Sequence record: OR786310.1
Length of the DNA: 64,000 bases
Reading direction: 5' to 3' (one strand)
From: Escherichia phage ETEC-TG
Numbering within the stretch: position 1 is the stretch's first letter; the number at the start of each line of letters is the position of its first letter. The translations under genes were made by a program, and so were the position numbers. This document shows positions 1-64,000 of the stretch, in pieces. Below the pieces are notes generated by a model. It made no database searches. It was not told the origin of the DNA and saw nothing but the letters and a program-made list of their open reading frames with translations.

Positions 1-264
1 TATGACATTCGTTTAAGGTGGAACACTAGGGACGAATCTTGGCAATGTCAAATGGGATTATCTGGAGATGATCCGAGTATAAGTTTCAAAGTTACAAATG
101 GTTTAGATCTTCTTAAACCTTATAAATATCTTGAAAGTGTACCAGATGGTCAATTGTATATAGTAGATACAGTTAAGATTAATGGTCGTCCTGGGTATAC
201 AACTACAGGTCGAGATAAACGTTTTGTATTGGTTTATATTGATAACAAACCTAATCAGGCGTAA
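1..264 (+). CDS. 3' end of upstream structural gene (5'-truncated by window edge)
   Basis: Frame 1 is open from nt 1 with no stop before 264; it is followed by an RBS and the next structural gene. Confidence 0.4.
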   Translation, partial: YDIRLRWNTRDESWQCQMGLSGDDPSISFKVTNGLDLLKPYKYLESVPDGQLYIVDTVKINGRPGYTTTGRDKRFVLVYIDNKPNQA

Positions 265-273
265 GGAGATAAT

Positions 274-1284
274 ATGGCAGAAAGAGAGTATACAAAAGCT
301 CCTGCCCCTAATTTAAACAGGGCATACAAATTATTAATTGGTTCTGCCACAAACACAATACAGAAGAGAACTAAGAACTCGGCATTTAAATCTACAGTAG
401 ATTTGGATACCAAGTTAGGGACAACAGAAAAATCCTCTTCTAATTTGTATTTGTTGCAAGACCATCAAATAACCTTCAGTATTAAGAAAGATAATAACAA
501 AGATCCTAACCAAGCAGAGATTGTAGTTTATAACCTTTCAGATGATACTGTTAACTATATAAACCGTGGTATCCGAAATAACTTGGCTGTTGCTTTAGCG
601 GTAGGATACGAAGGTGAAGAGTTGGTTATGATCTTCAAAGGAACTATCCAGTGGGTTAGTGATACTTTTGACTCGGTAGACAGGAAAACCACTTTACACT
701 GTTTGGATGGTGGTATTAACATTGCAGAAGCAAGAACAAGCCGCAGTTACCCAAAAGGAACTAAAATCAAACGTGTTGTGACAGATTTGGTAAAGGATTT
801 AGGGACTACAGAAGGTAATATACATGTAGACAATGACCAAACCCTATCTTCAGCAACAGCTATGTGTGGGAACACTTCACATTACCTAGAACATATTTGT
901 AAGAGTATTGATCACAATGTGTCAATACAAGACGGATCTGTTTATGTTACTCCACGTTCCCAAATGTCTAGTGCACGTAGCGCCTACATTAGTCCTGAAA
1001 CTGGTTTAATAGGAAGCCCAGAACCATTCCACAACGATATTAAACCTACTAAAAAAGTTACCAAATCCTCTAAGAAGGCAAAGAAACCTACAGATGGTGT
1101 TAAATTTAAATGCCAAATGAATGGTGCAATCTTACCAGAAAAAACAATCTGGTTAAAAAGCCGAGATTATGATGGTCCATTTAAAGTAGTCTCTGTTTCC
1201 CACAATGGGGATAAAGAAGGTAAAGAGTGGGTTACTGAAGTGGAATGTGTATCCGTGTCTGAAATAATGACTAAGGAGAAATAA
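274..1284 (+). CDS. Putative baseplate hub / tail structural protein
   Basis: 336 aa ORF with AAGGAG RBS; sits immediately upstream of the spike gene with an ATGA start/stop overlap; product inferred from position only. Confidence 0.4.
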   Translation: MAEREYTKAPAPNLNRAYKLLIGSATNTIQKRTKNSAFKSTVDLDTKLGTTEKSSSNLYLLQDHQITFSIKKDNNKDPNQAEIVVYNLSDDTVNYINRGIRNNLAVALAVGYEGEELVMIFKGTIQWVSDTFDSVDRKTTLHCLDGGINIAEARTSRSYPKGTKIKRVVTDLVKDLGTTEGNIHVDNDQTLSSATAMCGNTSHYLEHICKSIDHNVSIQDGSVYVTPRSQMSSARSAYISPETGLIGSPEPFHNDIKPTKKVTKSSKKAKKPTDGVKFKCQMNGAILPEKTIWLKSRDYDGPFKVVSVSHNGDKEGKEWVTEVECVSVSEIMTKEK

Positions 1285-2018
1285 TGGACGCATTAAATTT
1301 TGTCACAGCAATGCGTGGCTTAATGACAGAACAATTGGCAGAAGTCCATACAGCCCTGCCAGTCCGTGTGACTGGCGTTAATTATGGTGCTAAAACTGTC
1401 ACTTTAGAATCTATTGTTAAAAACACACGATCTAGTGAAGATGAAATAGATTACCCTACTTTTGAAGATGTTCCTTTTATGGTTAATGGGGGTGGGACAG
1501 GAAGAATCTCATTCCCTATTAAAGCTGGCGATTTAGGAACTGTTATATTTTCTGAAAGAGATCCTTCTAATGCACTGCAAACTAGTGGAGAAACCTCTTC
1601 ATCATCCACTTTTATGCAGCCTTGTGGATTATACCCTATTTGTTTTATTCCCAAAATAGCTACAGGAACAGATTCAACAGAAGCTGTAGATTCTGAAAAG
1701 GTAGTTATTTCTAATAACAAAAACACGTACGCTTCTTTCGACCCTACAGGTAATATTTCAATATGGAATAGTCAAGGGATGAAAATAGATATTACTACCT
1801 CCGGTATTACTATTACAGATGGCACAGGAACTTTGGATCTAAAAGGTGGTAATTTAACTTTCAAAGGCGGCGTGGCAGATATCAATGGTCTTAAAATAGA
1901 TCAGAACGGTTTGATGACAGATGGTAATGGCATCGGATTCCATACTCACACGCACACGGTTCGTAACATTCAGAGCGGTAACTCAAGTGCCGAGTCCTTA
2001 AAACCAACAGGAGCCTAA
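1284..2018 (+). CDS. Baseplate central spike protein (gpV/gp138-like) with H-x-H apex motif
   Basis: 244 aa; C-terminal HTHTHTV motif typical of metal-binding spike tips; position between hub-like gene and gp25-like gene. Confidence 0.6.
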   Translation: MDALNFVTAMRGLMTEQLAEVHTALPVRVTGVNYGAKTVTLESIVKNTRSSEDEIDYPTFEDVPFMVNGGGTGRISFPIKAGDLGTVIFSERDPSNALQTSGETSSSSTFMQPCGLYPICFIPKIATGTDSTEAVDSEKVVISNNKNTYASFDPTGNISIWNSQGMKIDITTSGITITDGTGTLDLKGGNLTFKGGVADINGLKIDQNGLMTDGNGIGFHTHTHTVRNIQSGNSSAESLKPTGA

Positions 2019-2019
2019 C

Positions 2020-2646
2020 ATGGGAATCCCTTTTGACTTAAAACTTGGACCAAACAACGACCTCATCATGGATGATGGGGATTTGGTCCTCACTACAACC
2101 AGAACAGAAATTGCAGCACAAACTCTTGGGATAACTCTGAACACGTATCGTGGGGAGTGGTTTTTAAATACTAACTTCGGTGTTCCTTACTTACAAGAGA
2201 TTATTGGTGTTGCTAGAAAGAAAGATATTGTAGACAGAATATTTTTAGCAGAGATTGCCAAAAACGTTTACATAGATACAATAAACAGTTATAAATCTGC
2301 TTATGACATGGACCAACGTTATTATTCAATGACAGTTATGGTCACAGTTGGAGCAGATACAGTAACATCTATATTCAATACTCAACCTTCTGAAGAGTTT
2401 ATTTACCCTGAAGCTGGTGAAGACAATGCAGCGATCATTTGTGAAGCTTACAGTATTGTTGAGAATTCGAATAGACTTTATCGCTTTATCAACTTTGTTG
2501 GTTTGCCACGTGATACCTACTCTACTTGGTGGAATGAATGGTCTACAGAGTCAGCAGTGGAAAGAATCATGGTTAACGAAAAAGGTGATGCATTAGCTAC
2601 AAACAATGACTTCGGTATAACAGCTATGACAGGAGTAGAAGAGTAA
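2020..2646 (+). CDS. Baseplate wedge protein, gp25/GPW-like
   Basis: Motif LNTYRGEWFLNTNFG matches the GPW/gp25 signature (T-x-x-GE(W/R)-x-x-P/N-x-FG); 208 aa. Confidence 0.6.
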   Translation: MGIPFDLKLGPNNDLIMDDGDLVLTTTRTEIAAQTLGITLNTYRGEWFLNTNFGVPYLQEIIGVARKKDIVDRIFLAEIAKNVYIDTINSYKSAYDMDQRYYSMTVMVTVGADTVTSIFNTQPSEEFIYPEAGEDNAAIICEAYSIVENSNRLYRFINFVGLPRDTYSTWWNEWSTESAVERIMVNEKGDALATNNDFGITAMTGVEE

Positions 2647-3119
2647 TGGCAGATTTAACTACGATCAAAATTTCTGATCTTACACAAACAACCTCTGTGT
2701 CTGATACAGATTTCTTTGTAACAGATCAGGCTGGAATAACAAAGAAAACTTCTTTGAAAGTGCTGTTGAGTGGTGCAGGGGTAACTAGAAACCGTCTGAA
2801 TGCACGGGGAACAGTAACTAGCACCTTGGCATTAGATATTAGTTCAGCAGAATATTTTTCTGCAACTTTATCTTCTGCAACGTGCACAATTAGTTTTACT
2901 AATATTCCAGTAGCAACAAATGCAGTTTTAAACTTTACTTTAGCTTTGCGTCAAGGAAGTGGTGCAAATAAAGTCGTATGGCCTTCTTCTGTAAAATGGA
3001 GTTTTGGTCGCCCCCCAGTTTTGAGTTATCGTCAAGGTGCAACAGACACTTTTGAGTTTATCAGTTATGATAATGGAGCAACTTGGACAGGTAGCTTAGT
3101 TTTAGCAGGAGTTATTTAA
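2646..3119 (+). CDS. Hypothetical structural protein
   Basis: 157 aa ORF with ATG/stop overlap in the structural operon; no recognisable motif. Confidence 0.45.
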   Translation: MADLTTIKISDLTQTTSVSDTDFFVTDQAGITKKTSLKVLLSGAGVTRNRLNARGTVTSTLALDISSAEYFSATLSSATCTISFTNIPVATNAVLNFTLALRQGSGANKVVWPSSVKWSFGRPPVLSYRQGATDTFEFISYDNGATWTGSLVLAGVI

Positions 3120-5995
3120 TGTCAAGAGTTAAGCACAATATTGACAACACGTTTCAGTTGATTGAAGGGTTGGTTCAGTTTTTGGAAAGAAATACTGGTC
3201 TTACCATAGATCCTACGGTTCAGCACTACATTATCAACCCACAAAACGTATTGGCGAACAACAGACACTTTATTAACTGGACAGCGCAGGAAGGGCAACC
3301 AAACGGTGACGCTACTACCGAAGGTCAATCTGTGCTTATCACTGGTTTTGCTTATGCATATTTGGCTACAGGAGATAAAAAATATCTTGAATCTGCCGAG
3401 AAGTATTGGCAAGCCTATATAGATCACTTCTTCGGGGGCCAACCTATTCCTGATCCTCCAGCTAAGTATCGTCCCAACTGGATCATCAATGGTAAAGAAC
3501 CACGTTTAGCACACTACCCTCTCACAGATGATGGGTATCCTACGCACGGTGGGTTCAAAGGTAGCATGATGACTTGGATTAACGGAAGGACTGTTATTCC
3601 TAAAGGTGCGCCACATTGGGGAGAATACTTAGATAAAGCTTGGTTTGCTTTCAATGGTAATCTTGGTTGGAACTCTGTTAACGCAACAGTGTATGCAACT
3701 AACCCAGATGGTTCAACCAACTGGAAAGAATATGGAGATCAGTGGGACGTTGAATGGATTATAGATCGTCTAGGACGTAAAGTTGATTGGGATGGTAACA
3801 TTTTATCCACTGGGCATAGCTTTGCAGAATATGGAACAGTGCAACTTAAAAACGCTTCTGTGAACGGAGACTATAAATTCAACTACGCTACATGCAATCC
3901 TGTAGAACACGGTGGATATCTGCTTAAGCGTAATGAGATGTGGCATAACCGTCCTGTAAACGTTCCGGTAGAGTTAGGTTATCAAGACAATGCTTCCGAT
4001 GCTGAAACGTGGTGGTGTGATGCAAACTACTTGATGTATCAGATCACAGGAGAGAGAAAATACTGGCTTTGCTGGCAATCTTCTTTATTGTTGTGTCAAG
4101 ACTACTCAAACATCGATATGTTTGATAAATTCTTCCGTAGATCTACGACAGCAATAATTCCTTTTACAGATGGTATCTCGTATGATTACTCATACCCATC
4201 TACAGCAATACCTAAATATTCTCGTGACGAGTTAGGATACACAGTAATTCGCCAAGATGTTGCAGCACAAACAACTCTAGAACAACAGGCAGTTTGGTTC
4301 AGAGTGGATCAGAATTCAAAACTGCGTATTGAGTTTCAAGGCGTAGATGATGCAGGGGAAGGTGTTCTTTTCCGTCCAGAGTTAGAATTAAGCAAGACTA
4401 AGAGTGAAACAGACACAGTGACATATCGTTGTGGCTTACCTCTTGGTGCAGCTAATATGACTAAGATGGATATACCTTTATCCAGTTTTATGCGCACTGA
4501 ACCTCCTGGAGGTGGTGTATATATTATTGCTGAACCTAGAATCATTGTTGACTGGGGAAGCAATACTGTGATACAATATAAATATGCAACTGGTATTGCT
4601 GGGACAAATAGTGATCAGATAGTTTCTGCTAATATGGATTCAGATGGTGGTTTTACTATTGGGTTTTGGTTAACACCAACTAAAACAACCAATTTAAAAT
4701 CTATTACGTATCGTTCATACGCAGATGATTTTAACATCACTATTACGGATTCCGCAGGTTGGAGATGGTGGGCCATGTTAGAAAAAACAAATTCTGCATG
4801 GGTTACTAAAGCTTTAAGTCCTGCTGATTTCAAATTAAGTACTTGGCAACCTAATCACAATGACACAGAGACAAAACCTTCGTCAATAAACCTGACTGCT
4901 GTTGATCAGATGAACATTGCATTGGATTCTGAACCTGCAAATGGCTTGACAGGGGCAATCGACTTTTATTGCGTTAACGATATCCCATCTTTGTATTCTT
5001 CAGCCGCTGGTGATGATTACACAATGTATTTCAGGGTTACAGTTTCATCTGAAAATCCTTATACAGCAAAACTTGGAGATTGTACAATACTGGACTACAA
5101 ACTTGACAGTTTGAATTATACTCCAGGAATCATCCCATTTTCCAATATTAGTGATCCTAATACAGCATTATATGACGGTTGGCGTGGTATTCCTTACCCA
5201 GGTTATCAATACCCATCCTTATATTGTTTTAAAGGGAGAGATATTGACTGGGTTCGTATGAACAACAGTATAGACTTTTTATATGATTCACAAATGTGGT
5301 TTTATAATAAGTTTGCCCCTGTAATGCCTGGGCCAATGGCACAAGCTTATGTTTGGGATCGTTGGGATGCTCATAAATATGGAAACAAAAATGAGTTCAC
5401 AATGTATCATTGGAACGATAAAGCTTGGGATGGTTATGAAGCAAGAGCATTCTTCTGTGCGTGTCATACGGTATACGAACTAAAGCGACGAGGAGCCGAA
5501 GTTCCTGAAAAACTTTTAACAGTTTGTAAAAACTGGATCAACTACCTGAAGTGGTTCCAAGATAACAACGAAGGAAGAACACCAACAATATTTTATCCCA
5601 ACGGAGAAGTGGCTGCGCCTGTAGATGACTTTACAAGTCACATGTCTGCGCTCTTTATGGCGGGATGTGCTATAATGGGGATGGCTGGATATGATTCAGA
5701 AATTCCTAACATTAGAATAGTAGCAGATCGCTGTTTTGAACTTATTCAGGAAAACTATATTGTTCTTGGTCCTAATCACGTCATGAATGGTTGTTGGAGT
5801 GCTGCTCCTAGACCAGACAGTGATAACGGAGTCTTCTTTGGCTTCCACGCTGGAGAGTTGTTACGTGGTTTTGGGTTGTATGCTTTATACAAAAAACTTA
5901 ATCCCCAAAATGCATTACCTGTTTTGGATTCGAGCAATATTCCTGCACTTACTGTTTTGACAATGGCAAACATTAGTGTGGACGTTACCGAGTAA
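3119..5995 (+). CDS. Large structural protein, putative tail fibre / receptor-binding protein
   Basis: 958 aa ORF in baseplate/fibre module; Trp/Tyr-rich composition; function inferred from context. Confidence 0.45.
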   Translation: MSRVKHNIDNTFQLIEGLVQFLERNTGLTIDPTVQHYIINPQNVLANNRHFINWTAQEGQPNGDATTEGQSVLITGFAYAYLATGDKKYLESAEKYWQAYIDHFFGGQPIPDPPAKYRPNWIINGKEPRLAHYPLTDDGYPTHGGFKGSMMTWINGRTVIPKGAPHWGEYLDKAWFAFNGNLGWNSVNATVYATNPDGSTNWKEYGDQWDVEWIIDRLGRKVDWDGNILSTGHSFAEYGTVQLKNASVNGDYKFNYATCNPVEHGGYLLKRNEMWHNRPVNVPVELGYQDNASDAETWWCDANYLMYQITGERKYWLCWQSSLLLCQDYSNIDMFDKFFRRSTTAIIPFTDGISYDYSYPSTAIPKYSRDELGYTVIRQDVAAQTTLEQQAVWFRVDQNSKLRIEFQGVDDAGEGVLFRPELELSKTKSETDTVTYRCGLPLGAANMTKMDIPLSSFMRTEPPGGGVYIIAEPRIIVDWGSNTVIQYKYATGIAGTNSDQIVSANMDSDGGFTIGFWLTPTKTTNLKSITYRSYADDFNITITDSAGWRWWAMLEKTNSAWVTKALSPADFKLSTWQPNHNDTETKPSSINLTAVDQMNIALDSEPANGLTGAIDFYCVNDIPSLYSSAAGDDYTMYFRVTVSSENPYTAKLGDCTILDYKLDSLNYTPGIIPFSNISDPNTALYDGWRGIPYPGYQYPSLYCFKGRDIDWVRMNNSIDFLYDSQMWFYNKFAPVMPGPMAQAYVWDRWDAHKYGNKNEFTMYHWNDKAWDGYEARAFFCACHTVYELKRRGAEVPEKLLTVCKNWINYLKWFQDNNEGRTPTIFYPNGEVAAPVDDFTSHMSALFMAGCAIMGMAGYDSEIPNIRIVADRCFELIQENYIVLGPNHVMNGCWSAAPRPDSDNGVFFGFHAGELLRGFGLYALYKKLNPQNALPVLDSSNIPALTVLTMANISVDVTE

Positions 5996-6003
5996 GGGGT
6001 AAA

Positions 6004-8157
6004 ATGAAACAAGCTATATTTACTGTCACGCGAGACAAGAGAGTAAATGCGAGTTCATTTAACTACACGACTGTTGACGGAACAGCAGTCGCTGGTAGAG
6101 ATTATATTGCAAAATCGGGAACACTTGTGTTCCCTGATGATGCTGATTCTGCTACTATTGTGGTTGAAGTATTTGAACGACCAAAGAACTCAATAGATCT
6201 TAACTTCTCCCTCCAAGTTTCAGGGATTAGTCAAAATAACATGATGGTTGAAACAACCATCAATTGTATTATAACTACTATCCAAGAAAATACTACTCCA
6301 ATAACTTGGACTACAAAAGACGTTAAAATGTTCTCTCCTATGTATTGGACAATAGATTCTCAAGCAACGGAAAGTTGTTCTATTGTATCTCATGGAGACT
6401 CTTTTACTGCAAGATTTGTAAACAGAACAACAGCAGGTTTGGCAGGGGTTATCTGGAGCACAGTTGACAAATATGACCATAAAGGTGTTGGGTATTTGCC
6501 TCACACAGATTTAAGTTCAGAGAAACTTTGGTTTAAAATGGAAATTAGTCAAAACATGCCAGGTTTTAAAGAAGAACCTTTGGTGCCGACTTTGACTGTA
6601 ACTCTCCTGGATAAAAGTGTTCATTATGTCAGTTTAGGATTCTACGCTTCAGATATTTCAGAAGATGGTAAAACAGCCACAATAAAGTTAGATTTTGGTA
6701 ATATCTTTTCTGGCCCTAATAATGATATTCCTTTGGATATGAGTGCTGTAGATAATATTTTCTTCTCTTTGATTACAGCAAGGTATGAAAAAATAGAAGA
6801 GGTTGTACCTATTGACAGTCAAGAGGCTTGGTTTACTTTCACTCTTCTTGAACCTACTTCTGGTTACAGTATGATGAAAGTCAGCAACCTTGTCCAGCCT
6901 GAACATGATATTCGCATGTGCACATCTTATGATGATATGTATAACCTGACTCCAGAGAGAGTTATTTATAATACATATGCACTAGGTTATCGTGGAATGA
7001 TTAACCATTACAACGGAATGTCTCACTATTATGAGTTCTCATGGAACGGAACATCTTGGGCTTTAAATAGATCTGTTTTCCTGAATCCGGCTACAGAAGC
7101 TTGGCTAAATAGTTTCCATTCTATAGCAAACGAGAAGGGCTACACGATAATGAACTCTTTAAGTTTTGAATTGATGAGCACAGTTTGTCCTGTAGAATGG
7201 GTCCAGCATGATTGGAACGATGCTCTTGCAGCAACAGGGTATGAACCTCCTAGTTATGTGTTGTCTCCAACTATTGACGAAGGTATGGAATATTTGCAAA
7301 ATGTTATTAACAAAATAGCATCTATTTCGCAAGCTAATAATATTCCAGTTGTCATTCAAATTGGTGAGCCTTGGTGGTGGTATAATACAGCAAGTAAAAT
7401 GCCTTGCATATATGATTACACTACCAAACTGGCATTCAACACAGAAACAGGCTTATTTGCACAAGATGCAGGAACAATAGATAATTATAAAACAGGAACA
7501 CCGTTTGACGAATACTATGCATTTTTGTCTCGTAAACTAGGGTTAAGAGTTACAAAGTTTGCAACAGACACTAGAGCAACTTATCCAGGAGCTAAAGTAA
7601 CATTGCTGCCATTCTTACCATCAATTATCGGCAATGGTTTAATGGAGAAAGTTAACTTTCCGTCTGATTACTACATTCCTGAAGCTTTTGATTTTTATTG
7701 TTCAGAGTGTTACGACTGGCTTCTGGAAGGTAAAATGATGAAAGCATTTGATGCAATTACCATACCACATGAAAAATTAGGTTTTGAATATTCTGATATT
7801 CACTATCTTGCAGGTTTTGTTCCAGATGCTACTCTTGCACCTTTGTATGGCTTTGATCCTGAATCAAACTACCGCACGTATCTTTGGAAAATGATTATAG
7901 GTAACATAGTGTTGAACGCCAATAAGTTCAATGGACTTACACAATATATATGGGCCTATCCTCAAATAATGCACGATTCTATCACGGTAGTTAATTCTCA
8001 ATCCCAAGTTTTCTATATGGGTAACGTGCCTTTGAACGCTTATTTACAGGATATCACTCTTAAACAGGTAAATGTTGAGATTGCCACCATAAGTGGAATT
8101 ACATTAGCCACTAAATCTGGAGAAGATTTAGTAACAACACAAAAATTTTATATATAG
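6004..8157 (+). CDS. Structural protein with N-terminal Calx-beta-like domain
   Basis: N-terminus FTVTRDKRVNASSFNYTTVDGTAVAGRDYIAKSGTLVFPDDADSATIVVEVFE matches the Calx-beta consensus (T.DGTA.AG.DY...G.L.F); 717 aa. Confidence 0.5.
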   Translation: MKQAIFTVTRDKRVNASSFNYTTVDGTAVAGRDYIAKSGTLVFPDDADSATIVVEVFERPKNSIDLNFSLQVSGISQNNMMVETTINCIITTIQENTTPITWTTKDVKMFSPMYWTIDSQATESCSIVSHGDSFTARFVNRTTAGLAGVIWSTVDKYDHKGVGYLPHTDLSSEKLWFKMEISQNMPGFKEEPLVPTLTVTLLDKSVHYVSLGFYASDISEDGKTATIKLDFGNIFSGPNNDIPLDMSAVDNIFFSLITARYEKIEEVVPIDSQEAWFTFTLLEPTSGYSMMKVSNLVQPEHDIRMCTSYDDMYNLTPERVIYNTYALGYRGMINHYNGMSHYYEFSWNGTSWALNRSVFLNPATEAWLNSFHSIANEKGYTIMNSLSFELMSTVCPVEWVQHDWNDALAATGYEPPSYVLSPTIDEGMEYLQNVINKIASISQANNIPVVIQIGEPWWWYNTASKMPCIYDYTTKLAFNTETGLFAQDAGTIDNYKTGTPFDEYYAFLSRKLGLRVTKFATDTRATYPGAKVTLLPFLPSIIGNGLMEKVNFPSDYYIPEAFDFYCSECYDWLLEGKMMKAFDAITIPHEKLGFEYSDIHYLAGFVPDATLAPLYGFDPESNYRTYLWKMIIGNIVLNANKFNGLTQYIWAYPQIMHDSITVVNSQSQVFYMGNVPLNAYLQDITLKQVNVEIATISGITLATKSGEDLVTTQKFYI

Positions 8158-8165
8158 GAGTAAAA

Positions 8166-10418
8166 ATGTCAACTACAATTACTAATTTACCCGAAACATC
8201 AAAAGTTAATGGTTCTGATTACCTGGTTTTAGACCAACCTGATAAGACTGTTAAAAGCACAGTTTCCAACTTTCTTACTGACACTGGGGTGGTTTTAGCC
8301 ACCCAGTTGAAAGATACAGATGGAGCTACCAAGTATCCAGAACTTCAGATTGCACGCTGGCGAGACGAGGGAGATATCAGAGGGTGGGGCACGGAAACAA
8401 ACGGTGATGTTACCGAAGCAATCATTGAGGCGGTAGCGGCGACAAGCGGCACTATCATTGTGCCACCTGGTGACTATGTTGCCACACCTACGCTGGCCGA
8501 AGTTCCGGCTGTGCTGAAATTGCTGTCCCGCGCTGATTTTCGTGGCAGGTTGACCATTAATCTGCCAGCTGGGACGGTCAATCTGAACGAGCAGACAGTC
8601 ATAAATTCTAACAGGAGTAATCTGTGCAAGGTCATTGGCGTAGCGCTAAACACGAGCGTTACAGGGCTTGTTTCTGTAGCTGGGTCAAGCAAGCAATATT
8701 CGATAACTCTGTCCCTGGCAGATGCCTCGCAGGTGTCAGTCGGTGACTATGCCATCTTCAGGCACGATCTGACGGGAACTGGTTTTTTCCACATACACTG
8801 CGGGGGCTGGCGGGTAACGGCTGTGTCCGGCAATAACGTGACCGTGCTCAACACATGCGTCTTGGATTCATTCCCTTCGTCAACCGTTACCGGTGGATCA
8901 GTCTCCATTATCAAGTCCGTTCTGAAATACACCGGCTGTGATGGGATTAGACCGGAGGGCGGCGACTGTATCGGAATTATTGATAATGTCGCCATCGTGG
9001 GTGATTACAACCTTGCTACCGGCGCAGGGACAATCGGTGCTCACGGCGTAATATCCTCAACACCCGTAGTAGTCACCGACGCCGCCAACGCATCCAACAA
9101 CGTAGCGAATATGGCGGCAGCGCTGGCCCTGGGACGAAATATTGCAATCAGTGCCTGGGGTGAGCAAGGGCTGGCAGTGTCGGGTCGCTCTGCGCTTGTG
9201 TGTAACTTCATCGCATCCTGTGCCAACCGTAAGCGTGGTATTTATGCGGAAGGTGCTCATATACGCGGGAAATTTATGATCGCCTCCGGAAACGGAGAGG
9301 ACGGCATTATTTCAGATACCACTGGATTTGTGCAGGCTGCATATGCCGTTTGCTCGGGTAACGGATTAAACGGGTTCTGGTCAACAAACCTCTCTCTTAT
9401 TGCGGCGGCAAGGGGAGTGGCTTGCTGTAACAAAACAAATGGTGTGGAGGCAAGGGGGCAGACAAGGCTCGCATTTGATCTCGGCCTTTCCTACGGAAAC
9501 GTTCTAAACGGTGTCAGCGCCTCTGATGGGGGCATGATTGACTTTGATGGCGGCATGTCAAGAGACAATCTCGTTGACGGGATCGCAGCGACATACAATG
9601 CAGTAGTTGACGCGAACAACGCCTCCAGTACCACCAATGGTCGTTACGGTACTAACGTGACCTCCGCGTGCATTATCATTTCAGGGACTGGTACTATATC
9701 TGGGAATACAGGGGCGGATGTTCGTGATAACGGCAATGGGATGGTTGTCCGACCAGACGGCACGATCTACCCATTCACTGGGGTCGCACAGGGTAATCTG
9801 TCGCTAAGAAACACCGTCAGCGGCGCGGGGGTTGACATTGTTCCTACAAGTATAGGTGACTTAATTCTGAGCTTTAAAAACTCAGCAGGCGGAACGCTTA
9901 ACCCGTTATACAACTTCAAAGCCGACGGTACTCAGTACCCTCAAAATGACGCGACGCAAAGCCTTGGGCGTGCCGCTAACCGATACAATGTCGGTTTCTT
10001 CGCTGGCGGAACACAGTCAACTTCAGATGCCACACTTAAAGACCCTATCCGGGAGTTCAATCAGGCCGAACTTAATGCAGCAATGCGAATCGCAAAAATG
10101 CTGGGTTTCTGGACATGGCTGGATGATGCCGGAAAACGGCTTCATGCAGGGACAACAGTGCAAGCGGTACTGGAGGTGCTGGAAGAAGAGGGACTCGACT
10201 GGCGTAACTATGGTTTCATCGGATTTGATGAGTGGGATGATGAATATATCCCAGTAACCATTGAGGTAGATGGCGAAGTCGTTGAAACAGGGGAAACGAA
10301 ATTAGTGCGTGAGGCTGGTTCTGTCTGGCAACTGCGCGATCAGGAATTTGACCGTTTCGTTATGCGTGGACTTTCTGAAAGGCTGAGTATTATAGAAAGT
10401 AAGCTGGATTTACTGTAA
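8166..10418 (+). CDS. Tailspike protein with beta-helix-like receptor-binding domain (GC-rich, mosaic)
   Basis: 750 aa; AT-rich conserved N-terminus followed by a markedly GC-richer body with Gly/Asn/Ser/Thr-rich repeats typical of pectate-lyase-type beta-helices. Confidence 0.55.
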   Translation: MSTTITNLPETSKVNGSDYLVLDQPDKTVKSTVSNFLTDTGVVLATQLKDTDGATKYPELQIARWRDEGDIRGWGTETNGDVTEAIIEAVAATSGTIIVPPGDYVATPTLAEVPAVLKLLSRADFRGRLTINLPAGTVNLNEQTVINSNRSNLCKVIGVALNTSVTGLVSVAGSSKQYSITLSLADASQVSVGDYAIFRHDLTGTGFFHIHCGGWRVTAVSGNNVTVLNTCVLDSFPSSTVTGGSVSIIKSVLKYTGCDGIRPEGGDCIGIIDNVAIVGDYNLATGAGTIGAHGVISSTPVVVTDAANASNNVANMAAALALGRNIAISAWGEQGLAVSGRSALVCNFIASCANRKRGIYAEGAHIRGKFMIASGNGEDGIISDTTGFVQAAYAVCSGNGLNGFWSTNLSLIAAARGVACCNKTNGVEARGQTRLAFDLGLSYGNVLNGVSASDGGMIDFDGGMSRDNLVDGIAATYNAVVDANNASSTTNGRYGTNVTSACIIISGTGTISGNTGADVRDNGNGMVVRPDGTIYPFTGVAQGNLSLRNTVSGAGVDIVPTSIGDLILSFKNSAGGTLNPLYNFKADGTQYPQNDATQSLGRAANRYNVGFFAGGTQSTSDATLKDPIREFNQAELNAAMRIAKMLGFWTWLDDAGKRLHAGTTVQAVLEVLEEEGLDWRNYGFIGFDEWDDEYIPVTIEVDGEVVETGETKLVREAGSVWQLRDQEFDRFVMRGLSERLSIIESKLDLL

Positions 10419-10484
10419 TTAAGAGCCGCTATCTCCTACTATGATGGCGGCAACCTTAAAATATTTACGTGGGGGAGCCACCTA

Positions 10485-10727
10485 ATGAGAAAATTTTTAA
10501 TAGGTATGTTTTGTACATATCCTGATAATAAAGTCAGTTCTACGAAAGTCTGGAACGCTGTAGGTATGTCGGTTATGACAGGCATGTTTATCTTTTTAGG
10601 AATAGAAAAAGAAATTCCTGAATGGATGGGTTGGGCTTTTGTTTTCATGATAACTCCTTCTCGCCTCATGAAAAATCTTATTGATTTACGCTGGGGCAGA
10701 TCACAATCTACCAAAGAGGATGACTAA
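10485..10727 (+). CDS. Small membrane protein (two predicted TM helices; holin-like)
   Basis: 80 aa, GGGGAG RBS, two hydrophobic stretches, charged C-terminus. Confidence 0.4.
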   Translation: MRKFLIGMFCTYPDNKVSSTKVWNAVGMSVMTGMFIFLGIEKEIPEWMGWAFVFMITPSRLMKNLIDLRWGRSQSTKEDD

Positions 10728-12214
10728 TGGACGAATATGGTTTGACAGATGCGGGATTTGTAATCCCGACTTTTGACGATGTTTTAAACAACTACATGAC
10801 AGCAGTAAAAAACACATTTGGTGCAGATGCAGCCACTTCGGAAGATACTGTGATCGGACAACTGTTTAGAATAATTGCATACACAGATTACACATTGTGG
10901 GAAGGTATGCAAGGTGTTTATAATACTCAAACACTAGATGGTGCAGAAGGTATTTATCTTGACGAAATCTTTTCTAAACGCGGTTTCTATCGAGCAGGGG
11001 CAGCAGCAAGTACAGGGTATGCCTATGTTAAGAGTAATAACAAAGCAGCTTGGACTTATGAGTTAGGCACAGATATTTACTTCAACTCTGATAGTGATAT
11101 GAACTACTATGTTAGCACACCAACTATGTTGAATGCTAAGATTGCAGCTTATCAAATCTCCCGTGCTAATGCAACAGCTACAGGTGTTCCAAATATTACT
11201 TTTTATGCACAAAGTGCGGTAGATGGAGGATTAAACAGTAAAACACTTGCACCTGGTTCTTCTACATTTATAACCGATCTTGAAACTTTTATCAAGGCGA
11301 ATTTAACAGAAGCTGATCGTAGTCTTGTATTTTCTGATTCAGGTAACTTGTCAATTGGTTTTACTTCTTTAACCAGTGATACTCCAGTGGGACTAGTAAC
11401 TCCTATCAAATTTTATGCCAGTGTTCCAGTTGGAACCAAATGGAGTGAAATTCCAGTAGTTGCAGCAGAGAAAGGATACAATCCTGTTGGTGTGGAGTCT
11501 ATTACAGGGATATCTTCTACCTTTACAGGTTATCTTGACAGTGGTAACTTTTATTCGTTTTCTCCTGGTCGGGATGTTGAGACAGACGCAGAATTCCGCT
11601 CTCGTTTCAATGACAACGTTGATGAAGCTAACGCAGGGACACGAGCAGCTATTGTGAAAGCTCTGTTACTTACAGATGGTGTCACTAAGGTGAAGATTTA
11701 TGATAACCCTACGTTACATGATCAAGAACACGCTCCGGCTATGACTTTCCAGACTATAGTGTATGGTGGCAGTGCAGAAGAAATTGCAAATGTTATCTAT
11801 AAAACCAAACCAATCAACACTTTGACACACGGAACAACTAACATAACAGTTACAACAGAAGATGGAGGACAAGAAATTATTCGCTTCTCTCCTGGTGCTT
11901 CTGCTATGTATTCCGTAAAACTTGTTTATCAAACTGTCAACGGAACAACTTTAAGTGGAACAGAAAAACAAAACATCGTAGAAGCTTTACAAAACCTGCA
12001 AGCTTACTTTGAGTTAGGTTCTTCAGTAACAAACGATCAAATCAAAGGTGTTATTTATGCAGCACTTGCTTTTGGACGCTTGACTTCTCTTCGTGTTTAT
12101 GTTAAACTTAATACTGAGGATGACAGTAAATATACAGAGAATAATATAGTTCCTGCTTATAATGTTGTCCCTTCTTTTGACCTTGATAACATTTCTTACG
12201 AGTATGGAGTGTAA
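10727..12214 (+). CDS. Baseplate J-like protein (gp6/gpJ family)
   Basis: 495 aa; N-terminal region (FVIPTFDDVL...LDGAEGIYLDEIFSKRGFYRAGAAASTGY) resembles the Baseplate_J family; context. Confidence 0.55.
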   Translation: MDEYGLTDAGFVIPTFDDVLNNYMTAVKNTFGADAATSEDTVIGQLFRIIAYTDYTLWEGMQGVYNTQTLDGAEGIYLDEIFSKRGFYRAGAAASTGYAYVKSNNKAAWTYELGTDIYFNSDSDMNYYVSTPTMLNAKIAAYQISRANATATGVPNITFYAQSAVDGGLNSKTLAPGSSTFITDLETFIKANLTEADRSLVFSDSGNLSIGFTSLTSDTPVGLVTPIKFYASVPVGTKWSEIPVVAAEKGYNPVGVESITGISSTFTGYLDSGNFYSFSPGRDVETDAEFRSRFNDNVDEANAGTRAAIVKALLLTDGVTKVKIYDNPTLHDQEHAPAMTFQTIVYGGSAEEIANVIYKTKPINTLTHGTTNITVTTEDGGQEIIRFSPGASAMYSVKLVYQTVNGTTLSGTEKQNIVEALQNLQAYFELGSSVTNDQIKGVIYAALAFGRLTSLRVYVKLNTEDDSKYTENNIVPAYNVVPSFDLDNISYEYGV

Positions 12215-12216
12215 AA

Positions 12217-12846
12217 ATGGCAGTGAGTGTTGACCATGTAACAACTTGGGCCAGTATCAATGAAGATGTTAAAAACCTTCTGATTGAAGATTTTAAATCT
12301 TCTCCTAACATTGTCAAGCTCCTCTACATCGTATCCAGTGAAAAGCAAAAGATAGATCAGGCAATGATCTATCTTGCTAAACACCGCTTGATCTCTACAG
12401 CCACAGGCAAATACCTAGATATTCTAGGGGAAGAAATGGGGATCGAACGTAATGGCTCTGATGATGAAGAGTATAGAACAATATTAAAAATCAGGGCTTA
12501 CCGCGTAGCCTCATCGGGGACTCGTGGTGACATAATTGATATCTTCGCCCGTTTCACAGGAACAGAGCGTGAAACGCTTAATACTTACGTAGGTTTGAAT
12601 AAAACCTTTGATGTGTTTTTCTACAACCTGTGTCTTCAATCTGATCAAGCTTTAGAGCAGTTGCTAAGTGTTTTCCCTATTATTAGTAGCTACCGTCTTG
12701 GAGCAAAAGCAGGATCAGCTTTTGGTTTTAGTTCTTATTATGCTACCAAACCGCCTCATGGTATTGGTGGTTTAGGTTCCCTGTACATGGAATCTACTGG
12801 GGATGAAACAGGACGCATGTGTACGCTTCTCAAGCAAATAGATTAA
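12217..12846 (+). CDS. Baseplate/tail protein, gpI-like
   Basis: 209 aa ORF directly after J-like gene, as in P2-type baseplate operons. Confidence 0.4.
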   Translation: MAVSVDHVTTWASINEDVKNLLIEDFKSSPNIVKLLYIVSSEKQKIDQAMIYLAKHRLISTATGKYLDILGEEMGIERNGSDDEEYRTILKIRAYRVASSGTRGDIIDIFARFTGTERETLNTYVGLNKTFDVFFYNLCLQSDQALEQLLSVFPIISSYRLGAKAGSAFGFSSYYATKPPHGIGGLGSLYMESTGDETGRMCTLLKQID

Positions 12847-12855
12847 GGAGTTTAA

Positions 12856-13917
12856 ATGGCGAAGCCAATATATTATCCTGACTGGGCTACACAAACTGTA
12901 ACGCTCCCAGGAACTTTAAACACAAACAAAATTAGACCTAAAGAAACGATCCGCACAGTTGGTATGGATTATGGTCAAATCATGACTTGCGAAGAAATGA
13001 ACTGGATTCTTAATAATATCGGTTTATGGATTCGCTATTTGGTGGATGACTTTCTTCCAACTTTACCTAATACCTACTTGCCTTTAGTGGGAACTAAGAT
13101 TACAATGGCAGGTGATGCTACTGGTGAGGCTACTTGGAACGGTAACAAAGAAGTTACTTTATCTATCCAGGTTCAAGATAACAGTCATAATCACTTGTCG
13201 GCAAACATTACAGATGCCACTAGTTCAACAGTAACACCAAACGTGCTGGTAAAACGTGATGCGGGTGGTGCTATTTATGGTGGCGATGTTTATGTTAACG
13301 GTACTTCCACAACAGATCCTGCAACACTGTTCTTCAAAAACTTTGCAGGACAAACAAATGGTGAGATTTCTGCCGAGTATCAAAGCGGAGGTCAGCTTTA
13401 TATTTATCGTAGAAATCCTAGCACAGGTAGTGTATCGGCAGGTGTTCGTTTATATGATGCAGGTTATGTTCTAATAGATAATCCAAGATCAAACAGTGGA
13501 CAAGATACTTCTAACGGAAATGCTTTAGTTCGTTTAGATTATCTGAACTCTCGTTTGACTTCCCTTCAGAACACATTGCAGACGAATATTAACACTGTTC
13601 AAAACAACTTGAATAATGTTAACAACAACCTCTCTTCTCGTATAAACAATGTAGAAAGTAATCATCAAAGTCAGATTACAAATAACTACAACTATGCTAA
13701 CGGAACCTTTGTAAGAGATATTCGTTATACTAGCCAAGGTGTGTATTATCCACCAGGGAACGAGGTTTCTTGGACTTATATCTGTTCTTCTGGTTATGTT
13801 CTTTCTGGTATTATCGTACAGGAAACAGGACGTAGCTCTGCGGATAACATCGGTGGGGTTTACTTCAAACGCCTCCAGCGCAACGTTAACGGAAACTGGT
13901 ACGATATTGGAGGCTAA
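12856..13917 (+). CDS. Tail fibre protein with coiled-coil shaft
   Basis: 353 aa; Asn/Gln-rich heptad region LNSRLTSLQNTLQTNINTVQNNLNNVNNNLSSRINNVESN; followed by a tail-fibre assembly gene. Confidence 0.55.
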   Translation: MAKPIYYPDWATQTVTLPGTLNTNKIRPKETIRTVGMDYGQIMTCEEMNWILNNIGLWIRYLVDDFLPTLPNTYLPLVGTKITMAGDATGEATWNGNKEVTLSIQVQDNSHNHLSANITDATSSTVTPNVLVKRDAGGAIYGGDVYVNGTSTTDPATLFFKNFAGQTNGEISAEYQSGGQLYIYRRNPSTGSVSAGVRLYDAGYVLIDNPRSNSGQDTSNGNALVRLDYLNSRLTSLQNTLQTNINTVQNNLNNVNNNLSSRINNVESNHQSQITNNYNYANGTFVRDIRYTSQGVYYPPGNEVSWTYICSSGYVLSGIIVQETGRSSADNIGGVYFKRLQRNVNGNWYDIGG

Positions 13918-14463
13918 ATGATATTTACAAACTTTAAAAAATATATTCCTGAAGACCCTGAACTAAAAGAATTGGTAGAAGCAGAGAACATTCTTTTTCT
14001 TCGTTGCGATCAAGGTTACGATTGGTATGATTTACGTAGCACAGAATTCAATAACGATAAAATGAAAGTCGTTTTTGATGATCAAAATCGTATTGTGTTT
14101 TGGAATACTGATCCTACACTACTTTGCCCTGAAGATCTTTCTATAGCACAAGTAGATTTTAATATAGATACTTTTGAGGATATTAGGAACAAGGTTCTGG
14201 ATTTAGAAACCTTAACTCTTAAGGATAAAGAGTATTCCCGTGAAGAGTTGATGACACAAGCTAGTGCAAAAATTCGCTCTTTACAAGAAACAGCGGTAGC
14301 ACTTATAACACCTTTACAGTATGCTAAAGATTTAGAAATGGCTACTGAAGACGAATTAGCTTATCTTAAAAATCTTCAAGTTTATGTAGTTAAACTAAAT
14401 CGTGTTCCGCTTCAAAAAGACTATCCTTACGCTATAGATTGGCCTACATTACCGACAGAATAA
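13918..14463 (+). CDS. Tail fibre assembly chaperone (Caudo_TAP-like)
   Basis: 181 aa; C-terminal DYPYAIDWPTLP resembles the tail-fibre assembly protein family C-terminus; located after a fibre gene. Confidence 0.55.
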   Translation: MIFTNFKKYIPEDPELKELVEAENILFLRCDQGYDWYDLRSTEFNNDKMKVVFDDQNRIVFWNTDPTLLCPEDLSIAQVDFNIDTFEDIRNKVLDLETLTLKDKEYSREELMTQASAKIRSLQETAVALITPLQYAKDLEMATEDELAYLKNLQVYVVKLNRVPLQKDYPYAIDWPTLPTE

Positions 14464-14472
14464 GGGATCACT

Positions 14473-14808
14473 ATGGAATTTCAAGAAGCATGGGGACTTG
14501 CAAAGGATGCAATAATCCCTTTAATCGGAGTCATCTGGTTCTTTTTCAAACAAAAAATGGATAAATTCGGCTCTGATCTTGAGGAAATGGAGGAGAAAAG
14601 TCGAGAGCTAGAGAAGAAGTTGGTCTTTGTTGAATCAACTTACGCAACTAAAGCCGAACTTACCCAGATGCTAAATCAAATTAACTCTACATTAATGGCA
14701 AATAACAACACCCTTGAGCAAAAAATTGAAAAGATTATGGACCTCAAGAATGCGACTATCCAAATGATGCTAGATGACATAGTTAAACGTACACAGAATA
14801 AGGGGTAA
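14473..14808 (+). CDS. Small membrane-anchored coiled-coil protein
   Basis: 111 aa; N-terminal hydrophobic helix (IIPLIGVIWFFF) followed by charged coiled-coil. Confidence 0.4.
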   Translation: MEFQEAWGLAKDAIIPLIGVIWFFFKQKMDKFGSDLEEMEEKSRELEKKLVFVESTYATKAELTQMLNQINSTLMANNNTLEQKIEKIMDLKNATIQMMLDDIVKRTQNKG

Positions 14809-14811
14809 TTA

Positions 14812-17800
14812 ATGGCAACATTCCCAACATATCCAGCAACGTCTCTCGAACAGGGCGTAGACCTGGTTATTTTCTCATCTAACCAACTCCATGATGTTAT
14901 TAATGGAAGTGCTACAGAGAGTATTGAAACAGAATCAGGGTTGATACCAACCCTGAGAAAAGCCCTTGTTGACAACTTTTTCTTTAAAAGCCCATTGGAT
15001 TGGGCGCAAGGCACAAACGAAACAGTTTTTAACCAACTTCGTTATTTCCAGAATGGAGTATTGAGCGGTTATTACTATGCTCCTAACGCTACATTGGTTA
15101 ACCCAATCCCTATGCAAGGGACTCCAGTAGGAGATAACAACTGGGTATTGTGGGGACTGAAAACAGAACAATTAGCAACAGAAGTCACCCCGTGGGTATA
15201 CTCTGGTGCAACTGGTTATGAAACAGTAATTAGTCCTCCTTACATCTTTGATAGTGCTATTGTTACGATCAATGGTGTTATTCAGGTTCTGGGGGAAGCT
15301 TTCCGTATAGAAGACAGTAAGATCATCTTATCTGAACCTTTGGGACACGATCCTGCAACAGGACTGCCAAACAAGCTTTTTGCTTATATTGGTAAAATCG
15401 TAGCTTCAGCAGATACAGATCCTAATCTAGAGAACCGTCTTGTTAGTTTAGAAACAAAAACGGAAGAACTAACAGAAAGCATGGATAAAGTCCCTCTGCA
15501 AGCTATTGCTCGTAAGTATGGTTTGTTAGATGATGAGGTGGCTTACGCAACAGCAGGTCAATCGTTAACAGGGATTAAAGCTCTGTATGATCCGGTAGCA
15601 CAGTCTTCCTACACATTACCTCCTAACATCACAGGAACTTTAACATCCTTATCTGTTTCTGGAGTAATGACTTATTCTGGAGGATCTGTAGACCTTTCTG
15701 CACTGGCTGTTGAGCGTGGACAGTTTGTTCATTTGCCTACAAGCTTTGGTAATAACGTAACTCTGACAGCTAAAAATCAGACGATTGGACGTGGTGCTGG
15801 TCGTTATCGTTGGGCTGGAAGTTTACCAAAAAGTATTTTGGCCTCTGATACATTGGAGACAAGCGGAGGATTAGGTCCAAATGCATGGGTTCTGACTAAT
15901 ACAGAAGGACTGTTAACCCCTCGTGGTGGAACATACAACGATCTATTCGATGTTGTCTACTTGTCAGAATTTGCTAACAATACAACTACCTATACCACAC
16001 CAGAAGCAGCTTTCCAGGCGGCACTGTTAGCAGCAAAAGCTTCGAAAAGCAAGATTCTCGATGCTTACGGTTGCGACATGACTTTCACGACAAGCTCTTT
16101 TGATATTCAAGATATCACTTTGCGTGGTGGTGTGTTCCGTGGTCAACGCGACTATCGTGTGCAGAATGCTACAGTAGAAGGCACAACTTTCCGTAACTCT
16201 CGTGTTATGTATTGGGGTGGTGCTGTGCGCATGTTCGATTGTTTGTGGGACGGTGCTCCTCGCGCAGGTCAAGTTGGTAGCTTGGTATTCCAAGGCAACC
16301 CAATATCAGGTACTTTTGAAATTGATAATTGTACTTTTAAAAACGGGTTATATGGCATTCTTCAACAAGGAACAGGGGAACCAGTAACACGCGGTGTCTT
16401 CCGTAACCTTACCTTCATGGACATGCAAGGTGATGCAATAGAACTGAACGTCATCAATAAACATTATGACGATGGTTGTGTGATTGAGAATATTTACCTG
16501 TCTAATATCGATGGGACTAACGCTCCTATTCCTCTGTCCAACTGGGGTATCGGTATCGGTGTAGCTGGTAAAGGACCATATGGTTACGGAATCCCTGATG
16601 ATCAATATTGTAAGAACATTACAATTCGTAACGTTTTTGCAAAACGTTGTCGTCAGATTGTCCACGTAGAAGTTGGTCGTAATATCTCTATCGAAAACAT
16701 TCATGGCGATCCAGATCAAACCGTATCTGTTGGGACAGGTTTGGCAACTGGCGCAGTTGTAATGTATGGAAGTAAAGACTTTACGATTGATGGTGTTTAT
16801 GGAGAGCCTAAAACAGACGGTAGCACACTTGCAAGTAATATCCGTATGATTTACTTGGAGTGGGGAACTAACGCAGTTCTGGATGAAGAGGGTAATCCGG
16901 TAGTTCCGGCACAAGGCAGACCTTCAAACCCATGCTTTAACTATTCTGTTCGTAACATTCACACCAAAACTGGGCGTGTTTTTGCGGGAGTTTCCGCTGG
17001 GCCAGGTTATGAAAACAGAGTTAGCTTTGAAAATATTCGTTGCGCTGCCTTGCAGTTGTTCGGTATAGCTTCTTGGCTTTCAATGTCTAACATCACCTGT
17101 AATATCTTCGATTGTGTTGGTCAACCTGAATCTGGTCCAGGGACATTTTATGATGGATTCTTCCGTAGAGAAAAATCTGTTCTTGAAATGGTTAACGTAA
17201 ACTGTTACCCAGATGGCAAGACGATGGTTACTGGTCGTCCACAGTGGAGCCGTTGCCGTTACTCGGATATTCATCGTGTCAACTGTAATGTTGAAGCTAA
17301 TATGTATACCAATATCGCAGGTGGTATTGGAGCTATTGTAGGGACAACGGGCAAAGTTTATTACTTAGAGCCTAATCCTAGTCGAAACATTGATGGAATG
17401 CATTTCCCAACAGGGAAAGAGTTTGACAAAGGGGATATGATAGTCAAGGCGGATAATACGTTCTTCCTTGTAACAACAAGTGGGGCATATATTCCAGATA
17501 TCCCAGCTTTCGGTATTCGAGCTACACAGGCAGGAGATACCTTCCTGACACAGAACTTGACTCCTAACGGGACAGCAACAAATGCTTCTTGGTTGTATCA
17601 TTACCCTCTGTCAGCAGGGACACGTATCCGTATTCCTGGCGCTGGTGTAGGTGGAGCAGATTTGGACACAGTTATTACTCGTGCACCTTATCAAGATAAT
17701 GATACGTGGACTAACCCAGTTAAAATAGACATTGCAGATCCAATTGTAACGCCTACAAGTGCTGGAGTTAGAATTAAAACCATACCTAATGATTCCAGTA

Positions 17801-17865
17801 ATGTTTCTGTAGGTAATACTGCGGTTATTCGCCCAACGCCAGTAGTAGATGTGCCAACAACCTAA
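14812..17865 (+). CDS. Tailspike protein (second, beta-helix-type; putative depolymerase)
   Basis: 1017 aa; elevated GC; repetitive Gly/Asn-rich body; many overlapping antisense ORFs typical of GC-rich insert. Confidence 0.5.
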   Translation: MATFPTYPATSLEQGVDLVIFSSNQLHDVINGSATESIETESGLIPTLRKALVDNFFFKSPLDWAQGTNETVFNQLRYFQNGVLSGYYYAPNATLVNPIPMQGTPVGDNNWVLWGLKTEQLATEVTPWVYSGATGYETVISPPYIFDSAIVTINGVIQVLGEAFRIEDSKIILSEPLGHDPATGLPNKLFAYIGKIVASADTDPNLENRLVSLETKTEELTESMDKVPLQAIARKYGLLDDEVAYATAGQSLTGIKALYDPVAQSSYTLPPNITGTLTSLSVSGVMTYSGGSVDLSALAVERGQFVHLPTSFGNNVTLTAKNQTIGRGAGRYRWAGSLPKSILASDTLETSGGLGPNAWVLTNTEGLLTPRGGTYNDLFDVVYLSEFANNTTTYTTPEAAFQAALLAAKASKSKILDAYGCDMTFTTSSFDIQDITLRGGVFRGQRDYRVQNATVEGTTFRNSRVMYWGGAVRMFDCLWDGAPRAGQVGSLVFQGNPISGTFEIDNCTFKNGLYGILQQGTGEPVTRGVFRNLTFMDMQGDAIELNVINKHYDDGCVIENIYLSNIDGTNAPIPLSNWGIGIGVAGKGPYGYGIPDDQYCKNITIRNVFAKRCRQIVHVEVGRNISIENIHGDPDQTVSVGTGLATGAVVMYGSKDFTIDGVYGEPKTDGSTLASNIRMIYLEWGTNAVLDEEGNPVVPAQGRPSNPCFNYSVRNIHTKTGRVFAGVSAGPGYENRVSFENIRCAALQLFGIASWLSMSNITCNIFDCVGQPESGPGTFYDGFFRREKSVLEMVNVNCYPDGKTMVTGRPQWSRCRYSDIHRVNCNVEANMYTNIAGGIGAIVGTTGKVYYLEPNPSRNIDGMHFPTGKEFDKGDMIVKADNTFFLVTTSGAYIPDIPAFGIRATQAGDTFLTQNLTPNGTATNASWLYHYPLSAGTRIRIPGAGVGGADLDTVITRAPYQDNDTWTNPVKIDIADPIVTPTSAGVRIKTIPNDSSNVSVGNTAVIRPTPVVDVPTT

Positions 17866-17871
17866 TGGAAT

Positions 17872-17890
17872 AGAGGGGGATTCCCCCTCT
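17872..17890 (+). terminator. Stem-loop AGAGGGGGA-TT-CCCCCTCT after tailspike gene
   Basis: Perfect 8-bp G/C-rich inverted repeat 7 nt after stop; weak T-tract. Confidence 0.4.
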
Positions 17891-17926
17891 TCTTCCAATA
17901 GAATGGTCTAATGATAGGAGAGATAA

Positions 17927-19951
17927 ATGAATTTAACAAGACCTAATAGTGCGATAGCCGATCTGGTAGAAGCTACTTATCGAAAACGTCGCAGCTTTGA
18001 GGCAGGTTTTACATTACGTAATTCCCGTGAAGTTTTGCTGTTAGCAGCAGAAGGGAATTATTACCAATGGAAAGGAACTTTTCCTAAAGTTGTTCCAGCA
18101 AACTCTACGCCAGCCACCACAGGTGGTATTTCTTCCCTTGCATGGCAAAGTGTTGGGACTGCTGATGATATAGCAATTATCAATGCCAAGTTTACGGCAA
18201 TGCAGCAACAGATTGATGATCTGTCGGAAACAATACCTGAAGCTGGTAAATCGGCTTATCAGATCGCACTTGATAATGGTTTTGTTGGAACAGAAGCACA
18301 ATGGCTTGCTTCTTTGAAAGGGGATACTGGTGCTCAACTTAATATTAAAGGATCATTAGCAAACACTAGTGAACTACCATCCACAGGTAACGTTGCAGGG
18401 GATGGTTATATCGTAGGTGATGTAATCTACGCTTGGGATGGTTCTGTTTGGAAACTTATTTCTTCTCTTGGGCCAGAAGGTAAATCAGCTTACGAGGTAT
18501 GGTTGGCAGATGGTAATACAGGATCTGTTTATGATTTTCTTACCTCTATAAAAGGTGATAAAGGTGATGTTGGTCCTACAGGGCCACAGGGAGCACCTGG
18601 TGTTAACGCCAACGGTTTTGATTATCGTGGGGATTTGCCTTCTACAAGTAACTTACCACAACCAAACTCTGAAAACGTAAGTCAAGCTTATTCTATCAAT
18701 GGTAATCTTTATGTCTCTAATGGGACAGCTTGGGTCAACATGGGTAATATTGTTGGTCCTCAAGGTCCACAAGGTGAGGCAGGTAAAGACGGTCTTGATG
18801 GAACAGATGGAGATGAAGGGAAATCTGCATATCAAAGTTGGCTGGATGCTGGTAATGAAGGGACAGAAGTAGATTTTATTGCCTCACTTAAAGGTCCAAA
18901 AGGAGACAAAGGTGATCAAGGAGAGCGAGGTCCACAAGGTGAACTAGGTCCACAAGGACCAGTGGGTGCAACAGGATCAGGCTTAGATATTATCGGGGTT
19001 CTGAACAGTGAAGCTGAACTTCCTCCTACCGGAGAAGTAGGTGATGCATATAAAATTAATAATGATTTATATGTTTGGGTTCAAGATGCTACGGAATGGA
19101 TGAATGTTGGCAGTCTTGGAGGAACATCAATTACAGCTAAAGGTCATGTTCCGAACAGTGAAGCTCTCCCTGTTTATAATAACTATGGCGATGCCTACTT
19201 AACTGAAGACACTAGTAATCTTTACATCTATACCTACGATCAAGACACCAATTCCGCATCTTTTGTTGACATGGGAAGTATTAAAGGCGACAAAGGTGAA
19301 AAAGGGGATAAAGGAGATAAGGGTGATCCTGGAACAAACGGAACCAACGGTACTGATGGGACCAACGGTAAGGACGGCGCACAGTGGTTTGTAGCAACAA
19401 CTAATCCAGTTGCAGGAGACGGTGTTATCAATGATTACGCCTTCAATACTACCACTGGAGCAGTGTTTAAGAAAACAGATTCTTCTACGTGGACGCTTAT
19501 AGGCACTCTTCCTAGTATACCAGAAGCCCCTCAAGACGGCTTGACGTATGGTCGGTCTGATGGAAACTGGATCGAAATATCAGGATCAGATCCTACGGAA
19601 GCTATAACACCAACTAGAGTTACAGCAGGTTTCATGGAACTTGAAACAACTGCTGCCAACTCTGGAGCATCTTGGACTCCTTCTGGAACTTCCAATATGT
19701 ATGTTGTTACAGTAACTGATGCTCTGACAGTTGGAGCATGGCCTGGTGTCACTGGCTCTACAAAACCTAAAGCGTTTTCAGCAATGATTTATTTGATTCA
19801 AGATACAACGGGACACACGGTTACACTAGATGCGTCTTATGGAGCACTAAATGATACAGAAATAGCAACTGCTGCTAACGCAGTAACAATTTTGCAATTA
19901 ACGTATCCTGGTGTGGGTGATATCGTGGACATGGTTGTTGTAACACGATAA
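17927..19951 (+). CDS. Tail fibre protein with collagen-like G-X-Y repeats
   Basis: 674 aa; several G-X-Y runs (GPQGPQGEAGKDGLDGTDGDEG; GDKGEKGDKGDKGDPGTNGTNGTDGTNGKDG) alternating with two recurring sequence modules. Confidence 0.6.
   Translation: MNLTRPNSAIADLVEATYRKRRSFEAGFTLRNSREVLLLAAEGNYYQWKGTFPKVVPANSTPATTGGISSLAWQSVGTADDIAIINAKFTAMQQQIDDLSETIPEAGKSAYQIALDNGFVGTEAQWLASLKGDTGAQLNIKGSLANTSELPSTGNVAGDGYIVGDVIYAWDGSVWKLISSLGPEGKSAYEVWLADGNTGSVYDFLTSIKGDKGDVGPTGPQGAPGVNANGFDYRGDLPSTSNLPQPNSENVSQAYSINGNLYVSNGTAWVNMGNIVGPQGPQGEAGKDGLDGTDGDEGKSAYQSWLDAGNEGTEVDFIASLKGPKGDKGDQGERGPQGELGPQGPVGATGSGLDIIGVLNSEAELPPTGEVGDAYKINNDLYVWVQDATEWMNVGSLGGTSITAKGHVPNSEALPVYNNYGDAYLTEDTSNLYIYTYDQDTNSASFVDMGSIKGDKGEKGDKGDKGDPGTNGTNGTDGTNGKDGAQWFVATTNPVAGDGVINDYAFNTTTGAVFKKTDSSTWTLIGTLPSIPEAPQDGLTYGRSDGNWIEISGSDPTEAITPTRVTAGFMELETTAANSGASWTPSGTSNMYVVTVTDALTVGAWPGVTGSTKPKAFSAMIYLIQDTTGHTVTLDASYGALNDTEIATAANAVTILQLTYPGVGDIVDMVVVTR
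19285..19378 (+). repeat. Triplet-periodic GGN-NNN-NNN coding repeat (collagen-like tract)
   Basis: ggcgacaaaggtgaaaaaggggataaaggagataagggtgatcctggaacaaacggaaccaacggt... Confidence 0.6.
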
Positions 19952-19955
19952 CAGA

Positions 19956-19979
19956 AGCCCCGAAAGGGGCTTTCTTTTT
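19956..19979 (+). terminator. Rho-independent terminator (GCCCC-GAAA-GGGGC + T-tract)
   Basis: Hairpin with GAAA tetraloop followed by TTTCTTTTT directly after stop of fibre gene. Confidence 0.7.
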
Positions 19980-19992
19980 ATGGAGGGTTTAA

Positions 19993-22665
19993 ATGTTTCC
20001 AATTCCAATATTTACTATTATGACCAGCACTGGTGTCGTTCCTCTGCCAGCGGGTATTGTTAAAAAAGTAATCACTTTAGATTACCCAGATAATGCTGGT
20101 AATTCTAACAGCAGTTTAGCAATTTTGCTTAATGATGGTAGATTGTTTACTCAAGGCGCAAACCTTTTTGGTGAGATTGCAGATGGAACTCGTAGTGCAC
20201 GATTCAATAATTTCCACTTAGCTTCTACTGTAGTAGCGGATGTGTTTACCGCAGATCGTTGTTTTGTTATTAAAACTAACAGCGGGGGATGGCAATATTC
20301 AGGATTGACAGCAGGGTTGGTAGGATCTATAGCAGCAGGTGGTACGGATGCATGTGTAACTACTTGGACCAGCTTTCCATCTGTAATAACAGGGACTATC
20401 TCTTTAGCCAATCTTAAAGAGGTTAAAGGAGGGTATAACAATACTCTTTGGTTAATGAATAGCGGTGTTCTTTATGGATCGGGTCAAAACACAGTAGGCA
20501 GTTTAGGTGCAAGCACTACTAACGAAGTTTCTACTCCCCGTCAGATAACAAGTTCAGCAGTTGCTTTTGATGCAGGTTATAACCAATGCTCTTATGTCAA
20601 CAATGCGGGAACCTTGCGTGTTTGTGGAGCTAGTAAAGGTTTAGCAGGTAATAATAACACAACAACCGCTTTTGTCAATGCCACGATATCCACTACTGAA
20701 ACAGTGTATGTCAAAGATTACATCAATACAGTTTCCCAGACAATAGTTGTAGGAGATACCTCCGGTGGCGCGGGTACAGTAAACTACTTATATGTTAGAT
20801 CTAATACAGAAACAACCTACACTAAACTGGACACCTTTGCAGCAGGTTTCTCAACATGGAAATTTCCACCAAGCCGCCACTCTTTTTTCGTTGGGATCAA
20901 TAATTCCTTGTGGGCTATTGGTAAGAACTACACTGCAAACTTAGGTTTGGGATATGATTCTGCGAGCGGAGATCCACTCCAAGTGGGAAAACCAGTTAAA
21001 CCTGAAGGAGTGGGTTCCTGGGATATAAACAAGCTCACAAGCGTTCATACGTTGAATATGGATATTACTAACCAATTAGGTTATCAAGGAACCTTTTTCG
21101 TTTATAACGGGGATATGTATTATTCCGGTATTTGGAAAGATGGGAAAGCCTCGTATCTGTTCAATAGTGGTCTAAACTATAATAAATTCACACCAATAGC
21201 AAGCTCCGTGATTACGGGGGATGTTCTGGCAACTGGCTTAACTACAGATTCTTTAGGAATTTGTATTGTAGGTGGAACTAAACAGTTGACACATTCTGTT
21301 AGCCCGGAAGGAGGTAAACTTTTCAATATTAAATACACTTCTTCTGTCCCTGCAAACATGACAATATCATCTACTGGTTTAATGACTTTCCATGCAGAAG
21401 GTGGTTTTGATGCAGGTATGACAGCCTTAAACGCTGAAGGAACAACTTTATCAGATACCTCTGGAGGATATGCTTCAACATTGAGTGTTTACACCCCTAG
21501 CTTATCTGCGATGGATGTAGGAACAACACAAACAATGGTAGCAGAAATAACGCCAACAGGAGCAGCAAGCTTACCTGGTATGGTTGTTGAGTATACAACT
21601 ACAGATCCTAATGTTGCTACAGTAGATCCTACAACTGGTGTAATAACTGGTGTTGGTGATGGTGGTTGTAGAATTGGTTGCACAGCTACATATCAAGGTG
21701 TTGTTACCGCTTCTGATAGTTCTTATTTAACGGTGAACGCTGTTGCGGGAAAGGAGTTAGCTCCATCTCCGAGTAGTAGTTTAACGGTTCTAAACGGATA
21801 TTTCAACCACTCGGCAGATGGGGCAATTACGTTCCCAATTTTATCGGGTACTGTCACACCAGCTAACTTTGTAGTTAAGGTGGATGACGTTGTAATACCT
21901 TCAAATAAAGTAATATTTAGAAATAAAGCTTTCTCTACAGTGGATAGTTATCCAGCAGGAGAATATAGACTGGCTATTGAATTTGCAAGTGCTTCAGTAG
22001 TGAATAGTGTTGATGTGTCTATGGAAGCAAATCCAGATCTTTTAGAATTATGGGGCGGCAACAGAATTGGTTATTCTACAAGCCCAGCCTCACAATTCTT
22101 AAAAGGTTGTGCTAACTTAAGACGAATAACTTCTGATTGTTTTAGTAACACATCTTACACCGGAACATCTATAAGTGGTATCTTCTCTGGCTGTACAAGT
22201 TTGACAGCTATCCCTGAAGGATTATTCAGTGATGCTTTATTTCCTTCAATGACAACAATGTCAAGCACGTTTGAAGGTTGTACATCTTTAACATCTATTC
22301 CTTCAGATTTATTTAAAAATCTATCAAAAGTTACAAGATATTCTTACACCTTTAAAGATTGCACCTCTCTTGCAGAAGTTCCAGCAGGAATGTTTGATAA
22401 TATTCCAACGAAAGTGACCTCTTTAACAGCTACATTCCAAGGTTGTTTAGCACTTACAGATTTTAATAAAATCTTTAATGACAACCCAGGGTTAACTGTT
22501 TGTGGTAAACGTGGAGCATTATCTTCTTTCTTTAGTGGATGCACAAATCTTACAGGAACAGGAACAACATTAACAAATACATTAGGCGGAGTAGCTAATA
22601 GTTACCTATTCAGGTATTGCACAAAACTTTCTGATTATAACAATATTCCTTCGGGTTATAAATAA
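19993..22665 (+). CDS. Receptor-binding/tail fibre protein with Big_2-like Ig domain and C-terminal BspA-type leucine-rich repeats
   Basis: 890 aa; Ig-like segment (VATVDPTTGVITGVGDGGCRIGCTATYQGVVTASDSSYLTVNA); C-terminal repeats FSGCTSLTAIPEGLF / FEGCTSLTSIPSDLF / FKDCTSLAEVPAGMF / FQGCLALTDF / FSGCTNLTG. Confidence 0.55.
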   Translation: MFPIPIFTIMTSTGVVPLPAGIVKKVITLDYPDNAGNSNSSLAILLNDGRLFTQGANLFGEIADGTRSARFNNFHLASTVVADVFTADRCFVIKTNSGGWQYSGLTAGLVGSIAAGGTDACVTTWTSFPSVITGTISLANLKEVKGGYNNTLWLMNSGVLYGSGQNTVGSLGASTTNEVSTPRQITSSAVAFDAGYNQCSYVNNAGTLRVCGASKGLAGNNNTTTAFVNATISTTETVYVKDYINTVSQTIVVGDTSGGAGTVNYLYVRSNTETTYTKLDTFAAGFSTWKFPPSRHSFFVGINNSLWAIGKNYTANLGLGYDSASGDPLQVGKPVKPEGVGSWDINKLTSVHTLNMDITNQLGYQGTFFVYNGDMYYSGIWKDGKASYLFNSGLNYNKFTPIASSVITGDVLATGLTTDSLGICIVGGTKQLTHSVSPEGGKLFNIKYTSSVPANMTISSTGLMTFHAEGGFDAGMTALNAEGTTLSDTSGGYASTLSVYTPSLSAMDVGTTQTMVAEITPTGAASLPGMVVEYTTTDPNVATVDPTTGVITGVGDGGCRIGCTATYQGVVTASDSSYLTVNAVAGKELAPSPSSSLTVLNGYFNHSADGAITFPILSGTVTPANFVVKVDDVVIPSNKVIFRNKAFSTVDSYPAGEYRLAIEFASASVVNSVDVSMEANPDLLELWGGNRIGYSTSPASQFLKGCANLRRITSDCFSNTSYTGTSISGIFSGCTSLTAIPEGLFSDALFPSMTTMSSTFEGCTSLTSIPSDLFKNLSKVTRYSYTFKDCTSLAEVPAGMFDNIPTKVTSLTATFQGCLALTDFNKIFNDNPGLTVCGKRGALSSFFSGCTNLTGTGTTLTNTLGGVANSYLFRYCTKLSDYNNIPSGYK

Positions 22666-22670
22666 GAAAA

Positions 22671-22694
22671 GGAGCCATTTGGCTCCTTTCTTTT
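22671..22694. terminator. Bidirectional terminator between convergent operons (GGAGCC-ATTT-GGCTCC flanked by A/T tracts)
   Basis: Perfect 6-bp stem with T-tract on plus strand and A-tract upstream; lies in 56-bp convergent gap. Confidence 0.65.
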
Positions 22695-22721
22695 ATAAAA
22701 ACTCTTTATAGATCAATAAGA

Positions 22722-23609
22722 TCAGAATGGAATATCATCATCGAAGTCCATTGGAGGTTCTTCTTGATTACTTGGAGTTGGTTCTGGTTGTGGTTCAGGT
22801 TTTTTAACTTCTTTCTTCTCTTCTTTCTTAGGTTGTTCTGCGGAACCACGAATGGCAGCAGCAACTTTATCAGACAAAGCTAGAACTTTACGAGCAGAGT
22901 CAATCAAATCTTCTACAGATACAGTCTTAATGGTATGGTCTTTACAAGCATTGAGGATAGCGTGACCAACAGATGCCCCAAGATCATAATCATTAATGTC
23001 AACGCCACGAGATTCAGCAATTTCCGATTTCAGCGTGACAGTTGCAGATTGAACAACCCCAGCGATATCGAAAGCATCACCTTTAACACCATTACGAATC
23101 AGTTCCAGTGCACCATTTACTGCGTGACCAGTTTCCAGACCTACAGTATCACGTTTTTTATAGGACTGCTTAGGAGCAGCATCGTTGGAACCTTTATTGC
23201 CAGAAGATTTGTTAGACTTCTGAACACCATCGGTAGACAATACTGTAATACGAGATTTTTTAGTATTGTAGTAAGTTTTACCGCCTTTATTATCAACGCG
23301 ATCAATATCAATACTTACTTCTACACCTTTTTCAATAGTGATCCAATTATCACCTTCTTTGACTTGCAGGTTTTCATAACCTTCTTTCAGTTCAATGTCA
23401 CCAAGAGAAATCCAAACACCTTTCTCATCTGGTTTAGCACCTTTCTCTTTCAGAACAAGAGAAGCTCGGTGAGTTGAAACAATCGTTTTTCCTTCCCAAT
23501 GAAAAGTTTTAGGTTCAGCGAATTTATCCAGTTTAACGTAGTCTACGATACCAGTTGCATAAGTTACGGTTTTGCCTTTACGATCAGTTTCAGTATTAAT
23601 TACGGACAT
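22722..23609 (-). CDS. Single-stranded DNA-binding protein (phage gp2.5-like) carrying host SSB C-terminal tip
   Basis: 295 aa; Lys-rich middle, Pro/Glu linker, C-terminal EPPMDFDDDIPF identical to the E. coli SSB acidic tip; GAGGAG RBS. Confidence 0.55.
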   Translation of the reverse strand: MSVINTETDRKGKTVTYATGIVDYVKLDKFAEPKTFHWEGKTIVSTHRASLVLKEKGAKPDEKGVWISLGDIELKEGYENLQVKEGDNWITIEKGVEVSIDIDRVDNKGGKTYYNTKKSRITVLSTDGVQKSNKSSGNKGSNDAAPKQSYKKRDTVGLETGHAVNGALELIRNGVKGDAFDIAGVVQSATVTLKSEIAESRGVDINDYDLGASVGHAILNACKDHTIKTVSVEDLIDSARKVLALSDKVAAAIRGSAEQPKKEEKKEVKKPEPQPEPTPSNQEEPPMDFDDDIPF

Positions 23610-23625
23610 TATTATCTCCTCTACA

Positions 23626-24018
23626 TTACATTAATTTTGCACAGAAAGAGCGGAGTCTTTCCATATCATCTTGCTCTAACAGGTATTTACCTTTACCTAT
23701 TCCAACTCCAATTTCACCATTAGGGAAATGAACTATTTGCACTGGAAAACCTCCGAGTTTAATTGTGGCAGCTTTGCCTTCTTCGTCTATAACGTTTCGG
23801 ATTGTATCTTGCAGTGAAATGAATTCTTTGTTTGTAACAGTGGTTTCAATTATTTCAGATGTTTCAACACGAGCAGTTAGCTTCTTGTTTCCACCTTGAA
23901 TAACCAAAATTTGAAAATAAAAAGAGTTGTCAAGACCTACAACATTTTTCTCAACTAGTGTCAAACTGGTATAGTTTCCATAAACAGTTTCAACAGCTAT
24001 CTTAGAACGTTCAGTCAT
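23626..24018 (-). CDS. Hypothetical protein
   Basis: 130 aa ORF, tightly spaced in operon. Confidence 0.45.
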   Translation of the reverse strand: MTERSKIAVETVYGNYTSLTLVEKNVVGLDNSFYFQILVIQGGNKKLTARVETSEIIETTVTNKEFISLQDTIRNVIDEEGKAATIKLGGFPVQIVHFPNGEIGVGIGKGKYLLEQDDMERLRSFCAKLM

Positions 24019-24063
24019 TGAATGCTATCCTATCATAAAATGTTTAATATTGTCAAGCTTTAA

Positions 24064-24657
24064 TTACCAAGGAATATCCTCTTCTTCCAATCTGGTATCT
24101 ACTTGAGGTGGACGTGGAACCTTAACCTCTTTCACAAAACGAAGATATGGGAAACGTGTAGCAATTTTAATAACGTGTTTGGCATCTTCTCTAACGTCTT
24201 TGTGCAAGAAGCAGATCCCTGTTTCCAAGGTTGTTTCAAAATCTTTAGAATAATAACAATCCTTCCCATCAAATGCAGCCTGGCAGATGGACAGATCGAA
24301 CTCATTTAGAAAGGTTGTCATTACGCTTGGTTCCATAATCATAAGGTTGCAAAGCTGACCATCACGTTCAAACTCAAAAACGTGTTTAAGACCAGTAACA
24401 CCTTCATAATTGTCAGAAGCCTCTTTGTTTCCTAGTTTACGAATATTGGTTCCCATTAAAGCAGATGCAATTAATCCTTGTATTTGTTCTTCAGTCCGAT
24501 GTGCAGGAAGGGATGTATAGAAATCAAGATCACGTCCAGCAATATCAAGAATACGCCAATCACGAACAGCACCGCCAGCCAAGACAGAATTAGGATCAGC
24601 GATCTTTAATACGGTAAGAATTTCTTTGGCAATATTGATTTGTTTTGATTTAGTCAT
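24064..24657 (-). CDS. Minimal nucleotidyltransferase (Pol-beta superfamily, CCA-adding/poly(A) polymerase head-like)
   Basis: 197 aa; motif LAGGAVRDWRILDIAGRDLDF matches GGxVRD...DxD of tRNA nucleotidyltransferase heads; C-terminal EEEDIPW. Confidence 0.5.
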   Translation of the reverse strand: MTKSKQINIAKEILTVLKIADPNSVLAGGAVRDWRILDIAGRDLDFYTSLPAHRTEEQIQGLIASALMGTNIRKLGNKEASDNYEGVTGLKHVFEFERDGQLCNLMIMEPSVMTTFLNEFDLSICQAAFDGKDCYYSKDFETTLETGICFLHKDVREDAKHVIKIATRFPYLRFVKEVKVPRPPQVDTRLEEEDIPW

Positions 24658-24868
24658 TGATACGCTCCACAGTTACTTTTACAACATCATCCATATTAAT
24701 CTCATCCCCCAAGACCTCAATAACACCTTCCTCATAAAGTCGAGCACATTCTTCCCACACTTCAGCTTCCGTCATTCCACCTGCAATCTTATTTGCAAGA
24801 CCTTTAATAACATCTTCATTTTGTTCATCAACAAGAATTGAAACATTAAAGCTCACTAATTTACGCAT
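24650..24868 (-). CDS. Hypothetical protein
   Basis: 72 aa; AAGGAG RBS; overlaps downstream start. Confidence 0.4.
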   Translation of the reverse strand: MRKLVSFNVSILVDEQNEDVIKGLANKIAGGMTEAEVWEECARLYEEGVIEVLGDEINMDDVVKVTVERIND

Positions 24869-24878
24869 TGTTTTCTCC

Positions 24879-25046
24879 TTATACTTCTAAACGGAAAGTT
24901 TCTTTAGATACAAAATCGTATCCACCTTTTTCAAGCCAGTCATTGTAAACCTCATCGGCTTGAGACTCTATCATAAAATACCGAGTGGTAATTTCGTCTC
25001 CGACAATACGCACAATTTTATAGCAAATCATGATACCATTTCCCAT
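24879..25046 (-). CDS. Small hypothetical protein (55 aa; not in ORF track)
   Basis: Hand-translated MGNGIMICYKIVRIVGDEITTRYFMIESQADEVYNDWLEKGGYDFVSKETFRLEV; GGAGGAAG RBS; TAATG overlap with upstream stop. Confidence 0.4.
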   Translation of the reverse strand: MGNGIMICYKIVRIVGDEITTRYFMIESQADEVYNDWLEKGGYDFVSKETFRLEV

Positions 25047-25237
25047 TAATCTTCCTCCAGATCAATTTCATTATAACAATGTATGCAGAAACCATCATTG
25101 TGCATATGTTGTTCATAAGACATATCTTTACCACAAGACCAACAACGGATATCCCCATCATCCCATTCACGTTCTTCTTCACCTTCAAATTCATCTGGTA
25201 GGTAAGGCATACCAAGACAATCTAAATCGTAATGCAT
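25046..25237 (-). CDS. Small zinc-ribbon protein
   Basis: 63 aa with CWSCG ... CIHC pairs; acidic. Confidence 0.4.
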   Translation of the reverse strand: MHYDLDCLGMPYLPDEFEGEEEREWDDGDIRCWSCGKDMSYEQHMHNDGFCIHCYNEIDLEED

Positions 25238-25250
25238 ATCTCCTCCTATA

Positions 25251-25268
25251 AAGGGGCCGAAGCCCCTT
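25251..25268 (-). other. Intergenic stem-loop (RNA UUCG tetraloop) between polymerase gene and downstream gene
   Basis: AAGGGGC-CGAA-GCCCCTT perfect hairpin; no U-tract, so more likely stability/processing element than strong terminator. Confidence 0.4.
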
Positions 25269-25285
25269 ATAAAACAATGAGTTAA

Positions 25286-27883
25286 CTAGTGACAGGACGC
25301 CCAGGAATTACCCACATCGTATCCGGCAGTAAGCTGAACGTTAAGATTGTAAAATTCTCCAGCCTTAGTAACAGCTAAAGCAGCAAGTTCACCTGCCCGA
25401 CTATAGGCTGTAAACCATCCACCTTTGGGAGATTCATGAATGTTAGCCCAAATTTGCCCTGTCTCTTTTTCCTTATTATGCTTCCATTCTTCGACTTTAG
25501 CAAGGCATTCTTTATCAATTTTCTTTTGTTCTTCAGGATCGTCTACTTTCTTCCAACCTAATGATTCGGGTGAAAACCATTTGAATTCTACAAGGTTACG
25601 AGAAACTTCAAGCTGGGCTTCATCGTGGTATGCAATCATTTGTTGCACGAAGTCTTTATTCTTCCAGTCATCTTTAAAGAAGTCAACACTTAGCCCTTCT
25701 TCTTCGATCATGTCGTCATAAATAACCATTGCACGTTTAGCACAAATAACCCCACCACTTTGGAACAGAGAGTTAAGAATCGCGTGAGCAGAACGAGTAG
25801 GAACCTTACGACCGTCAATACCCAAAACATATTGTTTACCAGTCTTAACCCAGAAATCGTTTAAACGTTCTTTAAGACGCGCCAATGGAAATGCAGCTTC
25901 CCAGAAAGCATCGAACACCAATTGACCTGTAAACTTGTCGCTACCAATTGTTTTAGCAACCTTGTCGGCTTGTGCACCATAAGTAATACCATACTTAACA
26001 GATTTAGCAGGACTACGTTCAAATTTACGTCCAATAGTTTCAGTGATACGTTTTGCCATCATTGTGTGAACATCGTTAGGTTTCTCTAACAACAGAGCGT
26101 TACAATATTCGTGTGGCTCCGGCTCGTACCGCCAACAGTAGTGTGATTCAATTTTTGCTTCCAAAGAGTCGAAGTCGTAGCCAATCTGGAAGTACTTAGG
26201 AACCTCTACACCAAACAAGTTACGCATCTCCCATCCAAACAAAGATGTGACACGAGGAATATTAGCTACAGACCTATGCTTCATACGAGAGGTTGCAGCA
26301 TCACATGTAGCTGCTGGGGTAGGAATACGACCATCCGCCCTTACTGCGGCTAAGAAACCTTTATCATATTCTTGATCTTCCTCATCTTCTTCCCAATCAG
26401 CACCACCGCCTAAAATAGAATTCCTACGATGCTTATACGTTAAGTATTCTACAATCTGTGTAGCATAAGGGAATTTCTCACCTAAAGCTTGCAGGTTAGG
26501 ACAGATTTCTTTTTCCTGACCTTTGGTAAAACATGGGTTAGTCAATACTTTAAGACCGCGACCCTTACCTTTTGCTATACGCTCTTGAATCTTCCTCTCC
26601 AAGGTTTCCGGTGTGCACTCCAGATGATCACAACGATCCTGACAAAAATTAGAAGACAGAGTTTGCTCAACGTAAGCTCGAATACCTTTCTGAAGTTCTT
26701 CCTCGCTCTTTTTAATCTTGGTGCCAGATTTAAGAGTCAAGTCTTTATCTTTATATTCAGACGGTACCCAACCTAATCCTACAAGCCAGTTTTTAATATG
26801 GGTAGTATCGTTCAATGTTGCAGGGATATTAGGATCACACAAAGGCTCATCTGCTGCAACTGGTAGTTTCCACTCTTTCCCCAACATAACTAACCACCAA
26901 TCGCCATTCCTCTCTTCCAAATGACCATCATGTTTCTTAGCAAAATTGATCATATGGTTAGTTGGCTCTAAGTTCTTTTTAATTTGCAACTTAGGTGGAA
27001 TAAAAGCCTTAAGATAACCTTTTGTTGCTGGTTTAGGTGGCAAAATAGGCTCAACGAGTAAACGAAGACGCTCCATTTCTGCATCCAAAAAAGCAAGGTT
27101 CTCTTCTGCTTGCTTCATGTTAAAAGCAAACCCACGGTGTTCCTGGCGTGTAATAATGTCTGCTACACGTTGTTCAAGTTCAAATGGACCTTCCCATTTA
27201 TCATAATCACCCCATTCTTCCATAAGGTAATTATATACGCTCGTATTGGCTTTGTTGTCATAGATACAGTAATAAAGCATATCAGCAGCAAAAGTCTTAA
27301 ATCGATCTTCTTCTGGAACCTCTTTACGAAAATCTATTTTTACATCACCCCCTGCCTTTCGAGAAAGTGCTGCCAAGCTATGTCCTGATTTGCCCTCAAT
27401 CTTTCGATCTGGGTTTAACACTTTACTCAAAATCAAGGAGTCAATAAGTTTTACCTTATTTTTACCCCACGTATTATATTTAACACTGTAATCTAAACCA
27501 TAAAACAGTTTTGTAGCCAACCAGTCATAGTTGATACCGTTGTGAGCCACAGCCATTTCAACCAGATATTCAGGCTTATCTTTAAAATAACCTTCATGAT
27601 TAATAAAGTCTGGGAAATCTTTTAGTTGAAAATGTGTGTAATCTTGCGCCACATACTCTTTAAGAACATATGTGTATTTACCATCTGACTCTTCATAAGG
27701 ACGCCCATCAAAGATGTATTTAGGGCCATCGTGGAAAGCTACTATTTCTCCTGTTTCATGGTTCTCTAAGACAATACAGTGCATTTGAAATGTGTCTTTG
27801 AGACGATAAGGACTAGCTAAATAATCGATAGTGTCATTATTCAACAATCCGTTTGCTTCAATATCCCATGTAAACTTACTCAC
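25286..27883 (-). CDS. DNA polymerase, family A, with 3'-5' exonuclease domain
   Basis: 865 aa; exo motif WDIEANGL; Pol A motifs DFDSLEAKI (A), RKFERSPAKSVKYGITYG (B), YHDEAQLE (C); GTG start with AGGAGG RBS. Confidence 0.8.
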   Translation of the reverse strand: MSKFTWDIEANGLLNNDTIDYLASPYRLKDTFQMHCIVLENHETGEIVAFHDGPKYIFDGRPYEESDGKYTYVLKEYVAQDYTHFQLKDFPDFINHEGYFKDKPEYLVEMAVAHNGINYDWLATKLFYGLDYSVKYNTWGKNKVKLIDSLILSKVLNPDRKIEGKSGHSLAALSRKAGGDVKIDFRKEVPEEDRFKTFAADMLYYCIYDNKANTSVYNYLMEEWGDYDKWEGPFELEQRVADIITRQEHRGFAFNMKQAEENLAFLDAEMERLRLLVEPILPPKPATKGYLKAFIPPKLQIKKNLEPTNHMINFAKKHDGHLEERNGDWWLVMLGKEWKLPVAADEPLCDPNIPATLNDTTHIKNWLVGLGWVPSEYKDKDLTLKSGTKIKKSEEELQKGIRAYVEQTLSSNFCQDRCDHLECTPETLERKIQERIAKGKGRGLKVLTNPCFTKGQEKEICPNLQALGEKFPYATQIVEYLTYKHRRNSILGGGADWEEDEEDQEYDKGFLAAVRADGRIPTPAATCDAATSRMKHRSVANIPRVTSLFGWEMRNLFGVEVPKYFQIGYDFDSLEAKIESHYCWRYEPEPHEYCNALLLEKPNDVHTMMAKRITETIGRKFERSPAKSVKYGITYGAQADKVAKTIGSDKFTGQLVFDAFWEAAFPLARLKERLNDFWVKTGKQYVLGIDGRKVPTRSAHAILNSLFQSGGVICAKRAMVIYDDMIEEEGLSVDFFKDDWKNKDFVQQMIAYHDEAQLEVSRNLVEFKWFSPESLGWKKVDDPEEQKKIDKECLAKVEEWKHNKEKETGQIWANIHESPKGGWFTAYSRAGELAALAVTKAGEFYNLNVQLTAGYDVGNSWASCH

Positions 27884-28677
27884 TATTCCTCCTTTCTAAT
27901 GTTCTCCAGAACCCACTGAAGTTCTTTTAAACTTAAACTTCTTACTCCCGCAGTTTTACTAGCTTCAGTTTTAAGTAACGGGTAAGCCTCAATGATACGC
28001 GTTTTAAGATCAGAAGTCAAGGCTTTTAAAAAATAGGTAGATGCTTCAGATAAAGAATCTTCTTCTGATAACACTTTACCTGCACTTGCTCCCGCTCTCC
28101 TAACGGCTATATCGTAGTCTTTACTGTTACCTAATACGAATAGTCGATTCTCTCCTAAAACAACGGGAGAACGCTTCTTGTTGCGTTTAATCCATATCTG
28201 GAATACACAAGGAACATCCCAAGGTTCTCCATGAAGAATAAAAGATCCTTTTGGACATTCTTCTTCGTAAAGAAGATGCATGTGGGGATTTAGTTTGTGT
28301 GCAAAAAAGATTTTTTGAAATGTGCGAGGCAAGATAAAACAAATACCACCTTCGTTATCCAACATTTCAGCACAATGGTTAAAGAACTTAATGGCAAGAC
28401 TGGCATTTTTTCCAAACGGAGGATTACCGACAAAAGCAGTTACACTACCAACAGACTCAACAGATTGAGCTAAAAAATCTGCCTCAATACAATCTTCAAA
28501 CTTAGGGTCAATATCAAAAGAAGTTATGTTTTTAAAACAAGAAGAGAAAGCTCCTTCTCCCGCAGATGGTTCTACGTAGTTAGCTTCCTCTCCAAAAATT
28601 TCTTTGATCTTATCACATAAGAACCCCGCATAAGCGGGGTTAGTGTAATATTGATCAAGTATGTTCAACTTGCTCAA
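27883..28677 (-). CDS. DNA N6-adenine methyltransferase (gamma-type motif order)
   Basis: 264 aa; AdoMet motif EPSAGEGAF followed by catalytic GNPPFG; TTG start with AAGGAGGA RBS. Confidence 0.65.
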   Translation of the reverse strand: MSKLNILDQYYTNPAYAGFLCDKIKEIFGEEANYVEPSAGEGAFSSCFKNITSFDIDPKFEDCIEADFLAQSVESVGSVTAFVGNPPFGKNASLAIKFFNHCAEMLDNEGGICFILPRTFQKIFFAHKLNPHMHLLYEEECPKGSFILHGEPWDVPCVFQIWIKRNKKRSPVVLGENRLFVLGNSKDYDIAVRRAGASAGKVLSEEDSLSEASTYFLKALTSDLKTRIIEAYPLLKTEASKTAGVRSLSLKELQWVLENIRKEE

Positions 28678-28686
28678 TAGTCCTCC

Positions 28687-29118
28687 TTAGTTGTTAGCGA
28701 ACTCAATAGTGAGGTCAACTTTACCATCATCAGAAATAACCATGTTTTTAGTATTTTTAAAGATGATATCTACTTTACCTTCACTTACACGACAGAATGC
28801 AACACCATCTGCAACTTTATCGATATAATATTTGTAAGAAAGAATACCCACTTTACTACGACCAGCACCTTTTGTGAAAGAAGGGCTTACATCGAAACGG
28901 AAACCTTTAGAAGAAACAACACGGTAAGAACGTCCAGTTGGGATATGTTCAATAACAGAAACATTGTTCTCAACAACTTTTACAGCAAACTCTTCAGGAT
29001 GATCCTCAACAATCATATGTGGGATGGCAAATGCCAACGCTTGTTTGTGTTTAATAACACCAGCACCCAGAGCACCAGCAGCTTTAACTTTTGCATTCAG
29101 ATCGATTGTCATACGCAT
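28687..29118 (-). CDS. Hypothetical protein
   Basis: 143 aa ORF between primase-helicase and methyltransferase. Confidence 0.45.
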   Translation of the reverse strand: MRMTIDLNAKVKAAGALGAGVIKHKQALAFAIPHMIVEDHPEEFAVKVVENNVSVIEHIPTGRSYRVVSSKGFRFDVSPSFTKGAGRSKVGILSYKYYIDKVADGVAFCRVSEGKVDIIFKNTKNMVISDDGKVDLTIEFANN

Positions 29119-29196
29119 TTTTACTTCTCCTCTTGTTTGGTTGATGAGACAAGTATAAGTCCCTTCCGCAAAGTTGTCAACAGGTATTTTTAATAA

Positions 29197-29212
29197 AAGG
29201 GCCGAAGCCCTT
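29197..29212 (-). terminator. Stem-loop/terminator with UUCG tetraloop after primase-helicase stop
   Basis: AAGGGC-CGAA-GCCCTT followed on the minus strand by U/A-rich tract. Confidence 0.45.
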
Positions 29213-30989
29213 AATAGTTGCTATCCGTAGGCAAATTAGCAGGATTGTTGAAATACTGCTCTTTGTCATGCAGAGTTGCAGTTCTAATGTCATAGTAAAA
29301 CTGCCCTGCCGGACCAGTTTCCGAGAACTCACGGTTTTTTAGGATAAAGCAATGAGTCGTATTGCGTTCTACAGGGTCTTCAGCGGCTTTATCTCGTTCC
29401 AAAGCCAAGGTAATACCAGCGCCTTTAGCCAAGAAACTACTACCCATTGCATCGTCCTCTGTTAAGTGTTCATTGCCACCATTAGCCGATTTCTTAACGT
29501 GTGAGATGACGATAATAGTTATAGCGTACTCTTTCATGATGCGCTTCAACCATGTTGCTAACTCTTCCTGGGCTTGAACATCCATACCAGAAAGCAAATC
29601 AGAATAAGGGTCGATAACAAGAATTGTTACTCCAAAATAGATGATCATCTCCAAAACTTTTTCTTTGATAGACTCCACATCTGCTCCACGATCATCACAC
29701 ACATAAAAACGTGGTGATCCATCTTCTCTTTCGTAAAAATCTAGGATTTTTTCTTTATTCTCTTCCAAGATTTGAAATTTCTCTTCCGGTGTTTTCCTGT
29801 GTAGAGGAATATGCAGGAACGAGGACAACAGGTTACGAGAATATTTCTTATAAGTTGCTTCCAAGGACAGAATACCCAAGGTATGTTCTGGGTGAGCAAC
29901 AATAATATGTTTGGTGATCTCGTTCACCATCAAAGTTTTACCGATACTGGTCTTTGCCAGGATCACTGTAATCTCTTCCTCTACTAAACCACCACCCAGC
30001 ATATTTGCAGCAACACGCATAAAAGGAGGCAAGGTAATCATCTTGGATTCCAAGCATTCTAATGCAGCTTCATACAAGACATTAGAAGCATAAACACCTG
30101 CTGGGGTGTATAGACGAGCACTCCAAAAAGCTTTTACGAAATCTTTTGCACGACCTTCTTCCAGATACTGATTGGCATCCTTAAGATCCATCTGCATACG
30201 GTAGACTTTGTTACGGGGCAGCACCTTAACAATATTTTCAAATGCCTCATTACCTGCTTTGTCATTATCCATGCAAACAATAATCTTCTTAAATTTTTCA
30301 AAGAAAGGATATTGTGCCTGAACTTGTTTATACATACTGGTTTCACCAGTTGTGCCACTAACTACTGCTGGAAGTTCATATTTGTTGTCCAAGTTTTCAG
30401 ACAACATTTGATAAGCTGCCAGAGCATCGTGTTCACCACCTGTAATTACCACAGTATGAGAACGGTCTGCAAAACGAATTTGTCCAAAAAGATCTACATC
30501 TTTACCTACTTGACCAATAGGTTTACTGAAATCTTTAGGATGAATACGACGCTTAAAACCAACCAATTCTTTACCGATGGTAGTCGGATATAAACAACTT
30601 TCTACTACCATCTGATCCCCTTCCTGACGGTATTCATAACGAACACCATAGAAAGATGAAACTTTTTCTTTAATGCCTCGATAACCACGTGGGTTGGTTG
30701 ATGTTTCTTGAACAATTTTACGATGAATCTGTTTATTAAATTCCGAACCCACAATCTCCTCCTCTTCTTCTAAAACTTCACCATTTTCTCGTAACCATTC
30801 TACGCTAGGAATAGTGTATTCACACGCAAAGCACTTAGCACCTTTATGCTCTCCATTAGAATCTAATCCATAAACCATCAGGTTATTACGAGAGCGATCC
30901 TTGCCATTTTTCATGCAGCGCGGACAACCTGTATGCCCTTCCTTGCTAAGATCAACATCAAATCCATATTTAGTTATAATGTGCGACAC
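29211..30989 (-). CDS. Bifunctional DNA primase/helicase (T7 gp4-like)
   Basis: 592 aa; N-terminal zinc finger (CPRC ... CFAC), TOPRIM-like middle, DnaB-type helicase with Walker A AKTSIGKT. Confidence 0.8.
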   Translation of the reverse strand: MSHIITKYGFDVDLSKEGHTGCPRCMKNGKDRSRNNLMVYGLDSNGEHKGAKCFACEYTIPSVEWLRENGEVLEEEEEIVGSEFNKQIHRKIVQETSTNPRGYRGIKEKVSSFYGVRYEYRQEGDQMVVESCLYPTTIGKELVGFKRRIHPKDFSKPIGQVGKDVDLFGQIRFADRSHTVVITGGEHDALAAYQMLSENLDNKYELPAVVSGTTGETSMYKQVQAQYPFFEKFKKIIVCMDNDKAGNEAFENIVKVLPRNKVYRMQMDLKDANQYLEEGRAKDFVKAFWSARLYTPAGVYASNVLYEAALECLESKMITLPPFMRVAANMLGGGLVEEEITVILAKTSIGKTLMVNEITKHIIVAHPEHTLGILSLEATYKKYSRNLLSSFLHIPLHRKTPEEKFQILEENKEKILDFYEREDGSPRFYVCDDRGADVESIKEKVLEMIIYFGVTILVIDPYSDLLSGMDVQAQEELATWLKRIMKEYAITIIVISHVKKSANGGNEHLTEDDAMGSSFLAKGAGITLALERDKAAEDPVERNTTHCFILKNREFSETGPAGQFYYDIRTATLHDKEQYFNNPANLPTDSNY

Positions 30990-31001
30990 TTTGTTCTCCT
31001 G

Positions 31002-31280
31002 TTAAAATGGTTCGTTAGTCTCCATCATATATTCTGCTTCTAGTTCTTCCATATGCTTTCTAAATTGGAAAGCAATTTCTGCTACAGTTACATTTAAATC
31101 TTTTTCAAAAACTTCTGTAGAGCCTTCATAAAAACGAATACCGTCAATTAAAAGCCCTCCGTGGTAATCCCAATCACTTTCACGAGAAAGCGGGTTAGGC
31201 TCTTCATAATAGTAATCCACCTCCACAACTAAGGCTTTCCCGTTACAAGTGGTGTATTCAAAATCAAAAGTGTTAATCAT
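31002..31280 (-). CDS. Hypothetical protein
   Basis: 92 aa, acidic; ATGA overlap with upstream gene. Confidence 0.4.
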   Translation of the reverse strand: MINTFDFEYTTCNGKALVVEVDYYYEEPNPLSRESDWDYHGGLLIDGIRFYEGSTEVFEKDLNVTVAEIAFQFRKHMEELEAEYMMETNEPF

Positions 31281-32224
31281 TATAGCTCCTCAAATAAAAG
31301 TCTACGACGCTCATTCAACACATCAATGTGATAATGAGTCCTGACATACTTAGCTAATGCTAATCCTTTCTCCATGCAAACATCGGGAGCACTTAATAAG
31401 TATTCCGTAATATCTTTCCACTCGGAAGGTGTTTCAGCAAAGAATAACAAATCTTTAAACTCTTGCGTATGATAATTCTCACGAGGAGAACAGATCAAAG
31501 GTAAACCCTTAGCACCTGCCTCAAGAATTTTAAGATTGCTTTTTGCATTATTAAACACGTTATCAATCAATGGCGCAAGACTGATTTGATGACCATCGTA
31601 AGATTCCATGTAGTTGGCATATGGTCTTACACCTTCATAAACACAAGTTGGTGCTACATTTTCTCTGATTACAGACCATTCACGACTACTTAAAACTTCA
31701 GAATCCCTACGAAAACCACATATTGTAAGATCTTTACCAAAATCGGGCAAGATAGCCAAGTCTTGTTTATGTGTTTCACTTCCAGCCCAGACTAATGGAG
31801 TTTTGGAGTAGCGATCACGGGTCAACACAAATTGACCTTCATCGTAAGGAAGTCCATTAGGGATTATGTGCACATTATCATTGTATTGTGAAAGTTCAAC
31901 TTGCAAAGCAGGTGTCGTAGTTGTAACAAGATCGCTGTGCTCTAAAAACCATTTTAAATGTTCACGAATACCTGATTCAAAAATACCTTCTAACATGTGT
32001 CCTTTTGGAATAACTAAAGAGTCATCCAAATCCATAACCATTTTAAAGCCTAGGTTTTTAAGGGCTAAAAAGCCCTGTTTACCTTTTGTTGGCACCCCGT
32101 TAAAAACGAAAACGTTGTGTTTAGGTTGTGAAGAGAACTGCCTTGAGTAAGGCAGCACTACCCTATGGAAATCGCAAACACTATAATTGATTCCGTTACG
32201 ATTGTCAAGAATTATTTGTCCCAT
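31280..32224 (-). CDS. Glycosyltransferase, GT-B fold (paralog 1)
   Basis: 314 aa; C-terminal KSNLKILEAGAKGLPLICS resembles GT1/GT4 nucleotide-sugar binding region; paralog of adjacent gene. Confidence 0.5.
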   Translation of the reverse strand: MGQIILDNRNGINYSVCDFHRVVLPYSRQFSSQPKHNVFVFNGVPTKGKQGFLALKNLGFKMVMDLDDSLVIPKGHMLEGIFESGIREHLKWFLEHSDLVTTTTPALQVELSQYNDNVHIIPNGLPYDEGQFVLTRDRYSKTPLVWAGSETHKQDLAILPDFGKDLTICGFRRDSEVLSSREWSVIRENVAPTCVYEGVRPYANYMESYDGHQISLAPLIDNVFNNAKSNLKILEAGAKGLPLICSPRENYHTQEFKDLLFFAETPSEWKDITEYLLSAPDVCMEKGLALAKYVRTHYHIDVLNERRRLLFEEL

Positions 32225-32231
32225 ACTTCAC

Positions 32232-33179
32232 CTACAAACTTTCAATAACCTGGCGTCGCAACTCATTTGCATCTGCCAGATTATAATGTGTTCGAACATG
32301 TTCAGCCAAGAACAAGCCACGATCTTCCCGATAGTTTGGATTGCGAAGAAGCTTAACAATTTCGTAATGCCATTCTGCTTTGTTCTCTGCGTAAGCAACA
32401 GCACGAGCATCTACAGGGTTAAAATAAGGTAATACTTTAGAACAAACAATCGGAATACCTTTTGCTCCAGCTTCCAGGATTTTGAGATTACTTTTACAAT
32501 TATTAAAATCATTATCTACCAAAGGAGCTATAGCAATAGCATGACTTTCGTAAACACTCATGTAATTATCTAAATCTTTTACAGCGGCTTTATATTTGGC
32601 ATTTGGTAAATTTCTGCGAATCTTAATCCATTCTTGTCCCGTGATGCTCTGTGATGCTTCATATCCCGCAATAGTAAGAAGTTCATCATCGAAAGTATTA
32701 GAGACTAGTCGTAAATCTGGTTCGTGACTAGCACCGCCAGCCCATACAACAGGGGTACCGGATGAACGATCATTTGACAAAGTGAATTGTCCACTATCAA
32801 AAGGAAGTGCATTTCGGATCACAACAACATTCCTATTTAAGTGACGGATCTTATATGCCAAATATTCTGTAGTCACAATAACCACATCAGCAAGCTTAAC
32901 CATAGCTACAATAGCATGAGTGTTTGACTCGTATAGATTTGCTAAATAATGTTCTGGATTAAGTTGGTAGAAATCATCTAAATCTACAACAATCTTAACA
33001 CCTTGACGTTTCAAAGATAAAACGTATTCTGCACCTTTAGAGTGGATACGGTTAAACACAACAACATCTTTCTTAGGTTGAAGATTATGGTTGTTAAATG
33101 GCATAACAATACGATGATAGTCACAACCGCTGTGAGGTTTTGCATCAATTTTTAGTTTAGACCATTTTTTATTTGACAT
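32232..33179 (-). CDS. Glycosyltransferase, GT-B fold (paralog 2)
   Basis: 315 aa; KSNLKILEAGAKGIPIVCS; collinear similarity to 31280-32224 product. Confidence 0.5.
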   Translation of the reverse strand: MSNKKWSKLKIDAKPHSGCDYHRIVMPFNNHNLQPKKDVVVFNRIHSKGAEYVLSLKRQGVKIVVDLDDFYQLNPEHYLANLYESNTHAIVAMVKLADVVIVTTEYLAYKIRHLNRNVVVIRNALPFDSGQFTLSNDRSSGTPVVWAGGASHEPDLRLVSNTFDDELLTIAGYEASQSITGQEWIKIRRNLPNAKYKAAVKDLDNYMSVYESHAIAIAPLVDNDFNNCKSNLKILEAGAKGIPIVCSKVLPYFNPVDARAVAYAENKAEWHYEIVKLLRNPNYREDRGLFLAEHVRTHYNLADANELRRQVIESL

Positions 33180-33852
33180 GTGCTAGTGCCTCCTCATAGG
33201 AAATTCGGATTTTCCCATTTTTAATATCCTCTAAAGATGCTTTATATTCTTCCCAGTTAATCCCGATAGCAGCTTCTTTCTCTTCTTTTGTCAGATTAGC
33301 AAAAGGCATAGGATTGTTTCCAAAAACATCGTCTGGGTGGATATAAGCCATGATACGAAGTGGACAAGGTGTTGCCTGAATACCATGATTCAAACCAGCA
33401 GCTTGTAAACGGTGTCCCCATTCAGCATCTTCAAAACCATAACCATGAGTGTAAGGACGGAAATAACCCATCTTCTCAACAACGGCACGAGAATACATTG
33501 CAAATTGACACATTGCAAGTTCCCAGAGAATAACTTCTCCTTTGCTTCCAACAACTTTATCTTTGAAGTACTCCGGCATACCAAAGAAATCCCATCCTCC
33601 AGAAACAGCTTGATCTACAAAGTATGTTTCCCATCCTTCCATGACTGGGTAGCAATCGTCGTCAAAAATAAACCAATAATCATAACCTTCTTCATAAAAC
33701 TGGTGCATAAGTTCATTCCTGGCATAAGCTACACCTTTACGATCTGGATCGTTGAATACTCGAAAATCTGCACGTGGATCTGTTACAAGGTAGTCTTTAA
33801 GTGGACGGACACCTACAGTGATAACACCCACTCCGATTTTAATATTTTCCAT
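33169..33852 (-). CDS. Glycosyltransferase, GT-A fold (DxD)
   Basis: 227 aa; FIFDDDCYP DxD-type motif; Rossmann-like N-terminus IGVGVITVG. Confidence 0.5.
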   Translation of the reverse strand: MENIKIGVGVITVGVRPLKDYLVTDPRADFRVFNDPDRKGVAYARNELMHQFYEEGYDYWFIFDDDCYPVMEGWETYFVDQAVSGGWDFFGMPEYFKDKVVGSKGEVILWELAMCQFAMYSRAVVEKMGYFRPYTHGYGFEDAEWGHRLQAAGLNHGIQATPCPLRIMAYIHPDDVFGNNPMPFANLTKEEKEAAIGINWEEYKASLEDIKNGKIRISYEEALAHVK

Positions 33853-33860
33853 TTTCTCTC

Positions 33861-34424
33861 CTAAATAGTTTTACTGTGATCGTGACAGTGTAATAAATGA
33901 TGTATAGACCGTTGAGGATTTGTTTGACCTAATCTGTAAATGTGAAACAGATACATTCCCCGCATCAATCCTAACCTCTTTCCTTTTTCATGTAAAGTGT
34001 GAGAGAAAATTAAGTCGAATTGGATAGATTTTTCTTCGAAAGGAATTTCATTCCACAATGATTTTCTAAAAAGCAAAAAGAAACCTGCCAGAGGTGTTCC
34101 GAAAGGAACTTCTTCAACACTCACTTTATGATATTCTCTTGCAATCTTAGCATATTCTATATGGTTTAGAATATCTGGATCATCGTTAATTTGGTTAGAG
34201 AAAAGCTGATAACCACTGCCTAACCTGTTACAAGTTGCACCTATTACATCAAAAGGCGGGTTTGACATAACAAGCTCTTCAAGCATAGATGGTTGATCAG
34301 GTAGGAGGAACATTGTATCGGTATCTCTTAAACACACCCAACTATCATCTGGAAGAACGGCAATGGCTTCATTGATAGCCTTGCCGATATTTCCTGTCAG
34401 ATAGGGAGTAATATAATAAATCAT
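33861..34424 (-). CDS. Putative glycosyltransferase-like protein
   Basis: 187 aa; CLRDTDTMF DxD-like motif; in glycosyltransferase cluster. Confidence 0.4.
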   Translation of the reverse strand: MIYYITPYLTGNIGKAINEAIAVLPDDSWVCLRDTDTMFLLPDQPSMLEELVMSNPPFDVIGATCNRLGSGYQLFSNQINDDPDILNHIEYAKIAREYHKVSVEEVPFGTPLAGFFLLFRKSLWNEIPFEEKSIQFDLIFSHTLHEKGKRLGLMRGMYLFHIYRLGQTNPQRSIHHLLHCHDHSKTI

Positions 34425-34441
34425 TCTCCCCCTCCGTTATA

Positions 34442-34633
34442 TTAACTGTCGGCTACAATCCCGCGTTTAATCATTTCCTGTTGGATTTGGATGACACGAT
34501 CTCGTGCTTCCATGTATTCTTTAAAAGATTCTTGAAGATGGTCACGAGCTACGTCTCGTAGCTTAATCAGTTTGTCGTTTGTCACTTCTTGAAGAGAGAT
34601 TTCGCCAGTTTCATTGGTCCCAAGCGTTTTCAT
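34442..34633 (-). CDS. Small hypothetical protein
   Basis: 63 aa. Confidence 0.35.
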   Translation of the reverse strand: MKTLGTNETGEISLQEVTNDKLIKLRDVARDHLQESFKEYMEARDRVIQIQQEMIKRGIVADS

Positions 34634-34889
34634 TTACAACCTCCTTAATAGCTACTGCACAGTTCTTACAAATACATTGACCTTTGTTCTTAGAAATTTC
34701 AATGTAAGGTTCATTTTCGTTTTCTCCGCGTCGTGAGTCGTATATTACTGTATTGAAGCAGACAACGCAAATGTTTTTAATAACGACATATTTTTGCACT
34801 TTCTGTTTAGTGCGAAAATTGACTTCAATGACTTCTCCCATCAGTGAATCTCCCCTAAAATGTTGTTTTGAGACATTACTGCGGAGCAT
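34611..34889 (-). CDS. Small Cys-containing protein
   Basis: 92 aa; CVVC ... CICKNC. Confidence 0.35.
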   Translation of the reverse strand: MLRSNVSKQHFRGDSLMGEVIEVNFRTKQKVQKYVVIKNICVVCFNTVIYDSRRGENENEPYIEISKNKGQCICKNCAVAIKEVVNENAWDQ

Positions 34890-35125
34890 TCTACAGCATC
34901 ATGAGTCCTTGCAAAACGCTCCCACAATACAGCATCTACTTTAAGAACCATACAAGGATAAATACTGTCGTTGATCATGTCAATGCTATATTTATCTACA
35001 TCCTTTTCATCTTCCATAAACAAAGTAGCATATGCTTCTAAATGCTTACGGGTGTAGTATACATCCTCTTCAGTAAGACCGACAACCAGGTAACTTGCTA
35101 CAACAACAGTATTATCTTCTTGCAT
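34841..35125 (-). CDS. Hypothetical protein (start moved to internal ATG with AAAGGGGAG RBS)
   Basis: MQEDNTVVVASYLVVG...; RBS-supported start at 35125. Confidence 0.4.
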   Translation of the reverse strand: MQEDNTVVVASYLVVGLTEEDVYYTRKHLEAYATLFMEDEKDVDKYSIDMINDSIYPCMVLKVDAVLWERFARTHDAVECSAVMSQNNILGEIH

Positions 35126-35126
35126 T

Positions 35127-35648
35127 TTAACTCCCCTTTGGTAGATAGAAACCATGCACTTTATCTCGATAAACAAGACGCATATCACGTTCCCAGTGTG
35201 TCCTTATATTCCGTTTCTTGAAGTATAGAGCACCTTTAGTAACATCTAAAACAGACCGCAATTCAGGAAAATGTTTCTCTAAATAAAGTAAACGCTCCGC
35301 TATTGCTTTTGCTTCTTGCCACTTATCTTTCTCTGTTACGTTAAAAGTTTTCGCATATGAGAATTGCCCTTTCTGGAACAAGACTCCTCTGACTGTGTTA
35401 GGGAAGTAGGTATCATTTCTTCTGTTGATTACCACATTCCCAACGGCATTCATTCCTTTTTTACCCAGACCTCGACCTTCTGCGTAAATTGCACAAGCTA
35501 ATAGAATTTTATCATTATATTGCTTTGTACATTTGTGAACTACTTTAGCGGTTTTTACGTTTGCAGCTTCGGCTTTCGCCACAACAGGTGTAAATGTAAA
35601 AGCAGTTAAGGATAGTAACGCAACTGTTACAAAGTTTTTTATCAGCAA
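35127..35648 (-). CDS. Secreted cell-wall hydrolase, SleB/CwlJ-like (candidate endolysin)
   Basis: 173 aa; signal peptide (LSLTAFTFTPVVAKA); AVGNVVINRRNDTYFPNTVRGVLFQKGQFS matches SleB-type Hydrolase_2 motif; TTG start with AAGGAGG RBS. Confidence 0.6.
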   Translation of the reverse strand: MLIKNFVTVALLSLTAFTFTPVVAKAEAANVKTAKVVHKCTKQYNDKILLACAIYAEGRGLGKKGMNAVGNVVINRRNDTYFPNTVRGVLFQKGQFSYAKTFNVTEKDKWQEAKAIAERLLYLEKHFPELRSVLDVTKGALYFKKRNIRTHWERDMRLVYRDKVHGFYLPKGS

Positions 35649-35710
35649 ATTTTGCCTCCTTTTTAAGTTAACGAATTTCTAGTATAACACGATAGAGGCT
35701 TTATTGCAAG

Positions 35711-35733
35711 AGGGGGATTTCTCCCCCTCAAAA
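35711..35733 (-). other. Palindromic stem-loop GAGGGGGA-TTTCT-CCCCCTC between TerD gene and hydrolase gene
   Basis: Perfect G/C-rich inverted repeat; near-identical copy at 17872-17890. Confidence 0.45.
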
Positions 35734-35747
35734 TCATTTGTTAATTA

Positions 35748-36350
35748 TTATGGACATTCATACCATTCTTTTTTACCACCGAAGGCCATCACCACATCGC
35801 AAATATCCAGACCAGCTTTACCTACACCATATGCTTTCAGCTTCCATTCCCCATCTTCACGAACCAAGGAAGCCACGTGGCAGATTGTGTTACCAGCTAC
35901 TTCAGGAGCCAGGAAGTCAAAATCCAGAATTTCCACATTGCGTTCGGAGTCAAAGATTTTAAGCATACCTTCAGAAGCATGACCAAAACGTTTCAGACCT
36001 GTATCATCATCAATGGTCAGAACAAAGGCAATCTCTTGTGCATCAGGAGAGATTTTAGCCAGAGTAATATCAATCTGCTCCATGCTGCCAGTCCCATCAC
36101 GAACATCGTCACCAGCGAAGGTAGAACGTTCAGGATCAAACTTGTTAGCGTAGCAAACCAGATGACGTGCAGACAGCATTTCAGGATTGCCAGCGGCATT
36201 ATGACGACAAACCAGTGCACTTACATCCAGATCCAGTTTAGAATCAGATTTCCAAGAGAATTCCAGGCGCAGTTCTTTCAGAGCCGGAGCAACTTTCTTC
36301 AGGGAAATTTTTTCGCTAGAGCCTTTTTTCAGGGAAATTTTATCAGTCAT
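35748..36350 (-). CDS. terD: TerD-family stress-response protein
   Basis: 200 aa; duplicated N-terminal EKISLKK strand; length and composition typical of TerD/TerE/TerZ family; GAGGAGA RBS. Confidence 0.65.
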   Translation of the reverse strand: MTDKISLKKGSSEKISLKKVAPALKELRLEFSWKSDSKLDLDVSALVCRHNAAGNPEMLSARHLVCYANKFDPERSTFAGDDVRDGTGSMEQIDITLAKISPDAQEIAFVLTIDDDTGLKRFGHASEGMLKIFDSERNVEILDFDFLAPEVAGNTICHVASLVREDGEWKLKAYGVGKAGLDICDVVMAFGGKKEWYECP

Positions 36351-36365
36351 CTTTTGTCTCCTCTA

Positions 36366-36635
36366 TTATTTAAGTGTAATACCAGTTACAGTCAATTCTA
36401 CTTCCAAAAGCTTAGATGTGTTTTGGATTGATACTAATTGTGCATGATGGTTTAGTTCTACAGCGGAATAATCATTCTCCCCATCGTCTACTTTTAAATA
36501 AACAATGATTTCACTAAGGTCTAAACCATTTTCGTCAAATGCATTTTCATAGACGAAAGTATCTCCTACATCCAAATCTTTAATGGTAAGGCATCGTTTA
36601 TTTACTTTTTGCTCATCAATTTCGAAGTTTAACAC
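36366..36635 (-). CDS. Small protein, paralog A of the DLDVG family
   Basis: 89 aa; DLDVGDTFVYENAFDENGLD ... EVELTVTGITLK; paralogous to 37657-37935. Confidence 0.5.
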   Translation of the reverse strand: MLNFEIDEQKVNKRCLTIKDLDVGDTFVYENAFDENGLDLSEIIVYLKVDDGENDYSAVELNHHAQLVSIQNTSKLLEVELTVTGITLK

Positions 36636-36864
36636 TTCTTCCTCCTAATGTTATCTCCGGTTTGTATATACGAAGAATTATAGCATTTTCATTTTCTTTG
36701 TCAACCCATTCTTCATAATCGGGCCATACATGAATCTCTACTCTACTTACAATATCTTCCATTCGCACAGTCCCAATGAAATACTCTTTGAGACTGCGCA
36801 TAATGAAAGCTTCTCTCTCGCGCCAATAATTTTCTACGACTTGAGAGGCAAGCTCGTCGATCAT
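36616..36864 (-). CDS. Hypothetical protein
   Basis: 82 aa. Confidence 0.4.
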   Translation of the reverse strand: MIDELASQVVENYWREREAFIMRSLKEYFIGTVRMEDIVSRVEIHVWPDYEEWVDKENENAIILRIYKPEITLGGRSVKLRN

Positions 36865-37655
36865 TTTTTAGCACCTACTTTAACAACCCACTCTCCGAAC
36901 TCTTCAGATAAAAGTTTGTCATAAAGCTCTGAATCTGTCAAGTCTAAATCTTTAATGCCAATAAAACCAACATTATCATAAGCATTTGCCAGTTCTTTCA
37001 GGAAGCCAAACTTCTCATTACCAACGCCAACCATGAACCAATAAATAGGTTTATTCTTATTCTCTTCAATAAGACGACGAACAGCACTAGGATCACCATT
37101 CTCACCATCCGTCTGGAAGAATACAACACCAGGGGTAACGTCAGCACCTGGTTCAGATACAGCTACAACTTTTTCACGCTCTACAGACACTGTTTCAGTT
37201 TTACCAAGCAGACGATTAAAGAAGCCTTTCTTTGGAGCCTCCTCTTGTACCACTTGTTTAGTGGTAATATATTTGGTAACAGTGCCAAAATACTCATCGT
37301 AGATATCTGCCATTACAGGGGCGTAATTTGTTCCACCTCCGATACGAACATTGCGCATACATTTACCAACATAGTCATCGTAAACGTCTGCTGTTGCTGG
37401 AGTAAGCTCTTGGGAACTCGTATTAAAGGCCCACATATCAATTTGTTGATTATCGTCGAACAGCATACCAAAAGGAAGCAGTTTACCTACAAAATCACTC
37501 ACTACCCCACTAGAATATAGACCATGCATACTACCAGAAATATCTAGAGCACATGCTACACGAAGAACAATCTTACCTTCATTCAGGTTCTTATTCTTTT
37601 TCAGAGAGAAAGCAAGGTTTTCTTGACGTTTTTTCAGGCTGATTTTCTCGGACAT
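36861..37655 (-). CDS. von Willebrand factor A (vWA) domain protein, TerY-like
   Basis: 264 aa; MIDAS DISGSM plus GGTN; N-terminal MSEKISLKK shared with TerD; AAGGAG RBS. Confidence 0.6.
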   Translation of the reverse strand: MSEKISLKKRQENLAFSLKKNKNLNEGKIVLRVACALDISGSMHGLYSSGVVSDFVGKLLPFGMLFDDNQQIDMWAFNTSSQELTPATADVYDDYVGKCMRNVRIGGGTNYAPVMADIYDEYFGTVTKYITTKQVVQEEAPKKGFFNRLLGKTETVSVEREKVVAVSEPGADVTPGVVFFQTDGENGDPSAVRRLIEENKNKPIYWFMVGVGNEKFGFLKELANAYDNVGFIGIKDLDLTDSELYDKLLSEEFGEWVVKVGAKK

Positions 37656-37656
37656 A

Positions 37657-37935
37657 TTATTTCTCCTTCTTAAGTGTAATATTGGTAACTTCTAAATCTA
37701 CTTCCACCATATTTGTATCTGGTGGGATGCAATGAGTATAGCCTCGTTGTGCTAGTGATCCATTAATACAAATCGCACTGTTTGTGGAATTTTTAATGAA
37801 CACCAAGTTATGGTAGGTATCCAACCCTGCGTCTTTATAGGCATCATAATACATGAATGTGGCCCCTACGTCAAGATCTTCGAAAGCAATAGGTAAATCC
37901 TGACTTTTTTCTTCTTGAATATTGAATCTAAACAT
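37657..37935 (-). CDS. Small protein, paralog B of the DLDVG family
   Basis: Start moved to ATG with GAGGAGG RBS; DLDVGATFMYYDAYKDAGLD ... EVDLEVTNITLK. Confidence 0.5.
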   Translation of the reverse strand: MFRFNIQEEKSQDLPIAFEDLDVGATFMYYDAYKDAGLDTYHNLVFIKNSTNSAICINGSLAQRGYTHCIPPDTNMVEVDLEVTNITLKKEK

Positions 37936-38491
37936 GCATACCTCCTCTACCAATTTTGAAGCCCAAATCGTAAGCTTCCTTAGTGATCTTTTGTAACTCA
38001 CTTATAGGAAGTGTTACAAGAGGATCATCTTCTTCAATTTCCATCTTGTCATCTTCTGTTTCAATGAGAGTATTATGCACTTTGTGATAAGGGTTGTCAA
38101 CACGTTTAAACTTATTCTTTTCTGTGCTGAAAAAACAATCTGGATCTTCTTCACCATCACCCCAACCTTGGTTAGGATCTCCGTCAGATTGTTCTGTAGG
38201 GATTTCACCTGTAAAGTACTCTTCCAGCACCATAGCAATACCGTCCCTTGGATTTGAGGAATGCATTAAATCACAAACCTTACCCCAATCCATAGCCCAT
38301 TCGAACCGTTCACGAACGCCATTTTCATCCTCCTTTCCAGAGAAAACACAACCATAACTATCATAGTTGCCATACATCTCTTCAATAACAACACCGTCCT
38401 TCAAAAGAAAGAGATAACAAGGTGATCCGTCGAAAGAAGTAGAAAGGGCAGCTTTGCCCGATTCTTTGCACAAAAAGCTAAAACAACCCAT
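37928..38491 (-). CDS. Hypothetical protein
   Basis: 187 aa, Cys- and acidic-rich. Confidence 0.4.
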   Translation of the reverse strand: MGCFSFLCKESGKAALSTSFDGSPCYLFLLKDGVVIEEMYGNYDSYGCVFSGKEDENGVRERFEWAMDWGKVCDLMHSSNPRDGIAMVLEEYFTGEIPTEQSDGDPNQGWGDGEEDPDCFFSTEKNKFKRVDNPYHKVHNTLIETEDDKMEIEEDDPLVTLPISELQKITKEAYDLGFKIGRGGMHV

Positions 38492-38889
38492 TACAAACCC
38501 TCCTTCAGATTATCAAGAGCTACAGTGGTTTCACAAAATTCTCCATAAGCTTTATGATGTTCCAGAAAAGCTTCGGGTCCACCCCAGTCATTATCTTGTG
38601 TATTCCAGCCATCTATAAAAGCATCTTCAATGATTGTGATCAGTTCCTGTCGAGTCAACGTAATGGTATCAGGTTTCTGCGTAGTTTCCACACGGAACCC
38701 TGGTTCTTCATAAAAACCTTTAGTTATAATGGATTCTAACTCTTCTGCATCACAGAGGAAGTAGCCACAAAGATAACACCAACCGTCATCATCTTTCATT
38801 ACTTCATAAACTTCACCACTTGCCAAATTAGTGAAAAGAGTAGGGTTTGTTACTGTAAGTTTTAAAAGAATACCTGTTGGATTATACAT
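38491..38889 (-). CDS. Hypothetical protein
   Basis: 132 aa; start overlaps stop of upstream micro-gene. Confidence 0.4.
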   Translation of the reverse strand: MYNPTGILLKLTVTNPTLFTNLASGEVYEVMKDDDGWCYLCGYFLCDAEELESIITKGFYEEPGFRVETTQKPDTITLTRQELITIIEDAFIDGWNTQDNDWGGPEAFLEHHKAYGEFCETTVALDNLKEGL

Positions 38890-39055
38890 CTTCTTCCTCC
38901 TCTAAAATATGGAACCCGTAATTACAATAATCCTGAAAGGTTTCGTGTGCAAGATCTTCTATATCCTCTTGAGACATATCATCTTCAATTTCGATATCCA
39001 CAACCTCATTGCATCCACACCAAGCAGTTTCAATATTCACTCGTAATATTTTCAT
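38882..39055 (-). CDS. Small acidic Cys-containing protein (57 aa; not in ORF track)
   Basis: Hand-translated MKILRVNIETAWCGCNEVVDIEIEDDMSQEDIEDLAHETFQDYCNYGFHILEEEEDV; GAGGAGGAGGAG RBS; TAATG overlap. Confidence 0.35.
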   Translation of the reverse strand: MKILRVNIETAWCGCNEVVDIEIEDDMSQEDIEDLAHETFQDYCNYGFHILEEEEDV

Positions 39056-39252
39056 TACTCCTCCTCCTCATTGAAGTCAATATCTGCAAGGAGTTCGAAT
39101 TTACGGAAGTTACGACAACCTTCATAAATATAACAATCACGACAAACTGCTAGAACACTTGGGGGATATATGCCTCCCATCGGTGCGAATCGTTTTTCGT
39201 CATCATAACGGACACCAATGTCTTCATCAATTATATAGATACGGATTCTCAT
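39055..39252 (-). CDS. Small Cys-containing protein
   Basis: 65 aa; CRDC ... C; acidic C-terminus. Confidence 0.35.
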   Translation of the reverse strand: MRIRIYIIDEDIGVRYDDEKRFAPMGGIYPPSVLAVCRDCYIYEGCRNFRKFELLADIDFNEEEE

Positions 39253-40361
39253 TTACCAAGCCCTCGTTTCACAGCAGCTACCATCCCGTCTTCCAGAGAT
39301 TGAACTTCATTAATATAATCAACACGAGCAGCACGGGCTTCCGTATTGATGCGGTTAGTTTCTTCCAGCATCTTAACCAAGTTTTCCTGATCGTGACGCA
39401 GAGTTTCAATATCCAACACTTGACGGTTAGCCAGTGCTGCTGCTTCGATCTGATTCTGTGTGGCAAGATCGCTACCCAGTTTAATTGCCAGGTTAAATTC
39501 ATCAAGAACGTTATTCTGCGTCTCTGCTGCTTTCATTTGACGTAAGCTCTCGATATACATTGAGAAGTTAGCAGAGTAAGCAGGAATAACATTATTTACT
39601 ATGTTACGCGCAGATCGCATTAAGCTTGCAGAAACTTTTTGCATACCTTGTACACGCGGTCCCATTTGGACACACAGTAGGCGCAATGCTTTTAAATCTG
39701 CAATACGAATCTCCAGAAGATCCAAAGTATCTCGGATCACTTGTCGCTGTTCTACTGCATCTTCTGGAAGAGCAGCCAAAGCTTGTTCTTCTTTTTCATA
39801 GGTTGCTGTTAGAAGCTGCATATCTCGGTTCAAACTTGCAGCATATTGTCCAATAGCTTGATGTAGCTTTTCAAGATATACCAAGGAATCTTCTTCTTTG
39901 CGAATATCCATTTGAAGGTTCTTTACCAACTCTTCAATACGGTTATTAACATTATCAAACTCCCCGAACAGGTCTTCTTTCATACCCATAACTTTTTTAA
40001 TGAGTTTAGTAATACCCTTGCTTTGTTTAATAGAGTTTGGATCAAGTTGTTTTGCCTGTTTAATCAAAGCTGTAAGTCGTTCACTCATCTGATCGCCTTG
40101 ATTACTACGTTGATGTTTTAACACCTCGGCATTCAAGGAACGCAAGGTTGTTCCTGCCTCTGCCCCAATCTCTTCAATCTCTTGTCGGGTCATAGAAGGC
40201 AAAACTGGAACTTCTTGCGGTGCCGCTGGTGCATAAACAGGACTGGCATCTAACACGCTTGGAGCGAATACAGATTTACTTGCATCTGTTGTTGCAGCGA
40301 ATACACTCATTTCAGACTTCTTCTGACCACCAGTAGCTGCTTTTAAAAATGGACTTGTCAT
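39249..40361 (-). CDS. TelA-like (toxic anion resistance family) coiled-coil protein
   Basis: 370 aa, predominantly alpha-helical/coiled-coil with TelA-like length and composition; located with TerC/TerD/vWA genes. Assignment by resemblance and context only. Confidence 0.45.
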   Translation of the reverse strand: MTSPFLKAATGGQKKSEMSVFAATTDASKSVFAPSVLDASPVYAPAAPQEVPVLPSMTRQEIEEIGAEAGTTLRSLNAEVLKHQRSNQGDQMSERLTALIKQAKQLDPNSIKQSKGITKLIKKVMGMKEDLFGEFDNVNNRIEELVKNLQMDIRKEEDSLVYLEKLHQAIGQYAASLNRDMQLLTATYEKEEQALAALPEDAVEQRQVIRDTLDLLEIRIADLKALRLLCVQMGPRVQGMQKVSASLMRSARNIVNNVIPAYSANFSMYIESLRQMKAAETQNNVLDEFNLAIKLGSDLATQNQIEAAALANRQVLDIETLRHDQENLVKMLEETNRINTEARAARVDYINEVQSLEDGMVAAVKRGLGK

Positions 40362-40948
40362 TCTTCATTCTCCTCTTCTGCATCTCTTATATATGGTGAA
40401 ACACCGTACTCTTTAGCTACTTTAACCCAATCATCCCATTTATACAACCATAATTTTCCTTCAGTTCCTTCTTTATCTGATTTCAACCACATGTTAGGTT
40501 GCTTGCCTGGGTACATGCGATTAGGTTTACGATTATAACCTCTAACACATCTTGTCGCAAACCTATCTACCAGAACAAGAACATATTTATACTCGTGGTT
40601 CAACGGCTCTTTGGAAGTGGCTTTAGGATTAGCCCCTAACTCTGCTGCCAGTTTTTGCCAATGAGCACCGTGCCTACTAAACTTACCCATACAACCATCA
40701 ATAGCGTGAGCAATTTCGTGCTTCATTGTATCCACGATCATATCTCTTGTAGAGTTCTTATGCAAGTGCCAATTTACAACAACAATTTTATCTCGGTAGT
40801 TGCACCAACCGAAAGAGTTATTCACTTTGTTTCTAACACAAGCTTTATATCCTGCTTCACGTAACATGTTGTAGTAAACAGGAAAATCTTCTTTTATTTC
40901 CTGCATCACTTCCCACCACAAGAGTTGCAAGTCTCTCTCGGTATGCAT
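40358..40948 (-). CDS. SprT-like zinc metallopeptidase domain protein
   Basis: 196 aa; HEIAH (HExxH) preceded by FGWCNY region typical of SprT-like domains. Confidence 0.55.
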   Translation of the reverse strand: MHTERDLQLLWWEVMQEIKEDFPVYYNMLREAGYKACVRNKVNNSFGWCNYRDKIVVVNWHLHKNSTRDMIVDTMKHEIAHAIDGCMGKFSRHGAHWQKLAAELGANPKATSKEPLNHEYKYVLVLVDRFATRCVRGYNRKPNRMYPGKQPNMWLKSDKEGTEGKLWLYKWDDWVKVAKEYGVSPYIRDAEEENEE

Positions 40949-40950
40949 AC

Positions 40951-41544
40951 TTACACCTTAAAAGCGAAATGCGTGGTCGTGGCTTCAAAATCAGGGCCAG
41001 ATAAACTTGCACTGAAATCTGAAATATTTGTAATTAAAAAGCTTTTATGCATACCTAACACAGCCACGCTTTCAATATCTTCTACTAACATTTCAATCAT
41101 GTTAGAAACATGGCTGAACGTATAGTTTTGTTTTTTGATGGTGTAGAAAGAAAGATTCCCACCTGCTGTATAAGATACTTCTTCAAAATCTTTAATCGTA
41201 TACTGTGTCCCATCAGTAAAGAAAATGGTAGCTTTATTAGTAGCACGTTTCTTGTTTTTTGGTCCTTTTTTACGCTTATTGCGAGTAGGAAAACCATTTG
41301 GAAATACCGTAGCTACAAATTCTTCAGGAGAAACCTCCTTACCGAAATCATAACCATAAGAAACAGCATCTATAAACTCGTCGTCTTCATTTTTAAAATA
41401 ATGAAAATAGGGCCAATTTGAGAGATTATCGAGCATCTTATGCTCATCCACAGCAGAGAACGTATCCCTCAAAGCGCGTGTAATTTGCAAAGCATTAGGC
41501 AAACTTTTAACACCTGTAATGGAAGTACGGATAGAAATTGTCAT
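40951..41544 (-). CDS. Hypothetical protein
   Basis: 197 aa; Lys-rich stretch. Confidence 0.4.
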   Translation of the reverse strand: MTISIRTSITGVKSLPNALQITRALRDTFSAVDEHKMLDNLSNWPYFHYFKNEDDEFIDAVSYGYDFGKEVSPEEFVATVFPNGFPTRNKRKKGPKNKKRATNKATIFFTDGTQYTIKDFEEVSYTAGGNLSFYTIKKQNYTFSHVSNMIEMLVEDIESVAVLGMHKSFLITNISDFSASLSGPDFEATTTHFAFKV

Positions 41545-41558
41545 TGTTTTTCTCCTTA

Positions 41559-41996
41559 TTAACGTCGCTTGCTACGAGATGAACTCTTTTTACTTAAAGG
41601 GCTATTGTAAGATTTACGAGTTGTATAGCTACTATTTGTTTTAAAAGTTTGTCTCGGCTTTTCATAAGTTTTTATCTCTTGTTTAGGCTTACCATAAAAA
41701 TTAGTTTTCGGTTTAGGTGTATTATAATGCTTATTAATAATCGTTCTGTTATCGTTATAATCCCCACTGCTACGATTACTACCGCCACTCATCATATGCC
41801 CTAACAACATACCTGTAGCAAACTCACCAACACCGCTACTACTAGAACCGCCACCATTGTTGATAATAGTTGTATCTCCGTCAGATCCTTGTTGAGCGTA
41901 TTGTTGAGGAGGTTGTTGGTATTGTGCAGGATTTGTTTCATCCTCGCAAGCTGTTAAAAAGATACAACCAATTAAAATCAGGGCTAGTTTTTTCAT
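41559..41996 (-). CDS. Lipoprotein (lipobox LTAC), Gly/Ser-rich
   Basis: Start moved to MKKLALILIGCIFLTAC with GAGGAAA RBS; signal peptide plus lipobox; basic C-terminus. Confidence 0.5.
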   Translation of the reverse strand: MKKLALILIGCIFLTACEDETNPAQYQQPPQQYAQQGSDGDTTIINNGGGSSSSGVGEFATGMLLGHMMSGGSNRSSGDYNDNRTIINKHYNTPKPKTNFYGKPKQEIKTYEKPRQTFKTNSSYTTRKSYNSPLSKKSSSRSKRR

Positions 41997-42179
41997 ATTT
42001 GCTTTCCTCGTTTTGGCTATTAATACATCTGTGTTTGAAATCTCCAGAGAAGCAATAAAGTTGCTCTCCATCTCGGTATAAACTCACTTTACTGCCGTTG
42101 ATTACGCTTGTCAATACAAAAATTACAACAAACAACCCTATTGCAAAACAGATATTTTCAAACACAACCAACAAGTATT

Positions 42180-42530
42180 TCATTTTAAAAATACCTCATC
42201 ATCAGTTTCATTATCCCAGAAGAACAAATCCCAACCATTCGGATCATTCCATTTGGCTGCTGGAGAAGTCCATATTTGTTCGATATCAATATTCAAAACT
42301 TCACCGTTTCGTTTTGAAACAGCTTTAGTTAATTCCCAACGAGATACAGGCTCTACTTCCCCTGAACCACTCCCACAACAAGCTACCACGTTAGGAGGCA
42401 AATTAATTGGATCTTTGGTCACAATCATAACGCTTACCCCAGGGTAAACTTTTGAAAGATAATCTAAAACGTAATCCACATCACCAGATAAATCCCAAAC
42501 AAGTTCTTGAATCTCATCAAAATTATTCAT
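42180..42530 (-). CDS. Hypothetical protein
   Basis: 116 aa; preceded by terminator-like hairpin and GGAGAGA RBS. Confidence 0.45.
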   Translation of the reverse strand: MNNFDEIQELVWDLSGDVDYVLDYLSKVYPGVSVMIVTKDPINLPPNVVACCGSGSGEVEPVSRWELTKAVSKRNGEVLNIDIEQIWTSPAAKWNDPNGWDLFFWDNETDDEVFLK

Positions 42531-42549
42531 AAGTCTCTCCTATAAAATA

Positions 42550-42565
42550 GCCTCCCGAAGGAGGC
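42550..42565 (-). terminator. Rho-independent terminator after TerC gene (UUCG tetraloop)
   Basis: GCCTCC-CGAA-GGAGGC followed on the minus strand by AUUUUAUA. Confidence 0.55.
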
Positions 42566-42572
42566 TCATCTA

Positions 42573-43547
42573 TTAAACAGCAGCTTCTTCTTTTTCAGGG
42601 AAGATAAAGCTTGCAATAACACCAAGAGCTAATGTGCCTAGAACAATCATCAGACTTACGTTAGGGGAAATATCATGCGGGAAGAATGACCACTTGGCAT
42701 GAAGTGTTTCACCGAACGGGTGATACATAAGTTTAGCACCAACAAACACCAGAACCACAGCAACAGCTTTCTCTAAGTGAACCAGATATTTCACAGCTAC
42801 ACTCAACACAAAGAAAAGTGCACGTAAACCAAGAACAGCCATCAGCATTGCAGAATAAACTAGCAGAGGTTCTTGTGTCACACCGATCACAGCCGGAACT
42901 GAATCAAAAGAGAAGACAATATCTGTAAGCTCAATAACAAACACACAAAGAAGAGCAGGAGTTGCATATTTAATACCATTCTTAATGGTGATGAACTTTT
43001 CACCATCCAGTGCATTGTGCACAGGCAGAACTTTACCTACTAAACGAACAGCCCAATGCTTAGAGTAATCAATATCCTCTTCTTCGTCACCACCTTTGAT
43101 GATAGCCACGGCAGACCAAGCTACAATCAAACCGAACAACACTTGGACCGACCAATGAAGGTTAAACAAAGCGGTCCCTGCTGCAACAAAAATACCTCGG
43201 AAGACAATGGCTCCTGCAATCCCCCAAAGTAGAATCTTATGTTGGAGATGTGTGCTCTTAATTCCAAAGCTTGCAAAAATCGCCATGAACACCATCAGGT
43301 TATCTACAGAAAGACTCTTTTCCAACACATAGCCACTTAGGAAAAGCGCGGCAAACTCTTTACCATGTTCTACCCAAATGAATGCGTAATATCCTAAAGC
43401 TAAAGCAATCCAAAAAACAGACCAAAGCAAAGCAGATTTAATTCCAATTTCTTTATTCTCTTTATGACCAAAGAAATCGATACCAATAGACAATGCCAAA
43501 ATACCAACTAAAACAACTACATCAATAATTGGGAAACCGAGTTGCAT
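42573..43547 (-). CDS. terC: TerC-family integral membrane protein
   Basis: 324 aa; multiple TM helices; signature EKSLSVDNLMVF; GAGGAGA RBS. Confidence 0.7.
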   Translation of the reverse strand: MQLGFPIIDVVVLVGILALSIGIDFFGHKENKEIGIKSALLWSVFWIALALGYYAFIWVEHGKEFAALFLSGYVLEKSLSVDNLMVFMAIFASFGIKSTHLQHKILLWGIAGAIVFRGIFVAAGTALFNLHWSVQVLFGLIVAWSAVAIIKGGDEEEDIDYSKHWAVRLVGKVLPVHNALDGEKFITIKNGIKYATPALLCVFVIELTDIVFSFDSVPAVIGVTQEPLLVYSAMLMAVLGLRALFFVLSVAVKYLVHLEKAVAVVLVFVGAKLMYHPFGETLHAKWSFFPHDISPNVSLMIVLGTLALGVIASFIFPEKEEAAV

Positions 43548-43595
43548 TCTTTTCTCCTCTCTTTGCGGGGAACTATTCCCCGCTTCATGTGATAT

Positions 43596-43623
43596 ATCTT
43601 ACTCTTTTTAAGAACTGTGTCAA
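43596..43623 (-). promoter_or_regulatory. Sigma70-like promoter (TTGACA-N16-TAAGAT) upstream of TerC gene
   Basis: Minus-strand -35 TTGACA (43618-43623) inside conserved AAGTGTTGACA motif; -10-like TAAGAT 16 nt downstream. Confidence 0.4.
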
Positions 43624-43626
43624 CAC

Positions 43627-43848
43627 TTATTTTGTTGAATGAGAGGAAAAGATTCCTCGTAATACCGCCAGAATAAACGAAACACAAACCACGGTCCAGA
43701 AGGTTACTGGGACAGTGATATCTGCATGACCCATAACTTCAGCAACATAGTTGTAAGCCAGCAACAGTAACCAAGCTGGAATCAAACTAAGCATAAAAGC
43801 AATAACAAAAAAGCTTACCACTGCAACAATACCTGCAAAAACACCCAT
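43627..43848 (-). CDS. Small membrane protein (two TM helices)
   Basis: 73 aa, hydrophobic. Confidence 0.45.
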   Translation of the reverse strand: MGVFAGIVAVVSFFVIAFMLSLIPAWLLLLAYNYVAEVMGHADITVPVTFWTVVCVSFILAVLRGIFSSHSTK

Positions 43849-43860
43849 ACTAATCTCCTC

Positions 43861-44334
43861 TTAAAGTTTATAAATAGTCACATCGTGACCTGTTTTTACT
43901 AAAGTTTCTTCAATCATCACTTGGATGATAGCCCAATTACCTCCAGCATATCCAGCGCCAATCATAGGTAAGCCGATCTTACATTTTTGGTCACGGAGAA
44001 GCAAATCATTAGCCATAGCTATTAGTGCATCGTAAAGTGCATCATAGTCCAACTGACGACCTTTAGCATTGTATCCGTAACGGTATTGCCCGTATAGATT
44101 ATATACCAAAGGGTCTGATTGTTCGTCTGGCACCCCTAAACTAAAACAACCTAGTTTACTTTGATCACCAGCCATTGTGTCTAAGTCTGCTGCATATGCG
44201 TAAGGAAATGCTTGTTTGATTTGTGGGGCAATACCTGCCCCCATATTACACATACAGTTGCAACAATGAGCAATAACAGTTACTTCACCTGCTTTAGCGG
44301 CATCAATAAGATTACCTCTTTTCATTTTAAGCAT
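43861..44334 (-). CDS. Macro domain protein (ADP-ribose binding/processing)
   Basis: Start moved to ATG with TAAGGAG RBS; motifs GNLIDAAKAGEVTVIAHCCNCMCNMGAGIA and IGLPMIGAGYAGG resemble macro-domain signatures. Confidence 0.5.
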   Translation of the reverse strand: MLKMKRGNLIDAAKAGEVTVIAHCCNCMCNMGAGIAPQIKQAFPYAYAADLDTMAGDQSKLGCFSLGVPDEQSDPLVYNLYGQYRYGYNAKGRQLDYDALYDALIAMANDLLLRDQKCKIGLPMIGAGYAGGNWAIIQVMIEETLVKTGHDVTIYKL

Positions 44335-44347
44335 TTTTAGCTCCTTA

Positions 44348-45175
44348 TTACAGAATGTGTTGTTTTGTGTAACGATCCAAGAATTCAAAGTTTTCAGCAT
44401 ACTTTGAAATTCGGTTGTAACCTTCTCCCAAACATCCAAAGAAAAGTTGCTCTACATAGTAATGTGGCAATTGGCTAAGAATGATTTTGAAGTCTTCATG
44501 ATTTTGGCCCATAAGATACTTAATAGGACGAACAAGACACTGTGCATCACGTTCTTCATTAATCATTTTAACAAACGCTTCTGGTGTATTAATGTAGTTA
44601 AAATTCAGTTTAGCTTCGGTATCTGCTTGATTACCTTCGTATTTTGCAAAATACAAGAAGTAAACATCATTTTTAACTTGATTTTCATCAAGGATCTCAA
44701 TCAGTTTGTCTTCATGCGTTCCAGTGATATTTACATCATCAATGAATACAAGCTTCTTATCACCCCAGAATTCTTTGTTGCAGTAGAATGTATCCCCATC
44801 AATAAGTTTCTTACGACTAGCTTTATCCAAGAAACCATAATCGTTGATATAGCTAACTTTACGATGAATAATGTCCAGTTCTGCTGAACGACCTTGATCA
44901 TATTGTGATTGCAACATATTAAAGTAATTAATAAAATGATCTGTCATCATTGTTGCAGCATTATGCACATGGTTGTAAGGAGAAGGGATGATAACAAATT
45001 GTTCCCCAATATGTTTCATTGCCACTTGAGCAAAAAACTGAAGTGCCAATTCTTTACCCATACGACGCGCAGCCTGGTTACTACCAAATTTCAATTTTGA
45101 ATAATCTTTAATATCAAAAGTAGCAGTTTCCAGGTCATCAAATTTATTTGCAAAAATTTGAGTTTGATTACGCAT
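44348..45175 (-). CDS. Phosphoribosyltransferase-fold (PRTase) protein
   Basis: 275 aa; PRPP-binding-loop-like motif KLVFIDDVNITGT; GAGGAGA RBS. Confidence 0.55.
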   Translation of the reverse strand: MRNQTQIFANKFDDLETATFDIKDYSKLKFGSNQAARRMGKELALQFFAQVAMKHIGEQFVIIPSPYNHVHNAATMMTDHFINYFNMLQSQYDQGRSAELDIIHRKVSYINDYGFLDKASRKKLIDGDTFYCNKEFWGDKKLVFIDDVNITGTHEDKLIEILDENQVKNDVYFLYFAKYEGNQADTEAKLNFNYINTPEAFVKMINEERDAQCLVRPIKYLMGQNHEDFKIILSQLPHYYVEQLFFGCLGEGYNRISKYAENFEFLDRYTKQHIL

Positions 45176-45824
45176 TTACAATTTCTCCTCTTTTAAGTTT
45201 CTCTAGTAAGTCGTTAGGGTTCTTAATATGACAGAAGTTAAATCCTAAGTCAACACATTTTCCATCATATTCTTCACTATCGCCTACGTGCAATACTTCG
45301 TGCCCTAACAGAGGGATCGGAGAATACGTGAGCGTGCGAGCAAAGAATCGCGGATCTGGTTTACAAAGTAAAGCTTCATCCGAGAAATGGGTGAACTCAA
45401 AACAATTCCAACTATCAAACTTACAAGCACGACGCAGGATATCCCCTGATATGAAGTTGGTATTGCTCTTAATACTCAAATCATAACGCCCCGAAAGATA
45501 CAGCAAGTACATCGGCAGATCCACGGCTACGTGTGGTGGAAACTTAAGGAACCACTGTTCACACTCGAAACGAAGCTTTGCAGACTTCCAAGGCGTTATC
45601 CCAAGTTCAGAACCAAGTTTTTCCCAGGCGTATGCTGCACACTCGGCTTTGCCTTGAAGTGCTGCATTATCCAGTTCCTTTTTGATCTTCTTATAAGCTG
45701 CTCTTGCTTCCACTTCCGTAATATCTCCATATTTTGCGATAGTCCAGGCTCGCATATCTGCGTAATTGGAGTTTGCTGTGATCAGTGTGTTCCATACATC
45801 AAAAGAGATATGTTTAATAGTCAT
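45168..45824 (-). CDS. HAD-superfamily hydrolase (subfamily IA-like)
   Basis: 218 aa; motif I FDVWNTL, motif II SIKSNT, motif III CKPDPRFF, motif IV HVGDSEEYD. Confidence 0.6.
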   Translation of the reverse strand: MTIKHISFDVWNTLITANSNYADMRAWTIAKYGDITEVEARAAYKKIKKELDNAALQGKAECAAYAWEKLGSELGITPWKSAKLRFECEQWFLKFPPHVAVDLPMYLLYLSGRYDLSIKSNTNFISGDILRRACKFDSWNCFEFTHFSDEALLCKPDPRFFARTLTYSPIPLLGHEVLHVGDSEEYDGKCVDLGFNFCHIKNPNDLLEKLKRGEIVNA

Positions 45825-45825
45825 A

Positions 45826-46431
45826 TTAAGCCCACCATGCGTCTAAGTTAAGATTACTGTCCACTACCACTTGTTCTATGTGGTAGCCTTTTATCTGTAT
45901 CCCACTGTTCAAGAGCATATCATACGCTTCATTGAAACGCAACTTATCTTCTGCGGAATATAAGCGAGCATTATAAAATCGGTAATCAATTTCTTCAGCA
46001 TTAGAAGAAATACGGAAGAAGTTTGTTTCTACTTCGGGATCACTTGCTGAAGTCTTAATGTGAACTTCTCCGTAATTTTCTTTACTTAGATCCATGAAAA
46101 GAACACAGGCAACATGTTTAAACATTCGTTCCAGTTTGTAACGAACAACATTGAAACCTGCATTCTCAAGTTTTTCTACACACTGCAACATTAAAGTAGT
46201 GTCGAGATCGCTTTGATACTTTGTTAACATACGATCACGTTGAGACTTTGTATCCCGATGTAAATCAATTGTTGTGCATTTGGCACCAATAATCTTAGCT
46301 GCTTTCATCAACTCTTCAGAACTAACGTTAGATAAAGTAAGATGAAAATGGGCTTTCCACACTTTTTTAGCAGGGACACCAAAAGATTTATCCCCACTAT
46401 TCGGCATGTTGACTACTACACTATGTTGCAT
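45826..46431 (-). CDS. Hypothetical protein
   Basis: 201 aa; contains one HLTL motif but no convincing second 2H motif. Confidence 0.4.
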   Translation of the reverse strand: MQHSVVVNMPNSGDKSFGVPAKKVWKAHFHLTLSNVSSEELMKAAKIIGAKCTTIDLHRDTKSQRDRMLTKYQSDLDTTLMLQCVEKLENAGFNVVRYKLERMFKHVACVLFMDLSKENYGEVHIKTSASDPEVETNFFRISSNAEEIDYRFYNARLYSAEDKLRFNEAYDMLLNSGIQIKGYHIEQVVVDSNLNLDAWWA

Positions 46432-46446
46432 TACTTATCTCCTCAC

Positions 46447-46671
46447 TTAAAATGGAAGTCTTTGAAGTTCATCTCCTCCGATATCAAGTAATTTAGCAAC
46501 ATCTCGATCAGAAAGCAACTCTTTTCTTTGTAAAATATCCACAAGGGTTGCAAGAATGTCCTTAACGTCCCGATCACTGTTCTTCAAAAGTTCTCCTGCC
46601 GTCCCTACTCTATCTCCTACAGCAAAATATGTAACCATGAAACCTCCTAAGTTAATCTGATTGCCAACCAC
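46447..46671 (-). CDS. Hypothetical protein
   Basis: 74 aa. Confidence 0.35.
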   Translation of the reverse strand: MVGNQINLGGFMVTYFAVGDRVGTAGELLKNSDRDVKDILATLVDILQRKELLSDRDVAKLLDIGGDELQRLPF

Positions 46672-47122
46672 TTGCCGTTTTGGTCCATAATCTTTGATTA
46701 TCTGACCCTCTGAAAGGTTTTGTAGTTGGATTGTTTATTTCATACTTTCCGTCTACAATGATGTCAACAAGATTTTTAATATACAAAGGCACTTCCTCAA
46801 AAGTATATCCTGTATACACCATTATATCTTTGCTTGACCCATAAACGTCTCTAACCTTTTCTATAAGGTTTTTAACATTGTAAATATTCTGCGGATCTAA
46901 TGGTTCTCCTCCTAAAATTGTTAAACCTTTTACAAACGGTCTTGACAAATCTTTTAAAACTTGCTCTACATTTTCGTGAGTAAACGGTTTCCCATAAGAA
47001 TAAGACCAGGCTTTTTGGTTAAAACAGCCACGACAACCGTGGCTACAACCACTAACCCAGAGGGAGCACCTAACTCCCTCGCCATTAATAAGATCTACAG
47101 GTTCATATCCTGCAAAATTCAA
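46652..47122 (-). CDS. nrdG: Anaerobic ribonucleotide reductase activating protein (radical SAM)
   Basis: 156 aa; CSHGCRGC (CX3CX2C) cluster; ATGA overlap with nrdD. Confidence 0.7.
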   Translation of the reverse strand: MNFAGYEPVDLINGEGVRCSLWVSGCSHGCRGCFNQKAWSYSYGKPFTHENVEQVLKDLSRPFVKGLTILGGEPLDPQNIYNVKNLIEKVRDVYGSSKDIMVYTGYTFEEVPLYIKNLVDIIVDGKYEINNPTTKPFRGSDNQRLWTKTASGWQSD

Positions 47123-48933
47123 AGATGTTTCTCCCTTTGCAAAACTTCCTGCATTTTACCTTTGTTGTAAGGGCGTGAATTAGGGGCAGAAAGATACCCT
47201 GACACACGCCTAACTACAGAAATAGTTTCTTCTTCATGGTTGCCACAATCAGGACACTCAAACCCTTTAGCCGTTGCCTTAAATTCTCCATGAAAACCAC
47301 ACTTAAAACATTGATCCACGGGCTGATTAATACCAAAATAGTGAATATGTTCATAAGCGTAGTCTACTAAAGTCTCCAAAGCTTCTAAGTTATTCTTTAA
47401 GTTTGGTGTTTCGATATAACTTATGTTACCACCATTGCTAATCTGTGCAAAACCTGCTTCATAATCCCATTTTTCAAAAGGATTTGTTACCAACCATACA
47501 GGTTGGTGAAAAGAGTTGGTAAGATAATCTCTTTCTACCAAACCTGGGTATTTTTCATTTAAAGCTGTTGCAAACTTATAGCACAAGGATTCTGCTGGGG
47601 TTCCATAGAGACTAAACGCCAACTTAGATCGTTCTTTAAACACAGCACACACATCTTTCATATGTTGCAGAATGCTTTTACCAAGTTCCTTTTTATCTTT
47701 TTCTTCTGGATAAAGGATTTCCAAAGCTTCGGCAAGACCTACATAACCAATACTAATAGAAGCATAACCACCTTCAAACAAAACACCAATTTCATCATTG
47801 GCATTTAAACGCGCTAAAGCCCCTTCCATGAAAAGAATAGGGTTTTCAGATGCTTTGGTATGTCTAATACGGTTTACACGTAACATGTGAGCATCGTAAG
47901 CTATCTCCATATGTTTATTAAGGAGGTCGGTGAAAGATTCTCCTTTACTTCTCGCTTCCGCAGCAATCAGAGGCAAGTTGATAGAAACTACTCCAAGGTT
48001 GAATCGTCCATCATATTTTTCTCCTTGTTCGGTGGCATAGTACGACAAAAAGGAACGACAACCCATACTCGTAACAGTACCATCTGCTGATCCCGTAACT
48101 TCTTTGTTCAAAGGAACAGAAATAAAATCTGGATAAATACGATCAGCACAACATGCCAAAGCTTGTTGTTTAAGGTCATAGTTAGGATCACTAGGTTTCA
48201 TGTTAACACCTTCTTGTAAAAAGAAAATAACTTTAGGGAATACAGGTGTTACATGATCTTTGCCTAGACCGTTACTATGCACTTTAAGATAGTTAGCTGT
48301 GATCATTCTGCCAAAAACAGAGGTATCCAGACCCATGCTGATTGTAATAAAAGGAGATTGTCCATTTACACTCATTAAAGTATTAACCTGATACAAGAGA
48401 GTTTGCATAGCATCATATACATCTTGTTCGGTCATTTCTAGTGCTTCTTTCCTTGCATAACAACCGTAGCGACGTTTGGTTATCTCCATGTTTTTAAGGA
48501 AACTAGCTTCAACATAAGGACTAAGACCTTTATCAATGTGCGCACACGTCTGACCTCCATACTGACTGGAGGCAACAGCTTGGATGATTTGAGTTAGCAC
48601 TGTGGTAGCTACCCCAACAGATTTTGGTTTTTCTATCTGTGCGGCTCCGATCTTAAAGCCATTCTCTAACATATCTTGATAATTAACAAGACAACAGTTT
48701 GTAAGAGGAGAGAGTAGATAATCTAAGTCGTGAATATGTCCAAAACCTTCTGTATGCCATTCTGACAAGTTTTTTGGCAGTATCTGTGTCATTGCCATAT
48801 GTTTGCTTAAAATCCCCGCCAAGAGATCCCTGTGCGTGTTAACGAGGTGGGAAGGTTTGTTTGCATTCTCTCTAGTGTATGTTTCTGAAGTGCGATCTAA
48901 AAAAGAAAAAACATCTTGGTACAAATCTTTCAT
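47119..48933 (-). CDS. nrdD: Anaerobic ribonucleoside-triphosphate reductase
   Basis: 604 aa; C-terminal zinc ribbon CFKCG ... CPDCG followed by glycyl-radical motif RRVSGYL. Confidence 0.8.
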   Translation of the reverse strand: MKDLYQDVFSFLDRTSETYTRENANKPSHLVNTHRDLLAGILSKHMAMTQILPKNLSEWHTEGFGHIHDLDYLLSPLTNCCLVNYQDMLENGFKIGAAQIEKPKSVGVATTVLTQIIQAVASSQYGGQTCAHIDKGLSPYVEASFLKNMEITKRRYGCYARKEALEMTEQDVYDAMQTLLYQVNTLMSVNGQSPFITISMGLDTSVFGRMITANYLKVHSNGLGKDHVTPVFPKVIFFLQEGVNMKPSDPNYDLKQQALACCADRIYPDFISVPLNKEVTGSADGTVTSMGCRSFLSYYATEQGEKYDGRFNLGVVSINLPLIAAEARSKGESFTDLLNKHMEIAYDAHMLRVNRIRHTKASENPILFMEGALARLNANDEIGVLFEGGYASISIGYVGLAEALEILYPEEKDKKELGKSILQHMKDVCAVFKERSKLAFSLYGTPAESLCYKFATALNEKYPGLVERDYLTNSFHQPVWLVTNPFEKWDYEAGFAQISNGGNISYIETPNLKNNLEALETLVDYAYEHIHYFGINQPVDQCFKCGFHGEFKATAKGFECPDCGNHEEETISVVRRVSGYLSAPNSRPYNKGKMQEVLQREKHL

Positions 48934-48998
48934 TATTAATCCTTATTTTGTGAGTAGAACTATTATTCTACCTCTTCCAACCGAAAAAAGCTTTGAGG

Positions 48999-49028
48999 AA
49001 AATCAAAAAAGGCGCAAAGTGCGCCTTT
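48999..49028 (-). terminator. Rho-independent terminator upstream of nrdD
   Basis: AAAGGCGCA-AAGT-GCGCCTTT with U-tract on the minus-strand transcript. Confidence 0.55.
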
Positions 49029-49033
49029 AAGTT

Positions 49034-50380
49034 TTATCGTTTGGAGAGGAATTGTCTTCCCATGATCTTACCGTTCTTTACAGCGGTCCCATCGTGTCCA
49101 TTATAATCCCAAGTTCCATCAATGTTACGCAAGAAGCTATCACGAACAGTGTAGGCTTTACCGTTCTCTACTTTACTTTCTTCCACAATGATTGCCATAA
49201 CAAGCTTATTTTCAATTTCGGTAGTAACCGATTCTTTAATACCTTCTGTAACTTCACGATCATATTGGATATAAACTCGCTCCTCGGTCACTTGCACGTC
49301 TACCACATTTTTAAATGTGTATGTCTGCTGTGTAGTGTAAAGGACACGAACGACACTCTTCTTACCTACTGGAGGCTTCTGACGACGCTTGCGGTAACGG
49401 GGAGACGGGTTAAGTTTAATATAACCTACAATATCTGATCCATCTCCAGAGTGGCTCCAATAAAACGTCTCTGCCAAACCTTTTCCTTGGTCCCCATTTC
49501 GAAAAAGAACATTAACAGGACCATCACAAGGGCGTCTACCTCCGATGTGGGCTTGGTATTTTGCTGTTCTTGGGAGAACAAAATATTCTTCAATCTGCCA
49601 TTCACTGTCGTATTTCTCCCATTCGAAGTGGTTGGCTTTGCATACTTCTAAAACACCATTTTTGTAACGGACTTGAACAAAGTCCTCACAAGGTTGAATA
49701 CCTGTATTAGGAATATAGGTAGGCTCTGTGTCTTCTGGTTCAAAAGTCTCTTTTTGTTGTTCCACATCTTCCACTTTTCTTACATGCTTAGTATAAAACA
49801 TATCTTTAAACTCCTGTGCTTCAACCTCAACTGCAAATTCATGTTCTCTAACAGCCGGAGGCACAAGGCTTCCACACTCAAGATGTAGAGCATCCAGACC
49901 TGCCGTTTTATCGTAAAAGATAACTTTTCGATACTTCTTACCGTCTTCTGGAATAGCAGGATCTACTCGTTTAAGACGGGAAGCATCGCTTTTAGTCCAA
50001 AAACTCTTCCCTGTTGTATTATTGAAAGTAGTAATCATTTCTCCAATTTCTTCTTCAGAAAGGTTACTAGTGTCTGTGTAAACATCTTCAATTTTTAGCA
50101 TTTTAGTTTTCTTAAAAATTAAATCTAGCATTGCATCTCCTGTAAAACGTAGTTCATTATCTCCTACTGTCGGCTCTCCAGTAAATTCATCGGTCCCGAC
50201 TGTGTGACAGATGTATGGAAAATTTGTGCAACCGTGTAAAAGAGCATATTGTCCTGTAAGTTTAGGATCTGTCTCTTTAGTCCAACCATATGCAATCTCA
50301 ATAGCTTTGCAAAGCCTATCGAACAAGCCCCGATTGTTTGCCGCTGTTACCAAATCTTGCTTATGTGCATATACATTCAT
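49034..50380 (-). CDS. Hypothetical protein (448 aa)
   Basis: Long ORF, no recognisable motif by eye. Confidence 0.5.
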   Translation of the reverse strand: MNVYAHKQDLVTAANNRGLFDRLCKAIEIAYGWTKETDPKLTGQYALLHGCTNFPYICHTVGTDEFTGEPTVGDNELRFTGDAMLDLIFKKTKMLKIEDVYTDTSNLSEEEIGEMITTFNNTTGKSFWTKSDASRLKRVDPAIPEDGKKYRKVIFYDKTAGLDALHLECGSLVPPAVREHEFAVEVEAQEFKDMFYTKHVRKVEDVEQQKETFEPEDTEPTYIPNTGIQPCEDFVQVRYKNGVLEVCKANHFEWEKYDSEWQIEEYFVLPRTAKYQAHIGGRRPCDGPVNVLFRNGDQGKGLAETFYWSHSGDGSDIVGYIKLNPSPRYRKRRQKPPVGKKSVVRVLYTTQQTYTFKNVVDVQVTEERVYIQYDREVTEGIKESVTTEIENKLVMAIIVEESKVENGKAYTVRDSFLRNIDGTWDYNGHDGTAVKNGKIMGRQFLSKR

Positions 50381-50931
50381 AATAACCCTCCTCGTTTTAT
50401 TGCAATAGATGCCCTAGGCTCTGCGATACCAGTGGCGTATAAATATGGATGACCTTGTGGAGAAGTTCTCATCCCAAACGAACCTAATTCTAACCCATAC
50501 ATATCTTCCACGTCAAGACCAATATCTGTCTCTATGATTTGAGTTTGAACTTTGTAATACGTCCAAAAGAAATAGCGCATAGTTTCGGCATATTCTTTGA
50601 CGGACGCTCCTGGATAAAACTCAATAATTTCCAACTTTAAGAAAATGTTAAAATGAGCATCATCCAACTCTTCTTCTGTTCGGTAGCAAGGTGTTAGAGC
50701 CATATAAGGATGATCTGTTGAAAATTCAAACCCATCTTTCTCCATCTGGAGGAAAGACTGCTCTGCACTGGCTACGTAGAACTTACCATTAGGATGCCCC
50801 AAGGGGCGATCCTCTTTACCTTCTGGTAATGTATATGCAAGGATATCTGCATCTACAAGATAAGGGACTTCCAACATCTCCGCAAATCGCCCATAGTAAT
50901 CAATAGCTTGAGCAATAACAGCTACGTTCAT
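50377..50931 (-). CDS. Hypothetical protein
   Basis: 184 aa; ATGA overlap downstream. Confidence 0.45.
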   Translation of the reverse strand: MNVAVIAQAIDYYGRFAEMLEVPYLVDADILAYTLPEGKEDRPLGHPNGKFYVASAEQSFLQMEKDGFEFSTDHPYMALTPCYRTEEELDDAHFNIFLKLEIIEFYPGASVKEYAETMRYFFWTYYKVQTQIIETDIGLDVEDMYGLELGSFGMRTSPQGHPYLYATGIAEPRASIAIKRGGLL

Positions 50932-51179
50932 GATCTTCCTCCTGTGCGGAAAGCGCGTTTAGTAATGTTGGACATAATGATTAAGTCTTGTAAAGTCATA
51001 TCTGGGAACTGTTGTTCTAAAACTCCCTCAACAGCACCTATAATATCTGATAATTCAACAAGTTGCATTATTTTGCAATCCTGCTCGACAGCATCAAAAA
51101 GTTCTTCTACTTCCTCTTTAATCTTTTCTATGCTGCCATAAGGTTGTTTCTTAATGTCTGTTATGTGATACCCTGCCAT
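50928..51179 (-). CDS. Putative MazG-like nucleotide pyrophosphohydrolase (all-alpha NTP-PPase)
   Basis: 83 aa; EEVEELFDAVEQ ... ELSDIIGAVEGV resembles MazG/HisE-type helices. Confidence 0.35.
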   Translation of the reverse strand: MAGYHITDIKKQPYGSIEKIKEEVEELFDAVEQDCKIMQLVELSDIIGAVEGVLEQQFPDMTLQDLIIMSNITKRAFRTGGRS

Positions 51180-52772
51180 TTAACGATCCTCTCTGATTTG
51201 ATTAATCTTACGAGCAAGGGCAGCTATAAGCTTATCTTCTTCAGATACAGGAGCCGTGCTCTTACCTAAACGATGCATGTCTAAAATCTCTTGAACAGTC
51301 CGGTTCCATTGCAGACATTTAATACAACGTGTATGTGCAACATACAGAAGATTTCGTTCTGATTCTTCAAGACCTACCCACTCACCCTTCTTATCATAAT
51401 TGGAAGGGAAGTCATTTGCAACAATAACCTGATCCCACTCCAAACCTTTTGATTTGTGGGCTGTAGTTAAAGTAACTTTAGCCGTTGGAGAGTTACGGTG
51501 CATACGTAAAGTGTATGCAATATTATTAGCTTTACCAGAAACAACAATGTTTAAAAGTCGTTTTGCATCAGGATCTGATTCTGCACACTCTACAAATTCT
51601 TCCCAAGAAGTGTAAGGGAGAACTGTCTCATGCTTAACTTTGTCCAAATCACCTCTACGTAAAGCATTAACACTATCAACCATAGAAATGAAATCTTTGG
51701 TATCTACGTTAATAATAATCTCTTCTCCGTTAGCGATTCGGTCCATAGCTTCGAGCAACAGAGTCAAATTTTTACGGAAAATAATGGTGTAAGGTTTACT
51801 ATAATCTACCACATCAGAATGAAAACTTCCAGTGACAGTATCATAACCTTTGCCTACCAGCGGATGCTTCAGAGGTGAGCGATCAGAAAGGATCGCATTA
51901 GCAATGTCCGCAACTTTAGGACCAAAGCGAAAACAAGCTGTCAGAGGCAACTCAACCCCATATGTAGCCGTTTGCTTCATCATGTTCTGGCTTCCACGGA
52001 ACTGATAAATACTCTGAAATTCATCACCCACAACAACAATACGTTTAGCTGATTTAGCATTGCGAAGGATAGACAGGAATGCAGGGTTAACATCCTGGAA
52101 TTCATCTCCAAAAATAATATCGTATCCTAAGTCTTCTTTGCTCAATTCAAAGAGTTTCACATAGGTGTCATGAGTCATAATGGTTTCTGATTTAGGATCA
52201 ATACGCTCACGCCAAAGTTGCTTCGCATATTTAACAACTTCGTTAATAAGTTTTTGTTCGTTGATGTTCTTACGTTTAAGATCTGACATATGCACTTTAG
52301 GAAAATGTTTATGTCCGATATGTTCATCGTCAGAAAACTCATATTTAGCTAAAGTTTGTTTTACCATTAACCCGATCATTGCACGAGTCAGTAGCACTTT
52401 ACCATTCTTATCAATCAAGTTCTGAATCTTGAATTTTTTGGCAATCTCACTACCAGTTCCAGCTACGTTAACATATTGACCTTCTGGACGAGACAATTTG
52501 TGTCGAAGGTTTTGTGGAAGACGCTGGTAACAGATTGAATGTAGCGTTCGGCACATAACGTTAGGCGGCATTTTACGTCGAGCTTCCTCTGCCATACTCT
52601 TGTTAAAGGCCAAGTATAGAATACTATCATTTGTGCCATTAGCCAACATATACAGTGTTGACGTTTTACCTGATCCAGATTTAGCTTGAATTGTAACGAA
52701 ACGATTTTCTTTATACCCGCTTTCAATAGCGTATTGTTCCTCGGTAGGTGTAAAACTCAATTGTGTAGACAC
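51180..52772 (-). CDS. UvrD/Rep-family (SF1) DNA helicase
   Basis: 530 aa; Walker A QAKSGSGKTST; motif II GDEFQDVNP; motif V/VI TAHKSKGLEWDQVIV. Confidence 0.65.
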   Translation of the reverse strand: MSTQLSFTPTEEQYAIESGYKENRFVTIQAKSGSGKTSTLYMLANGTNDSILYLAFNKSMAEEARRKMPPNVMCRTLHSICYQRLPQNLRHKLSRPEGQYVNVAGTGSEIAKKFKIQNLIDKNGKVLLTRAMIGLMVKQTLAKYEFSDDEHIGHKHFPKVHMSDLKRKNINEQKLINEVVKYAKQLWRERIDPKSETIMTHDTYVKLFELSKEDLGYDIIFGDEFQDVNPAFLSILRNAKSAKRIVVVGDEFQSIYQFRGSQNMMKQTATYGVELPLTACFRFGPKVADIANAILSDRSPLKHPLVGKGYDTVTGSFHSDVVDYSKPYTIIFRKNLTLLLEAMDRIANGEEIIINVDTKDFISMVDSVNALRRGDLDKVKHETVLPYTSWEEFVECAESDPDAKRLLNIVVSGKANNIAYTLRMHRNSPTAKVTLTTAHKSKGLEWDQVIVANDFPSNYDKKGEWVGLEESERNLLYVAHTRCIKCLQWNRTVQEILDMHRLGKSTAPVSEEDKLIAALARKINQIREDR

Positions 52773-52786
52773 GTATTTCTCCTCTC

Positions 52787-53302
52787 TTAATAAAAACTCT
52801 TGACAATCCTCATCATTTCCTTAACTCTGCTGGCATAAGGTTCTTTTAGATTAGGTGGCAAATGTGCATTAATGTACCCCATTTGTTTTTCCCATGTCCA
52901 CTTATCTTTAAATCTTGGCATGGTGTCTCCTGCTAAACTGTTTTCTTTTCGTGTTTGAATAATCCAATTACATGGAAAATGCACACCACCTTTACGGAAG
53001 GGAATATAATGTCCCAATGTGAATGCCTTATTATTCTTTAAACGTCCAGCTAAATTAAGATTAACAATAAGACTACGAAACACGTAGTATTGATAAAGAT
53101 TGTCAACAGTATATACAGAGTAGTATGCTCTAAGTGCATTATCTCTACTAAGATTACCAACATCCAAACTGCACCAGTTTAAATTACTTGGATCGTAGTT
53201 GTGATTATCAATCCATTCTTCTCTTTCCTCAAATTCTGCATTAACAGCAGACTGCCCTGCTGTAGATACAAAAAGAGAATTTGCATCAAAGAACATACTC
53301 AC
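52787..53302 (-). CDS. Hypothetical protein
   Basis: 171 aa. Confidence 0.45.
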   Translation of the reverse strand: MSMFFDANSLFVSTAGQSAVNAEFEEREEWIDNHNYDPSNLNWCSLDVGNLSRDNALRAYYSVYTVDNLYQYYVFRSLIVNLNLAGRLKNNKAFTLGHYIPFRKGGVHFPCNWIIQTRKENSLAGDTMPRFKDKWTWEKQMGYINAHLPPNLKEPYASRVKEMMRIVKSFY

Positions 53303-53309
53303 TCCCCCT

Positions 53310-53720
53310 TTAGTTTACATCGTTTAGAGCATTACCAATCTTTAAGATAATAACATCATTAAGAGCGTCTTCTCCATTAAGGCCAGAGAAAGCAGGAGTA
53401 ACGAAAGTTACCATATAATAATGGTCTTCTTGTAGGATTGCGATAACGCCGTCTAGTTTAACATCTCCTGTGAAACGAAAAACTTTCAACTTTTGTTCTA
53501 AAGGAAGATCTCCTTCAACATTTAAAACCATATCTCCGACACCAAACTTTTCTGCCCCGATGTAGATGTAAGCTTGGTCCTCTTTTTTATGGTAATACAA
53601 TGTTGCTTGTTTGTCTTGTAGTGTTGTGATACCAAACACATCCACATCAATAATATTTTTCAAAAATTCTCCTCCCAAATCCAATAATTGTCTACATAAG
53701 TAGGATGCCTTTTGTCCCAC
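53310..53720 (-). CDS. Hypothetical protein (5' end uncertain; overlaps upstream gene)
   Basis: 136 aa ORF; 61-nt overlap with 53660-54028 suggests the true start is downstream. Confidence 0.35.
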   Translation of the reverse strand: MGQKASYLCRQLLDLGGEFLKNIIDVDVFGITTLQDKQATLYYHKKEDQAYIYIGAEKFGVGDMVLNVEGDLPLEQKLKVFRFTGDVKLDGVIAILQEDHYYMVTFVTPAFSGLNGEDALNDVIILKIGNALNDVN

Positions 53721-54028
53721 TCTTTTCTAGCCCAAGCTACGGCTGCTACCAATACATCTCCATGACAAGGTTGAGGTGAGCAGAAGCAAACTAAATCTTT
53801 CCCTTCTAACTCTAATAAATCTTCAAGAGTGATCTTACCACAACGAATTTGCTCCCACAACCACTCTTTATACCTTTGTATAGTTGATCCTCGTGGCTCA
53901 TCATCTTTTAACTTAAAAGGGTTTGCAAACTTAGAGGCTTTTAGTCCCATGTGTGGCATTGCTCTACCAATATAAACAGCACCTTCTGGGATTGTTTTGC
54001 CTAAATGGTAAAAGTTTAATACCTTCAT
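53660..54028 (-). CDS. Conserved phage protein with NPF ... CFCSPQPCHGD motif (DUF4326-like)
   Basis: 122 aa; YIGR ... NPF ... CFCSPQPCHGDVL pattern recalled as DUF4326-type; unverified. Confidence 0.4.
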   Translation of the reverse strand: MKVLNFYHLGKTIPEGAVYIGRAMPHMGLKASKFANPFKLKDDEPRGSTIQRYKEWLWEQIRCGKITLEDLLELEGKDLVCFCSPQPCHGDVLVAAVAWARKEWDKRHPTYVDNYWIWEENF

Positions 54029-54029
54029 A

Positions 54030-54392
54030 TTAACCTAAACACATACGTGCGATCAGACCCTGGATGAGTTTATCTGCTTCTTCCCGATCATAGTCGGTAT
54101 CTTCTATACCACCATCTTCGTCACGATAAACTTTACCTTCCAGGTACCCAGCATCGATCAAACCAATAATCAAATCGAACTGCCAGCAAGAGTTACCGAA
54201 AGGGCGTTTTCCACTGAAACTATCTTCTTCTTCCCAAAGCGTAGAGAGCAGTCGTCTGAAATATTCACGCACAGTAACAGTGCCAAGATCATCGTCTTCA
54301 AAAACAACATCTAAAGCATCTGGTTCAGCTTTCTCTACAACAGGCACATAACGTTGACCATTAATAACAACATCTACGATTGTTTCTCTCAT
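54030..54392 (-). CDS. Hypothetical acidic protein
   Basis: 120 aa. Confidence 0.4.
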   Translation of the reverse strand: MRETIVDVVINGQRYVPVVEKAEPDALDVVFEDDDLGTVTVREYFRRLLSTLWEEEDSFSGKRPFGNSCWQFDLIIGLIDAGYLEGKVYRDEDGGIEDTDYDREEADKLIQGLIARMCLG

Positions 54393-54751
54393 TTTTCCTC
54401 CTTTTTGTATTCAATGAACATATCTGCATAGTAAGCTTTACGTTCTTCAAATTTAGCAGGGTTTACCACAATGAACAACACCTTTCTGTTGTCTTGTGGT
54501 TCTTTGACTGTAATATATAACTCTTTTGTGCAATAGAAACCTGTGGCTTTGTAAGCGTCACCCCAATTATCCACTCCACGATCTATACGATCAAACTTGC
54601 AGTTATACTTTTTATCATCCACCTGGTAGACAGCTTCACCACCATACCAAGTGAAGAATTGGCTACCTTCCACCCCAATCTTGAAACCATCACGGGCGGC
54701 TGTAGCATTGGTGGCAATCATCAACATCAGGATACAAAGTAGCCTTTTCAT
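54389..54751 (-). CDS. Secreted protein (signal peptide)
   Basis: 120 aa; N-terminal MKRLLCILMLMIATNATAA. Confidence 0.45.
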   Translation of the reverse strand: MKRLLCILMLMIATNATAARDGFKIGVEGSQFFTWYGGEAVYQVDDKKYNCKFDRIDRGVDNWGDAYKATGFYCTKELYITVKEPQDNRKVLFIVVNPAKFEERKAYYADMFIEYKKEEK

Positions 54752-55057
54752 TTAGAATTCCTCTTCAGTCTTCTGTCGGTTTTTGAAGAATACTACGTCA
54801 TACACCTCTCCGTAACCATCATTTACACAGAACATAATAAAACGATCATCTTCTGCTGTTGGTGCGCGATGTTCAAGTTCAAAACTTTCAATAAAACCGC
54901 GTGAATTTACGTAGTAGATTTCATCCTCACCAGAGAACATCCAATCCCTGTCTATCAGATAGAAAGCTAAACTCACAGGCGACAACTCATCCTTCACAGA
55001 ATCATTGTACAGCATGTGGGCTGCAACTGCCAAACTTAAAGTCGTATTGTGCCGCAT
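54752..55057 (-). CDS. Hypothetical protein, tandem paralog 1
   Basis: 101 aa; LSLAVAAH ... RAPTAEDDRFIMFCVNDGYGEVYDVVFFK; paralog of upstream gene. Confidence 0.45.
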   Translation of the reverse strand: MRHNTTLSLAVAAHMLYNDSVKDELSPVSLAFYLIDRDWMFSGEDEIYYVNSRGFIESFELEHRAPTAEDDRFIMFCVNDGYGEVYDVVFFKNRQKTEEEF

Positions 55058-55365
55058 TACATCTCCTCGTCGGACTTCAAGGCTTTAGAGAATACTACAT
55101 TAAACGTTTCACCGCAACCATTATTAACATAATACATGATGTAATTGTCATCTTCGTCTACAGGCGCACGATACTCCAGTTCATAACTATACAAATTAGA
55201 ATTACTTGTGCAACCTTGTGGATACCAAAAGTAGAGTTCATCCCCAGATTCTACCCATTTAAGACCAGTCCGATCTTCAAACACTAATGTAGATGGGTTT
55301 TCTGAATCTTTTACAGCTTCTTCGTAATACTGATGCACCGTAACTGCTAATGATAATGTACTCAT
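55057..55365 (-). CDS. Hypothetical protein, tandem paralog 2
   Basis: LSLAVTVH ... RAPVDEDDNYIMYYVNNGCGETFNVVFSK; ATG at 55365 preferred over the GTG start at 55368 used by the ORF track. Confidence 0.45.
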   Translation of the reverse strand: MSTLSLAVTVHQYYEEAVKDSENPSTLVFEDRTGLKWVESGDELYFWYPQGCTSNSNLYSYELEYRAPVDEDDNYIMYYVNNGCGETFNVVFSKALKSDEEM

Positions 55366-55538
55366 CACGCCTCCAAATAGTGTTTACAAATGACAAAACG
55401 CCATGTTTGTTTATAATAGTCTCTTTTTTCAAGAGCCTCTTTGTAAGAGGGTATACGTTGCGACAGAAGCATCCATTCACAGTCTGCACCCATTCTTCCA
55501 TAAAGCGCGTAACGGATGTTACTTTGTTTATCTCCCAT
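55365..55538 (-). CDS. Small hypothetical protein (57 aa; not in ORF track)
   Basis: Hand-translated MGDKQSNIRYALYGRMGADCEWMLLSQRIPSYKEALEKRDYYKQTWRFVICKHYLEA; AAGGAGG RBS 5 nt upstream; stop overlaps next start. Confidence 0.4.
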   Translation of the reverse strand: MGDKQSNIRYALYGRMGADCEWMLLSQRIPSYKEALEKRDYYKQTWRFVICKHYLEA

Positions 55539-55581
55539 AAATGCCTCCTTAATCTTGTTTACAAGTATACCCTCTAATTAG

Positions 55582-55779
55582 TTACACTTTTTCCCAAGTA
55601 CCAAAAGCACAGGAAGGGTAGATTCCAACTTGAGGGTTTCCGTTATCATCTTTGAAAGTAAAACTGTTGTTGTCTTTATCAAGAACTGTAGAATAAATCT
55701 TACCAACAGTAACGCAGTTGGAAGCTTGACCCAGTTCAGTGAGAGTAAGACATTTCATTTTCTGTTTCTTTGTAGCCAT
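55582..55779 (-). CDS. Small hypothetical protein
   Basis: 65 aa. Confidence 0.35.
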   Translation of the reverse strand: MATKKQKMKCLTLTELGQASNCVTVGKIYSTVLDKDNNSFTFKDDNGNPQVGIYPSCAFGTWEKV

Positions 55780-55861
55780 TTATAAAATCTCCTTAGTAAG
55801 TGAATCTTTATTCTACACAAAGAGCTTTGCACATGTCAAGTAACTCTTTGTCAGATTAGTC

Positions 55862-56131
55862 TTAATGATTAATGATGTTGATGACAATCTTAGTTTCAAC
55901 CTTAGCCCAACAGTAATCTGCTTCATTAAAACGACTAGTCACAATGTATTCTCCTGCACGAGAACCTGTTAAGCACACTGCACCTGTATCTGTAGCTAAG
56001 TAGTAGTCCCGTTCTTGTTCACTTACTTCTGAATCGTAGTAGTAGAAAACAGACATAGGTTCAATTTCAGATAAACGGTATAACTTTGGAACAGGGGATT
56101 TCTCGATAAACTCAACAGAAGTTTTACTCAT
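55862..56131 (-). CDS. Hypothetical protein
   Basis: 89 aa; ATGA overlap. Confidence 0.4.
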   Translation of the reverse strand: MSKTSVEFIEKSPVPKLYRLSEIEPMSVFYYYDSEVSEQERDYYLATDTGAVCLTGSRAGEYIVTSRFNEADYCWAKVETKIVINIINH

Positions 56132-56364
56132 TTGTTTTCTCCTAGATCTAAACTAATTAAGAAGTCACGAAGGATGATCATTTGTTCTGTAGACAATGAT
56201 AATACACCTTCTCCATAAATATCACCAGACCATTCAGCAGTTAGATCTAGTGTACCAGTACCAGGAAACCAATCAACAGTGATCTGATTACCATTAGAGT
56301 CAGGTAGTATTTCACTGACTAACATAACACACTCTCCTATTATTGTTCTTGATCTTACGATCAT
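56128..56364 (-). CDS. Hypothetical protein
   Basis: 78 aa. Confidence 0.4.
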   Translation of the reverse strand: MIVRSRTIIGECVMLVSEILPDSNGNQITVDWFPGTGTLDLTAEWSGDIYGEGVLSLSTEQMIILRDFLISLDLGENK

Positions 56365-56501
56365 CTACCGATAAGAACAAGTACTTAAATCTCTGTTCTT
56401 CGAACATCTAACGATAGAGATTAATCTATTACATAATCTATACTCGCTATCGCTCGACCCTTCGGGGTTAGGGTAGCATATTTTTTGAAAAAAGTCAACA
56501 C

Positions 56502-56819
56502 TTATTTTTTGGTAAGTAGATAAATCAATTGTTCACCTGCTTCTGGTGCATATAGTGCTTTAGTATCGAAGTCAAAGAAGTGAGTGACTCCTGTTACTTT
56601 GGATGCATGAATAGATAATCGTGCAAGCTTAAGCAGATTATCCATTTCCGCAATCTTTGCACGAAATACTGCACGTGTAGCGTCAAAAGCTGCATGTGGC
56701 ATGTATTTACGATTTAGACTACTACGTTTAAATTTACGATAATCTGCAATGATCCTGTTACGTTCTTTGTTCAAGTGCTTTACCAGTGCAGTATATACAT
56801 GTGGTTCTTTGTTAGCCAT
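56502..56819 (-). CDS. Hypothetical basic protein
   Basis: Start moved to MANKEPH with GAGGAGA RBS. Confidence 0.4.
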   Translation of the reverse strand: MANKEPHVYTALVKHLNKERNRIIADYRKFKRSSLNRKYMPHAAFDATRAVFRAKIAEMDNLLKLARLSIHASKVTGVTHFFDFDTKALYAPEAGEQLIYLLTKK

Positions 56820-57024
56820 TGTTAATCTCCTCTTCATATGTTGGTAGTGCATGGTATGCGATCACAGGTGCCAAGTCAAAATAAAAATGACCATTGATAA
56901 CAGCTATCGTGCCATTGCGTGTTTTGTTAACTTCACAGAATCCCTTCTTGCCGTTTGCCATGATTACAAGCCACTCTCCGATAGGAACATCCTCGGTACC
57001 AGATACTTTAATCCATCCACTCAC
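56812..57024 (-). CDS. Hypothetical protein
   Basis: 70 aa. Confidence 0.35.
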   Translation of the reverse strand: MSGWIKVSGTEDVPIGEWLVIMANGKKGFCEVNKTRNGTIAVINGHFYFDLAPVIAYHALPTYEEEINNG

Positions 57025-57281
57025 TTTACTTCCCCTTTGTAATCGGACACTATACCAGGTCTTACTTTTGCCTTAAGATGTTTCAACTCTGCCATAGGAG
57101 TTGCCACTTGTATAAGGTTAATAATTTCAACCTCGTAGATAGTATACTCATAACCCGCATACTTCCCGATGGAATGCAGGTATTTGATAGCATGTTCAGG
57201 TGAATCTGCTTCAACATACCCCAAATCTTTTGTAGTGCGGCCTTCACAGTCGCCTTCTGTAGTTACGTGATAAAGTGTCAT
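57021..57281 (-). CDS. Hypothetical protein
   Basis: 86 aa; GAGGAGG RBS. Confidence 0.4.
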   Translation of the reverse strand: MTLYHVTTEGDCEGRTTKDLGYVEADSPEHAIKYLHSIGKYAGYEYTIYEVEIINLIQVATPMAELKHLKAKVRPGIVSDYKGEVK

Positions 57282-57427
57282 AAAACCTCCTCATAGTAAG
57301 GTAAAGCCTTGATCAGTTGTTCTGAAGTGCCATTTTGCACCCACGTAACACCCTTGTCAAGAGAAACATACCCTTTCTTATTGATAAATTTACGGAGACA
57401 ACCAGTGAACTTGTTTTTGTAGATCAT
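57278..57427 (-). CDS. Small hypothetical protein (49 aa; not in ORF track)
   Basis: Hand-translated MIYKNKFTGCLRKFINKKGYVSLDKGVTWVQNGTSEQLIKALPYYEEVL; ATGA overlaps at both ends. Confidence 0.3.
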   Translation of the reverse strand: MIYKNKFTGCLRKFINKKGYVSLDKGVTWVQNGTSEQLIKALPYYEEVL

Positions 57428-57852
57428 TTCTTCTTTCCTTTCTTTAATTTGTTGTGACCTTTACCCTTATAAAGCTTGTGATTACGAGCAGACGGGTTAT
57501 TTTGGTTCTCCAGTCGGCTAACAGGTGTATTCCAAAGGTTTCCTGCTACAAAAGATGCTGCCACAAGTTCTTCCAGGTATACAAAATCCAAAGCAGGTAT
57601 CTTTGTTTCCCTCATCTCGCGTTCTACATTAGACAACACGCCTTCTTCCTTACTGTCTTCTTTTTCAATTACAAACCAACCCTGTTCCTGCCAAGCTTCC
57701 CCTCGGAACCAGTTTGACATATTGTAGCCATGCTCATCCAGAATAACACCGTATTGCATCTCAAACCACTCATCACTACAGAAGTATTCGTGCTTCACAC
57801 GTTTGCCATTCTGCATCGCTTCTTTAGCTTCGGTCCAAGTCATGTTTTGCAT
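57424..57852 (-). CDS. Hypothetical protein (first gene of minus-strand block)
   Basis: 142 aa; Trp/Glu-rich; basic C-terminus. Confidence 0.45.
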   Translation of the reverse strand: MQNMTWTEAKEAMQNGKRVKHEYFCSDEWFEMQYGVILDEHGYNMSNWFRGEAWQEQGWFVIEKEDSKEEGVLSNVEREMRETKIPALDFVYLEELVAASFVAGNLWNTPVSRLENQNNPSARNHKLYKGKGHNKLKKGKKK

Positions 57853-57882
57853 TTGTTTTCTCCTCTCGTTTTGTATGAGTTG

Positions 57883-57910
57883 ATTTTAACAGGACTAAAA
57901 AGCATGTCAA
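57883..57910 (-). promoter_or_regulatory. Sigma70-type promoter TTGACA-N16-TAAAAT driving minus-strand block
   Basis: Minus-strand -35 TTGACA (57905-57910) within AAGTGTTGACA motif and -10 TAAAAT (57883-57888). Confidence 0.55.
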
Positions 57911-57913
57911 CAC

Positions 57914-57941
57914 TTGATCTGAAATTATTTTCAGGTATCAT
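57914..57941 (+). promoter_or_regulatory. Sigma70-type promoter TTGATC-N16-TATCAT driving plus-strand block
   Basis: Divergent partner of the minus-strand promoter; about 25 nt upstream of RBS/ATG at 57967. Confidence 0.45.
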
Positions 57942-57966
57942 GTATGAACATTAACAAGAGAGGTAG

Positions 57967-58260
57967 ATGATGAACATTACTTTAGCAACTAAGAATATTT
58001 CTGAAACAATTAACGGTTTTGGTGTGATTGTAGCCTTGCACGGTAACAATGAGAAATGGTTGGCTTCTTTTGAAGAGGATCGTCAACACAACATTATTTT
58101 AGATGCCCCTATAAAAGTTATGCATATCGTTGGTGAAAGCAAAGTGCTCACTTCCTCCCGTTCAAAAGAACAAATTACAAATGAATTAGTAAAACTGCTT
58201 GACAATGTTCTTAACATGTTTGATAATGCACCCATCGATACAAAACGTGTCTTAATGTGA
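57967..58260 (+). CDS. Hypothetical protein
   Basis: 97 aa; RBS GAGAGG. Confidence 0.45.
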   Translation: MMNITLATKNISETINGFGVIVALHGNNEKWLASFEEDRQHNIILDAPIKVMHIVGESKVLTSSRSKEQITNELVKLLDNVLNMFDNAPIDTKRVLM

Positions 58261-58272
58261 GAGGAGAACAAA

Positions 58273-58560
58273 ATGTACTATTCACAAGACGAAGTAGCAA
58301 ACATTAAACTGGCAGTGGGAGATCTTATTGTGTCACCTAACTACTATTGGGATAACAGAGATTTGGTTGAAGTAGTAACCCATGTTGGAGTTGAAGGTAT
58401 TGTGCTCTACACACTAGGTGGAGGTGTTGTTGGGGAAATGGAACGTTATACGACAACGAAGAAACTGGTAAGCTCTTATCACATGTTTTTACACCAAGGT
58501 TCGGAAGAGTATACAGCTTTCTTGTTGAAATTAGATGCAGATCGGGAGAAGGCACGATGA
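58273..58560 (+). CDS. Hypothetical protein
   Basis: 95 aa; GAGGAGAA RBS. Confidence 0.45.
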   Translation: MYYSQDEVANIKLAVGDLIVSPNYYWDNRDLVEVVTHVGVEGIVLYTLGGGVVGEMERYTTTKKLVSSYHMFLHQGSEEYTAFLLKLDADREKAR

Positions 58561-58913
58561 AAATTGTACACGATGAAATTCAAATAGAAGAAAGTGACCT
58601 GATGGATTTGGATGCAGCTTTGGGGAAGGTAATCTATGCAGGAATTAAAGCCTTCCGTGAGAAGGCAAACAATAGCACGTTTGTCATGATCCCCACTAAA
58701 CTGATGCGTGTTTTGTATCCAAATAGAAGTGCGCCGTATACAGATGAAGAAGAGGAGACAGGTAGAAGAGAGTGGTTAAATATTTTAGAAAAGATGGAGA
58801 ATGCTTTTATTGATAGTGGTAATCCAGAAATCGTGTATGCTGAAGATCAAAGGAAGGCACGGTTAGAGGGCCGTCTTTTATTCGCTAGTTATTTTGATAA
58901 TCTTTGGAGCTAA
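58557..58913 (+). CDS. Hypothetical protein
   Basis: 118 aa; ATGA overlap. Confidence 0.45.
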   Translation: MKIVHDEIQIEESDLMDLDAALGKVIYAGIKAFREKANNSTFVMIPTKLMRVLYPNRSAPYTDEEEETGRREWLNILEKMENAFIDSGNPEIVYAEDQRKARLEGRLLFASYFDNLWS

Positions 58914-58915
58914 AT

Positions 58916-59092
58916 ATGTCTGAATTCTTCACAATGGCTTTCTTAGGGATCTATCTGATTATTAGTGCTGTTGGCTTAATCATGTCTCTAATAGAGGAAA
59001 TGGGAATTAAGTGGAATTGTGCATTCGGTATAGCTCTTATGCTCACTCCAGTTTGGATTTACATTTGCAAATCGGTTGAACTAATTGGTTAA
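58916..59092 (+). CDS. Small membrane protein
   Basis: MSEFFTMAFLGIYLIISAVGLIMSLIEEMGIKWNCAFGIALMLTPVWIYICK...; ATG start preferred over upstream TTG. Confidence 0.4.
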   Translation: MSEFFTMAFLGIYLIISAVGLIMSLIEEMGIKWNCAFGIALMLTPVWIYICKSVELIG

Positions 59093-59102
59093 TGGAGGTA
59101 AT

Positions 59103-59441
59103 ATGTTTAGTAAAGAAATGAGAGAGGTAATCGCTACTCTGGTAGTTGATCATGGTGTTGAAGTTGAGCGTCACGTTTGGAAAGATGAGCCTCCTTTCTT
59201 TGATTTGGCATCACGGGCTAAAAGTCACATGTATCTCCTTGAAGATGATAAGGATTTTATTCTGCGTATGCGTTATGATCGAGAGTTTAGAATTCCTCTT
59301 GACACAGATCCTGATGATGTAGTATTGTGGTTGGCAGAGCATTTCGCATTTAACGCTCTACATGGAAGAAGTTTTGGTAATGAACGTTGGGATACCATTT
59401 GTCGTAAACATAATATTGAACCAGAATACGGGAGTATGTAA
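59103..59441 (+). CDS. Hypothetical protein
   Basis: ATG at 59103 preceded by GGAGGT; ORF track start at TTG 59085. Confidence 0.4.
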   Translation: MFSKEMREVIATLVVDHGVEVERHVWKDEPPFFDLASRAKSHMYLLEDDKDFILRMRYDREFRIPLDTDPDDVVLWLAEHFAFNALHGRSFGNERWDTICRKHNIEPEYGSM

Positions 59442-59692
59442 TGTTAAGCGTTAAGCCTAAGATGATCAGTGAAGACCAGAAAGATTTCATTTACAAGTGT
59501 GGACGAATCTGGAGAGAGTATACCAAGGGTAACGAGGTCGTGGTGGTTACTGAACACCAGATTGAAATATCTAATCTTTTCGGTGATTATTTGCAAGTGA
59601 TCAAATTAGGCATTGACAGAGGTTTGGTGCAGGTGTTAACATTATCCCAAGTTGAAGCAGAACACTTAGACAAAATCATTGTCGAGTTCTAA
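59441..59692 (+). CDS. Hypothetical protein
   Basis: 83 aa. Confidence 0.4.
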   Translation: MLSVKPKMISEDQKDFIYKCGRIWREYTKGNEVVVVTEHQIEISNLFGDYLQVIKLGIDRGLVQVLTLSQVEAEHLDKIIVEF

Positions 59693-59705
59693 GAGGAGAA
59701 AGAAT

Positions 59706-59870
59706 ATGATCTCTTTAGAATCAATAGCTTTTAAGAAAGGGTATACCGCAGGGTTCAAGTTTGGTATGTTTAATAAAGTAAATCCATACTGTCCAATGAC
59801 ACACAAAAAGGAATTCGAAGAATGGGAAGATGGATTTTCTAAAGGCTACCAGGCAAAGGGTTGGTTGTAA
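59706..59870 (+). CDS. Small hypothetical protein
   Basis: ATG with AAGAGGAGAAAG RBS; ORF-track start at TTG 59679. Confidence 0.35.
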   Translation: MISLESIAFKKGYTAGFKFGMFNKVNPYCPMTHKKEFEEWEDGFSKGYQAKGWL

Positions 59871-59879
59871 GGAGAGAAT

Positions 59880-60044
59880 ATGATTTTAAACTTCATCATC
59901 AACTTGTGTTTGACATTGGGACTACTCTGTGCAATAGTATCCCCTCTGGTTGGTGAATATTGTTCTGAACTGGCGATGTTTATAGTTCTTGGTGCAGCTA
60001 TTGCTAATATGTTTGTCGCTGCGATTTGTATGTTGTGGGAATAG
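59880..60044 (+). CDS. Small membrane protein (54 aa; not in ORF track)
   Basis: MILNFIINLCLTLGLLCAIVSPLVGEYCSELAMFIVLGAAIANMFVAAICMLWE; GGAGAGA RBS. Confidence 0.35.
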   Translation: MILNFIINLCLTLGLLCAIVSPLVGEYCSELAMFIVLGAAIANMFVAAICMLWE

Positions 60045-60055
60045 GAGGGAAGTTT

Positions 60056-60412
60056 ATGAAAAAATTAATCTTAGCCACATTGCTGGCTACCGTAAGCTTC
60101 ACCACTTACGCTCAAAAATTTGTAGCAGTTAAAACAGATATTGGTAAAGATGTTGTGATCACAGGCAACAAATTTTACTATACACCTGGAAATGGTGTTC
60201 TAGAAGAGTGCCAAGATGTTGAGGCATATACAGGAAAAGAAGATAACACGGAACGTCCTTTTTATTCGATTATAGCTACTTGCAAAAATGAAATAGTAGC
60301 TATTAAACAATACAAAGATGCCCCTGGAGGAGAGTACTTATTAATCAAGAATATTAAGAGTGAAAAAACTGCAAAGTTTACAGTAATTATTTTAAAAGGA
60401 GAAACGTTCTAA
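60056..60412 (+). CDS. Secreted protein (signal peptide)
   Basis: MKKLILATLLATVSFTTYAQ signal peptide; AGGAGGG RBS. Confidence 0.45.
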   Translation: MKKLILATLLATVSFTTYAQKFVAVKTDIGKDVVITGNKFYYTPGNGVLEECQDVEAYTGKEDNTERPFYSIIATCKNEIVAIKQYKDAPGGEYLLIKNIKSEKTAKFTVIILKGETF

Positions 60413-61551
60413 TGAAATACACTATTTTTGGAGATGTGGCTGTTGTAAATAAGGAATATGGTGTTGAAGCTAATAAACTTCCTGCTGGAGTTTGGGTTGT
60501 CAACTGCGATCCGCACGGTAACTACTCTTTAGTGCGTGGCGAAAGTTTCTCTCTTCCGAACACTCTTTATGGGGAAACTAAAAATCGCGCCGCACATGTT
60601 ATTAAAACATTTGCTCGTCGTAGTAAAGAAGGTAAAAATACTGGGGTGTTACTGACAGGGACAAAAGGCAGTGGTAAGACGATGTTAGCTAAACTGATTA
60701 GCATGTCTCTAATGTCCACAGAAGGTTTAGGTATTCCAACCATTTTGGTTACACAGCCTTACACAGATGCTGGCTTCTTAGAATTTATGAGTAAAATTAC
60801 AGATCGTGCTGTTGTTTTATTTGACGAATTTGATAAAGTGTACGCTAAGAAAGAAGATCAGGAAGCACTGTTGACCTTGTTGGATGGAACAGGAAGTGGG
60901 AATAAACTTTACATCCTCACTAAAAATAGTGGCTATATCTCGGAATATTTTGTAAACCGTCCTAGTCGTATCTACTACAGTTTCAATTACGATAAACTGT
61001 CTAGTGAAACTATGTTAGATTACTTGGATAAGAACTTGGTAAATAAAAAACACGTAGATAACTTCCAACGTTTATGGGATGTTAGCACAGAGTTGTCTTT
61101 CGATGTTATTCAAGGCATTGTAGAAGAATTGAATTTCTATCCAAAAATGACTTTTAAAGAATGTCTTGAAATGATGGGTATTTCTTTAGGCAATGATGCT
61201 AAATGGAATGTGGCTTCTATTGTAGCTAATGGCAAAACCTTGAAGGTGAATTGGATCAATAACTGGCACGACTTTACCCCTACTAAGTTTTTGTCGGGTG
61301 CTTGTTCCTTGAACATCTATCTACAAAGCTTGAAAGATGATGAAGTGGAAGCAATGGAAACCAATAGTTATGTTATCCTAGACGAAGATGGCGACCCACA
61401 TATTGATCTATGTGCAACTGCTGATGGTCTAACTTGTGATCTGATTGAAGGTGGTAAGATCCTGGTGATGAGCACTACACCAGGAAACACTCTGCGAGTG
61501 GTGCTGGAGCCTGTAACGCAGCGATCTACCACACTGGGTAGCGTATTCTGA
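60412..61551 (+). CDS. P-loop ATPase (AAA-like)
   Basis: 379 aa; Walker A GTKGSGKT, Walker B VVLFDEFD. Confidence 0.55.
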   Translation: MKYTIFGDVAVVNKEYGVEANKLPAGVWVVNCDPHGNYSLVRGESFSLPNTLYGETKNRAAHVIKTFARRSKEGKNTGVLLTGTKGSGKTMLAKLISMSLMSTEGLGIPTILVTQPYTDAGFLEFMSKITDRAVVLFDEFDKVYAKKEDQEALLTLLDGTGSGNKLYILTKNSGYISEYFVNRPSRIYYSFNYDKLSSETMLDYLDKNLVNKKHVDNFQRLWDVSTELSFDVIQGIVEELNFYPKMTFKECLEMMGISLGNDAKWNVASIVANGKTLKVNWINNWHDFTPTKFLSGACSLNIYLQSLKDDEVEAMETNSYVILDEDGDPHIDLCATADGLTCDLIEGGKILVMSTTPGNTLRVVLEPVTQRSTTLGSVF

Positions 61552-61567
61552 TACAGCACAAATAGCT

Positions 61568-61595
61568 AAACCCGCTTCGGCGGGTTTTGTTATAT
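61568..61595 (+). terminator. Rho-independent terminator (UUCG tetraloop + T-tract)
   Basis: AAACCCGC-TTCG-GCGGGTTT followed by TGTTATATT. Confidence 0.7.
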
Positions 61596-61629
61596 TGATT
61601 TCAGTTTAATAGGAAGAGAATTGTTAGAT

Positions 61630-62628
61630 ATGCCAGTAAAGAAGAGTATTGAAACATATATGGAAGAATGTAAGCCGATAGCTGAGGCTAAAGGGATTAC
61701 CATTCTCGGCACGTATGGAGAAGATAAAGGTGTGCATACGAAGATGATCAATCGTTGTGAGCATGGTCATGAATGGAATACTACAACGTTTCACAGTTTT
61801 AAAGATGGTCGAGGTTGTCCTAAGTGCGCCTACAGGGAACGTTCGAAAAAGAGAAGCAAAGCTATCACTATTCCAGACCAGCAACACATACAAGATTTTA
61901 TGAAGGTAGGTAAATTTAAGGAAGGCACTATTTTCACCAATACAGGGGAACGTAAAGGGTGTGATATAGTATGGATGGTTGAATGTCCTGTTTGCTCTCA
62001 TGATGAATATGTGGAAGCTGGGGTGTGTGATGGTAAATTCTATGCTACCGGAAGTCATCTTAAACGTGGGTGTCTCCCTTGCCGCTGTTCTACAAGTTAC
62101 AAATACACAGAGGATCAGACCACCTATAGAACAAGAAAGGAAGTAGAAAGGAGAGGATATATATGGGTAGGATGGATCGGTAAACCTTCAACAATGGGTA
62201 AGTTTAAATATGGATGTAAGGAGCACGGGGAACAGATAGGGCGTGCAGATGGTTTGCTACATAAGGGGAGTGGGTGTCCGCAGTGCGGGGGCCAAAACCA
62301 ACAACAATGTTACATTAATCATATTTATGATGAAGATGGTATTCTTTGTGCACTGAAGTTTGGTATTGCCAATAGTAGTGATCGCCGTATCAAAGAACAG
62401 AATAGCCGCAATGTGTTTACTATGAGACAAGTTCAAGTGTGGCAGTTCCCCACTGTGAAGCAGTGCAAAAATTCAGAAAAGTATTGCAAAAAGGTGTTAG
62501 ACACAGAAGCAGTGAGCAAATATGCTATGCCAGACGGCTACACAGAAACAGTGGAGCTATCTTGTCTGGCATCAATACAAAACATTTATAAACTTTATGG
62601 TGGAATATTACAGGAGGAAACATGTTAG
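61630..62628 (+). CDS. Cys/His-rich protein with three zinc-ribbon-like modules and C-terminal T5orf172/GIY-YIG-like region
   Basis: Modules RCEHGHEW...GCPKC, CPVCSHDEY...CLPC, GCKEHGEQ...GCPQCG; C-terminal ALKFGIANSSDRRIKEQNS. Confidence 0.4.
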   Translation: MPVKKSIETYMEECKPIAEAKGITILGTYGEDKGVHTKMINRCEHGHEWNTTTFHSFKDGRGCPKCAYRERSKKRSKAITIPDQQHIQDFMKVGKFKEGTIFTNTGERKGCDIVWMVECPVCSHDEYVEAGVCDGKFYATGSHLKRGCLPCRCSTSYKYTEDQTTYRTRKEVERRGYIWVGWIGKPSTMGKFKYGCKEHGEQIGRADGLLHKGSGCPQCGGQNQQQCYINHIYDEDGILCALKFGIANSSDRRIKEQNSRNVFTMRQVQVWQFPTVKQCKNSEKYCKKVLDTEAVSKYAMPDGYTETVELSCLASIQNIYKLYGGILQEETC

Positions 62629-62987
62629 TTGACGTTCAAATTATGCGCAACGAAAGAATGGACTTCTTTGAAGCAGTAGAGAAACATCTGATCAGATGGG
62701 ACTATGAATTTGTTCCTGCTGGATGTGGACCAGTAGAGCATTTAGCGGAAGACGACGATGTATACATGATCATTCGTCAAGTGTACCAGACAGACCAGTG
62801 TGAAGAAACTCCCGAACTGATTTTGTTTGAGTGTAAAGATCTTGCAAAATATTTTGACTATGGCGGAAAAGAGGGTCATAATCTCTCCAGATACAATAAA
62901 CGTCTACTTATCTTAGACTACATGCGAAACAACAAACACAAACTCATCGACGCAGACGCAGTTTATGGCTACTGGTGGATGGATTAA
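62622..62987 (+). CDS. Hypothetical protein
   Basis: 121 aa. Confidence 0.4.
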   Translation: MLVDVQIMRNERMDFFEAVEKHLIRWDYEFVPAGCGPVEHLAEDDDVYMIIRQVYQTDQCEETPELILFECKDLAKYFDYGGKEGHNLSRYNKRLLILDYMRNNKHKLIDADAVYGYWWMD

Positions 62988-63000
62988 CAAAGGAGAAACT

Positions 63001-63189
63001 ATGGCACGTTTAGCAGATAACCCTGTATTCTACCCCGTTCTTGATCTTTATGATGAATTGACATATGTTGTGGAGCGGTATAACTACAATGAAGATCTTT
63101 TGGAGACAAACCTTAAAGTGGTCCTGATGAAAGCCTATCAGCAAGGGCAACGTGAAATTTTGGAGAGTATGAAAAATGCGAATAACTGA
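63001..63189 (+). CDS. Small hypothetical protein
   Basis: ATG with AAAGGAGAAACT RBS. Confidence 0.35.
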   Translation: MARLADNPVFYPVLDLYDELTYVVERYNYNEDLLETNLKVVLMKAYQQGQREILESMKNANN

Positions 63190-63718
63190 TGATTATGTAT
63201 TCTTCTTTTCACATAAAGATGTGTTTAGTAATTGGTATATTGCACCATTCACAGAGATGGAACCAGGGTACAGTGAGACTTTCTGTTGTGTAGAGCAATA
63301 CATGATGTGGCGTAAGGCTTTGCTGTTCAAGGATCAGGTAATCGCAGCAGCTATCCTTGATCACTCAATGAAGCGAGACGACGAGAAGGGACAGGCATAC
63401 TACAAGCGTATGGGTCGAGCGGTGTCTGGTTTTAATAATGACATGTGGGAAGAGTACCGAGAGCGTATCGTAATGCGAGGCTTATGCTTGAAGTATACAC
63501 AGAACCCTGATCTTTACTCTGACTTGCGACTGTACCAATTCAAAACGTTCGTTGAGGCGAGTCCTTATGATAAGGTTTACGGAATTGGAATGGGTATGTA
63601 CGAACCAGGGGTGCTTAATCCTGCCAACTGGAAAGGGCAGAATCTTTTAGGTAAATATCATAATAAACTGATCGAAATACTTTTCCCAGACAAAATACCG
63701 CAAAGACGATATTTGTGA
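63176..63718 (+). CDS. NADAR-domain (YbiA-like) protein
   Basis: 180 aa; N-terminal YVFFFSHKDVFSNWY ... FCCVEQYMMWRKALLFKD ... AAAILDH matches NADAR/DUF1768 pattern. Confidence 0.55.
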   Translation: MRITDDYVFFFSHKDVFSNWYIAPFTEMEPGYSETFCCVEQYMMWRKALLFKDQVIAAAILDHSMKRDDEKGQAYYKRMGRAVSGFNNDMWEEYRERIVMRGLCLKYTQNPDLYSDLRLYQFKTFVEASPYDKVYGIGMGMYEPGVLNPANWKGQNLLGKYHNKLIEILFPDKIPQRRYL

Positions 63719-63774
63719 TATTTTAACTTTTTTCATTTTTAGAACAAAGGTGTCACTTTGTAGCACAGAAATAA

Positions 63775-63808
63775 GGCTCCTACAGCACCGTAGAGAGCCT
63801 GTTATTTT
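63775..63808 (+). terminator. Rho-independent terminator after NADAR gene
   Basis: Nested hairpin GGCTCC-TACAGCACCGTAGA-GAGCC followed by TGTTATTTTGT. Confidence 0.55.
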
Positions 63809-64000
63809 GTCCTATACAAACCCTTATCTTTTTCAGTTTGCATCGCTAGGATTCGATCTAAGTGGGTTCCTGAAGGTCTACTAATAAGATTAAAGGTTAT
63901 ATCAAATTCCCACTATCCATTATCTCAAAAATCCTTCAAATTATTTAAACTTTTTAAGAATTTACAAAAGTGAAAGTTGAAAACCAAAATTTAAAGTTTA

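Follow-up and report, generated by a model that had tools for sequence, protein, structure and literature searches.

How is a phage fibre held together when its shaft contains collagen-like runs of only 6 to 11 triplets, and does its construction from repeats allow the fibre to change in length? The question is raised by positions 17,927 to 19,951 of a 64,000-nucleotide stretch of DNA from Escherichia phage ETEC-TG (OR786310.1), which is called the window below. A previous sequence-only reading of the window had described at this place a tail fibre of collagen-like triplets interleaved with two recurring modules, and had proposed that such fibres can change length by recombination between the repeats. 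Our own reading, to which we give a probability of about three in four, is that the product of the gene is a homotrimeric lateral tail fibre in an E. coli myophage of the phAPEC8 type (Phapecoctavirus), and that small modules in it clamp short collagen helices.

The gene and its place in the tail cluster

The interval coincides exactly with one open reading frame (ORF). It is listed here together with its flanking features, among which the upstream hairpin and the ribosome-binding site are predicted from the sequence.

17872..17890, plus strand: G+C-rich hairpin AGAGGGGG-ATT-CCCCCTCT, between the colanic-acid-degrading tailspike gene and the fibre gene
17916..17922, plus strand: putative ribosome-binding site AGGAGAG, 4 nt upstream of the ATG
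17927..19951, plus strand: tail fibre ORF, 674 aa, ortholog of phAPEC8 gp087, phi92 gp151 and 'TfpM2' (PMC12695924; PMC13450770)
19954..19983, plus strand: intrinsic-terminator-like hairpin GAAGCCCCGAAAGGGGCTTT with a T-run after it

The site equivalent to the upstream hairpin is annotated in ASO2A as a rho-independent terminator, and a simple terminator scan did not call this hairpin; at the place of the downstream hairpin, terminators stand in the annotations of both phAPEC8 and ASO2A. Two minus-strand ORFs within the gene (98 and 111 aa, with TTG starts) were taken as spurious.

The source of the window is a Phapecoctavirus, and the identification of the product as a tail fibre is borne out by three lines of evidence. 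The family PHROG 15437, 'tail fiber protein', spans the full protein (aa 1-674, aligned to positions 1-655 of a 656-position profile with E 0 and 1335 bits); at the nucleotide level the gene shares 99.1% identity with phAPEC8 gp087 (YP_007348547.1); and it stands in a baseplate and tail-fibre cluster whose baseplate wedge, short fibre, chaperone and colanic-acid-degrading tailspike genes are syntenic with those of phAPEC8. A megablast search with the gene matched 70 phage records. The phi92-type orthologs are about 60% identical to the ETEC-TG fibre in amino acids and are alike in position and module order, and the orthologs are named in GenBank 'tail fiber protein', 'collagen triple helix repeat protein' or 'lateral tail fiber protein with type I collagen domain'. 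The gene is already known, as an annotated and conserved collagen-domain tail fibre of phAPEC8-type and phi92-type phages; phAPEC8 gp087, phi92 gp151 and the Stephanstirmvirinae 'TfpM2' are the same gene, with nothing material different. In the cryo-EM study of phi92, gp151 could not be fitted into any fibre density (PMC13450770), and the papers searched do not describe these orthologs at the level of modules (PMC13450770, PMC12695924).

Parts of the fibre protein

The protein can be resolved into the following parts, where Col denotes an uninterrupted collagen-like G-X-Y run.

17960..18157, plus strand: N-terminal tailspike-type domain, PF18668 (Tail_spike_N), aa 12-77
18167..18241, plus strand: putative short coiled-coil-like segment, three heptads, aa 81-105
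18245..18322, plus strand: module A1, aa 107-132
18332..18472, plus strand: module B1, aa 136-182
18479..18556, plus strand: module A2, aa 185-210
18554..18607, plus strand: Col1, aa 210-227, 6 triplets (unchanged in all 13 aligned orthologs and in the more distant relatives P0015-P0027)
18611..18754, plus strand: module B2, aa 229-276
18755..18826, plus strand: Col2, aa 277-300, 8 triplets (5-11 in orthologs)
18818..18895, plus strand: module A3, aa 298-323
18893..18982, plus strand: Col3, aa 323-352, 10 triplets (8-10 in orthologs)
18980..19120, plus strand: module B3, aa 352-398
19124..19285, plus strand: module B4, with an enlarged loop, aa 400-453
19286..19384, plus strand: Col4, aa 454-486, 11 triplets with 9-nt tandem repeats inside (0-13 triplets in orthologs)
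19385..19507, plus strand: module C, aa 487-527, previously counted as a fifth copy of B
19514..19582, plus strand: foldon-like segment SIPEAPQDGLTYGRSDGNWIEIS, aa 530-552
19610..19948, plus strand: C-terminal beta-sandwich knob, aa 562-674, presumed receptor-binding tip (PF26209 is recorded for orthologs)

The several G-X-Y runs reported earlier are four in number, with 35 triplets in all, and they lie far above chance: in 5000 shuffles of the fibre protein the longest run had a mean of 2.5 triplets and reached at least 6 in 15 cases, and Pfam Collagen (PF01391) matches the fibre with E 4e-12 and a score of 46.2 bits, the cut-off being 27.2. The NCBIfam models of the LPXTG collagen-like adhesins Scl1, Scl2 and Lcl gave 35-61 bits against cut-offs of 325-500, with matches confined to the G-X-Y runs.

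Modules A (26 aa, three copies) and B (about 47 aa, four copies) are both significant internal repeats of the protein. In Smith-Waterman comparisons the copies of A reached pairwise z of 12.9-17.6 and those of B 5.5-13.5, the observed scores being attained in none of 500 shuffles in either case, while the A against B controls gave z of -0.7 to 0.8. All three copies of A claimed by the sequence-only reading are thus found, and its roughly five copies of B come down to four. The supposed fifth, aa 487-527, resembles B1 alone (z 6.6, against -0.4 to 1.6 for B2-B4) and is undetected by a B profile built from 647 instances; it recurs in relatives almost only between the last collagen run and the foldon, and we treat it as a separate module, C, whose profile is weakly similar to that of the B core (P 0.005 in hhalign, where controls gave 0.09 and 0.43). 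The interleaved build was therefore correctly recognized, but with three types of module and not two. At the DNA level long repeats are absent, and what self-similarity there is comes down to a 9-nt periodicity in the stretches that code for collagen.

AlphaFold2 models, which are monomers computed on shallow alignments (24 and 13 sequences), predict a helix-loop-helix for A (block pLDDT about 70-78), a four-stranded beta unit for B (strand-block pLDDT about 84-93; B1 84-91), four strands for C (about 80) and a well-scored C-terminal knob (77-93). In these models the foldon-like segment forms a beta-hairpin (strands aa 541-544 and 547-550) with a pLDDT of only about 50-57, and the collagen runs fall below 50, as is expected of a single chain. 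No Pfam family and no clear solved structure corresponds to A, B or C; for A and B, searches of Pfam, NCBIfam and PDB sequences found no family, and the shaft model gave nothing at E <= 1e-3 against the PDB with Foldseek. The B profile against PDB sequences at E <= 10 returned, besides chance hits, only the phiKZ inner-capsid protein gp184, which matches the B core weakly (E 8e-4), DUF2934 shows a weak cumulative match on the A modules of A-rich relatives, and a full-text literature search with the motif strings of A found no relevant paper.

The terminal parts had been overlooked in the sequence-only reading, namely the PF18668 domain, the coiled coil, the foldon and the knob. PF18668 matches aa 12-77 with E 1.3e-19 and a score of 70.5 bits, where the cut-off is 25. 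Among PDB sequences this domain matches chains 5w6h, 5w6f and 4oj5 of the CBA120 tailspikes, with E between 1.7e-9 and 1.3e-6, as well as the tail spike 9vvr, with E 1.9e-13; the upstream 1017-aa tailspike in the window carries PF18668 too, at aa 302-361. Behind it, residues I82, I85, F89, M92, I96, L99 and I103 follow a 3-4-3-4 spacing, which suggests a coiled coil at aa 81-105. Judged by sequence, the fibre also appears to contain a foldon like that of T4 fibritin: T4 fibritin foldon chains are matched by the single sequence (phmmer, E 0.003-0.025) and the foldon 1rfo_A by a motif profile built from relatives (E 1.4e-9). The Pfam family PF07921 (Fibritin_C) is recorded for relatives, which have 1-4 tandem foldon copies, and gives no match on the ETEC-TG fibre at E <= 0.1.

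The knob has a further resemblance, to docking domains (N-terminal constructs of CBA120 TSP4 and a T4 gp9-like baseplate protein), so that its receptor-binding role is assumed from its position only. A homolog search with the C-terminal 145 aa, limited by its word index, returned three fragments only. The phiTE tail fibre 9cuy was considered as a structure for the knob and set aside, for it matches in sequence but only its residues 14-171 are modelled.

The foldon is a hallmark of T4 fibritin, a neck whisker, and could accordingly point to a fibre of the head or neck (a whisker or a capsid decoration) instead of the tail. We consider this highly improbable, since PF18668 is otherwise found in tailspikes and tail fibres, the gene lies between the colanic-acid-degrading tailspike gene and another tail protein gene, downstream of baseplate genes, and the categorised PHROG matches are all 'tail', apart from one weak 'head and packaging' family on the collagen-rich aa 452-520. 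The product is taken below as a tail fibre.

Module order and fibre length among relatives

The repeats of this fibre are real and widespread in phages. The A-B unit matches 7,319 protein clusters, and the module consensus is common to phages of Escherichia, Serratia, Acinetobacter and Burkholderia and to many metagenomes. Among the 120 closest relatives, A, B or C appears within 12 aa after 819 of the 882 collagen runs (93%; median length 8 triplets), a count biased towards the architecture of the ETEC-TG fibre because the relatives were picked by their similarity to it. In this sample module C comes after a collagen run in 90 of 96 cases, and the foldon motif follows it in 67. Distant relatives have 1-21 copies of A and 1-11 of B, and tandem arrays of A reach 38 copies in one protein.

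These data bear on what the modules do. Instead of clamps, B and C might be lectin-like beads that bind surface glycans along the shaft for avidity, and several observations could be read in that way: the best Foldseek matches, though non-significant, include single propeller blades of lectin or hemopexin type, aromatic residues are conserved in the modules, and the weak match of phiKZ gp184 to the B core suggests a unit that also exists outside trimeric fibres (PMC11297242). However, one consensus is kept across such diverse phages and metagenomes, which is easier to reconcile with a structural role than with host-specific binding, Y, W and L look like core positions where they are conserved, and the modules are tied in position to the collagen runs. 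The bead reading is hence judged improbable, and a clamping role is preferred for B and C.

As to length, the gene is ordinary and stable. In the 90% cluster (168 members) all 14 full-length members listed have 674 aa, and the listed members of the phi92-type cluster have 653 or 656 aa, so the comparison of fibre length among relatives speaks for uniformity. It may still be argued that unequal recombination between repeat copies actively varies the fibre in these phages. The triplet numbers of Col2, Col3 and Col4 differ among orthologs, and of the 126 gapped columns in the alignment of orthologs, 58 lie within collagen runs, whose share of all columns is 16%; in ASO2A the tandem repeat of Col4 is short of one 9-nt unit; SKA64 has a 76-nt tandem duplication of exactly module A1; copy numbers of A and B spread widely among the distant relatives; and in distant relatives the homology to the ETEC-TG fibre breaks at Col2 or Col4. 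Against this, the module copies share only 56-64% (A) and 39-53% (B) of their nucleotides and the longest exact intragenic repeat is 15 nt (shuffles: mean 10.5, maximum 13), which is too short for efficient homologous recombination between modules. Moreover, the module order is unchanged in 13 orthologs down to 58% identity (58-99%), except that P0011 has lost module C, and module number differs in distant relatives only. The duplication in SKA64 does not preserve the reading frame, and an assembly error could account for it. An in-frame deletion of 162 aa in EP57 was rejected as a repeat-mediated event, for its junction has neither repeat nor microhomology, and the 130-kb genome and the truncation of neighbouring fibre genes as well make an assembly artefact likely.

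Active variation by unequal recombination thus appears rather unlikely. The earlier proposal on length change finds weak support for this gene, in the indels of the collagen runs and the module-number differences of distant relatives. The picture that we prefer is one in which length is conserved within a genus, with slow gain and loss of triplets through slippage in the 9-nt coding repeats, while on longer timescales whole blocks would be exchanged with their junctions in collagen runs.

A proposed fibre architecture and its known counterparts

In the proposed architecture, the N-terminal tailspike-type domain presumably docks the fibre to the branched tail-fibre apparatus, where the N-terminal region of the upstream 1017-aa tailspike is a candidate partner. 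It would be followed by the three-heptad coiled coil and then by a shaft of the order A-B-A-col6-B-col8-A-col10-B-B-col11, ending in the terminal C module and the fibritin-type foldon, beyond which the distal beta-sandwich knob presumably contacts the host surface. The collagen runs are short and cannot be hydroxylated, and would for that reason be bracketed by small, independently folding units. We infer that these modules and the foldon clamp the triple helices and set their register: the helical hairpins of A, the four-stranded beta units of B and C and the foldon would together hold the three chains side by side, and zipping of the triple helix may be nucleated by the C-foldon pair at the distal end. 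A collagen triple helix rises by about 0.286 nm per residue, and the product would be a thin segmented rod with about 30 nm of triple helix (35 triplets) and globular beads.

The gene itself adds little to what is known, and the useful by-product is a residue-level list of parts (N-terminal domain, coiled coil, A, B, collagen runs, C, foldon and knob). Its simple grammar, which holds across the 120 closest relatives examined, offers a testable rationale for the way in which phages stabilise very short collagen helices. The collagen runs may also provide safe junctions for engineering of fibre length or for swaps of the tip in therapeutic phages of the phAPEC8/phi92-type group.

A similar junction role has been suggested in an unrelated system. 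Duplessis and Moineau reportedly found in 2001 that collagen-like repeats flank a variable region in the host-specificity proteins of Streptococcus thermophilus phages, and are said to have proposed the collagen-coding repeats as junctions for exchanging receptor-binding segments. The homology breakpoints at Col2 and Col4 match these proposed junctions, although protein family, host and phage morphotype are unrelated, and we know of no A, B or C modules in those proteins.

Another counterpart is given by EPclA-EPclD, the trimeric side tail fibres of EHEC prophages, which are likewise phage fibres with hydroxyproline-free collagen flanked by non-collagen modules (PMC3368898); in EPclA the helix is renucleated by the flanking domains, which serve as trimerization modules (PMC3368898). 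The EPcl proteins differ in having one long collagen domain together with PfN, PCoil and PfC, whereas the ETEC-TG fibre has four short runs bracketed by A, B, C and the foldon, and gives no Pfam match to PfN (PF08400) or PfC (PF06820) at E <= 0.1. The CBA120 tailspikes (4oj5, 5w6f, 5w6h) and other PF18668 spikes share the N-proximal domain, but there it is followed by beta-helix enzymes and here by a collagen-like modular shaft without a predicted enzyme domain.

Beyond phages, the monomer models of the B and C units show a weak fold resemblance to the trimerization domain of multiplexins (collagen XV/XVIII), to which the B profile has no sequence similarity among PDB sequences at E <= 10. One may tentatively imagine A, B and C as an as yet uncharacterised trimer-forming toolkit of phages for short unhydroxylated collagen rods, with B and C sharing the fold and the role of the metazoan collagen XV/XVIII domain and tandem A forming a so far undescribed alpha-helical-hairpin fibre; we hold this to be possible, and doubtful.

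Further counterparts concern the foldon. The motif IPEAP-DG-Y-R-DG-W of the T4 fibritin foldon (1rfo) is conserved in the ETEC-TG fibre, with the difference that the fibritin foldon is the extreme C-terminus behind a coiled coil, while that of ETEC-TG is internal (aa 530-552 of 674) and has a 120-aa knob after it. In the engineered collagen-foldon chimeras (PDB 1nay, 9gfr) the foldon stands C-terminal to a collagen run just as it does here, and such fusions, long a device of engineers, appear to occur in nature.

The collagen-like fibre gene and its surroundings

The window is part of a Phapecoctavirus genome (phAPEC8-type, Stephanstirmvirinae), and the fibre noticed in it corresponds to a single ORF, which has AGGAGAG as its ribosome-binding site and a G+C-rich hairpin upstream. 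At the nucleotide level the gene is 99.9% identical to that of phage dw-ec and 99.1% to phAPEC8 gp087, and it matched 70 phage records by megablast. PHROG 15437 ('tail fiber protein') matches it over the full length, and the names of orthologs in GenBank include 'tail fiber protein', 'collagen triple helix repeat protein' and 'lateral tail fiber protein with type I collagen domain'. The gene is the same as 'TfpM2' (PMC12695924), and its presumed equivalent in phi92 is gp151, which the phi92 cryo-EM study could not fit into any fibre density (PMC13450770). The protein is the collagen-domain tail fibre of phAPEC8-type phages, annotated before.

Features of the collagen-like fibre gene and its protein
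17927-19951, + strand: collagen-like tail fibre ORF, 674 aa
19954-19983: terminator-like hairpin with T-run, downstream of the ORF
aa 12-77: Tail_spike_N domain (PF18668), Pfam E 1.3e-19, sequence match to CBA120 tailspike structures
aa 81-105: coiled-coil-like stretch of three heptads, read off the sequence
aa 530-552: foldon-like segment SIPEAPQDGLTYGRSDGNWIEIS, sequence and profile matches to the T4 fibritin foldon
aa 562-674: C-terminal domain (knob), matches to the PHROG 4549 fibre C-terminus and the phiTE tail fibre sequence

On the 5' side of the gene lie baseplate wedge, short fibre and chaperone genes together with a 1017-aa colanic-acid-degrading tailspike (14812-17865, +), and on the 3' side another tail protein, of 890 aa (19993-22665, +). 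Like the collagen-like fibre, the tailspike has a PF18668 domain, here internal at aa 302-361, and its first ~115 aa are like PHROG 4549 fibres, whose C-terminus matches the knob; these similarities hint that the two proteins may have docking parts in common. In the 890-aa protein an RCC1-like beta-propeller occurs together with Big_2 Ig-like domains and a weak region of DUF285-type repeats, a mix unusual in a phage fibre. At 6004-8157 (+) an ORF of 717 aa encodes a Calx-beta domain along with PF23844 and PF23845, the N-terminal and TIM-barrel domains of a 'non-contractile tail sheath protein', here in the fibre cluster of a contractile-tailed phage. The tailspike-like ORF at 8166-10418 (+; 750 aa) has about 50% G+C against about 39% elsewhere in the window, and its only Pfam match is to the Peptidase_S74 intramolecular chaperone near the C-terminus. 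None of 50,697 phage genomes covers at least 80% of it; its matches to other Phapecoctavirus or phi92-type tailspikes are confined to the first ~224 nt and the 3' part. In phAPEC8 an endosialidase-like protein occupies the position. The pattern suggests that the receptor-binding core was recently exchanged as a cassette.

Collagen runs and recurring modules

From N to C, the fibre consists of the N-terminal domain, the coiled coil, A-B-A-col6-B-col8-A-col10-B-B-col11-C-foldon and the knob, where A, B and C are recurring non-collagen modules. The sequence-only reading, which left out the PF18668 domain, the coiled coil, the foldon and the C-terminal domain, had described collagen runs interleaved with recurring modules, and this is confirmed by run shuffles and module z-scores. 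There are four uninterrupted G-X-Y runs (Col1-Col4) of 6, 8, 10 and 11 triplets; in the shuffled protein the longest run averages 2.5 triplets and reaches 6 in only 15 of 5000 shuffles, and the fibre scores above the cut-off of Pfam Collagen. Three copies of the 26-aa module A (family consensus GKSAYQLAVDNGFTGTEAEWLASLKG) were found as described, with pairwise z of 12.9-17.6. For module B (about 47 aa, consensus AGLNIKGTLASVAELPATGNAGDAYLVGGNLYVWDGTAWVNLGPI), four of the roughly five proposed copies hold (z 5.5-13.5; control comparisons of A with B, z near 0). The supposed fifth, aa 487-527, resembles B1 only and is not detected by a B profile from 647 instances; it is a separate module C (consensus DPGPADGRVGDYFLNTTTQEYFLKTSATTWA), recurring in relatives, with a weak profile-profile likeness to the B core (hhalign P 0.005; controls 0.09 and 0.43). 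The foldon-like segment as a single sequence matches T4 fibritin foldon chains at E 0.003-0.025, and a profile built on 36 motifs of this kind in relatives matches foldon 1rfo_A at E 1.4e-9. The phiTE match to the knob is one of sequence, in a part outside the experimental phiTE model.

Among 8,000 candidates scored, 1,880 are relatives of the whole protein at E <= 1e-10, the named ones being tail fibre or collagen-like proteins of Citrobacter, Serratia, Acinetobacter and Burkholderia phages; copies per protein in the top 120 range from 1 to 21 for A and from 1 to 11 for B. An 80-aa A-B unit searched against 1.84 billion cluster representatives found 7,319 proteins at E <= 1e-3, with up to 38 matching stretches in one protein of 2,782 aa. 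No Pfam model detects A or B in the fibre, and A-rich relatives show a weak, cumulative DUF2934 signal on their A modules; such matches occur in P0029, P0104 and P0152, related proteins from outside the window that are mostly tandem module A (9-38 copies, 25-26-aa period). Modules A, B and C are very widespread yet uncurated; their structure and role are mildly interesting, as is the occurrence in nature of collagen runs paired with a foldon. The DNA of module A1 (18238-18337; gene nt 312-411) has 78-87% identity over 60-100 nt in unrelated phages (Acinetobacter, Cellulophaga phiST, Pseudomonas jumbo phages and Butyrivibrio virus Ceridwen), a conservation unusually high for so short a module in phages this distant.

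In an AlphaFold2 monomer model of the shaft (aa 100-460, 24-sequence alignment, mean pLDDT 71.7), every module A is a helix-loop-helix and every module B an antiparallel four-stranded beta unit (strand-block pLDDT about 84-93) in which the conserved 'ELP' forms a short turn; the collagen runs fall below pLDDT 50, which is to be expected of a single chain. In the monomer model of aa 480-674, module C has four strands, the foldon region is a low-confidence hairpin and the knob is a beta-sandwich (pLDDT 77-93). Foldseek of the shaft against the PDB gave no significant match; in profile searches of PDB sequences, module A found no genuine match among solved structures, and module B only the phiKZ inner-capsid protein gp184, weakly (E 8e-4). 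These predicted fold resemblances are leads rather than proof.

Change of fibre length

That the fibre changes length by recombination between its repeats is supported only in part, as is the earlier interpretation overall: length does change, slowly, at the collagen runs, and not through continuing unequal crossing-over of A or B copies with each other. Nucleotide identity between copies (A 56-64%, B 39-53%) counts against frequent change; the only DNA-level repeats in the gene are the 9-nt periodicities of collagen-coding stretches, and the longest exact repeat has 15 nt (GPQGE codons common to Col2 and Col3). The 14 full-length proteins listed for the 168-member 90% cluster all have 674 aa, and those listed for the phi92-type cluster 653 or 656 aa. 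Module order is identical in 13 orthologs with identity down to 58%, the exception being P0011, an ortholog that lost module C. Collagen runs, 16% of the ortholog alignment columns, contain 58 of its 126 gap columns, and another 43 are that single loss. Low copy identity, the short repeat, constant lengths and the position of the gaps therefore indicate slow change, by triplet slippage, of which ASO2A is an instance, its Col4 tandem repeat being shorter by one 9-nt unit. On long timescales blocks are exchanged, and collagen runs are where they join: in distant relatives the N-terminal A-B-A-col6-B block is retained, divergence sets in after Col2 or Col4, and module numbers and tips differ.

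Two candidate counter-examples to slow change are doubtful. In Escherichia phage SKA64 (OM362897), exactly module A1 is duplicated in tandem (76 nt) after gene nt 394 (18245-18322 in the window). The duplication is out of frame, so that the deposited CDS starts further downstream; it is either real and disruptive or an assembly error. Escherichia phage vB_EcoM_EP57 (OR544956) has an in-frame 486-nt deletion (18880-19365) that runs from the end of A3 through Col3, B3 and B4 and takes most of Col4; the junction shows neither a repeat nor homology. Mis-assembly is suspected here, since the genome has only 130.7 kb, apparently incompletely assembled, and neighbouring fibre genes are also shortened.

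A possible role of the modules

The 120 relatives contain 882 collagen runs (median 8 triplets), 93% of which have a module within the next 12 aa (B 503, A 224, C 89), and 88% have one of the three modules before them. Of 96 C modules, 90 come after a collagen run, and 1-4 foldon motifs come after C. Trimerization and register of short hydroxyproline-free collagen helices require help. From this need and from two known systems, we infer that the three modules and the foldon may be clamps between short triple helices, for their trimerization and registration. Folding would start from the distal C-foldon pair as its nucleus, docking to the branched tail-fibre apparatus would be the task of the N-terminal domain, and the knob is a putative host contact. 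In the prophage fibre EPclA, flanking domains give the collagen helix such help (PMC3368898), and engineered collagen peptides were fused to foldon (PDB 1nay, 9gfr) for the same purpose of trimerization and register.

Follow-up and report, generated by a model that had tools for sequence, protein, structure and literature searches.

The gene studied here lies in a 64,000-nucleotide stretch of Escherichia phage ETEC-TG (OR786310.1; hereafter, the window), a Phapecoctavirus to which Escherichia phage dw-ec is 99.9% identical. It is a complete open reading frame of 890 amino acids, encoding a 97-kDa protein, with an ATG start (19993..22665, + strand), as a first-pass annotation of the letters had it, and the gene call is supported by the program-made ORF list, by phage records, and by a PHROG 11922 "tail protein" match that spans the full length of the protein. 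In the literature, the protein is called "tail protein" or TfpM1 (PMC12695924), and we use the latter name. At least 80% of TfpM1 is covered in 33 phage records, nearly all of them Phapecoctavirus; the gene has already been sequenced and annotated in dozens of phages, and nothing points to an unusual mechanism. It closes a contiguous + strand tail module, with baseplate, tail fibre, fibre-assembly, colanidase tailspike, and collagen-like fibre genes upstream, so both position and protein family place it among tail proteins, the family names being annotations. The fibre gene immediately upstream, of 674 aa, carries a Tail_spike_N (TSP1/gp66) domain and is followed by a terminator-like hairpin (19954-19973, + strand) and a ribosome-binding site, GGAGGG, read directly from the sequence (19982-19987, + strand); these two are consensus matches only. 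Spacing to the tail genes is tight, and a consensus scan found no promoter-like site on the + strand. Downstream, the scan identified a bidirectional intrinsic-terminator-like hairpin (22667..22690, both strands), which separates TfpM1 from a convergent SSB-like gene (22722-23609, - strand).

AlphaFold models built from alignments A4 and A5 give TfpM1 a four-part architecture with high confidence: a propeller, two Big_2 domains, a beta-sandwich, and a leucine-rich repeat (LRR) domain. Alignment A3, which combined full-length orthologues with short LRR proteins, was excluded because it forced non-homologous parts together. The propeller (aa ~7-400; 20011..21192, + strand) matches RCC1 repeats and folds with seven blades; it makes up the N-terminal 45% of the protein, which the first-pass annotation had overlooked. 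Its identity to other RCC1-like propellers (UVR8, RPGR RLD, HERC2 RLD, and BLIP-II) is only 13-17%, and, unlike them, it forms the N-terminal scaffold of a phage tail protein, with no hint of a nucleotide-exchange or photoreceptor function. The two tandem Big_2 domains (aa ~410-496 and ~498-584; 21220..21744, + strand) score above the PF02368 gathering score and adopt an Ig-like beta-sandwich fold, which confirms and doubles the single Ig-like segment proposed earlier. Homology with Vequintavirus proteins, at their N-terminus, covers the first ~190 amino acids; some records call these proteins a "structural protein with Ig domain" and those of BASEL-collection phages a "lateral tail fiber protein with intimin domain." Neither an enzymatic domain nor a fibre-type Pfam domain was detected in the 890-aa protein, and neither model contains a fibrous or trimeric element (coiled coil, beta-helix, collagen, or triple beta-spiral), all domains being globular. 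The previous description of the protein as a phage fibre is therefore doubtful. The propeller is the conserved scaffold and probably the part that docks on the virion; TfpM1 would be incorporated into the particle, and the Big_2 pair would serve as a spacer or stalk.

The C-terminal part begins with a small beta-sandwich (aa ~598-686; 21784..22050, + strand), which lies ahead of the LRR and caps it; in the model of aa 585-890, its strands fall within residues 14-102 (pLDDT ~90). Both hhalign and alignment A1 match it to the sandwich in front of the LRR in the DUF285 cassettes, and a "DWGDG"-type version is found in relatives. The LRR solenoid (aa 703-890; 22099..22662, + strand) has seven repeats of 26-32 residues (F.GC.sLt.iP..lF....vT....) and a C-terminal cap, CTKLSDYNNIPSGYK. 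Six of the units are marked by F..C..L, at aa 731, 760, 787, 815, 847, and 873, and the seventh by an offset copy, FLKGCANL, at aa 702; successive units are spaced by 28, 29, 27, 28, 32, and 26 residues, and the family consensus is 27. The repetition is visible in the protein only, with none of note in the DNA of the cassette. An earlier count of at least five F.GCTSLT.IP..LF repeats filling the C-terminal third holds in a looser sense: the first-half pattern F.[GD]C[TLA][SNAK]L[TAR] has five copies and the second-half pattern (I/V)P..(L/M)F three, but the strict motif matches only at aa 731 and 760; likewise, the third is reached by the whole module (aa 585-890), including the ~90-aa beta-sandwich, whereas the repeats themselves fill the last 21% of the protein. 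These tandem units show the conserved hydrophobic pattern of the 20- to 30-residue repeats that define the LRR superfamily. Structure prediction, proposed earlier as a check, returned a curved solenoid to which each repeat contributes one short beta-strand, resembling solved LRR proteins, and not a non-solenoid fold. Similarity to solved LRR proteins is also found at the profile level, where the family profile A1 matches LRRTM at an E value of 3e-18, as well as VLRs, repebodies, 4fs7, and 4gt6; the single query sequence matches a designed LRR protein (E 6e-6). The C-terminal repeats are thus predicted, by model and profile alike, to have an LRR fold.

Which LRR family is this? We place it in the BspA(LRR_5)/DUF285 superfamily. 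The first-pass annotation had called the repeats BspA-like, which stands for the superfamily and for relatives in surface proteins of gut and oral anaerobes, but not for the LRR_5 threshold or the repeat period. TpLRR repeats have a period of about 23 residues, which the 26- to 32-residue units of TfpM1 do not share. Neither the whole protein nor aa 690-890 matches PF13306 (LRR_5; gathering score, 27.7 bits) even at E values up to 10; among relatives, 36 of 47 match at E values up to 0.01, the ten closest at only 21-32 bits. There is nevertheless similarity to the solved LRR_5 proteins of Bacteroides. The best direct matches of the query, though sub-threshold, are to PF03382 (DUF285; 13.3-16.8 bits, E 0.006, against a curated cutoff of 25 bits) and TIGR02167 (17.4 bits, E 0.0027, against 30 bits). 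The HMM check suggested earlier thus had a split outcome, with Big_2 passing and the query failing the Pfam thresholds of both LRR_5 and DUF285. In a comparison of profiles, hhalign aligns A1 with the DUF285 cassettes of orthologous tail proteins over 182 columns (97.6% probability, E 4e-12), and these cassettes are bona fide DUF285 domains, matching PF03382 at an E value of 6.7e-39.

TfpM1 nonetheless differs from both named families. In contrast to BspA-type/TpLRR proteins (LRR_5, PF13306; e.g., Bacteroides ovatus BACOVA_04585, PDB 4fs7, and 4gt6), which carry a long array on a cell-surface protein, it has seven repeats in a phage tail protein, and the second half of its repeat (NVT.F..CF) is DUF285-like and unlike the BspA type. 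The first half (F.GCTSLTSIP.GLF), however, differs from the DUF285 signature (F.ga.sFNQdis.Wd). In orthologous tail proteins, the slot of this module can hold canonical DUF285 cassettes. DUF285/BspA-family proteins have also been annotated in jumbo phages, for example, Vibrio phage pir03.

A blastn comparison with phage ESCO13 shows that the C-terminal module is a discrete, exchangeable cassette. The two genomes are 97.4% identical up to 21743, over 4.7 kb (from window position 17001) that include the adjacent fibre gene; there is no similarity at 21744-22686, and identity is 99% from 22687 on. The cassette (21744..22686, + strand) thus takes in aa 585-890 with the stop codon and runs through most of the terminator stem, and the recombination boundary is sharp and lies at a domain border. 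Its GC content is 0.363, versus 0.394 for the window. At least four other C-terminal states are found on orthologous scaffolds: a module ending in "GLKYYD," a P0066-type module, canonical DUF285, and none; Pfam searches of the ESCO13-type and P0066-type modules gave no matches. In Wecvirus-like orthologues, the scaffold is 76-85% identical and the cassette 90-91%. In all, close relatives share a conserved N-terminus and exchange the C-terminal, putative specificity domain. The LRR module was described earlier as uncommon for enterobacterial phage fibres, and among cultured phages it is indeed rare, with matches in only 56 of 50,697 records; however, it is no one-off, as 35 of the 56 are Phapecoctavirus-type, about half of Phapecoctavirus records have it, and related phages carry DUF285 repeats in its slot.

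Relatives of the module are found in diverse phages and bacteria. One adjoins Phage_tail_C in a crAss-like contig and another a sheath gene in a T4-like contig; a third is fused to the C-terminus of a P2-type baseplate protein I in a Klebsiella Reipivirus, and a fourth lies in a "putative tail protein" of Synechococcus phage S-CBWM1. Stand-alone homologues of 270-350 aa are present in unrelated phage types. Bacterial relatives, recovered in part with a 4-sequence repeat alignment (A6), are abundant in Bacteroidales, Treponema socranskii, Clostridia, and gut Alphaproteobacteria, where they are surface proteins with a signal peptide or lipoproteins; such a location agrees with binding outside the cell as a function. 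It had been suggested earlier that the phage may have borrowed its module from a bacterial adhesin. However, phage-borne and bacterial relatives are about equally distant (33-41% identity, 90-103 bits) and interleave when ranked by BLAST score, so no donor is favoured, and the slightly low GC content of the cassette is too weak to argue for any particular source.

Taken together, TfpM1 is fairly likely to be a modular, non-fibrous, tail-associated adhesin within a multi-fibre adsorption apparatus, with an exchangeable LRR ligand-binding module. The N-terminal two-thirds (propeller and Big_2 pair) would dock on the virion and hold the tip away from it, while the C-terminal third (beta-sandwich and seven-repeat LRR) would act as a self-contained, horizontally exchangeable ligand-binding module. 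The LRR may bind a bacterial cell-surface component, either a glycan or a protein, and such binding would contribute to reversible adsorption and host range; we infer both the binding and the nature of the ligand. The exchangeable tip probably has a part in determining what the phage attaches to. TfpM1 resembles modular receptor-binding proteins in combining a conserved N-terminal anchor with an exchangeable C-terminal specificity domain, here with several alternative C-terminal modules, and it belongs to the same locus type and phage group as the multivalent apparatus, likened to a "Swiss army knife," found in phi92, rV5, and phAPEC8-like phages. The characterized fibres and spikes of that group are trimeric beta-helix or fibrous proteins, often glycan degrading, whereas TfpM1 consists of propeller, Ig, and LRR domains.

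TfpM1 and TfpL alleles separate phiWec188/190 from phiWec179/181/186, two groups that differ in host range (PMC12695924). Both phiWec188 and phiWec190 have the LRR allele, although the correlation is confounded by the co-varying TfpL allele. Receptors of Phapecoctavirus (ECA and LPS core) have been hypothesized by analogy only. We found no proteomic or binding data on virion presence or receptor binding of TfpM1 in the literature; the partial homologue gp27 goes unmentioned in the rV5 proteomics text, and the O177 phage and ST410 papers contain nothing on TfpM1. In the literature searched, no LRR is described as a phage receptor-binding domain, nor is the RCC1 domain of TfpM1 described.

LRRs are generic protein-protein interaction modules and can also serve purely as scaffolds. 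The module could accordingly be an internal assembly scaffold that binds another fibre or tailspike, with cassette exchange tracking the partner, and this would suit a locus that encodes many fibres, one of them with a Tail_spike_N domain, a type employed by branched tailspike complexes. Yet the ESCO13 cassette is wholly different while the adjacent fibre gene is 97.4% identical, so the nearest candidate partner does not co-vary; the module is also absent from some orthologues, and its stand-alone homologues occur in unrelated phage types. We consider a scaffold unlikely. Quite unlikely, too, is that the Ig and LRR modules bind animal mucosa (mucin glycans or extracellular matrix) and so keep the phage within the mucus layer of the gut instead of recognizing the bacterium. 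The relatives of the LRR module are concentrated in gut, rumen, and oral commensal surface proteins, and BspA-like proteins are reported mainly from organisms on mucosal surfaces (PMC2843621); phage-borne relatives, too, belong to gut-type phages, crAss-like ones for example, and TfpM1 has no classical fibre architecture. But the gene sits inside a tail-fibre locus, its cassette is exchanged like host-range determinants, and the module also occurs fused to a P2-type baseplate protein and in a cyanophage tail protein, settings in which mucosa plays no part. Mucosal binding has been described for BspA-type adhesins and for Ig-like phage decoration proteins.

It is improbable that TfpM1 is a non-virion product, i.e., a secreted or intracellular protein such as an effector or anti-defence factor, merely encoded at the end of the tail module: it shares strand and tight spacing with the tail genes, without a + strand promoter-like site in our scan, is annotated as tail or structural, begins like the Vequintavirus "structural" and "lateral tail fiber" proteins, and has homologous modules fused to a baseplate protein. 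Finally, a chance or low-complexity pattern without an LRR fold, to which the sub-threshold LRR_5 and DUF285 scores and a Foldseek search of the PDB with no significant match might have pointed, is refuted by the results, with F..C..L present six times against 0.06 expected from the composition of the protein.

Returning to the adhesin, we can tentatively go one step further and propose, at somewhat less than even confidence, that the LRR cassette is the true distal receptor-binding domain, drawn from a pool of BspA/DUF285 modules in circulation between surface proteins of gut bacteria and the very different tails of crAss-like, T4-like, P2-like, and phAPEC8-like phages. A bolder variant has it bind mucosal ligands of the animal host instead of the bacterium. 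To our knowledge, no LRR fold has yet been shown to determine the host range of a phage; if the proposal is true, the cassette would be the first. Among the coliphages put forward for therapy and biocontrol, Phapecoctaviruses have some of the broadest host ranges, and a cassette with exact borders that is swapped in nature and has a compact LRR fold amenable to design is a practical target for host-range engineering. TfpM1 also connects phage tail modules to the BspA/DUF285 repeat family, a very large group of gut-bacterial surface proteins with 14,415 cluster representatives and few known ligands.

The window belongs to a phAPEC8-like myovirus in the genus Phapecoctavirus (subfamily Stephanstirmvirinae). 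The first-pass annotation had placed an 890-aa ORF at 19993-22665 (+), and it is present exactly as given, with a GGAGGG ribosome-binding site upstream of the ATG and a bidirectional terminator-like hairpin 3' of the stop codon. The gene is 99.9% identical in DNA to that of Escherichia phage dw-ec, and most other matching phage records are 95-99% identical. It is the last of a contiguous plus-strand block of tail genes, whose upstream members encode large tail proteins, a wedge protein and another protein of the baseplate, a short fibre and its assembly protein, a colanic-acid-degrading tailspike, and a fibre of 674 aa that combines collagen repeats with a Tail_spike_N domain (17927-19951, +); replication genes lie downstream on the opposite strand. 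The Tail_spike_N (TSP1/gp66) match of the fibre has an E value of 1.3e-19, alongside collagen-like Gly-X-Y stretches, and a terminator-like hairpin (19954-19973) separates the fibre and tail-protein genes. In phage Mt1B1_P17, the tail-protein and SSB-like genes flank a gene for a 135-aa endonuclease (locus L001, 14701-15108); this gene is missing from the window, where the gap at 22666-22721 has only the terminator hairpin. The listed hosts of three near-identical Phapecoctavirus genomes (MG065650.1, OR584014.1, NC_047994.1) are Campylobacter jejuni (B15), Pseudomonas coronafaciens (PsgM04F), and Klebsiella, labels that may be wrong or may reflect contamination of propagation cultures.

A search with the full-length tail protein found proteins that share its first ~585 residues (97% conserved) yet have nothing in common with it over the last ~300. 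Their C-termini show that the scaffold comes in at least five forms: the LRR module of the window, a module ending in GLKYYD, the alternative cassette typified by protein relative P0066, a "DWGDG" sandwich with canonical DUF285 repeats (PF03382, E 6.7e-39), and no module at all, in proteins of 565-573 aa. The DNA of phage ESCO13 is 97.4% identical to the window up to 21743, cannot be aligned over 21744-22686, and is 99% identical from 22687 on; the unalignable stretch thus begins where the second Ig domain ends and stops within the terminator stem. In Wecvirus-like orthologues, the cassette is 90-91% identical whereas the scaffold is only 76-85% identical, which indicates that transfer of the cassette between lineages postdates the divergence of the scaffolds. 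The phage collection holds 64 records with the scaffold at ≥95% identity and 32 with the LRR cassette at ≥95% (plus three at 90-95%), both counts being inflated by RefSeq/GenBank duplicates; thus, about half of sequenced Phapecoctavirus records carry the LRR allele.

Elsewhere in the window, a 750-aa tailspike/fibre ORF (8166-10418, +) sits in a 2-kb block with a GC content of about 0.50, compared with 0.39 for the window. None of the 50,697 phage records covers more than 38% of it. Matches are confined to the first ~230 nt, an N-terminal anchor found in numerous Phapecoctavirus spike genes, and to portions of the remainder, among them the 3' end. The ORF would appear to be a second allele of the cassette type in this locus, with a central part that seems to have no counterpart in cultured phages.

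Two AlphaFold2 predictions from curated alignments, covering aa 585-890 (pLDDT 90.5, pTM 0.87) and aa 1-590 (pLDDT 89.5), give the tail protein a propeller (aa ~7-400), two Big_2 domains (aa ~410-584), a beta-sandwich (aa ~598-686), and seven LRR repeats with a C-terminal cap (aa 703-890). Neither a coiled coil nor a beta-helix, nor any other domain that forms fibres, is present in the 890 residues. The repeats and the Big_2-like Ig segment claimed from the sequence both stand, with two refinements: the repeats make up the last 21% of the protein rather than the C-terminal third, and the Ig segment, which exceeds the Pfam Big_2 threshold in two stretches, is separated from them by the ~90-residue beta-sandwich. 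The pattern F..C..L recurs in register six times (aa 731, 760, 787, 815, 847, and 873), versus 0.06 occurrences expected from composition, with an offset copy from aa 702 and a spacing of 26-32 residues. The strict motif F.GCTSLT.IP..LF is found in only two copies and its first half in five, and no repetition is visible in the DNA of the gene. The first ~190 aa are 39-41% identical to the N-terminus of gp027 of rV5-like phages (L089, 4001-8621), an Ig-like protein of 1,878 aa annotated as "cell wall surface anchor", which suggests an N-terminal module common to Vequintavirinae and Stephanstirmvirinae.

The assignment to the BspA type is less direct. Searched alone, the tail protein falls below every Pfam and NCBIfam LRR threshold: LRR_5 gives no match, DUF285 scores 13-17 bits (cutoff 25), and the PARCEL repeat model scores 17 bits (cutoff 30). 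In a scan of 47 sequences, one being the query module and 46 being homologues (25-43% identity), LRR_5 matches 36 and DUF285 matches 20, and the ten homologues closest to the query lie right at both thresholds. The family profile matches solved LRR proteins with E values as low as 3e-18, among them 4fs7 and 4gt6, LRR_5 proteins from Bacteroides. When profiles are compared with each other, homology to the canonical DUF285 cassettes that orthologous tail proteins carry has a probability of 97.6%. The 27-residue consensus repeat, CF.GCTSLTSIP.GLF.NN..VT.F.., is BspA-like in its first half and DUF285-like in its second. Because its relatives place it clearly, even though the query misses the thresholds, we assign the LRR to the BspA/DUF285 superfamily, as a textbook member of neither Pfam family. 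This LRR type is very common: a library of 1.84 billion proteins contains 14,415 cluster representatives that match with E ≤ 1e-3, the top ones being giant multi-repeat proteins.

Among cultured phages the module is rare. Besides 35 Phapecoctavirus-type records, only 21 of 50,697 match, all at about 32-35% identity. They are P2-like Reipivirus phages of Klebsiella (in which the module ends a "tail protein I" of 1,008 aa), jumbo phages entered under Erwinia, Serratia, and Klebsiella, Synechococcus phage S-CBWM1 ("putative tail protein"), and a Butyrivibrio virus. In metagenomes, proteins of 270-350 aa that consist of the module alone, with identical repeat type and C-terminal cap, occur in phage settings, adjoining a Phage_tail_C gene on a 97.9-kb crAss-like contig, a sheath gene on a 192-kb T4-like contig, and a lysozyme gene on a 104-kb phage-like contig. 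Bacterial genomes or MAGs encode relatives in 326 of the first 600 pattern matches, mostly from anaerobes of the gut, rumen, or mouth: Bacteroidales, Alistipes, Tannerellaceae, Treponema socranskii, Clostridia, "Candidatus Enterousia" (a record-title label only), and MAGs labelled Alphaproteobacteria. Many of the ORFs run to 500-3,600 aa, with a signal-peptide or lipoprotein start and 8-38 repeats. Phage and bacterial members have in common the cap CTxLSDYxxIPxxWK, then a stop. It is carried by loci L012, L013, L022, L023, L024, and L036 and proteins P0001/2/5/10/12/13/19, directly before the stop except in P0010 and P0013, which have a few residues more; the bacterial carriers are Bacteroidales, Victivallales, and gut Alphaproteobacteria, several being large surface lipoproteins. 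Some relatives, such as P0013 and the L010 ORF at 4870-6627, have a type-IV-pilin-like N-terminus (GITLIALVVT..IL.ILA..) and appear to be bacterial pseudopilin-LRR fusions.

The link to surface proteins of gut anaerobes is real, but the suggestion that the module was borrowed from a bacterial adhesin goes further than the data, since phage and bacterial relatives interleave by BLAST score (33-41% identity, 90-103 bits) and neither a donor nor a direction of transfer can be named. With a GC content of 0.363, against 0.394 across the window, the cassette hints only weakly at a foreign origin.

The gene itself is common and already carries annotations, this LRR type is abundant, and phage tail proteins are familiar examples of cassette exchange. 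We found no description of the propeller-Ig-LRR architecture, or of an LRR as an exchangeable tip, in the literature searched, and we know of no experimentally characterised phage receptor-binding domain with an LRR fold.

What might the module do? It would act as a ligand-binding tip, because the gene lies in the tail block, the exchange is sharply bounded at a domain border, the module recurs at the distal end of unrelated tail proteins, and the bacterial relatives are extracellular. A purely internal role in assembly is disfavoured by the ESCO13 comparison, where exchange of the cassette is not accompanied by a change in the nearest gene for a candidate partner. The tail-protein gene has been named TfpM1 in a study whose isolates fall into two TfpM1/TfpL allele groups; these are reported to have different host ranges, with variation concentrated at the C-terminus (PMC12695924). 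Phages phiWec188 and phiWec190 carry the LRR allele. The host-range correlation fits a ligand-binding tip but is confounded by the TfpL allele, and receptors of Phapecoctavirus are so far only hypothesised by analogy. Gene position, bounded exchange, distal recurrence, and extracellular relatives together point to a putative ligand-binding tip carried on a conserved scaffold.

Follow-up and report, generated by a model that had tools for sequence, protein, structure and literature searches.

A head-only nucleotidyltransferase with an SSB-like C-terminal tip in the replication operon of Escherichia phage ETEC-TG and its remote relationship to Gad2

The replication operon of Escherichia phage ETEC-TG (sequence record OR786310.1, analysed here in a 64,000-nucleotide stretch, the window) encodes a small nucleotidyltransferase (hereafter NTase) in which a catalytic head of the class-II type is followed by a disordered linker and a conserved C-terminal tip that closely resembles the tip of E. 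coli SSB. In sequence, the family to which this protein belongs is closest to the NTase domain of the anti-defence protein Gad2. GenBank records already carry the enzyme class, which the earlier note on this DNA missed along with the relationship to Gad2; compared to the existing annotation, the SSB-like tail and the Gad2 link are what is new here. The interpretation that we tentatively prefer, at somewhat less than even chances, is that NTase is an active Gad2/class-II-like enzyme that is tethered via the tip to SSB-tip-binding partners in the replisome or the host and protects phage replication.

The NTase gene and its operon

The NTase gene (Table 1) is preceded by a GGAG Shine-Dalgarno sequence 9 nt upstream of the ATG, and its product is identical to WPK30744.1 ('nucleotidyltransferase [Escherichia phage ETEC-TG]'). 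The ORF reported in the earlier note, where no strand was given, is borne out and is located on the minus strand; a plus-strand reading of the same interval is ruled out by stops throughout the frame. Two profiles annotated as 'nucleotidyltransferase', phrog_10174 (E 6.5e-63, aa 1-128) and phrog_1614 (E 3.9e-11, aa 4-189), match the protein, which is found in more than 60 phage genomes at 95-100 % identity. The phrog_10174 match, the wide occurrence and the membership in a family of 1,043 clusters with an invariant motif show that this is a real gene rather than a chance ORF.

Table 1. Features of the NTase gene and the surrounding operon (coordinates in the window)
Feature	Coordinates	Strand	Remarks
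Terminator-like hairpin, bidirectional	22667..22690	.	Ends the minus-strand replication operon past the SSB-like gene
SSB-like protein, 295 aa (phrog_4477)	22722..23609	-	Called SSB in some genomes
130-aa protein (phrog_16560)	23626..24018	-	Always between the NTase and SSB-like genes in the NTase clade (4 loci)
NTase gene	24064..24657	-	ATG start, 197 aa + stop
Tip EDIPW, aa 193-197	24067..24081	-	SSB-Ct-like short linear motif; E. coli SSB tip for comparison: DDDIPF
Linker, aa 177-192	24082..24129	-	Disordered, Pro-rich; pLDDT drops to 67, then 45
Folded core, aa 1-176	24130..24657	-	Predicted model: class-II-type head (five-stranded sheet, flanking helices) and short neck-like helical segment
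Neck-like helix, aa 157-170, EDAKHVIKIATRFP	24148..24189	-	Resembles class-II motif D (EDPLRVLRVARF)
FDLSIC motif, aa 120-125	24283..24300	-	Located where class-II enzymes have motif B (RRDFTIN), but with neither of its arginines
E95 on strand beta-4	24373..24375	-	Candidate third metal-binding carboxylate, from its predicted place in the sheet
Motif A, aa 26-47, LAGGAVRDWRILDIAGRDLDFY	24517..24582	-	NTP-binding GG (G28, G29), metal-binding aspartates D43 and D45
72-aa ORF (phrog_25475)	24650..24868	-	Its stop codon overlaps the start of NTase
Family A DNA polymerase, 865 aa	25286..27883	-	PF00476 E 1.4e-13; phrog_17 E 2.5e-111; same operon
Primase-helicase (Toprim + DnaB-like)	29211..30989	-	phrog_239 E 2.4e-164; same operon

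The operon includes the genes for the primase-helicase, the DNA polymerase, NTase, the 130-aa protein and the SSB-like protein, and the synteny of the NTase region is also kept in a relative with 35 % identity. The overlap between the 72-aa ORF and NTase is consistent with translational coupling. The last 11 aa of the SSB-like protein, PPMDFDDDIPF, are identical to those of E. coli SSB, and this tail is the only part that matches SSBs, with no OB fold or PDB match detectable by sequence. The earlier note, which placed an SSB with a DIPF tip next to NTase, was therefore right about the tip but not about the adjacency because the SSB-like gene lies two genes downstream. The intervening 130-aa protein showed no match in Pfam or PDB. 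The location of NTase in the replication operon may also reflect merely the timing of early or middle expression.

A phage-restricted family

The NTase family consists of 1,043 representatives of 50 %-identity clusters, nearly all of which are 175-230 aa long. The family loci comprise 85 viral ones compared to just 6 in the genome collection, and all 6 are on MAG contigs; these are phage-restricted proteins of about 190 aa. A family A DNA polymerase is encoded within four genes of NTase in 17 of the 51 non-redundant family loci, and a primase-helicase in 16 of the 51. The N- or C-terminal extensions that are present in some family members contain no Pfam domain and hence give no fusion clue. 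A comparison of NTase with the defence models of PADLOC-DB identified no family at E<=10, which rules out NTase as a defence-system protein.

Fold and catalytic motifs

The structure of NTase was predicted as an AF2 model from 129 sequences; an earlier AF2 model, obtained from a 12-sequence alignment (pLDDT 64), was set aside. Structure comparison of the model gave as its best matches exclusively tRNA CCA-/A-adding enzymes and poly(A) polymerase, that is, the fold is that of the head domain of these enzymes; the targets are 344-517 aa long and the TM-scores normalized to the target are only 0.24-0.31. The 'head-only' description in the earlier note is sound inasmuch as the core, a class-II head with a short neck-like segment, is not accompanied by the body and tail domains that bind tRNA.

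The GGAVRD...DLD signature noticed previously is present within motif A, which can be aligned with its counterpart in CCA enzymes, Cca and PcnB, and conforms to the class-II pattern GGxVRD...DxD. G28, G29, D43 and D45 are invariant among the 129-158 family members aligned, so that the catalytic aspartates, on the conservation of which the earlier note had staked its claim, withstand the comparison. Four more residues, R32, D33, W34 and Y84, are each conserved in at least 89 % of the family. Of 158 family members, 112 have E or D at position 95, the candidate third metal ligand, and 21 have N.

In class-II enzymes, motif B (RRD) reads the ribose and the triphosphate of the incoming NTP, and motif D (EDxxR) serves as an amino-acid template in the choice of CTP and ATP. 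Motif B is absent in NTase, which contains N-E-F-D-L-S-I-C as opposed to KRRDLTIN in Cca and QRRDFTIN in PcnB; across the family alignment, positions 118-119 are never a conserved Arg. The FDLSIC motif itself is conserved to a considerable extent in the family (F120 87 %, S123 75 %, I124 68 %, C125 78 %). In the neck-like helix, the segment E157-D158-A-K-H161 aligns to EDPLR of Cca, but E157 varies even inside the close clade, positions 157/158 are unconserved family-wide, and conservation across the family is confined to H161 (H or Y), K164 (97 %) and F169-P170. From the invariant GG and DxD and the other highly conserved residues, we infer that NTase is catalytically competent.

Comparison with CCA-adding enzymes and the case for tRNA repair

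[quoted passage not shown] The match to PF01743 (PolyA_pol) covers only aa 26-65 and scores 13.8 bits (E 0.077) against a gathering threshold of 23, and of 129 family members, just 17 match this model at E<=0.01. Likewise, the NCBIfam CCA/PAP models TIGR02692 and TIGR01942 score below their cut-offs, which are all above 290 (for TIGR02692, 12.6 bits against 438.8). Thus, the HMM comparisons envisaged in the earlier note are significant for the NTase profiles, phrog_10174 and phrog_1614, and remain below threshold for the poly(A)-polymerase head. Membership in a curated CCA, PAP or PcnB family is ruled out by these scores and, judged by its sequence, NTase is not a canonical CCA enzyme. The class-II CCA-/A-adding enzymes and E. 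coli poly(A) polymerase I are 390-470 aa long, compared to about 200 aa for NTase, and contain body and tail domains, the RRD motif B and the EDxxR base template, whereas NTase lacks these domains and RRD, and EDxxR is not conserved. Furthermore, unlike the class-II enzymes, the NTase family is phage-restricted and linked to replication modules.

These differences bear on the function proposed in the earlier note and implied by the GenBank annotation, namely tRNA 3'-end repair or RNA tailing, whereby NTase would add C/C/A or A to tRNAs or other RNAs with 3' ends damaged by host nucleases, or would polyadenylate RNA. The uniform identity of the top structural matches and the class-II motif A fit this proposal, as do the motif-D-like EDAKHVIKIATRF in the NTase clade and the 10 tRNA genes in relatives of ETEC-TG. 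In addition, the toxicity of overexpressed Gad2 of SPbetaL7 and of gp22, a possibly unrelated NTase of phage Emajogi, would be in keeping with a promiscuous activity on the 3' ends of tRNA or RNA. However, the lack of motif B and of the tRNA-binding domains and the poor conservation of the EDxxR positions argue against a CCA-adding activity, and the genomic evidence points in the same direction. In a 98.8 %-identical relative, each of the 10 tRNA genes comes with its own encoded CCA, which rules out a need for CCA synthesis on the phage tRNAs, and the host has its own Cca. The window contains no tRNA gene. NTase belongs to the replisome operon, whereas the RNA-ligase/phosphoesterase module of the phage is located about 100 kb away, and homologues are found in phage genera for which the loci examined contain no tRNA genes. 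The acidic pI of the core was dropped as an argument against RNA binding since the head of E. coli Cca is equally acidic (pI 5.4). Altogether, the roles suggested in the earlier note are poorly supported; we consider tRNA CCA repair by NTase possible but disfavoured, and our estimate for tRNA repair or RNA tailing as a whole is well below even chances.

Several other small NTases share the head-only organization. LKD16 gp16 of a Pseudomonas phage and PP47 gp28 of a Pectobacterium phage, both from Autographiviridae, are 170-200 aa head-only proteins similar to NTase in this respect. LKD16 gp16 is a remote homologue of the family (hhalign 86.8 %, E 4.3e-6), whereas the other small phage NTases match by predicted fold alone (BFVD E 1e-6 to 1e-9). 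The gene for LKD16 gp16 lies between helicase and ligase genes and, in the T7-like phages of Pectobacterium, the NT gene is located between the helicase and DNA polymerase genes. Nevertheless, the small NTases of Autographiviridae form a separate sequence family, in which GGAARDLY is found and FDLSIC is replaced by a class-II-like FDYTLNQ, and lack the acidic-aromatic tip. A stand-alone 'CCA-adding enzyme head domain' is also known from Streptococcus pneumoniae (NP_344798.1; PDB 2la3), but this protein is bacterial, shares 13 % identity and no Pfam family with NTase, and has no SSB-like tip. Finally, the MNT-like phage NTases that synthesize cyclic dinucleotides (Ho et al.) contain the motifs GS-x-AY[GAN]T-x4-SDxD and NP-x-h2[DE], whereas NTase has AGGAVRDW…RDLD and neither the GS nor the NP motif; the different motif rules out these enzymes as the family of NTase.

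Remote homology to Gad2

In profile comparisons, the NTase domain of Gad2 is the closest sequence relative of the family, a case of remote homology at about 17 % identity. The family profile aligns with a 37-sequence Gad2 profile over 123 columns (hhalign 96.4 %, E 1.2e-9) and with one Gad2 sequence over 122 columns (94.3 %, E 9.9e-8), whereas the same profile yields 52.9 % and 23 % with single PcnB and Cca sequences, respectively. The family HMM matches 119 of 120 Gad2 proteins at E<=1e-3 (32-37 bits), the E values being relative to that small set. In the reverse direction, with an HMM of the Gad2 N-terminal domain constructed here, 46 of 158 family members are matched at E<=1e-3 within a small set, and NTase itself scores just 4.2 bits. 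Precomputed tables also give PF26128 (Gad2) hits for P0009 and P0016, marked 'faint' for the latter.

[quoted passage not shown] Its knockout makes SPbetaL7 sensitive to Gabija, and inhibition of Gabija is reported for the SPbetaL7 protein and the Brevibacillus homologue only; the NTase domain of Gad2 is an AF2 prediction. Like NTase, Gad2 is a phage-encoded, class-II-like Pol-beta nucleotidyltransferase, and the homologous region encompasses its N-terminal ~140 aa, with a helix, AGG, ~10 aa, DxDxY/F, VQxM/I, F-D-x-[ST]-[VI]-C and DF; the counterpart of FDLSIC in the alignment is FDFTVC. Gad2 is about 400 aa long and, past residue ~141, where the alignment stops, has a highly conserved additional region of ~260 aa (HNSQRILKFN…PIVSLLRVQKY…GGMYGINYDKLF…) that is missing from the 197-aa NTase. 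Moreover, Gad2 has GGxITS instead of GGA[PV]RDW, lacks the SSB-like tip and is encoded in the anti-defence locus of SPbeta-like temperate phages rather than in a replisome operon. Because the C-terminal ~260 residues are absent in NTase, the case for transfer of function from Gad2 to NTase is weak.

The SSB-like C-terminal tip

The DIPW C-terminus described in the earlier note is present, with the protein ending in ...TRLEEEDIPW. The linker and tip together span 16-23 aa in the relatives, in which the linker varies in both length and sequence. Among ten sequences that are 35-97 % identical overall, mean pairwise identity is 88 % for the tip compared to 17 % for the linker, and the P and W of the tip are invariant in all ten. 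The tip region is disordered in the model, with pLDDT <50 at residues 191-194. The terminal EEEDIPW-COOH thus has the hallmarks of an SSB-Ct motif, namely an acidic run and I-P-aromatic at the extreme C-terminus, a disordered linker and conservation. The same acidic run, I-P-aromatic terminus and disordered, Pro-rich linker are found in E. coli SSB (...DFDDDIPF), in which, however, the tip ends with F instead of W and is carried by an ssDNA-binding protein rather than an enzyme.

In the window, an acidic-IP[FW] ending is found only in the NTase and SSB-like ORFs, and acidic-aromatic tips also terminate primase-helicases and SSB-like proteins in related loci. T7 gp2.5 and gp4 have acidic tails with an aromatic end that dock on the T7 DNA polymerase, and, as in the module described here, such endings occur on more than one protein of the same replication module. 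Across the family, acidic-aromatic tips are not significantly enriched over neighbouring replication-module proteins (11/148 vs 26/609, p = 0.13), these neighbours being themselves tip-bearing replisome proteins; hence we regard the tip as a feature of the clade. Tethering cannot be how the family acts in general, since the majority of its members lack such a tip. A literature search on the DIPW tip, SSB-tailed phage NTases and the function of the Phapecoctavirus NTase gave nothing relevant.

Proposed function and alternatives

Under the reading that we tentatively prefer, NTase would be a template-independent nucleotidyltransferase that is expressed from the replication operon and consists of a class-II (CCA/PAP-type) head with a stub of the neck. 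The disordered linker with its [DE]D-I-P-W tip would replace the body and tail domains that anchor the nucleic acid, and would dock the enzyme in one or more SSB-tip-recognizing pockets, in the phage replisome and/or in host SSB-interacting proteins involved in fork or end processing. The DxD active site would then transfer nucleotides to the 3'-OH of DNA or RNA at replication intermediates. It counts against this reading that all characterized class-II relatives use RNA 3' ends, a fact in favour of RNA as the substrate. The purpose is likely to be the shielding or conditioning of phage replication against host attack, in a Gad2-like manner, rather than the rebuilding of tRNA CCA.

A bolder variant, which we regard as unlikely, takes DIPW for a true mimic of the SSB C-terminus that brings a Gad2-type NTase into the SSB-tip pocket of a host protein involved in fork or DNA-end processing or in defence (a helicase-nuclease, for example Gabija, or SSB clients of the RecQ/ExoI/PriA type) or to SSB-coated phage replication intermediates. 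By capping or extending DNA 3' ends at these sites, or by nucleotidylating the client protein, the enzyme would blind end-sensing immunity.

Alternatively, NTase might synthesize a small nucleotide compound, for example a di- or oligonucleotide (cyclic or linear) or an analogue of a nucleotide, by which host defence is jammed or pre-empted. The model for such an activity are the MNT-like NTases, and stand-alone small phage NTases of the Pol-beta fold are indeed known to make 3'3'-cGAMP and c-di-AMP that inhibit TIR-STING. A small-molecule acceptor would be compatible with the absence of a nucleic-acid-binding domain in NTase, and the nearest relative, Gad2, is a reported anti-defence protein with a predicted NTase domain; even so, we consider this possibility rather improbable. 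Still more doubtful, in our opinion, is nucleotidylylation of a protein, whereby the tip would deliver NTase to an SSB-tip-binding protein that is then switched on or off by AMPylation or NMPylation. A docking peptide attached to a minimal catalytic domain is typical of enzymes that modify their binding partner, protein-modifying NTases of the Pol-beta fold exist (for example, the MntA antitoxins that AMPylate HepT), and the lack of a nucleic-acid-binding module would be expected under this scheme as well. That NTase is primarily a non-catalytic decoy, with the fold as a scaffold for a tip that competes with host or phage SSB for partners, is highly improbable: the tip is the most conserved piece of the C-terminal third and closely resembles that of SSB, but it is missing from most family members, and the invariant GG and DxD, together with the conservation of R32, D33, W34, Y84 and K164 (each at least 89 %), argue for retained catalysis.

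Implications

Head-only small NTases are widespread in phage replication modules, as shown by the 1,043 clusters of the present family and by sister families in Autographiviridae. Such proteins are routinely labelled 'tRNA nucleotidyltransferase', a label that is poorly founded for the NTase family, given that its closest relative by sequence is the validated anti-Gabija factor Gad2. For the Phapecoctavirus NTase, which comes from an E. coli phage able to grow on K-12, the conserved SSB-tip-like peptide is a concrete lead to a partner and hence to the substrate. If the tip indeed directs NTase to the SSB interactome, a phage would have a novel means of targeting an enzyme to a hub of host or its own DNA metabolism; if it does not, NTase would be an ordinary, already annotated accessory enzyme. 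Should the reading as an SSB-mimicking counter-defence enzyme prove true, a hub-docking peptide would have been stolen to address an enzymatic counter-defence, and this would provide the first mechanistic handle on Gad2-like enzymes.

A family of minimal viral nucleotidyltransferases

The nucleotidyltransferase (NTase) gene of phage ETEC-TG is real and conserved. It resides on the minus strand, with a GGAG 9 nt 5' of an ATG start codon that overlaps the stop of a 72-aa ORF; the plus-strand reading of the same interval is interrupted by stops. [quoted passage not shown] Phapecoctavirus (Stephanstirmvirinae) genomes, e.g., dw-ec, anhysbys and tuntematon, match the region at 98-99 % identity. The identical protein is on deposit under WPK30744.1, "nucleotidyltransferase [Escherichia phage ETEC-TG]"; its cluster mates are called "putative tRNA nucleotidyl transferase / poly(A) polymerase", a naming inherited from phAPEC8, and its matches phrog_10174 (E 6.5e-63) and phrog_1614 (E 3.9e-11) both bear the label "nucleotidyltransferase". 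Thus, the enzyme class is no new finding, and the head-only, CCA-like description was already available in GenBank and PHROGs. What appears to be new is the demonstration that this protein fails canonical CCA/PAP membership, the statistically supported tie between a large NTase family and the anti-Gabija phage protein Gad2, and, on an enzyme encoded inside a replisome operon, a conserved tail that resembles the SSB tip.

The protein belongs to a phage-only family of mini-NTases. A word-indexed search retrieves close relatives only; an exhaustive profile search yields 1,043 cluster representatives (50 % identity) at E<=1e-3, of which 333 reach E<=1e-10; almost all are 175-230 aa long. The earlier note had made conservation of the catalytic aspartates a check of its proposal, and in alignments of 129-158 members D43 and D45 are indeed invariant, together with G28 and G29. 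Conservation is at least 89-90 % at Q6, A10, A27, A30, R32, D33, W34, Y84 and K164. GGAPRDW is the reading of most members, GGAVRDW that of the clade of ETEC-TG. A candidate third carboxylate is E95, a position with E or D in 112 of 158 members. The family is essentially viral: a scan of 185,579 species genomes gave six loci, every one on a MAG contig, and a scan of IMG/VR gave 85. Cultured phages that encode it include Phapecoctavirus, Justusliebigvirus (including phi92), ICP1, and various Vibrio and Aeromonas phages. The ICP1 member (ORF223) is truncated to a head of 137-139 aa that stops just past the FxxSxC motif, and is encoded among small early genes near a DNA ligase gene.

[quoted passage not shown]

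The search against the PAP head family suggested in the earlier note did not bear out membership: PF01743 reaches 13.8 bits where 23 are required, and the CCA and PcnB models of NCBIfam, with cut-offs of 290-440, give about 12 bits. As that note had stated, the protein lacks the body and tail domains of CCA/PAP enzymes. The position of motif B is occupied by NEFDLSIC in contrast to RRD[LF]TIN in Cca and PcnB, and both motif B arginines are absent throughout the family. A motif-D-like segment, EDAKHVIKIATRF, aligns with EDPLRVLRVARF of Cca, but E157 varies even inside the close clade and family-wide conservation is confined to H/Y161, K164 and F169-P170, so the protein template that dictates C-C-A is apparently not preserved. 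Judging from sequence comparison, the protein does not belong to the CCA-adding enzymes or PAPs as families.

Because RNA is the substrate of all characterized class II enzymes, the protein might still repair or tail 3' ends of tRNA or other RNA. We consider this role unlikely, given the missing motifs and domains and an unfavourable gene context. No tRNA genes were found in the window; in the close relative anhysbys, all 10 tRNA genes encode their own CCA and lie far from the NTase gene, and the phage RNA-ligase/phosphoesterase genes form a separate module ~100 kb away. The host has its own Cca. This physiological context argues against a tRNA role.

Relationship to Gad2

The protein is remotely homologous (about 17 % identity) to the NTase domain of Gad2. 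Gad2, the second anti-Gabija protein of SPbeta-like phages, is a 400-aa protein with an NTase domain predicted by AF2; SPbetaL7 becomes sensitive to Gabija when Gad2 is knocked out, and a homologue from Brevibacillus blocks this defence too. A February 2026 review lists the mechanism of Gad2 as unknown and presents Gabija as a system that responds to RecBCD inhibition and DNA ends. Precomputed Pfam tables give PF26128 (Gad2) for one relative, P0009 (mark not given), and a faint hit for another, P0016 (35 % identical). Using Gad2 sequences from the supplementary tables of the original paper, hhalign matched the NTase family profile to one Gad2 sequence with 94.3 % (E 9.9e-8, 122 columns; NTase aa 10-152, Gad2 15-139) and to a 37-sequence Gad2 profile with 96.4 % (E 1.2e-9). 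Like-for-like single-sequence comparisons gave 86.8 % for the phiKMV-type gp16 of LKD16, 52.9 % for PcnB and 23 % for Cca. The family HMM matches 119 of 120 Gad2 proteins at 32-37 bits; the ETEC-TG protein itself reaches only 4.2 bits on a home-made HMM of the Gad2 N-domain. Gad2 and the family share FD-x-[ST]-[VI]-C in place of the class II RRDFTIN, whereas the conserved C-terminal ~260 aa of Gad2 are absent here. We file the protein, on these alignments, as a putative sister family of the Gad2 NTase domain and not as Gad2.

The replication operon

The gene is embedded in a single minus-strand replisome operon (see table). The "neighbouring SSB" of the earlier note does exist as an SSB-like gene but is located two genes downstream, with a 130-aa ORF between. 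The product of this ORF, phrog_16560, shows no detectable homology and is invariably encoded between the NTase and SSB-like genes in the clade, including the 35 %-identical relative; it is a candidate functional partner. The SSB-like protein (phrog_4477, "unknown function", 295 aa), labelled SSB in some genomes, could not be linked by sequence to any SSB or OB fold in Pfam, PHROG or PDB; its sole match to SSBs is the final ~26 residues, which copy E. coli SSB, the last 11 (PPMDFDDDIPF) being identical (11/11). This protein could represent a new kind of ssDNA-binding fold, or else another type of protein carrying a borrowed host SSB tip.

Features of the NTase region and of related loci
Feature	Location	Strand	Comment
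Glycosyltransferase genes (four)	31280-34424	minus	two phrog_7162 paralogues, phrog_2456, phrog_14179
95-aa ORF (phrog_4240)	31002-31289	minus	directly upstream of primase-helicase
Primase-helicase	29211-30989	minus	first in operon order
143-aa ORF		minus	after primase-helicase
N6-methyltransferase-like gene		minus	between 143-aa ORF and DNA polymerase A
DNA polymerase A	25286-27883	minus	865 aa
Three small ORFs		minus	between DNA polymerase A and NTase
NTase	24064-24657	minus	197 aa
NTase motif	aa 26-47		LAGGAVRDWRILDIAGRDLDFY
Sigma-70-like promoter	24027-24056	minus	NTase to 130-aa ORF gap
130-aa ORF (phrog_16560)	23626-24018	minus	between NTase and SSB-like gene
SSB-like gene	22722-23609	minus	last gene of operon
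Bidirectional terminator	22667-22690		closes operon
phrog_16560, 35 %-identical relative	L092 8683-9072
DNA polymerase A, same relative	L092 4285-7584		1099 aa
DNA polymerase A, a further relative	L088 3565-6897		intein-like insertion
ICP1 NTase (Vibrio phage ICP1_2004_A)	L001 3956-4375		truncated
phrog_862 proteins	L033 727-1416; L039 3134-3805; L048 7807-8544		W-ended acidic tips
anhysbys tRNA genes (10)	L096 775-2697		108.8-110.7 kb of anhysbys; outside window
anhysbys RNA ligase, phosphoesterase, RNA-ligase-like gene	L095 36654-39011		outside window

Within four genes of the NTase, 17 of 51 non-redundant viral loci (after clustering of the NTases at 70 % identity) encode a family A DNA polymerase and 16 a primase-helicase; HNH endonucleases (7), the SSB-like protein (5) and a FEN-type exonuclease (5) are also found nearby, without any recurrent RNA-repair gene. 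The gene order of the P0016 locus is likewise primase-helicase, DNA polymerase, NTase, 129-aa ORF, (SSB-like). Small NTases of Autographiviridae that are related in structure occupy similar positions: the gene for LKD16 gp16 lies between helicase and ligase genes, and Pectobacterium T7-like phages have an NT gene between helicase and DNA polymerase, with a role unknown according to the authors. In P. putida phage Emajogi, NTase gp22, set beside the present family by description only, is listed next to primase/helicase gp23, is toxic when strongly overexpressed, and has homologues named as Gad2 family.

Several other features of the region were observed. The DNA polymerase A of ETEC-TG has no intein (HYC continues directly into WRYEPEPHEYC), whereas in relatives this very cysteine is followed by an intein-like insertion of about 235-245 aa, which splits megablast alignments; the L092 protein reads HYC, VPMDAQAL…ITITGN and then CWRYEAEPHDYC, and anhysbys gp008 has 1110 aa. 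The four glycosyltransferase genes share the strand of the replication genes and immediately precede them; their products may modify DNA or the cell envelope, and dTDP-rhamnose pathway enzymes are encoded elsewhere in anhysbys. The 45-nt gap that follows the NTase stop codon contains a sigma-70-like promoter close to consensus (TTGACA, 18 nt spacer, TG-TAGGAT), in a region where promoter-like sites are no commoner than in shuffled sequence.

The SSB-like tail

The NTase carries a conserved, disordered SSB-like tip, EDIPW (aa 193-197), which copies the D-D-I-P-F of SSB, the likeness that the earlier note had pointed out; the NTase and the SSB-like protein are the only ones in the window with acidic-IP[FW] ends. 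Across ten clade sequences with 35-97 % overall identity, the last five residues show 88 % identity (consensus [DE]-D-I-P-W, P and W being invariant) and the ten before them 17 %, and the length of linker and tip together ranges from 16 to 23 residues. Together with the predicted disorder of this segment, these are features of a candidate short linear docking motif. Similar tips are scattered among other family members (SSNDIPW, YPDDGIPF, EKPIPF, FSDDDF, PWDEEF, NNIPF), with a frequency (11/148) not significantly higher than that in neighbouring genes (26/609; p = 0.13). The tip-bearing neighbours are SSB-like proteins and primase-helicases whose C-termini are likewise acidic-aromatic, some of them with a final W (…DKDIPW, …DDVPW), so the tip is best seen as a common feature of replication-module proteins that the NTase clade acquired and kept. 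In other phages with the family, phrog_862 proteins (223-245 aa) end in …GDDVPW, …DKDIPW or …GEDTPW, thus W-ended acidic tips also occur on other replication-module proteins. The phrog_4240 protein has an acidic stretch and a terminal aromatic residue (…EYMMETNEPF, kept as …ETNESF in relatives), a third tip-like C-terminus of the operon. Our literature search found no paper on a DIPW tip or on a nucleotidyltransferase with an SSB-like tail.

Possible functions

We tentatively propose, at somewhat less than even confidence for the account as a whole, that the NTase is active and, having no nucleic-acid anchor of its own, would be brought by the tip to proteins that recognize SSB tips, be it the phage replisome, the SSB-like protein or host SSB clients. 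There, it would add nucleotides onto 3'-OH ends at replication intermediates, and the purpose of this transfer might be protective or counter-defence, like that of Gad2. Synthesis of a small-nucleotide decoy has a precedent in MNT-like phage NTases, which are of a different family, and seems improbable here, and nucleotidylylation of a tip-binding protein by the NTase is, in our estimate, quite improbable. A non-catalytic SSB-tip decoy is contradicted by the invariant catalytic residues and is highly improbable. The combination of a tip peptide and an E. coli phage offers a practical handle on what Gad2-like and "phage tRNA nucleotidyltransferase" enzymes do.
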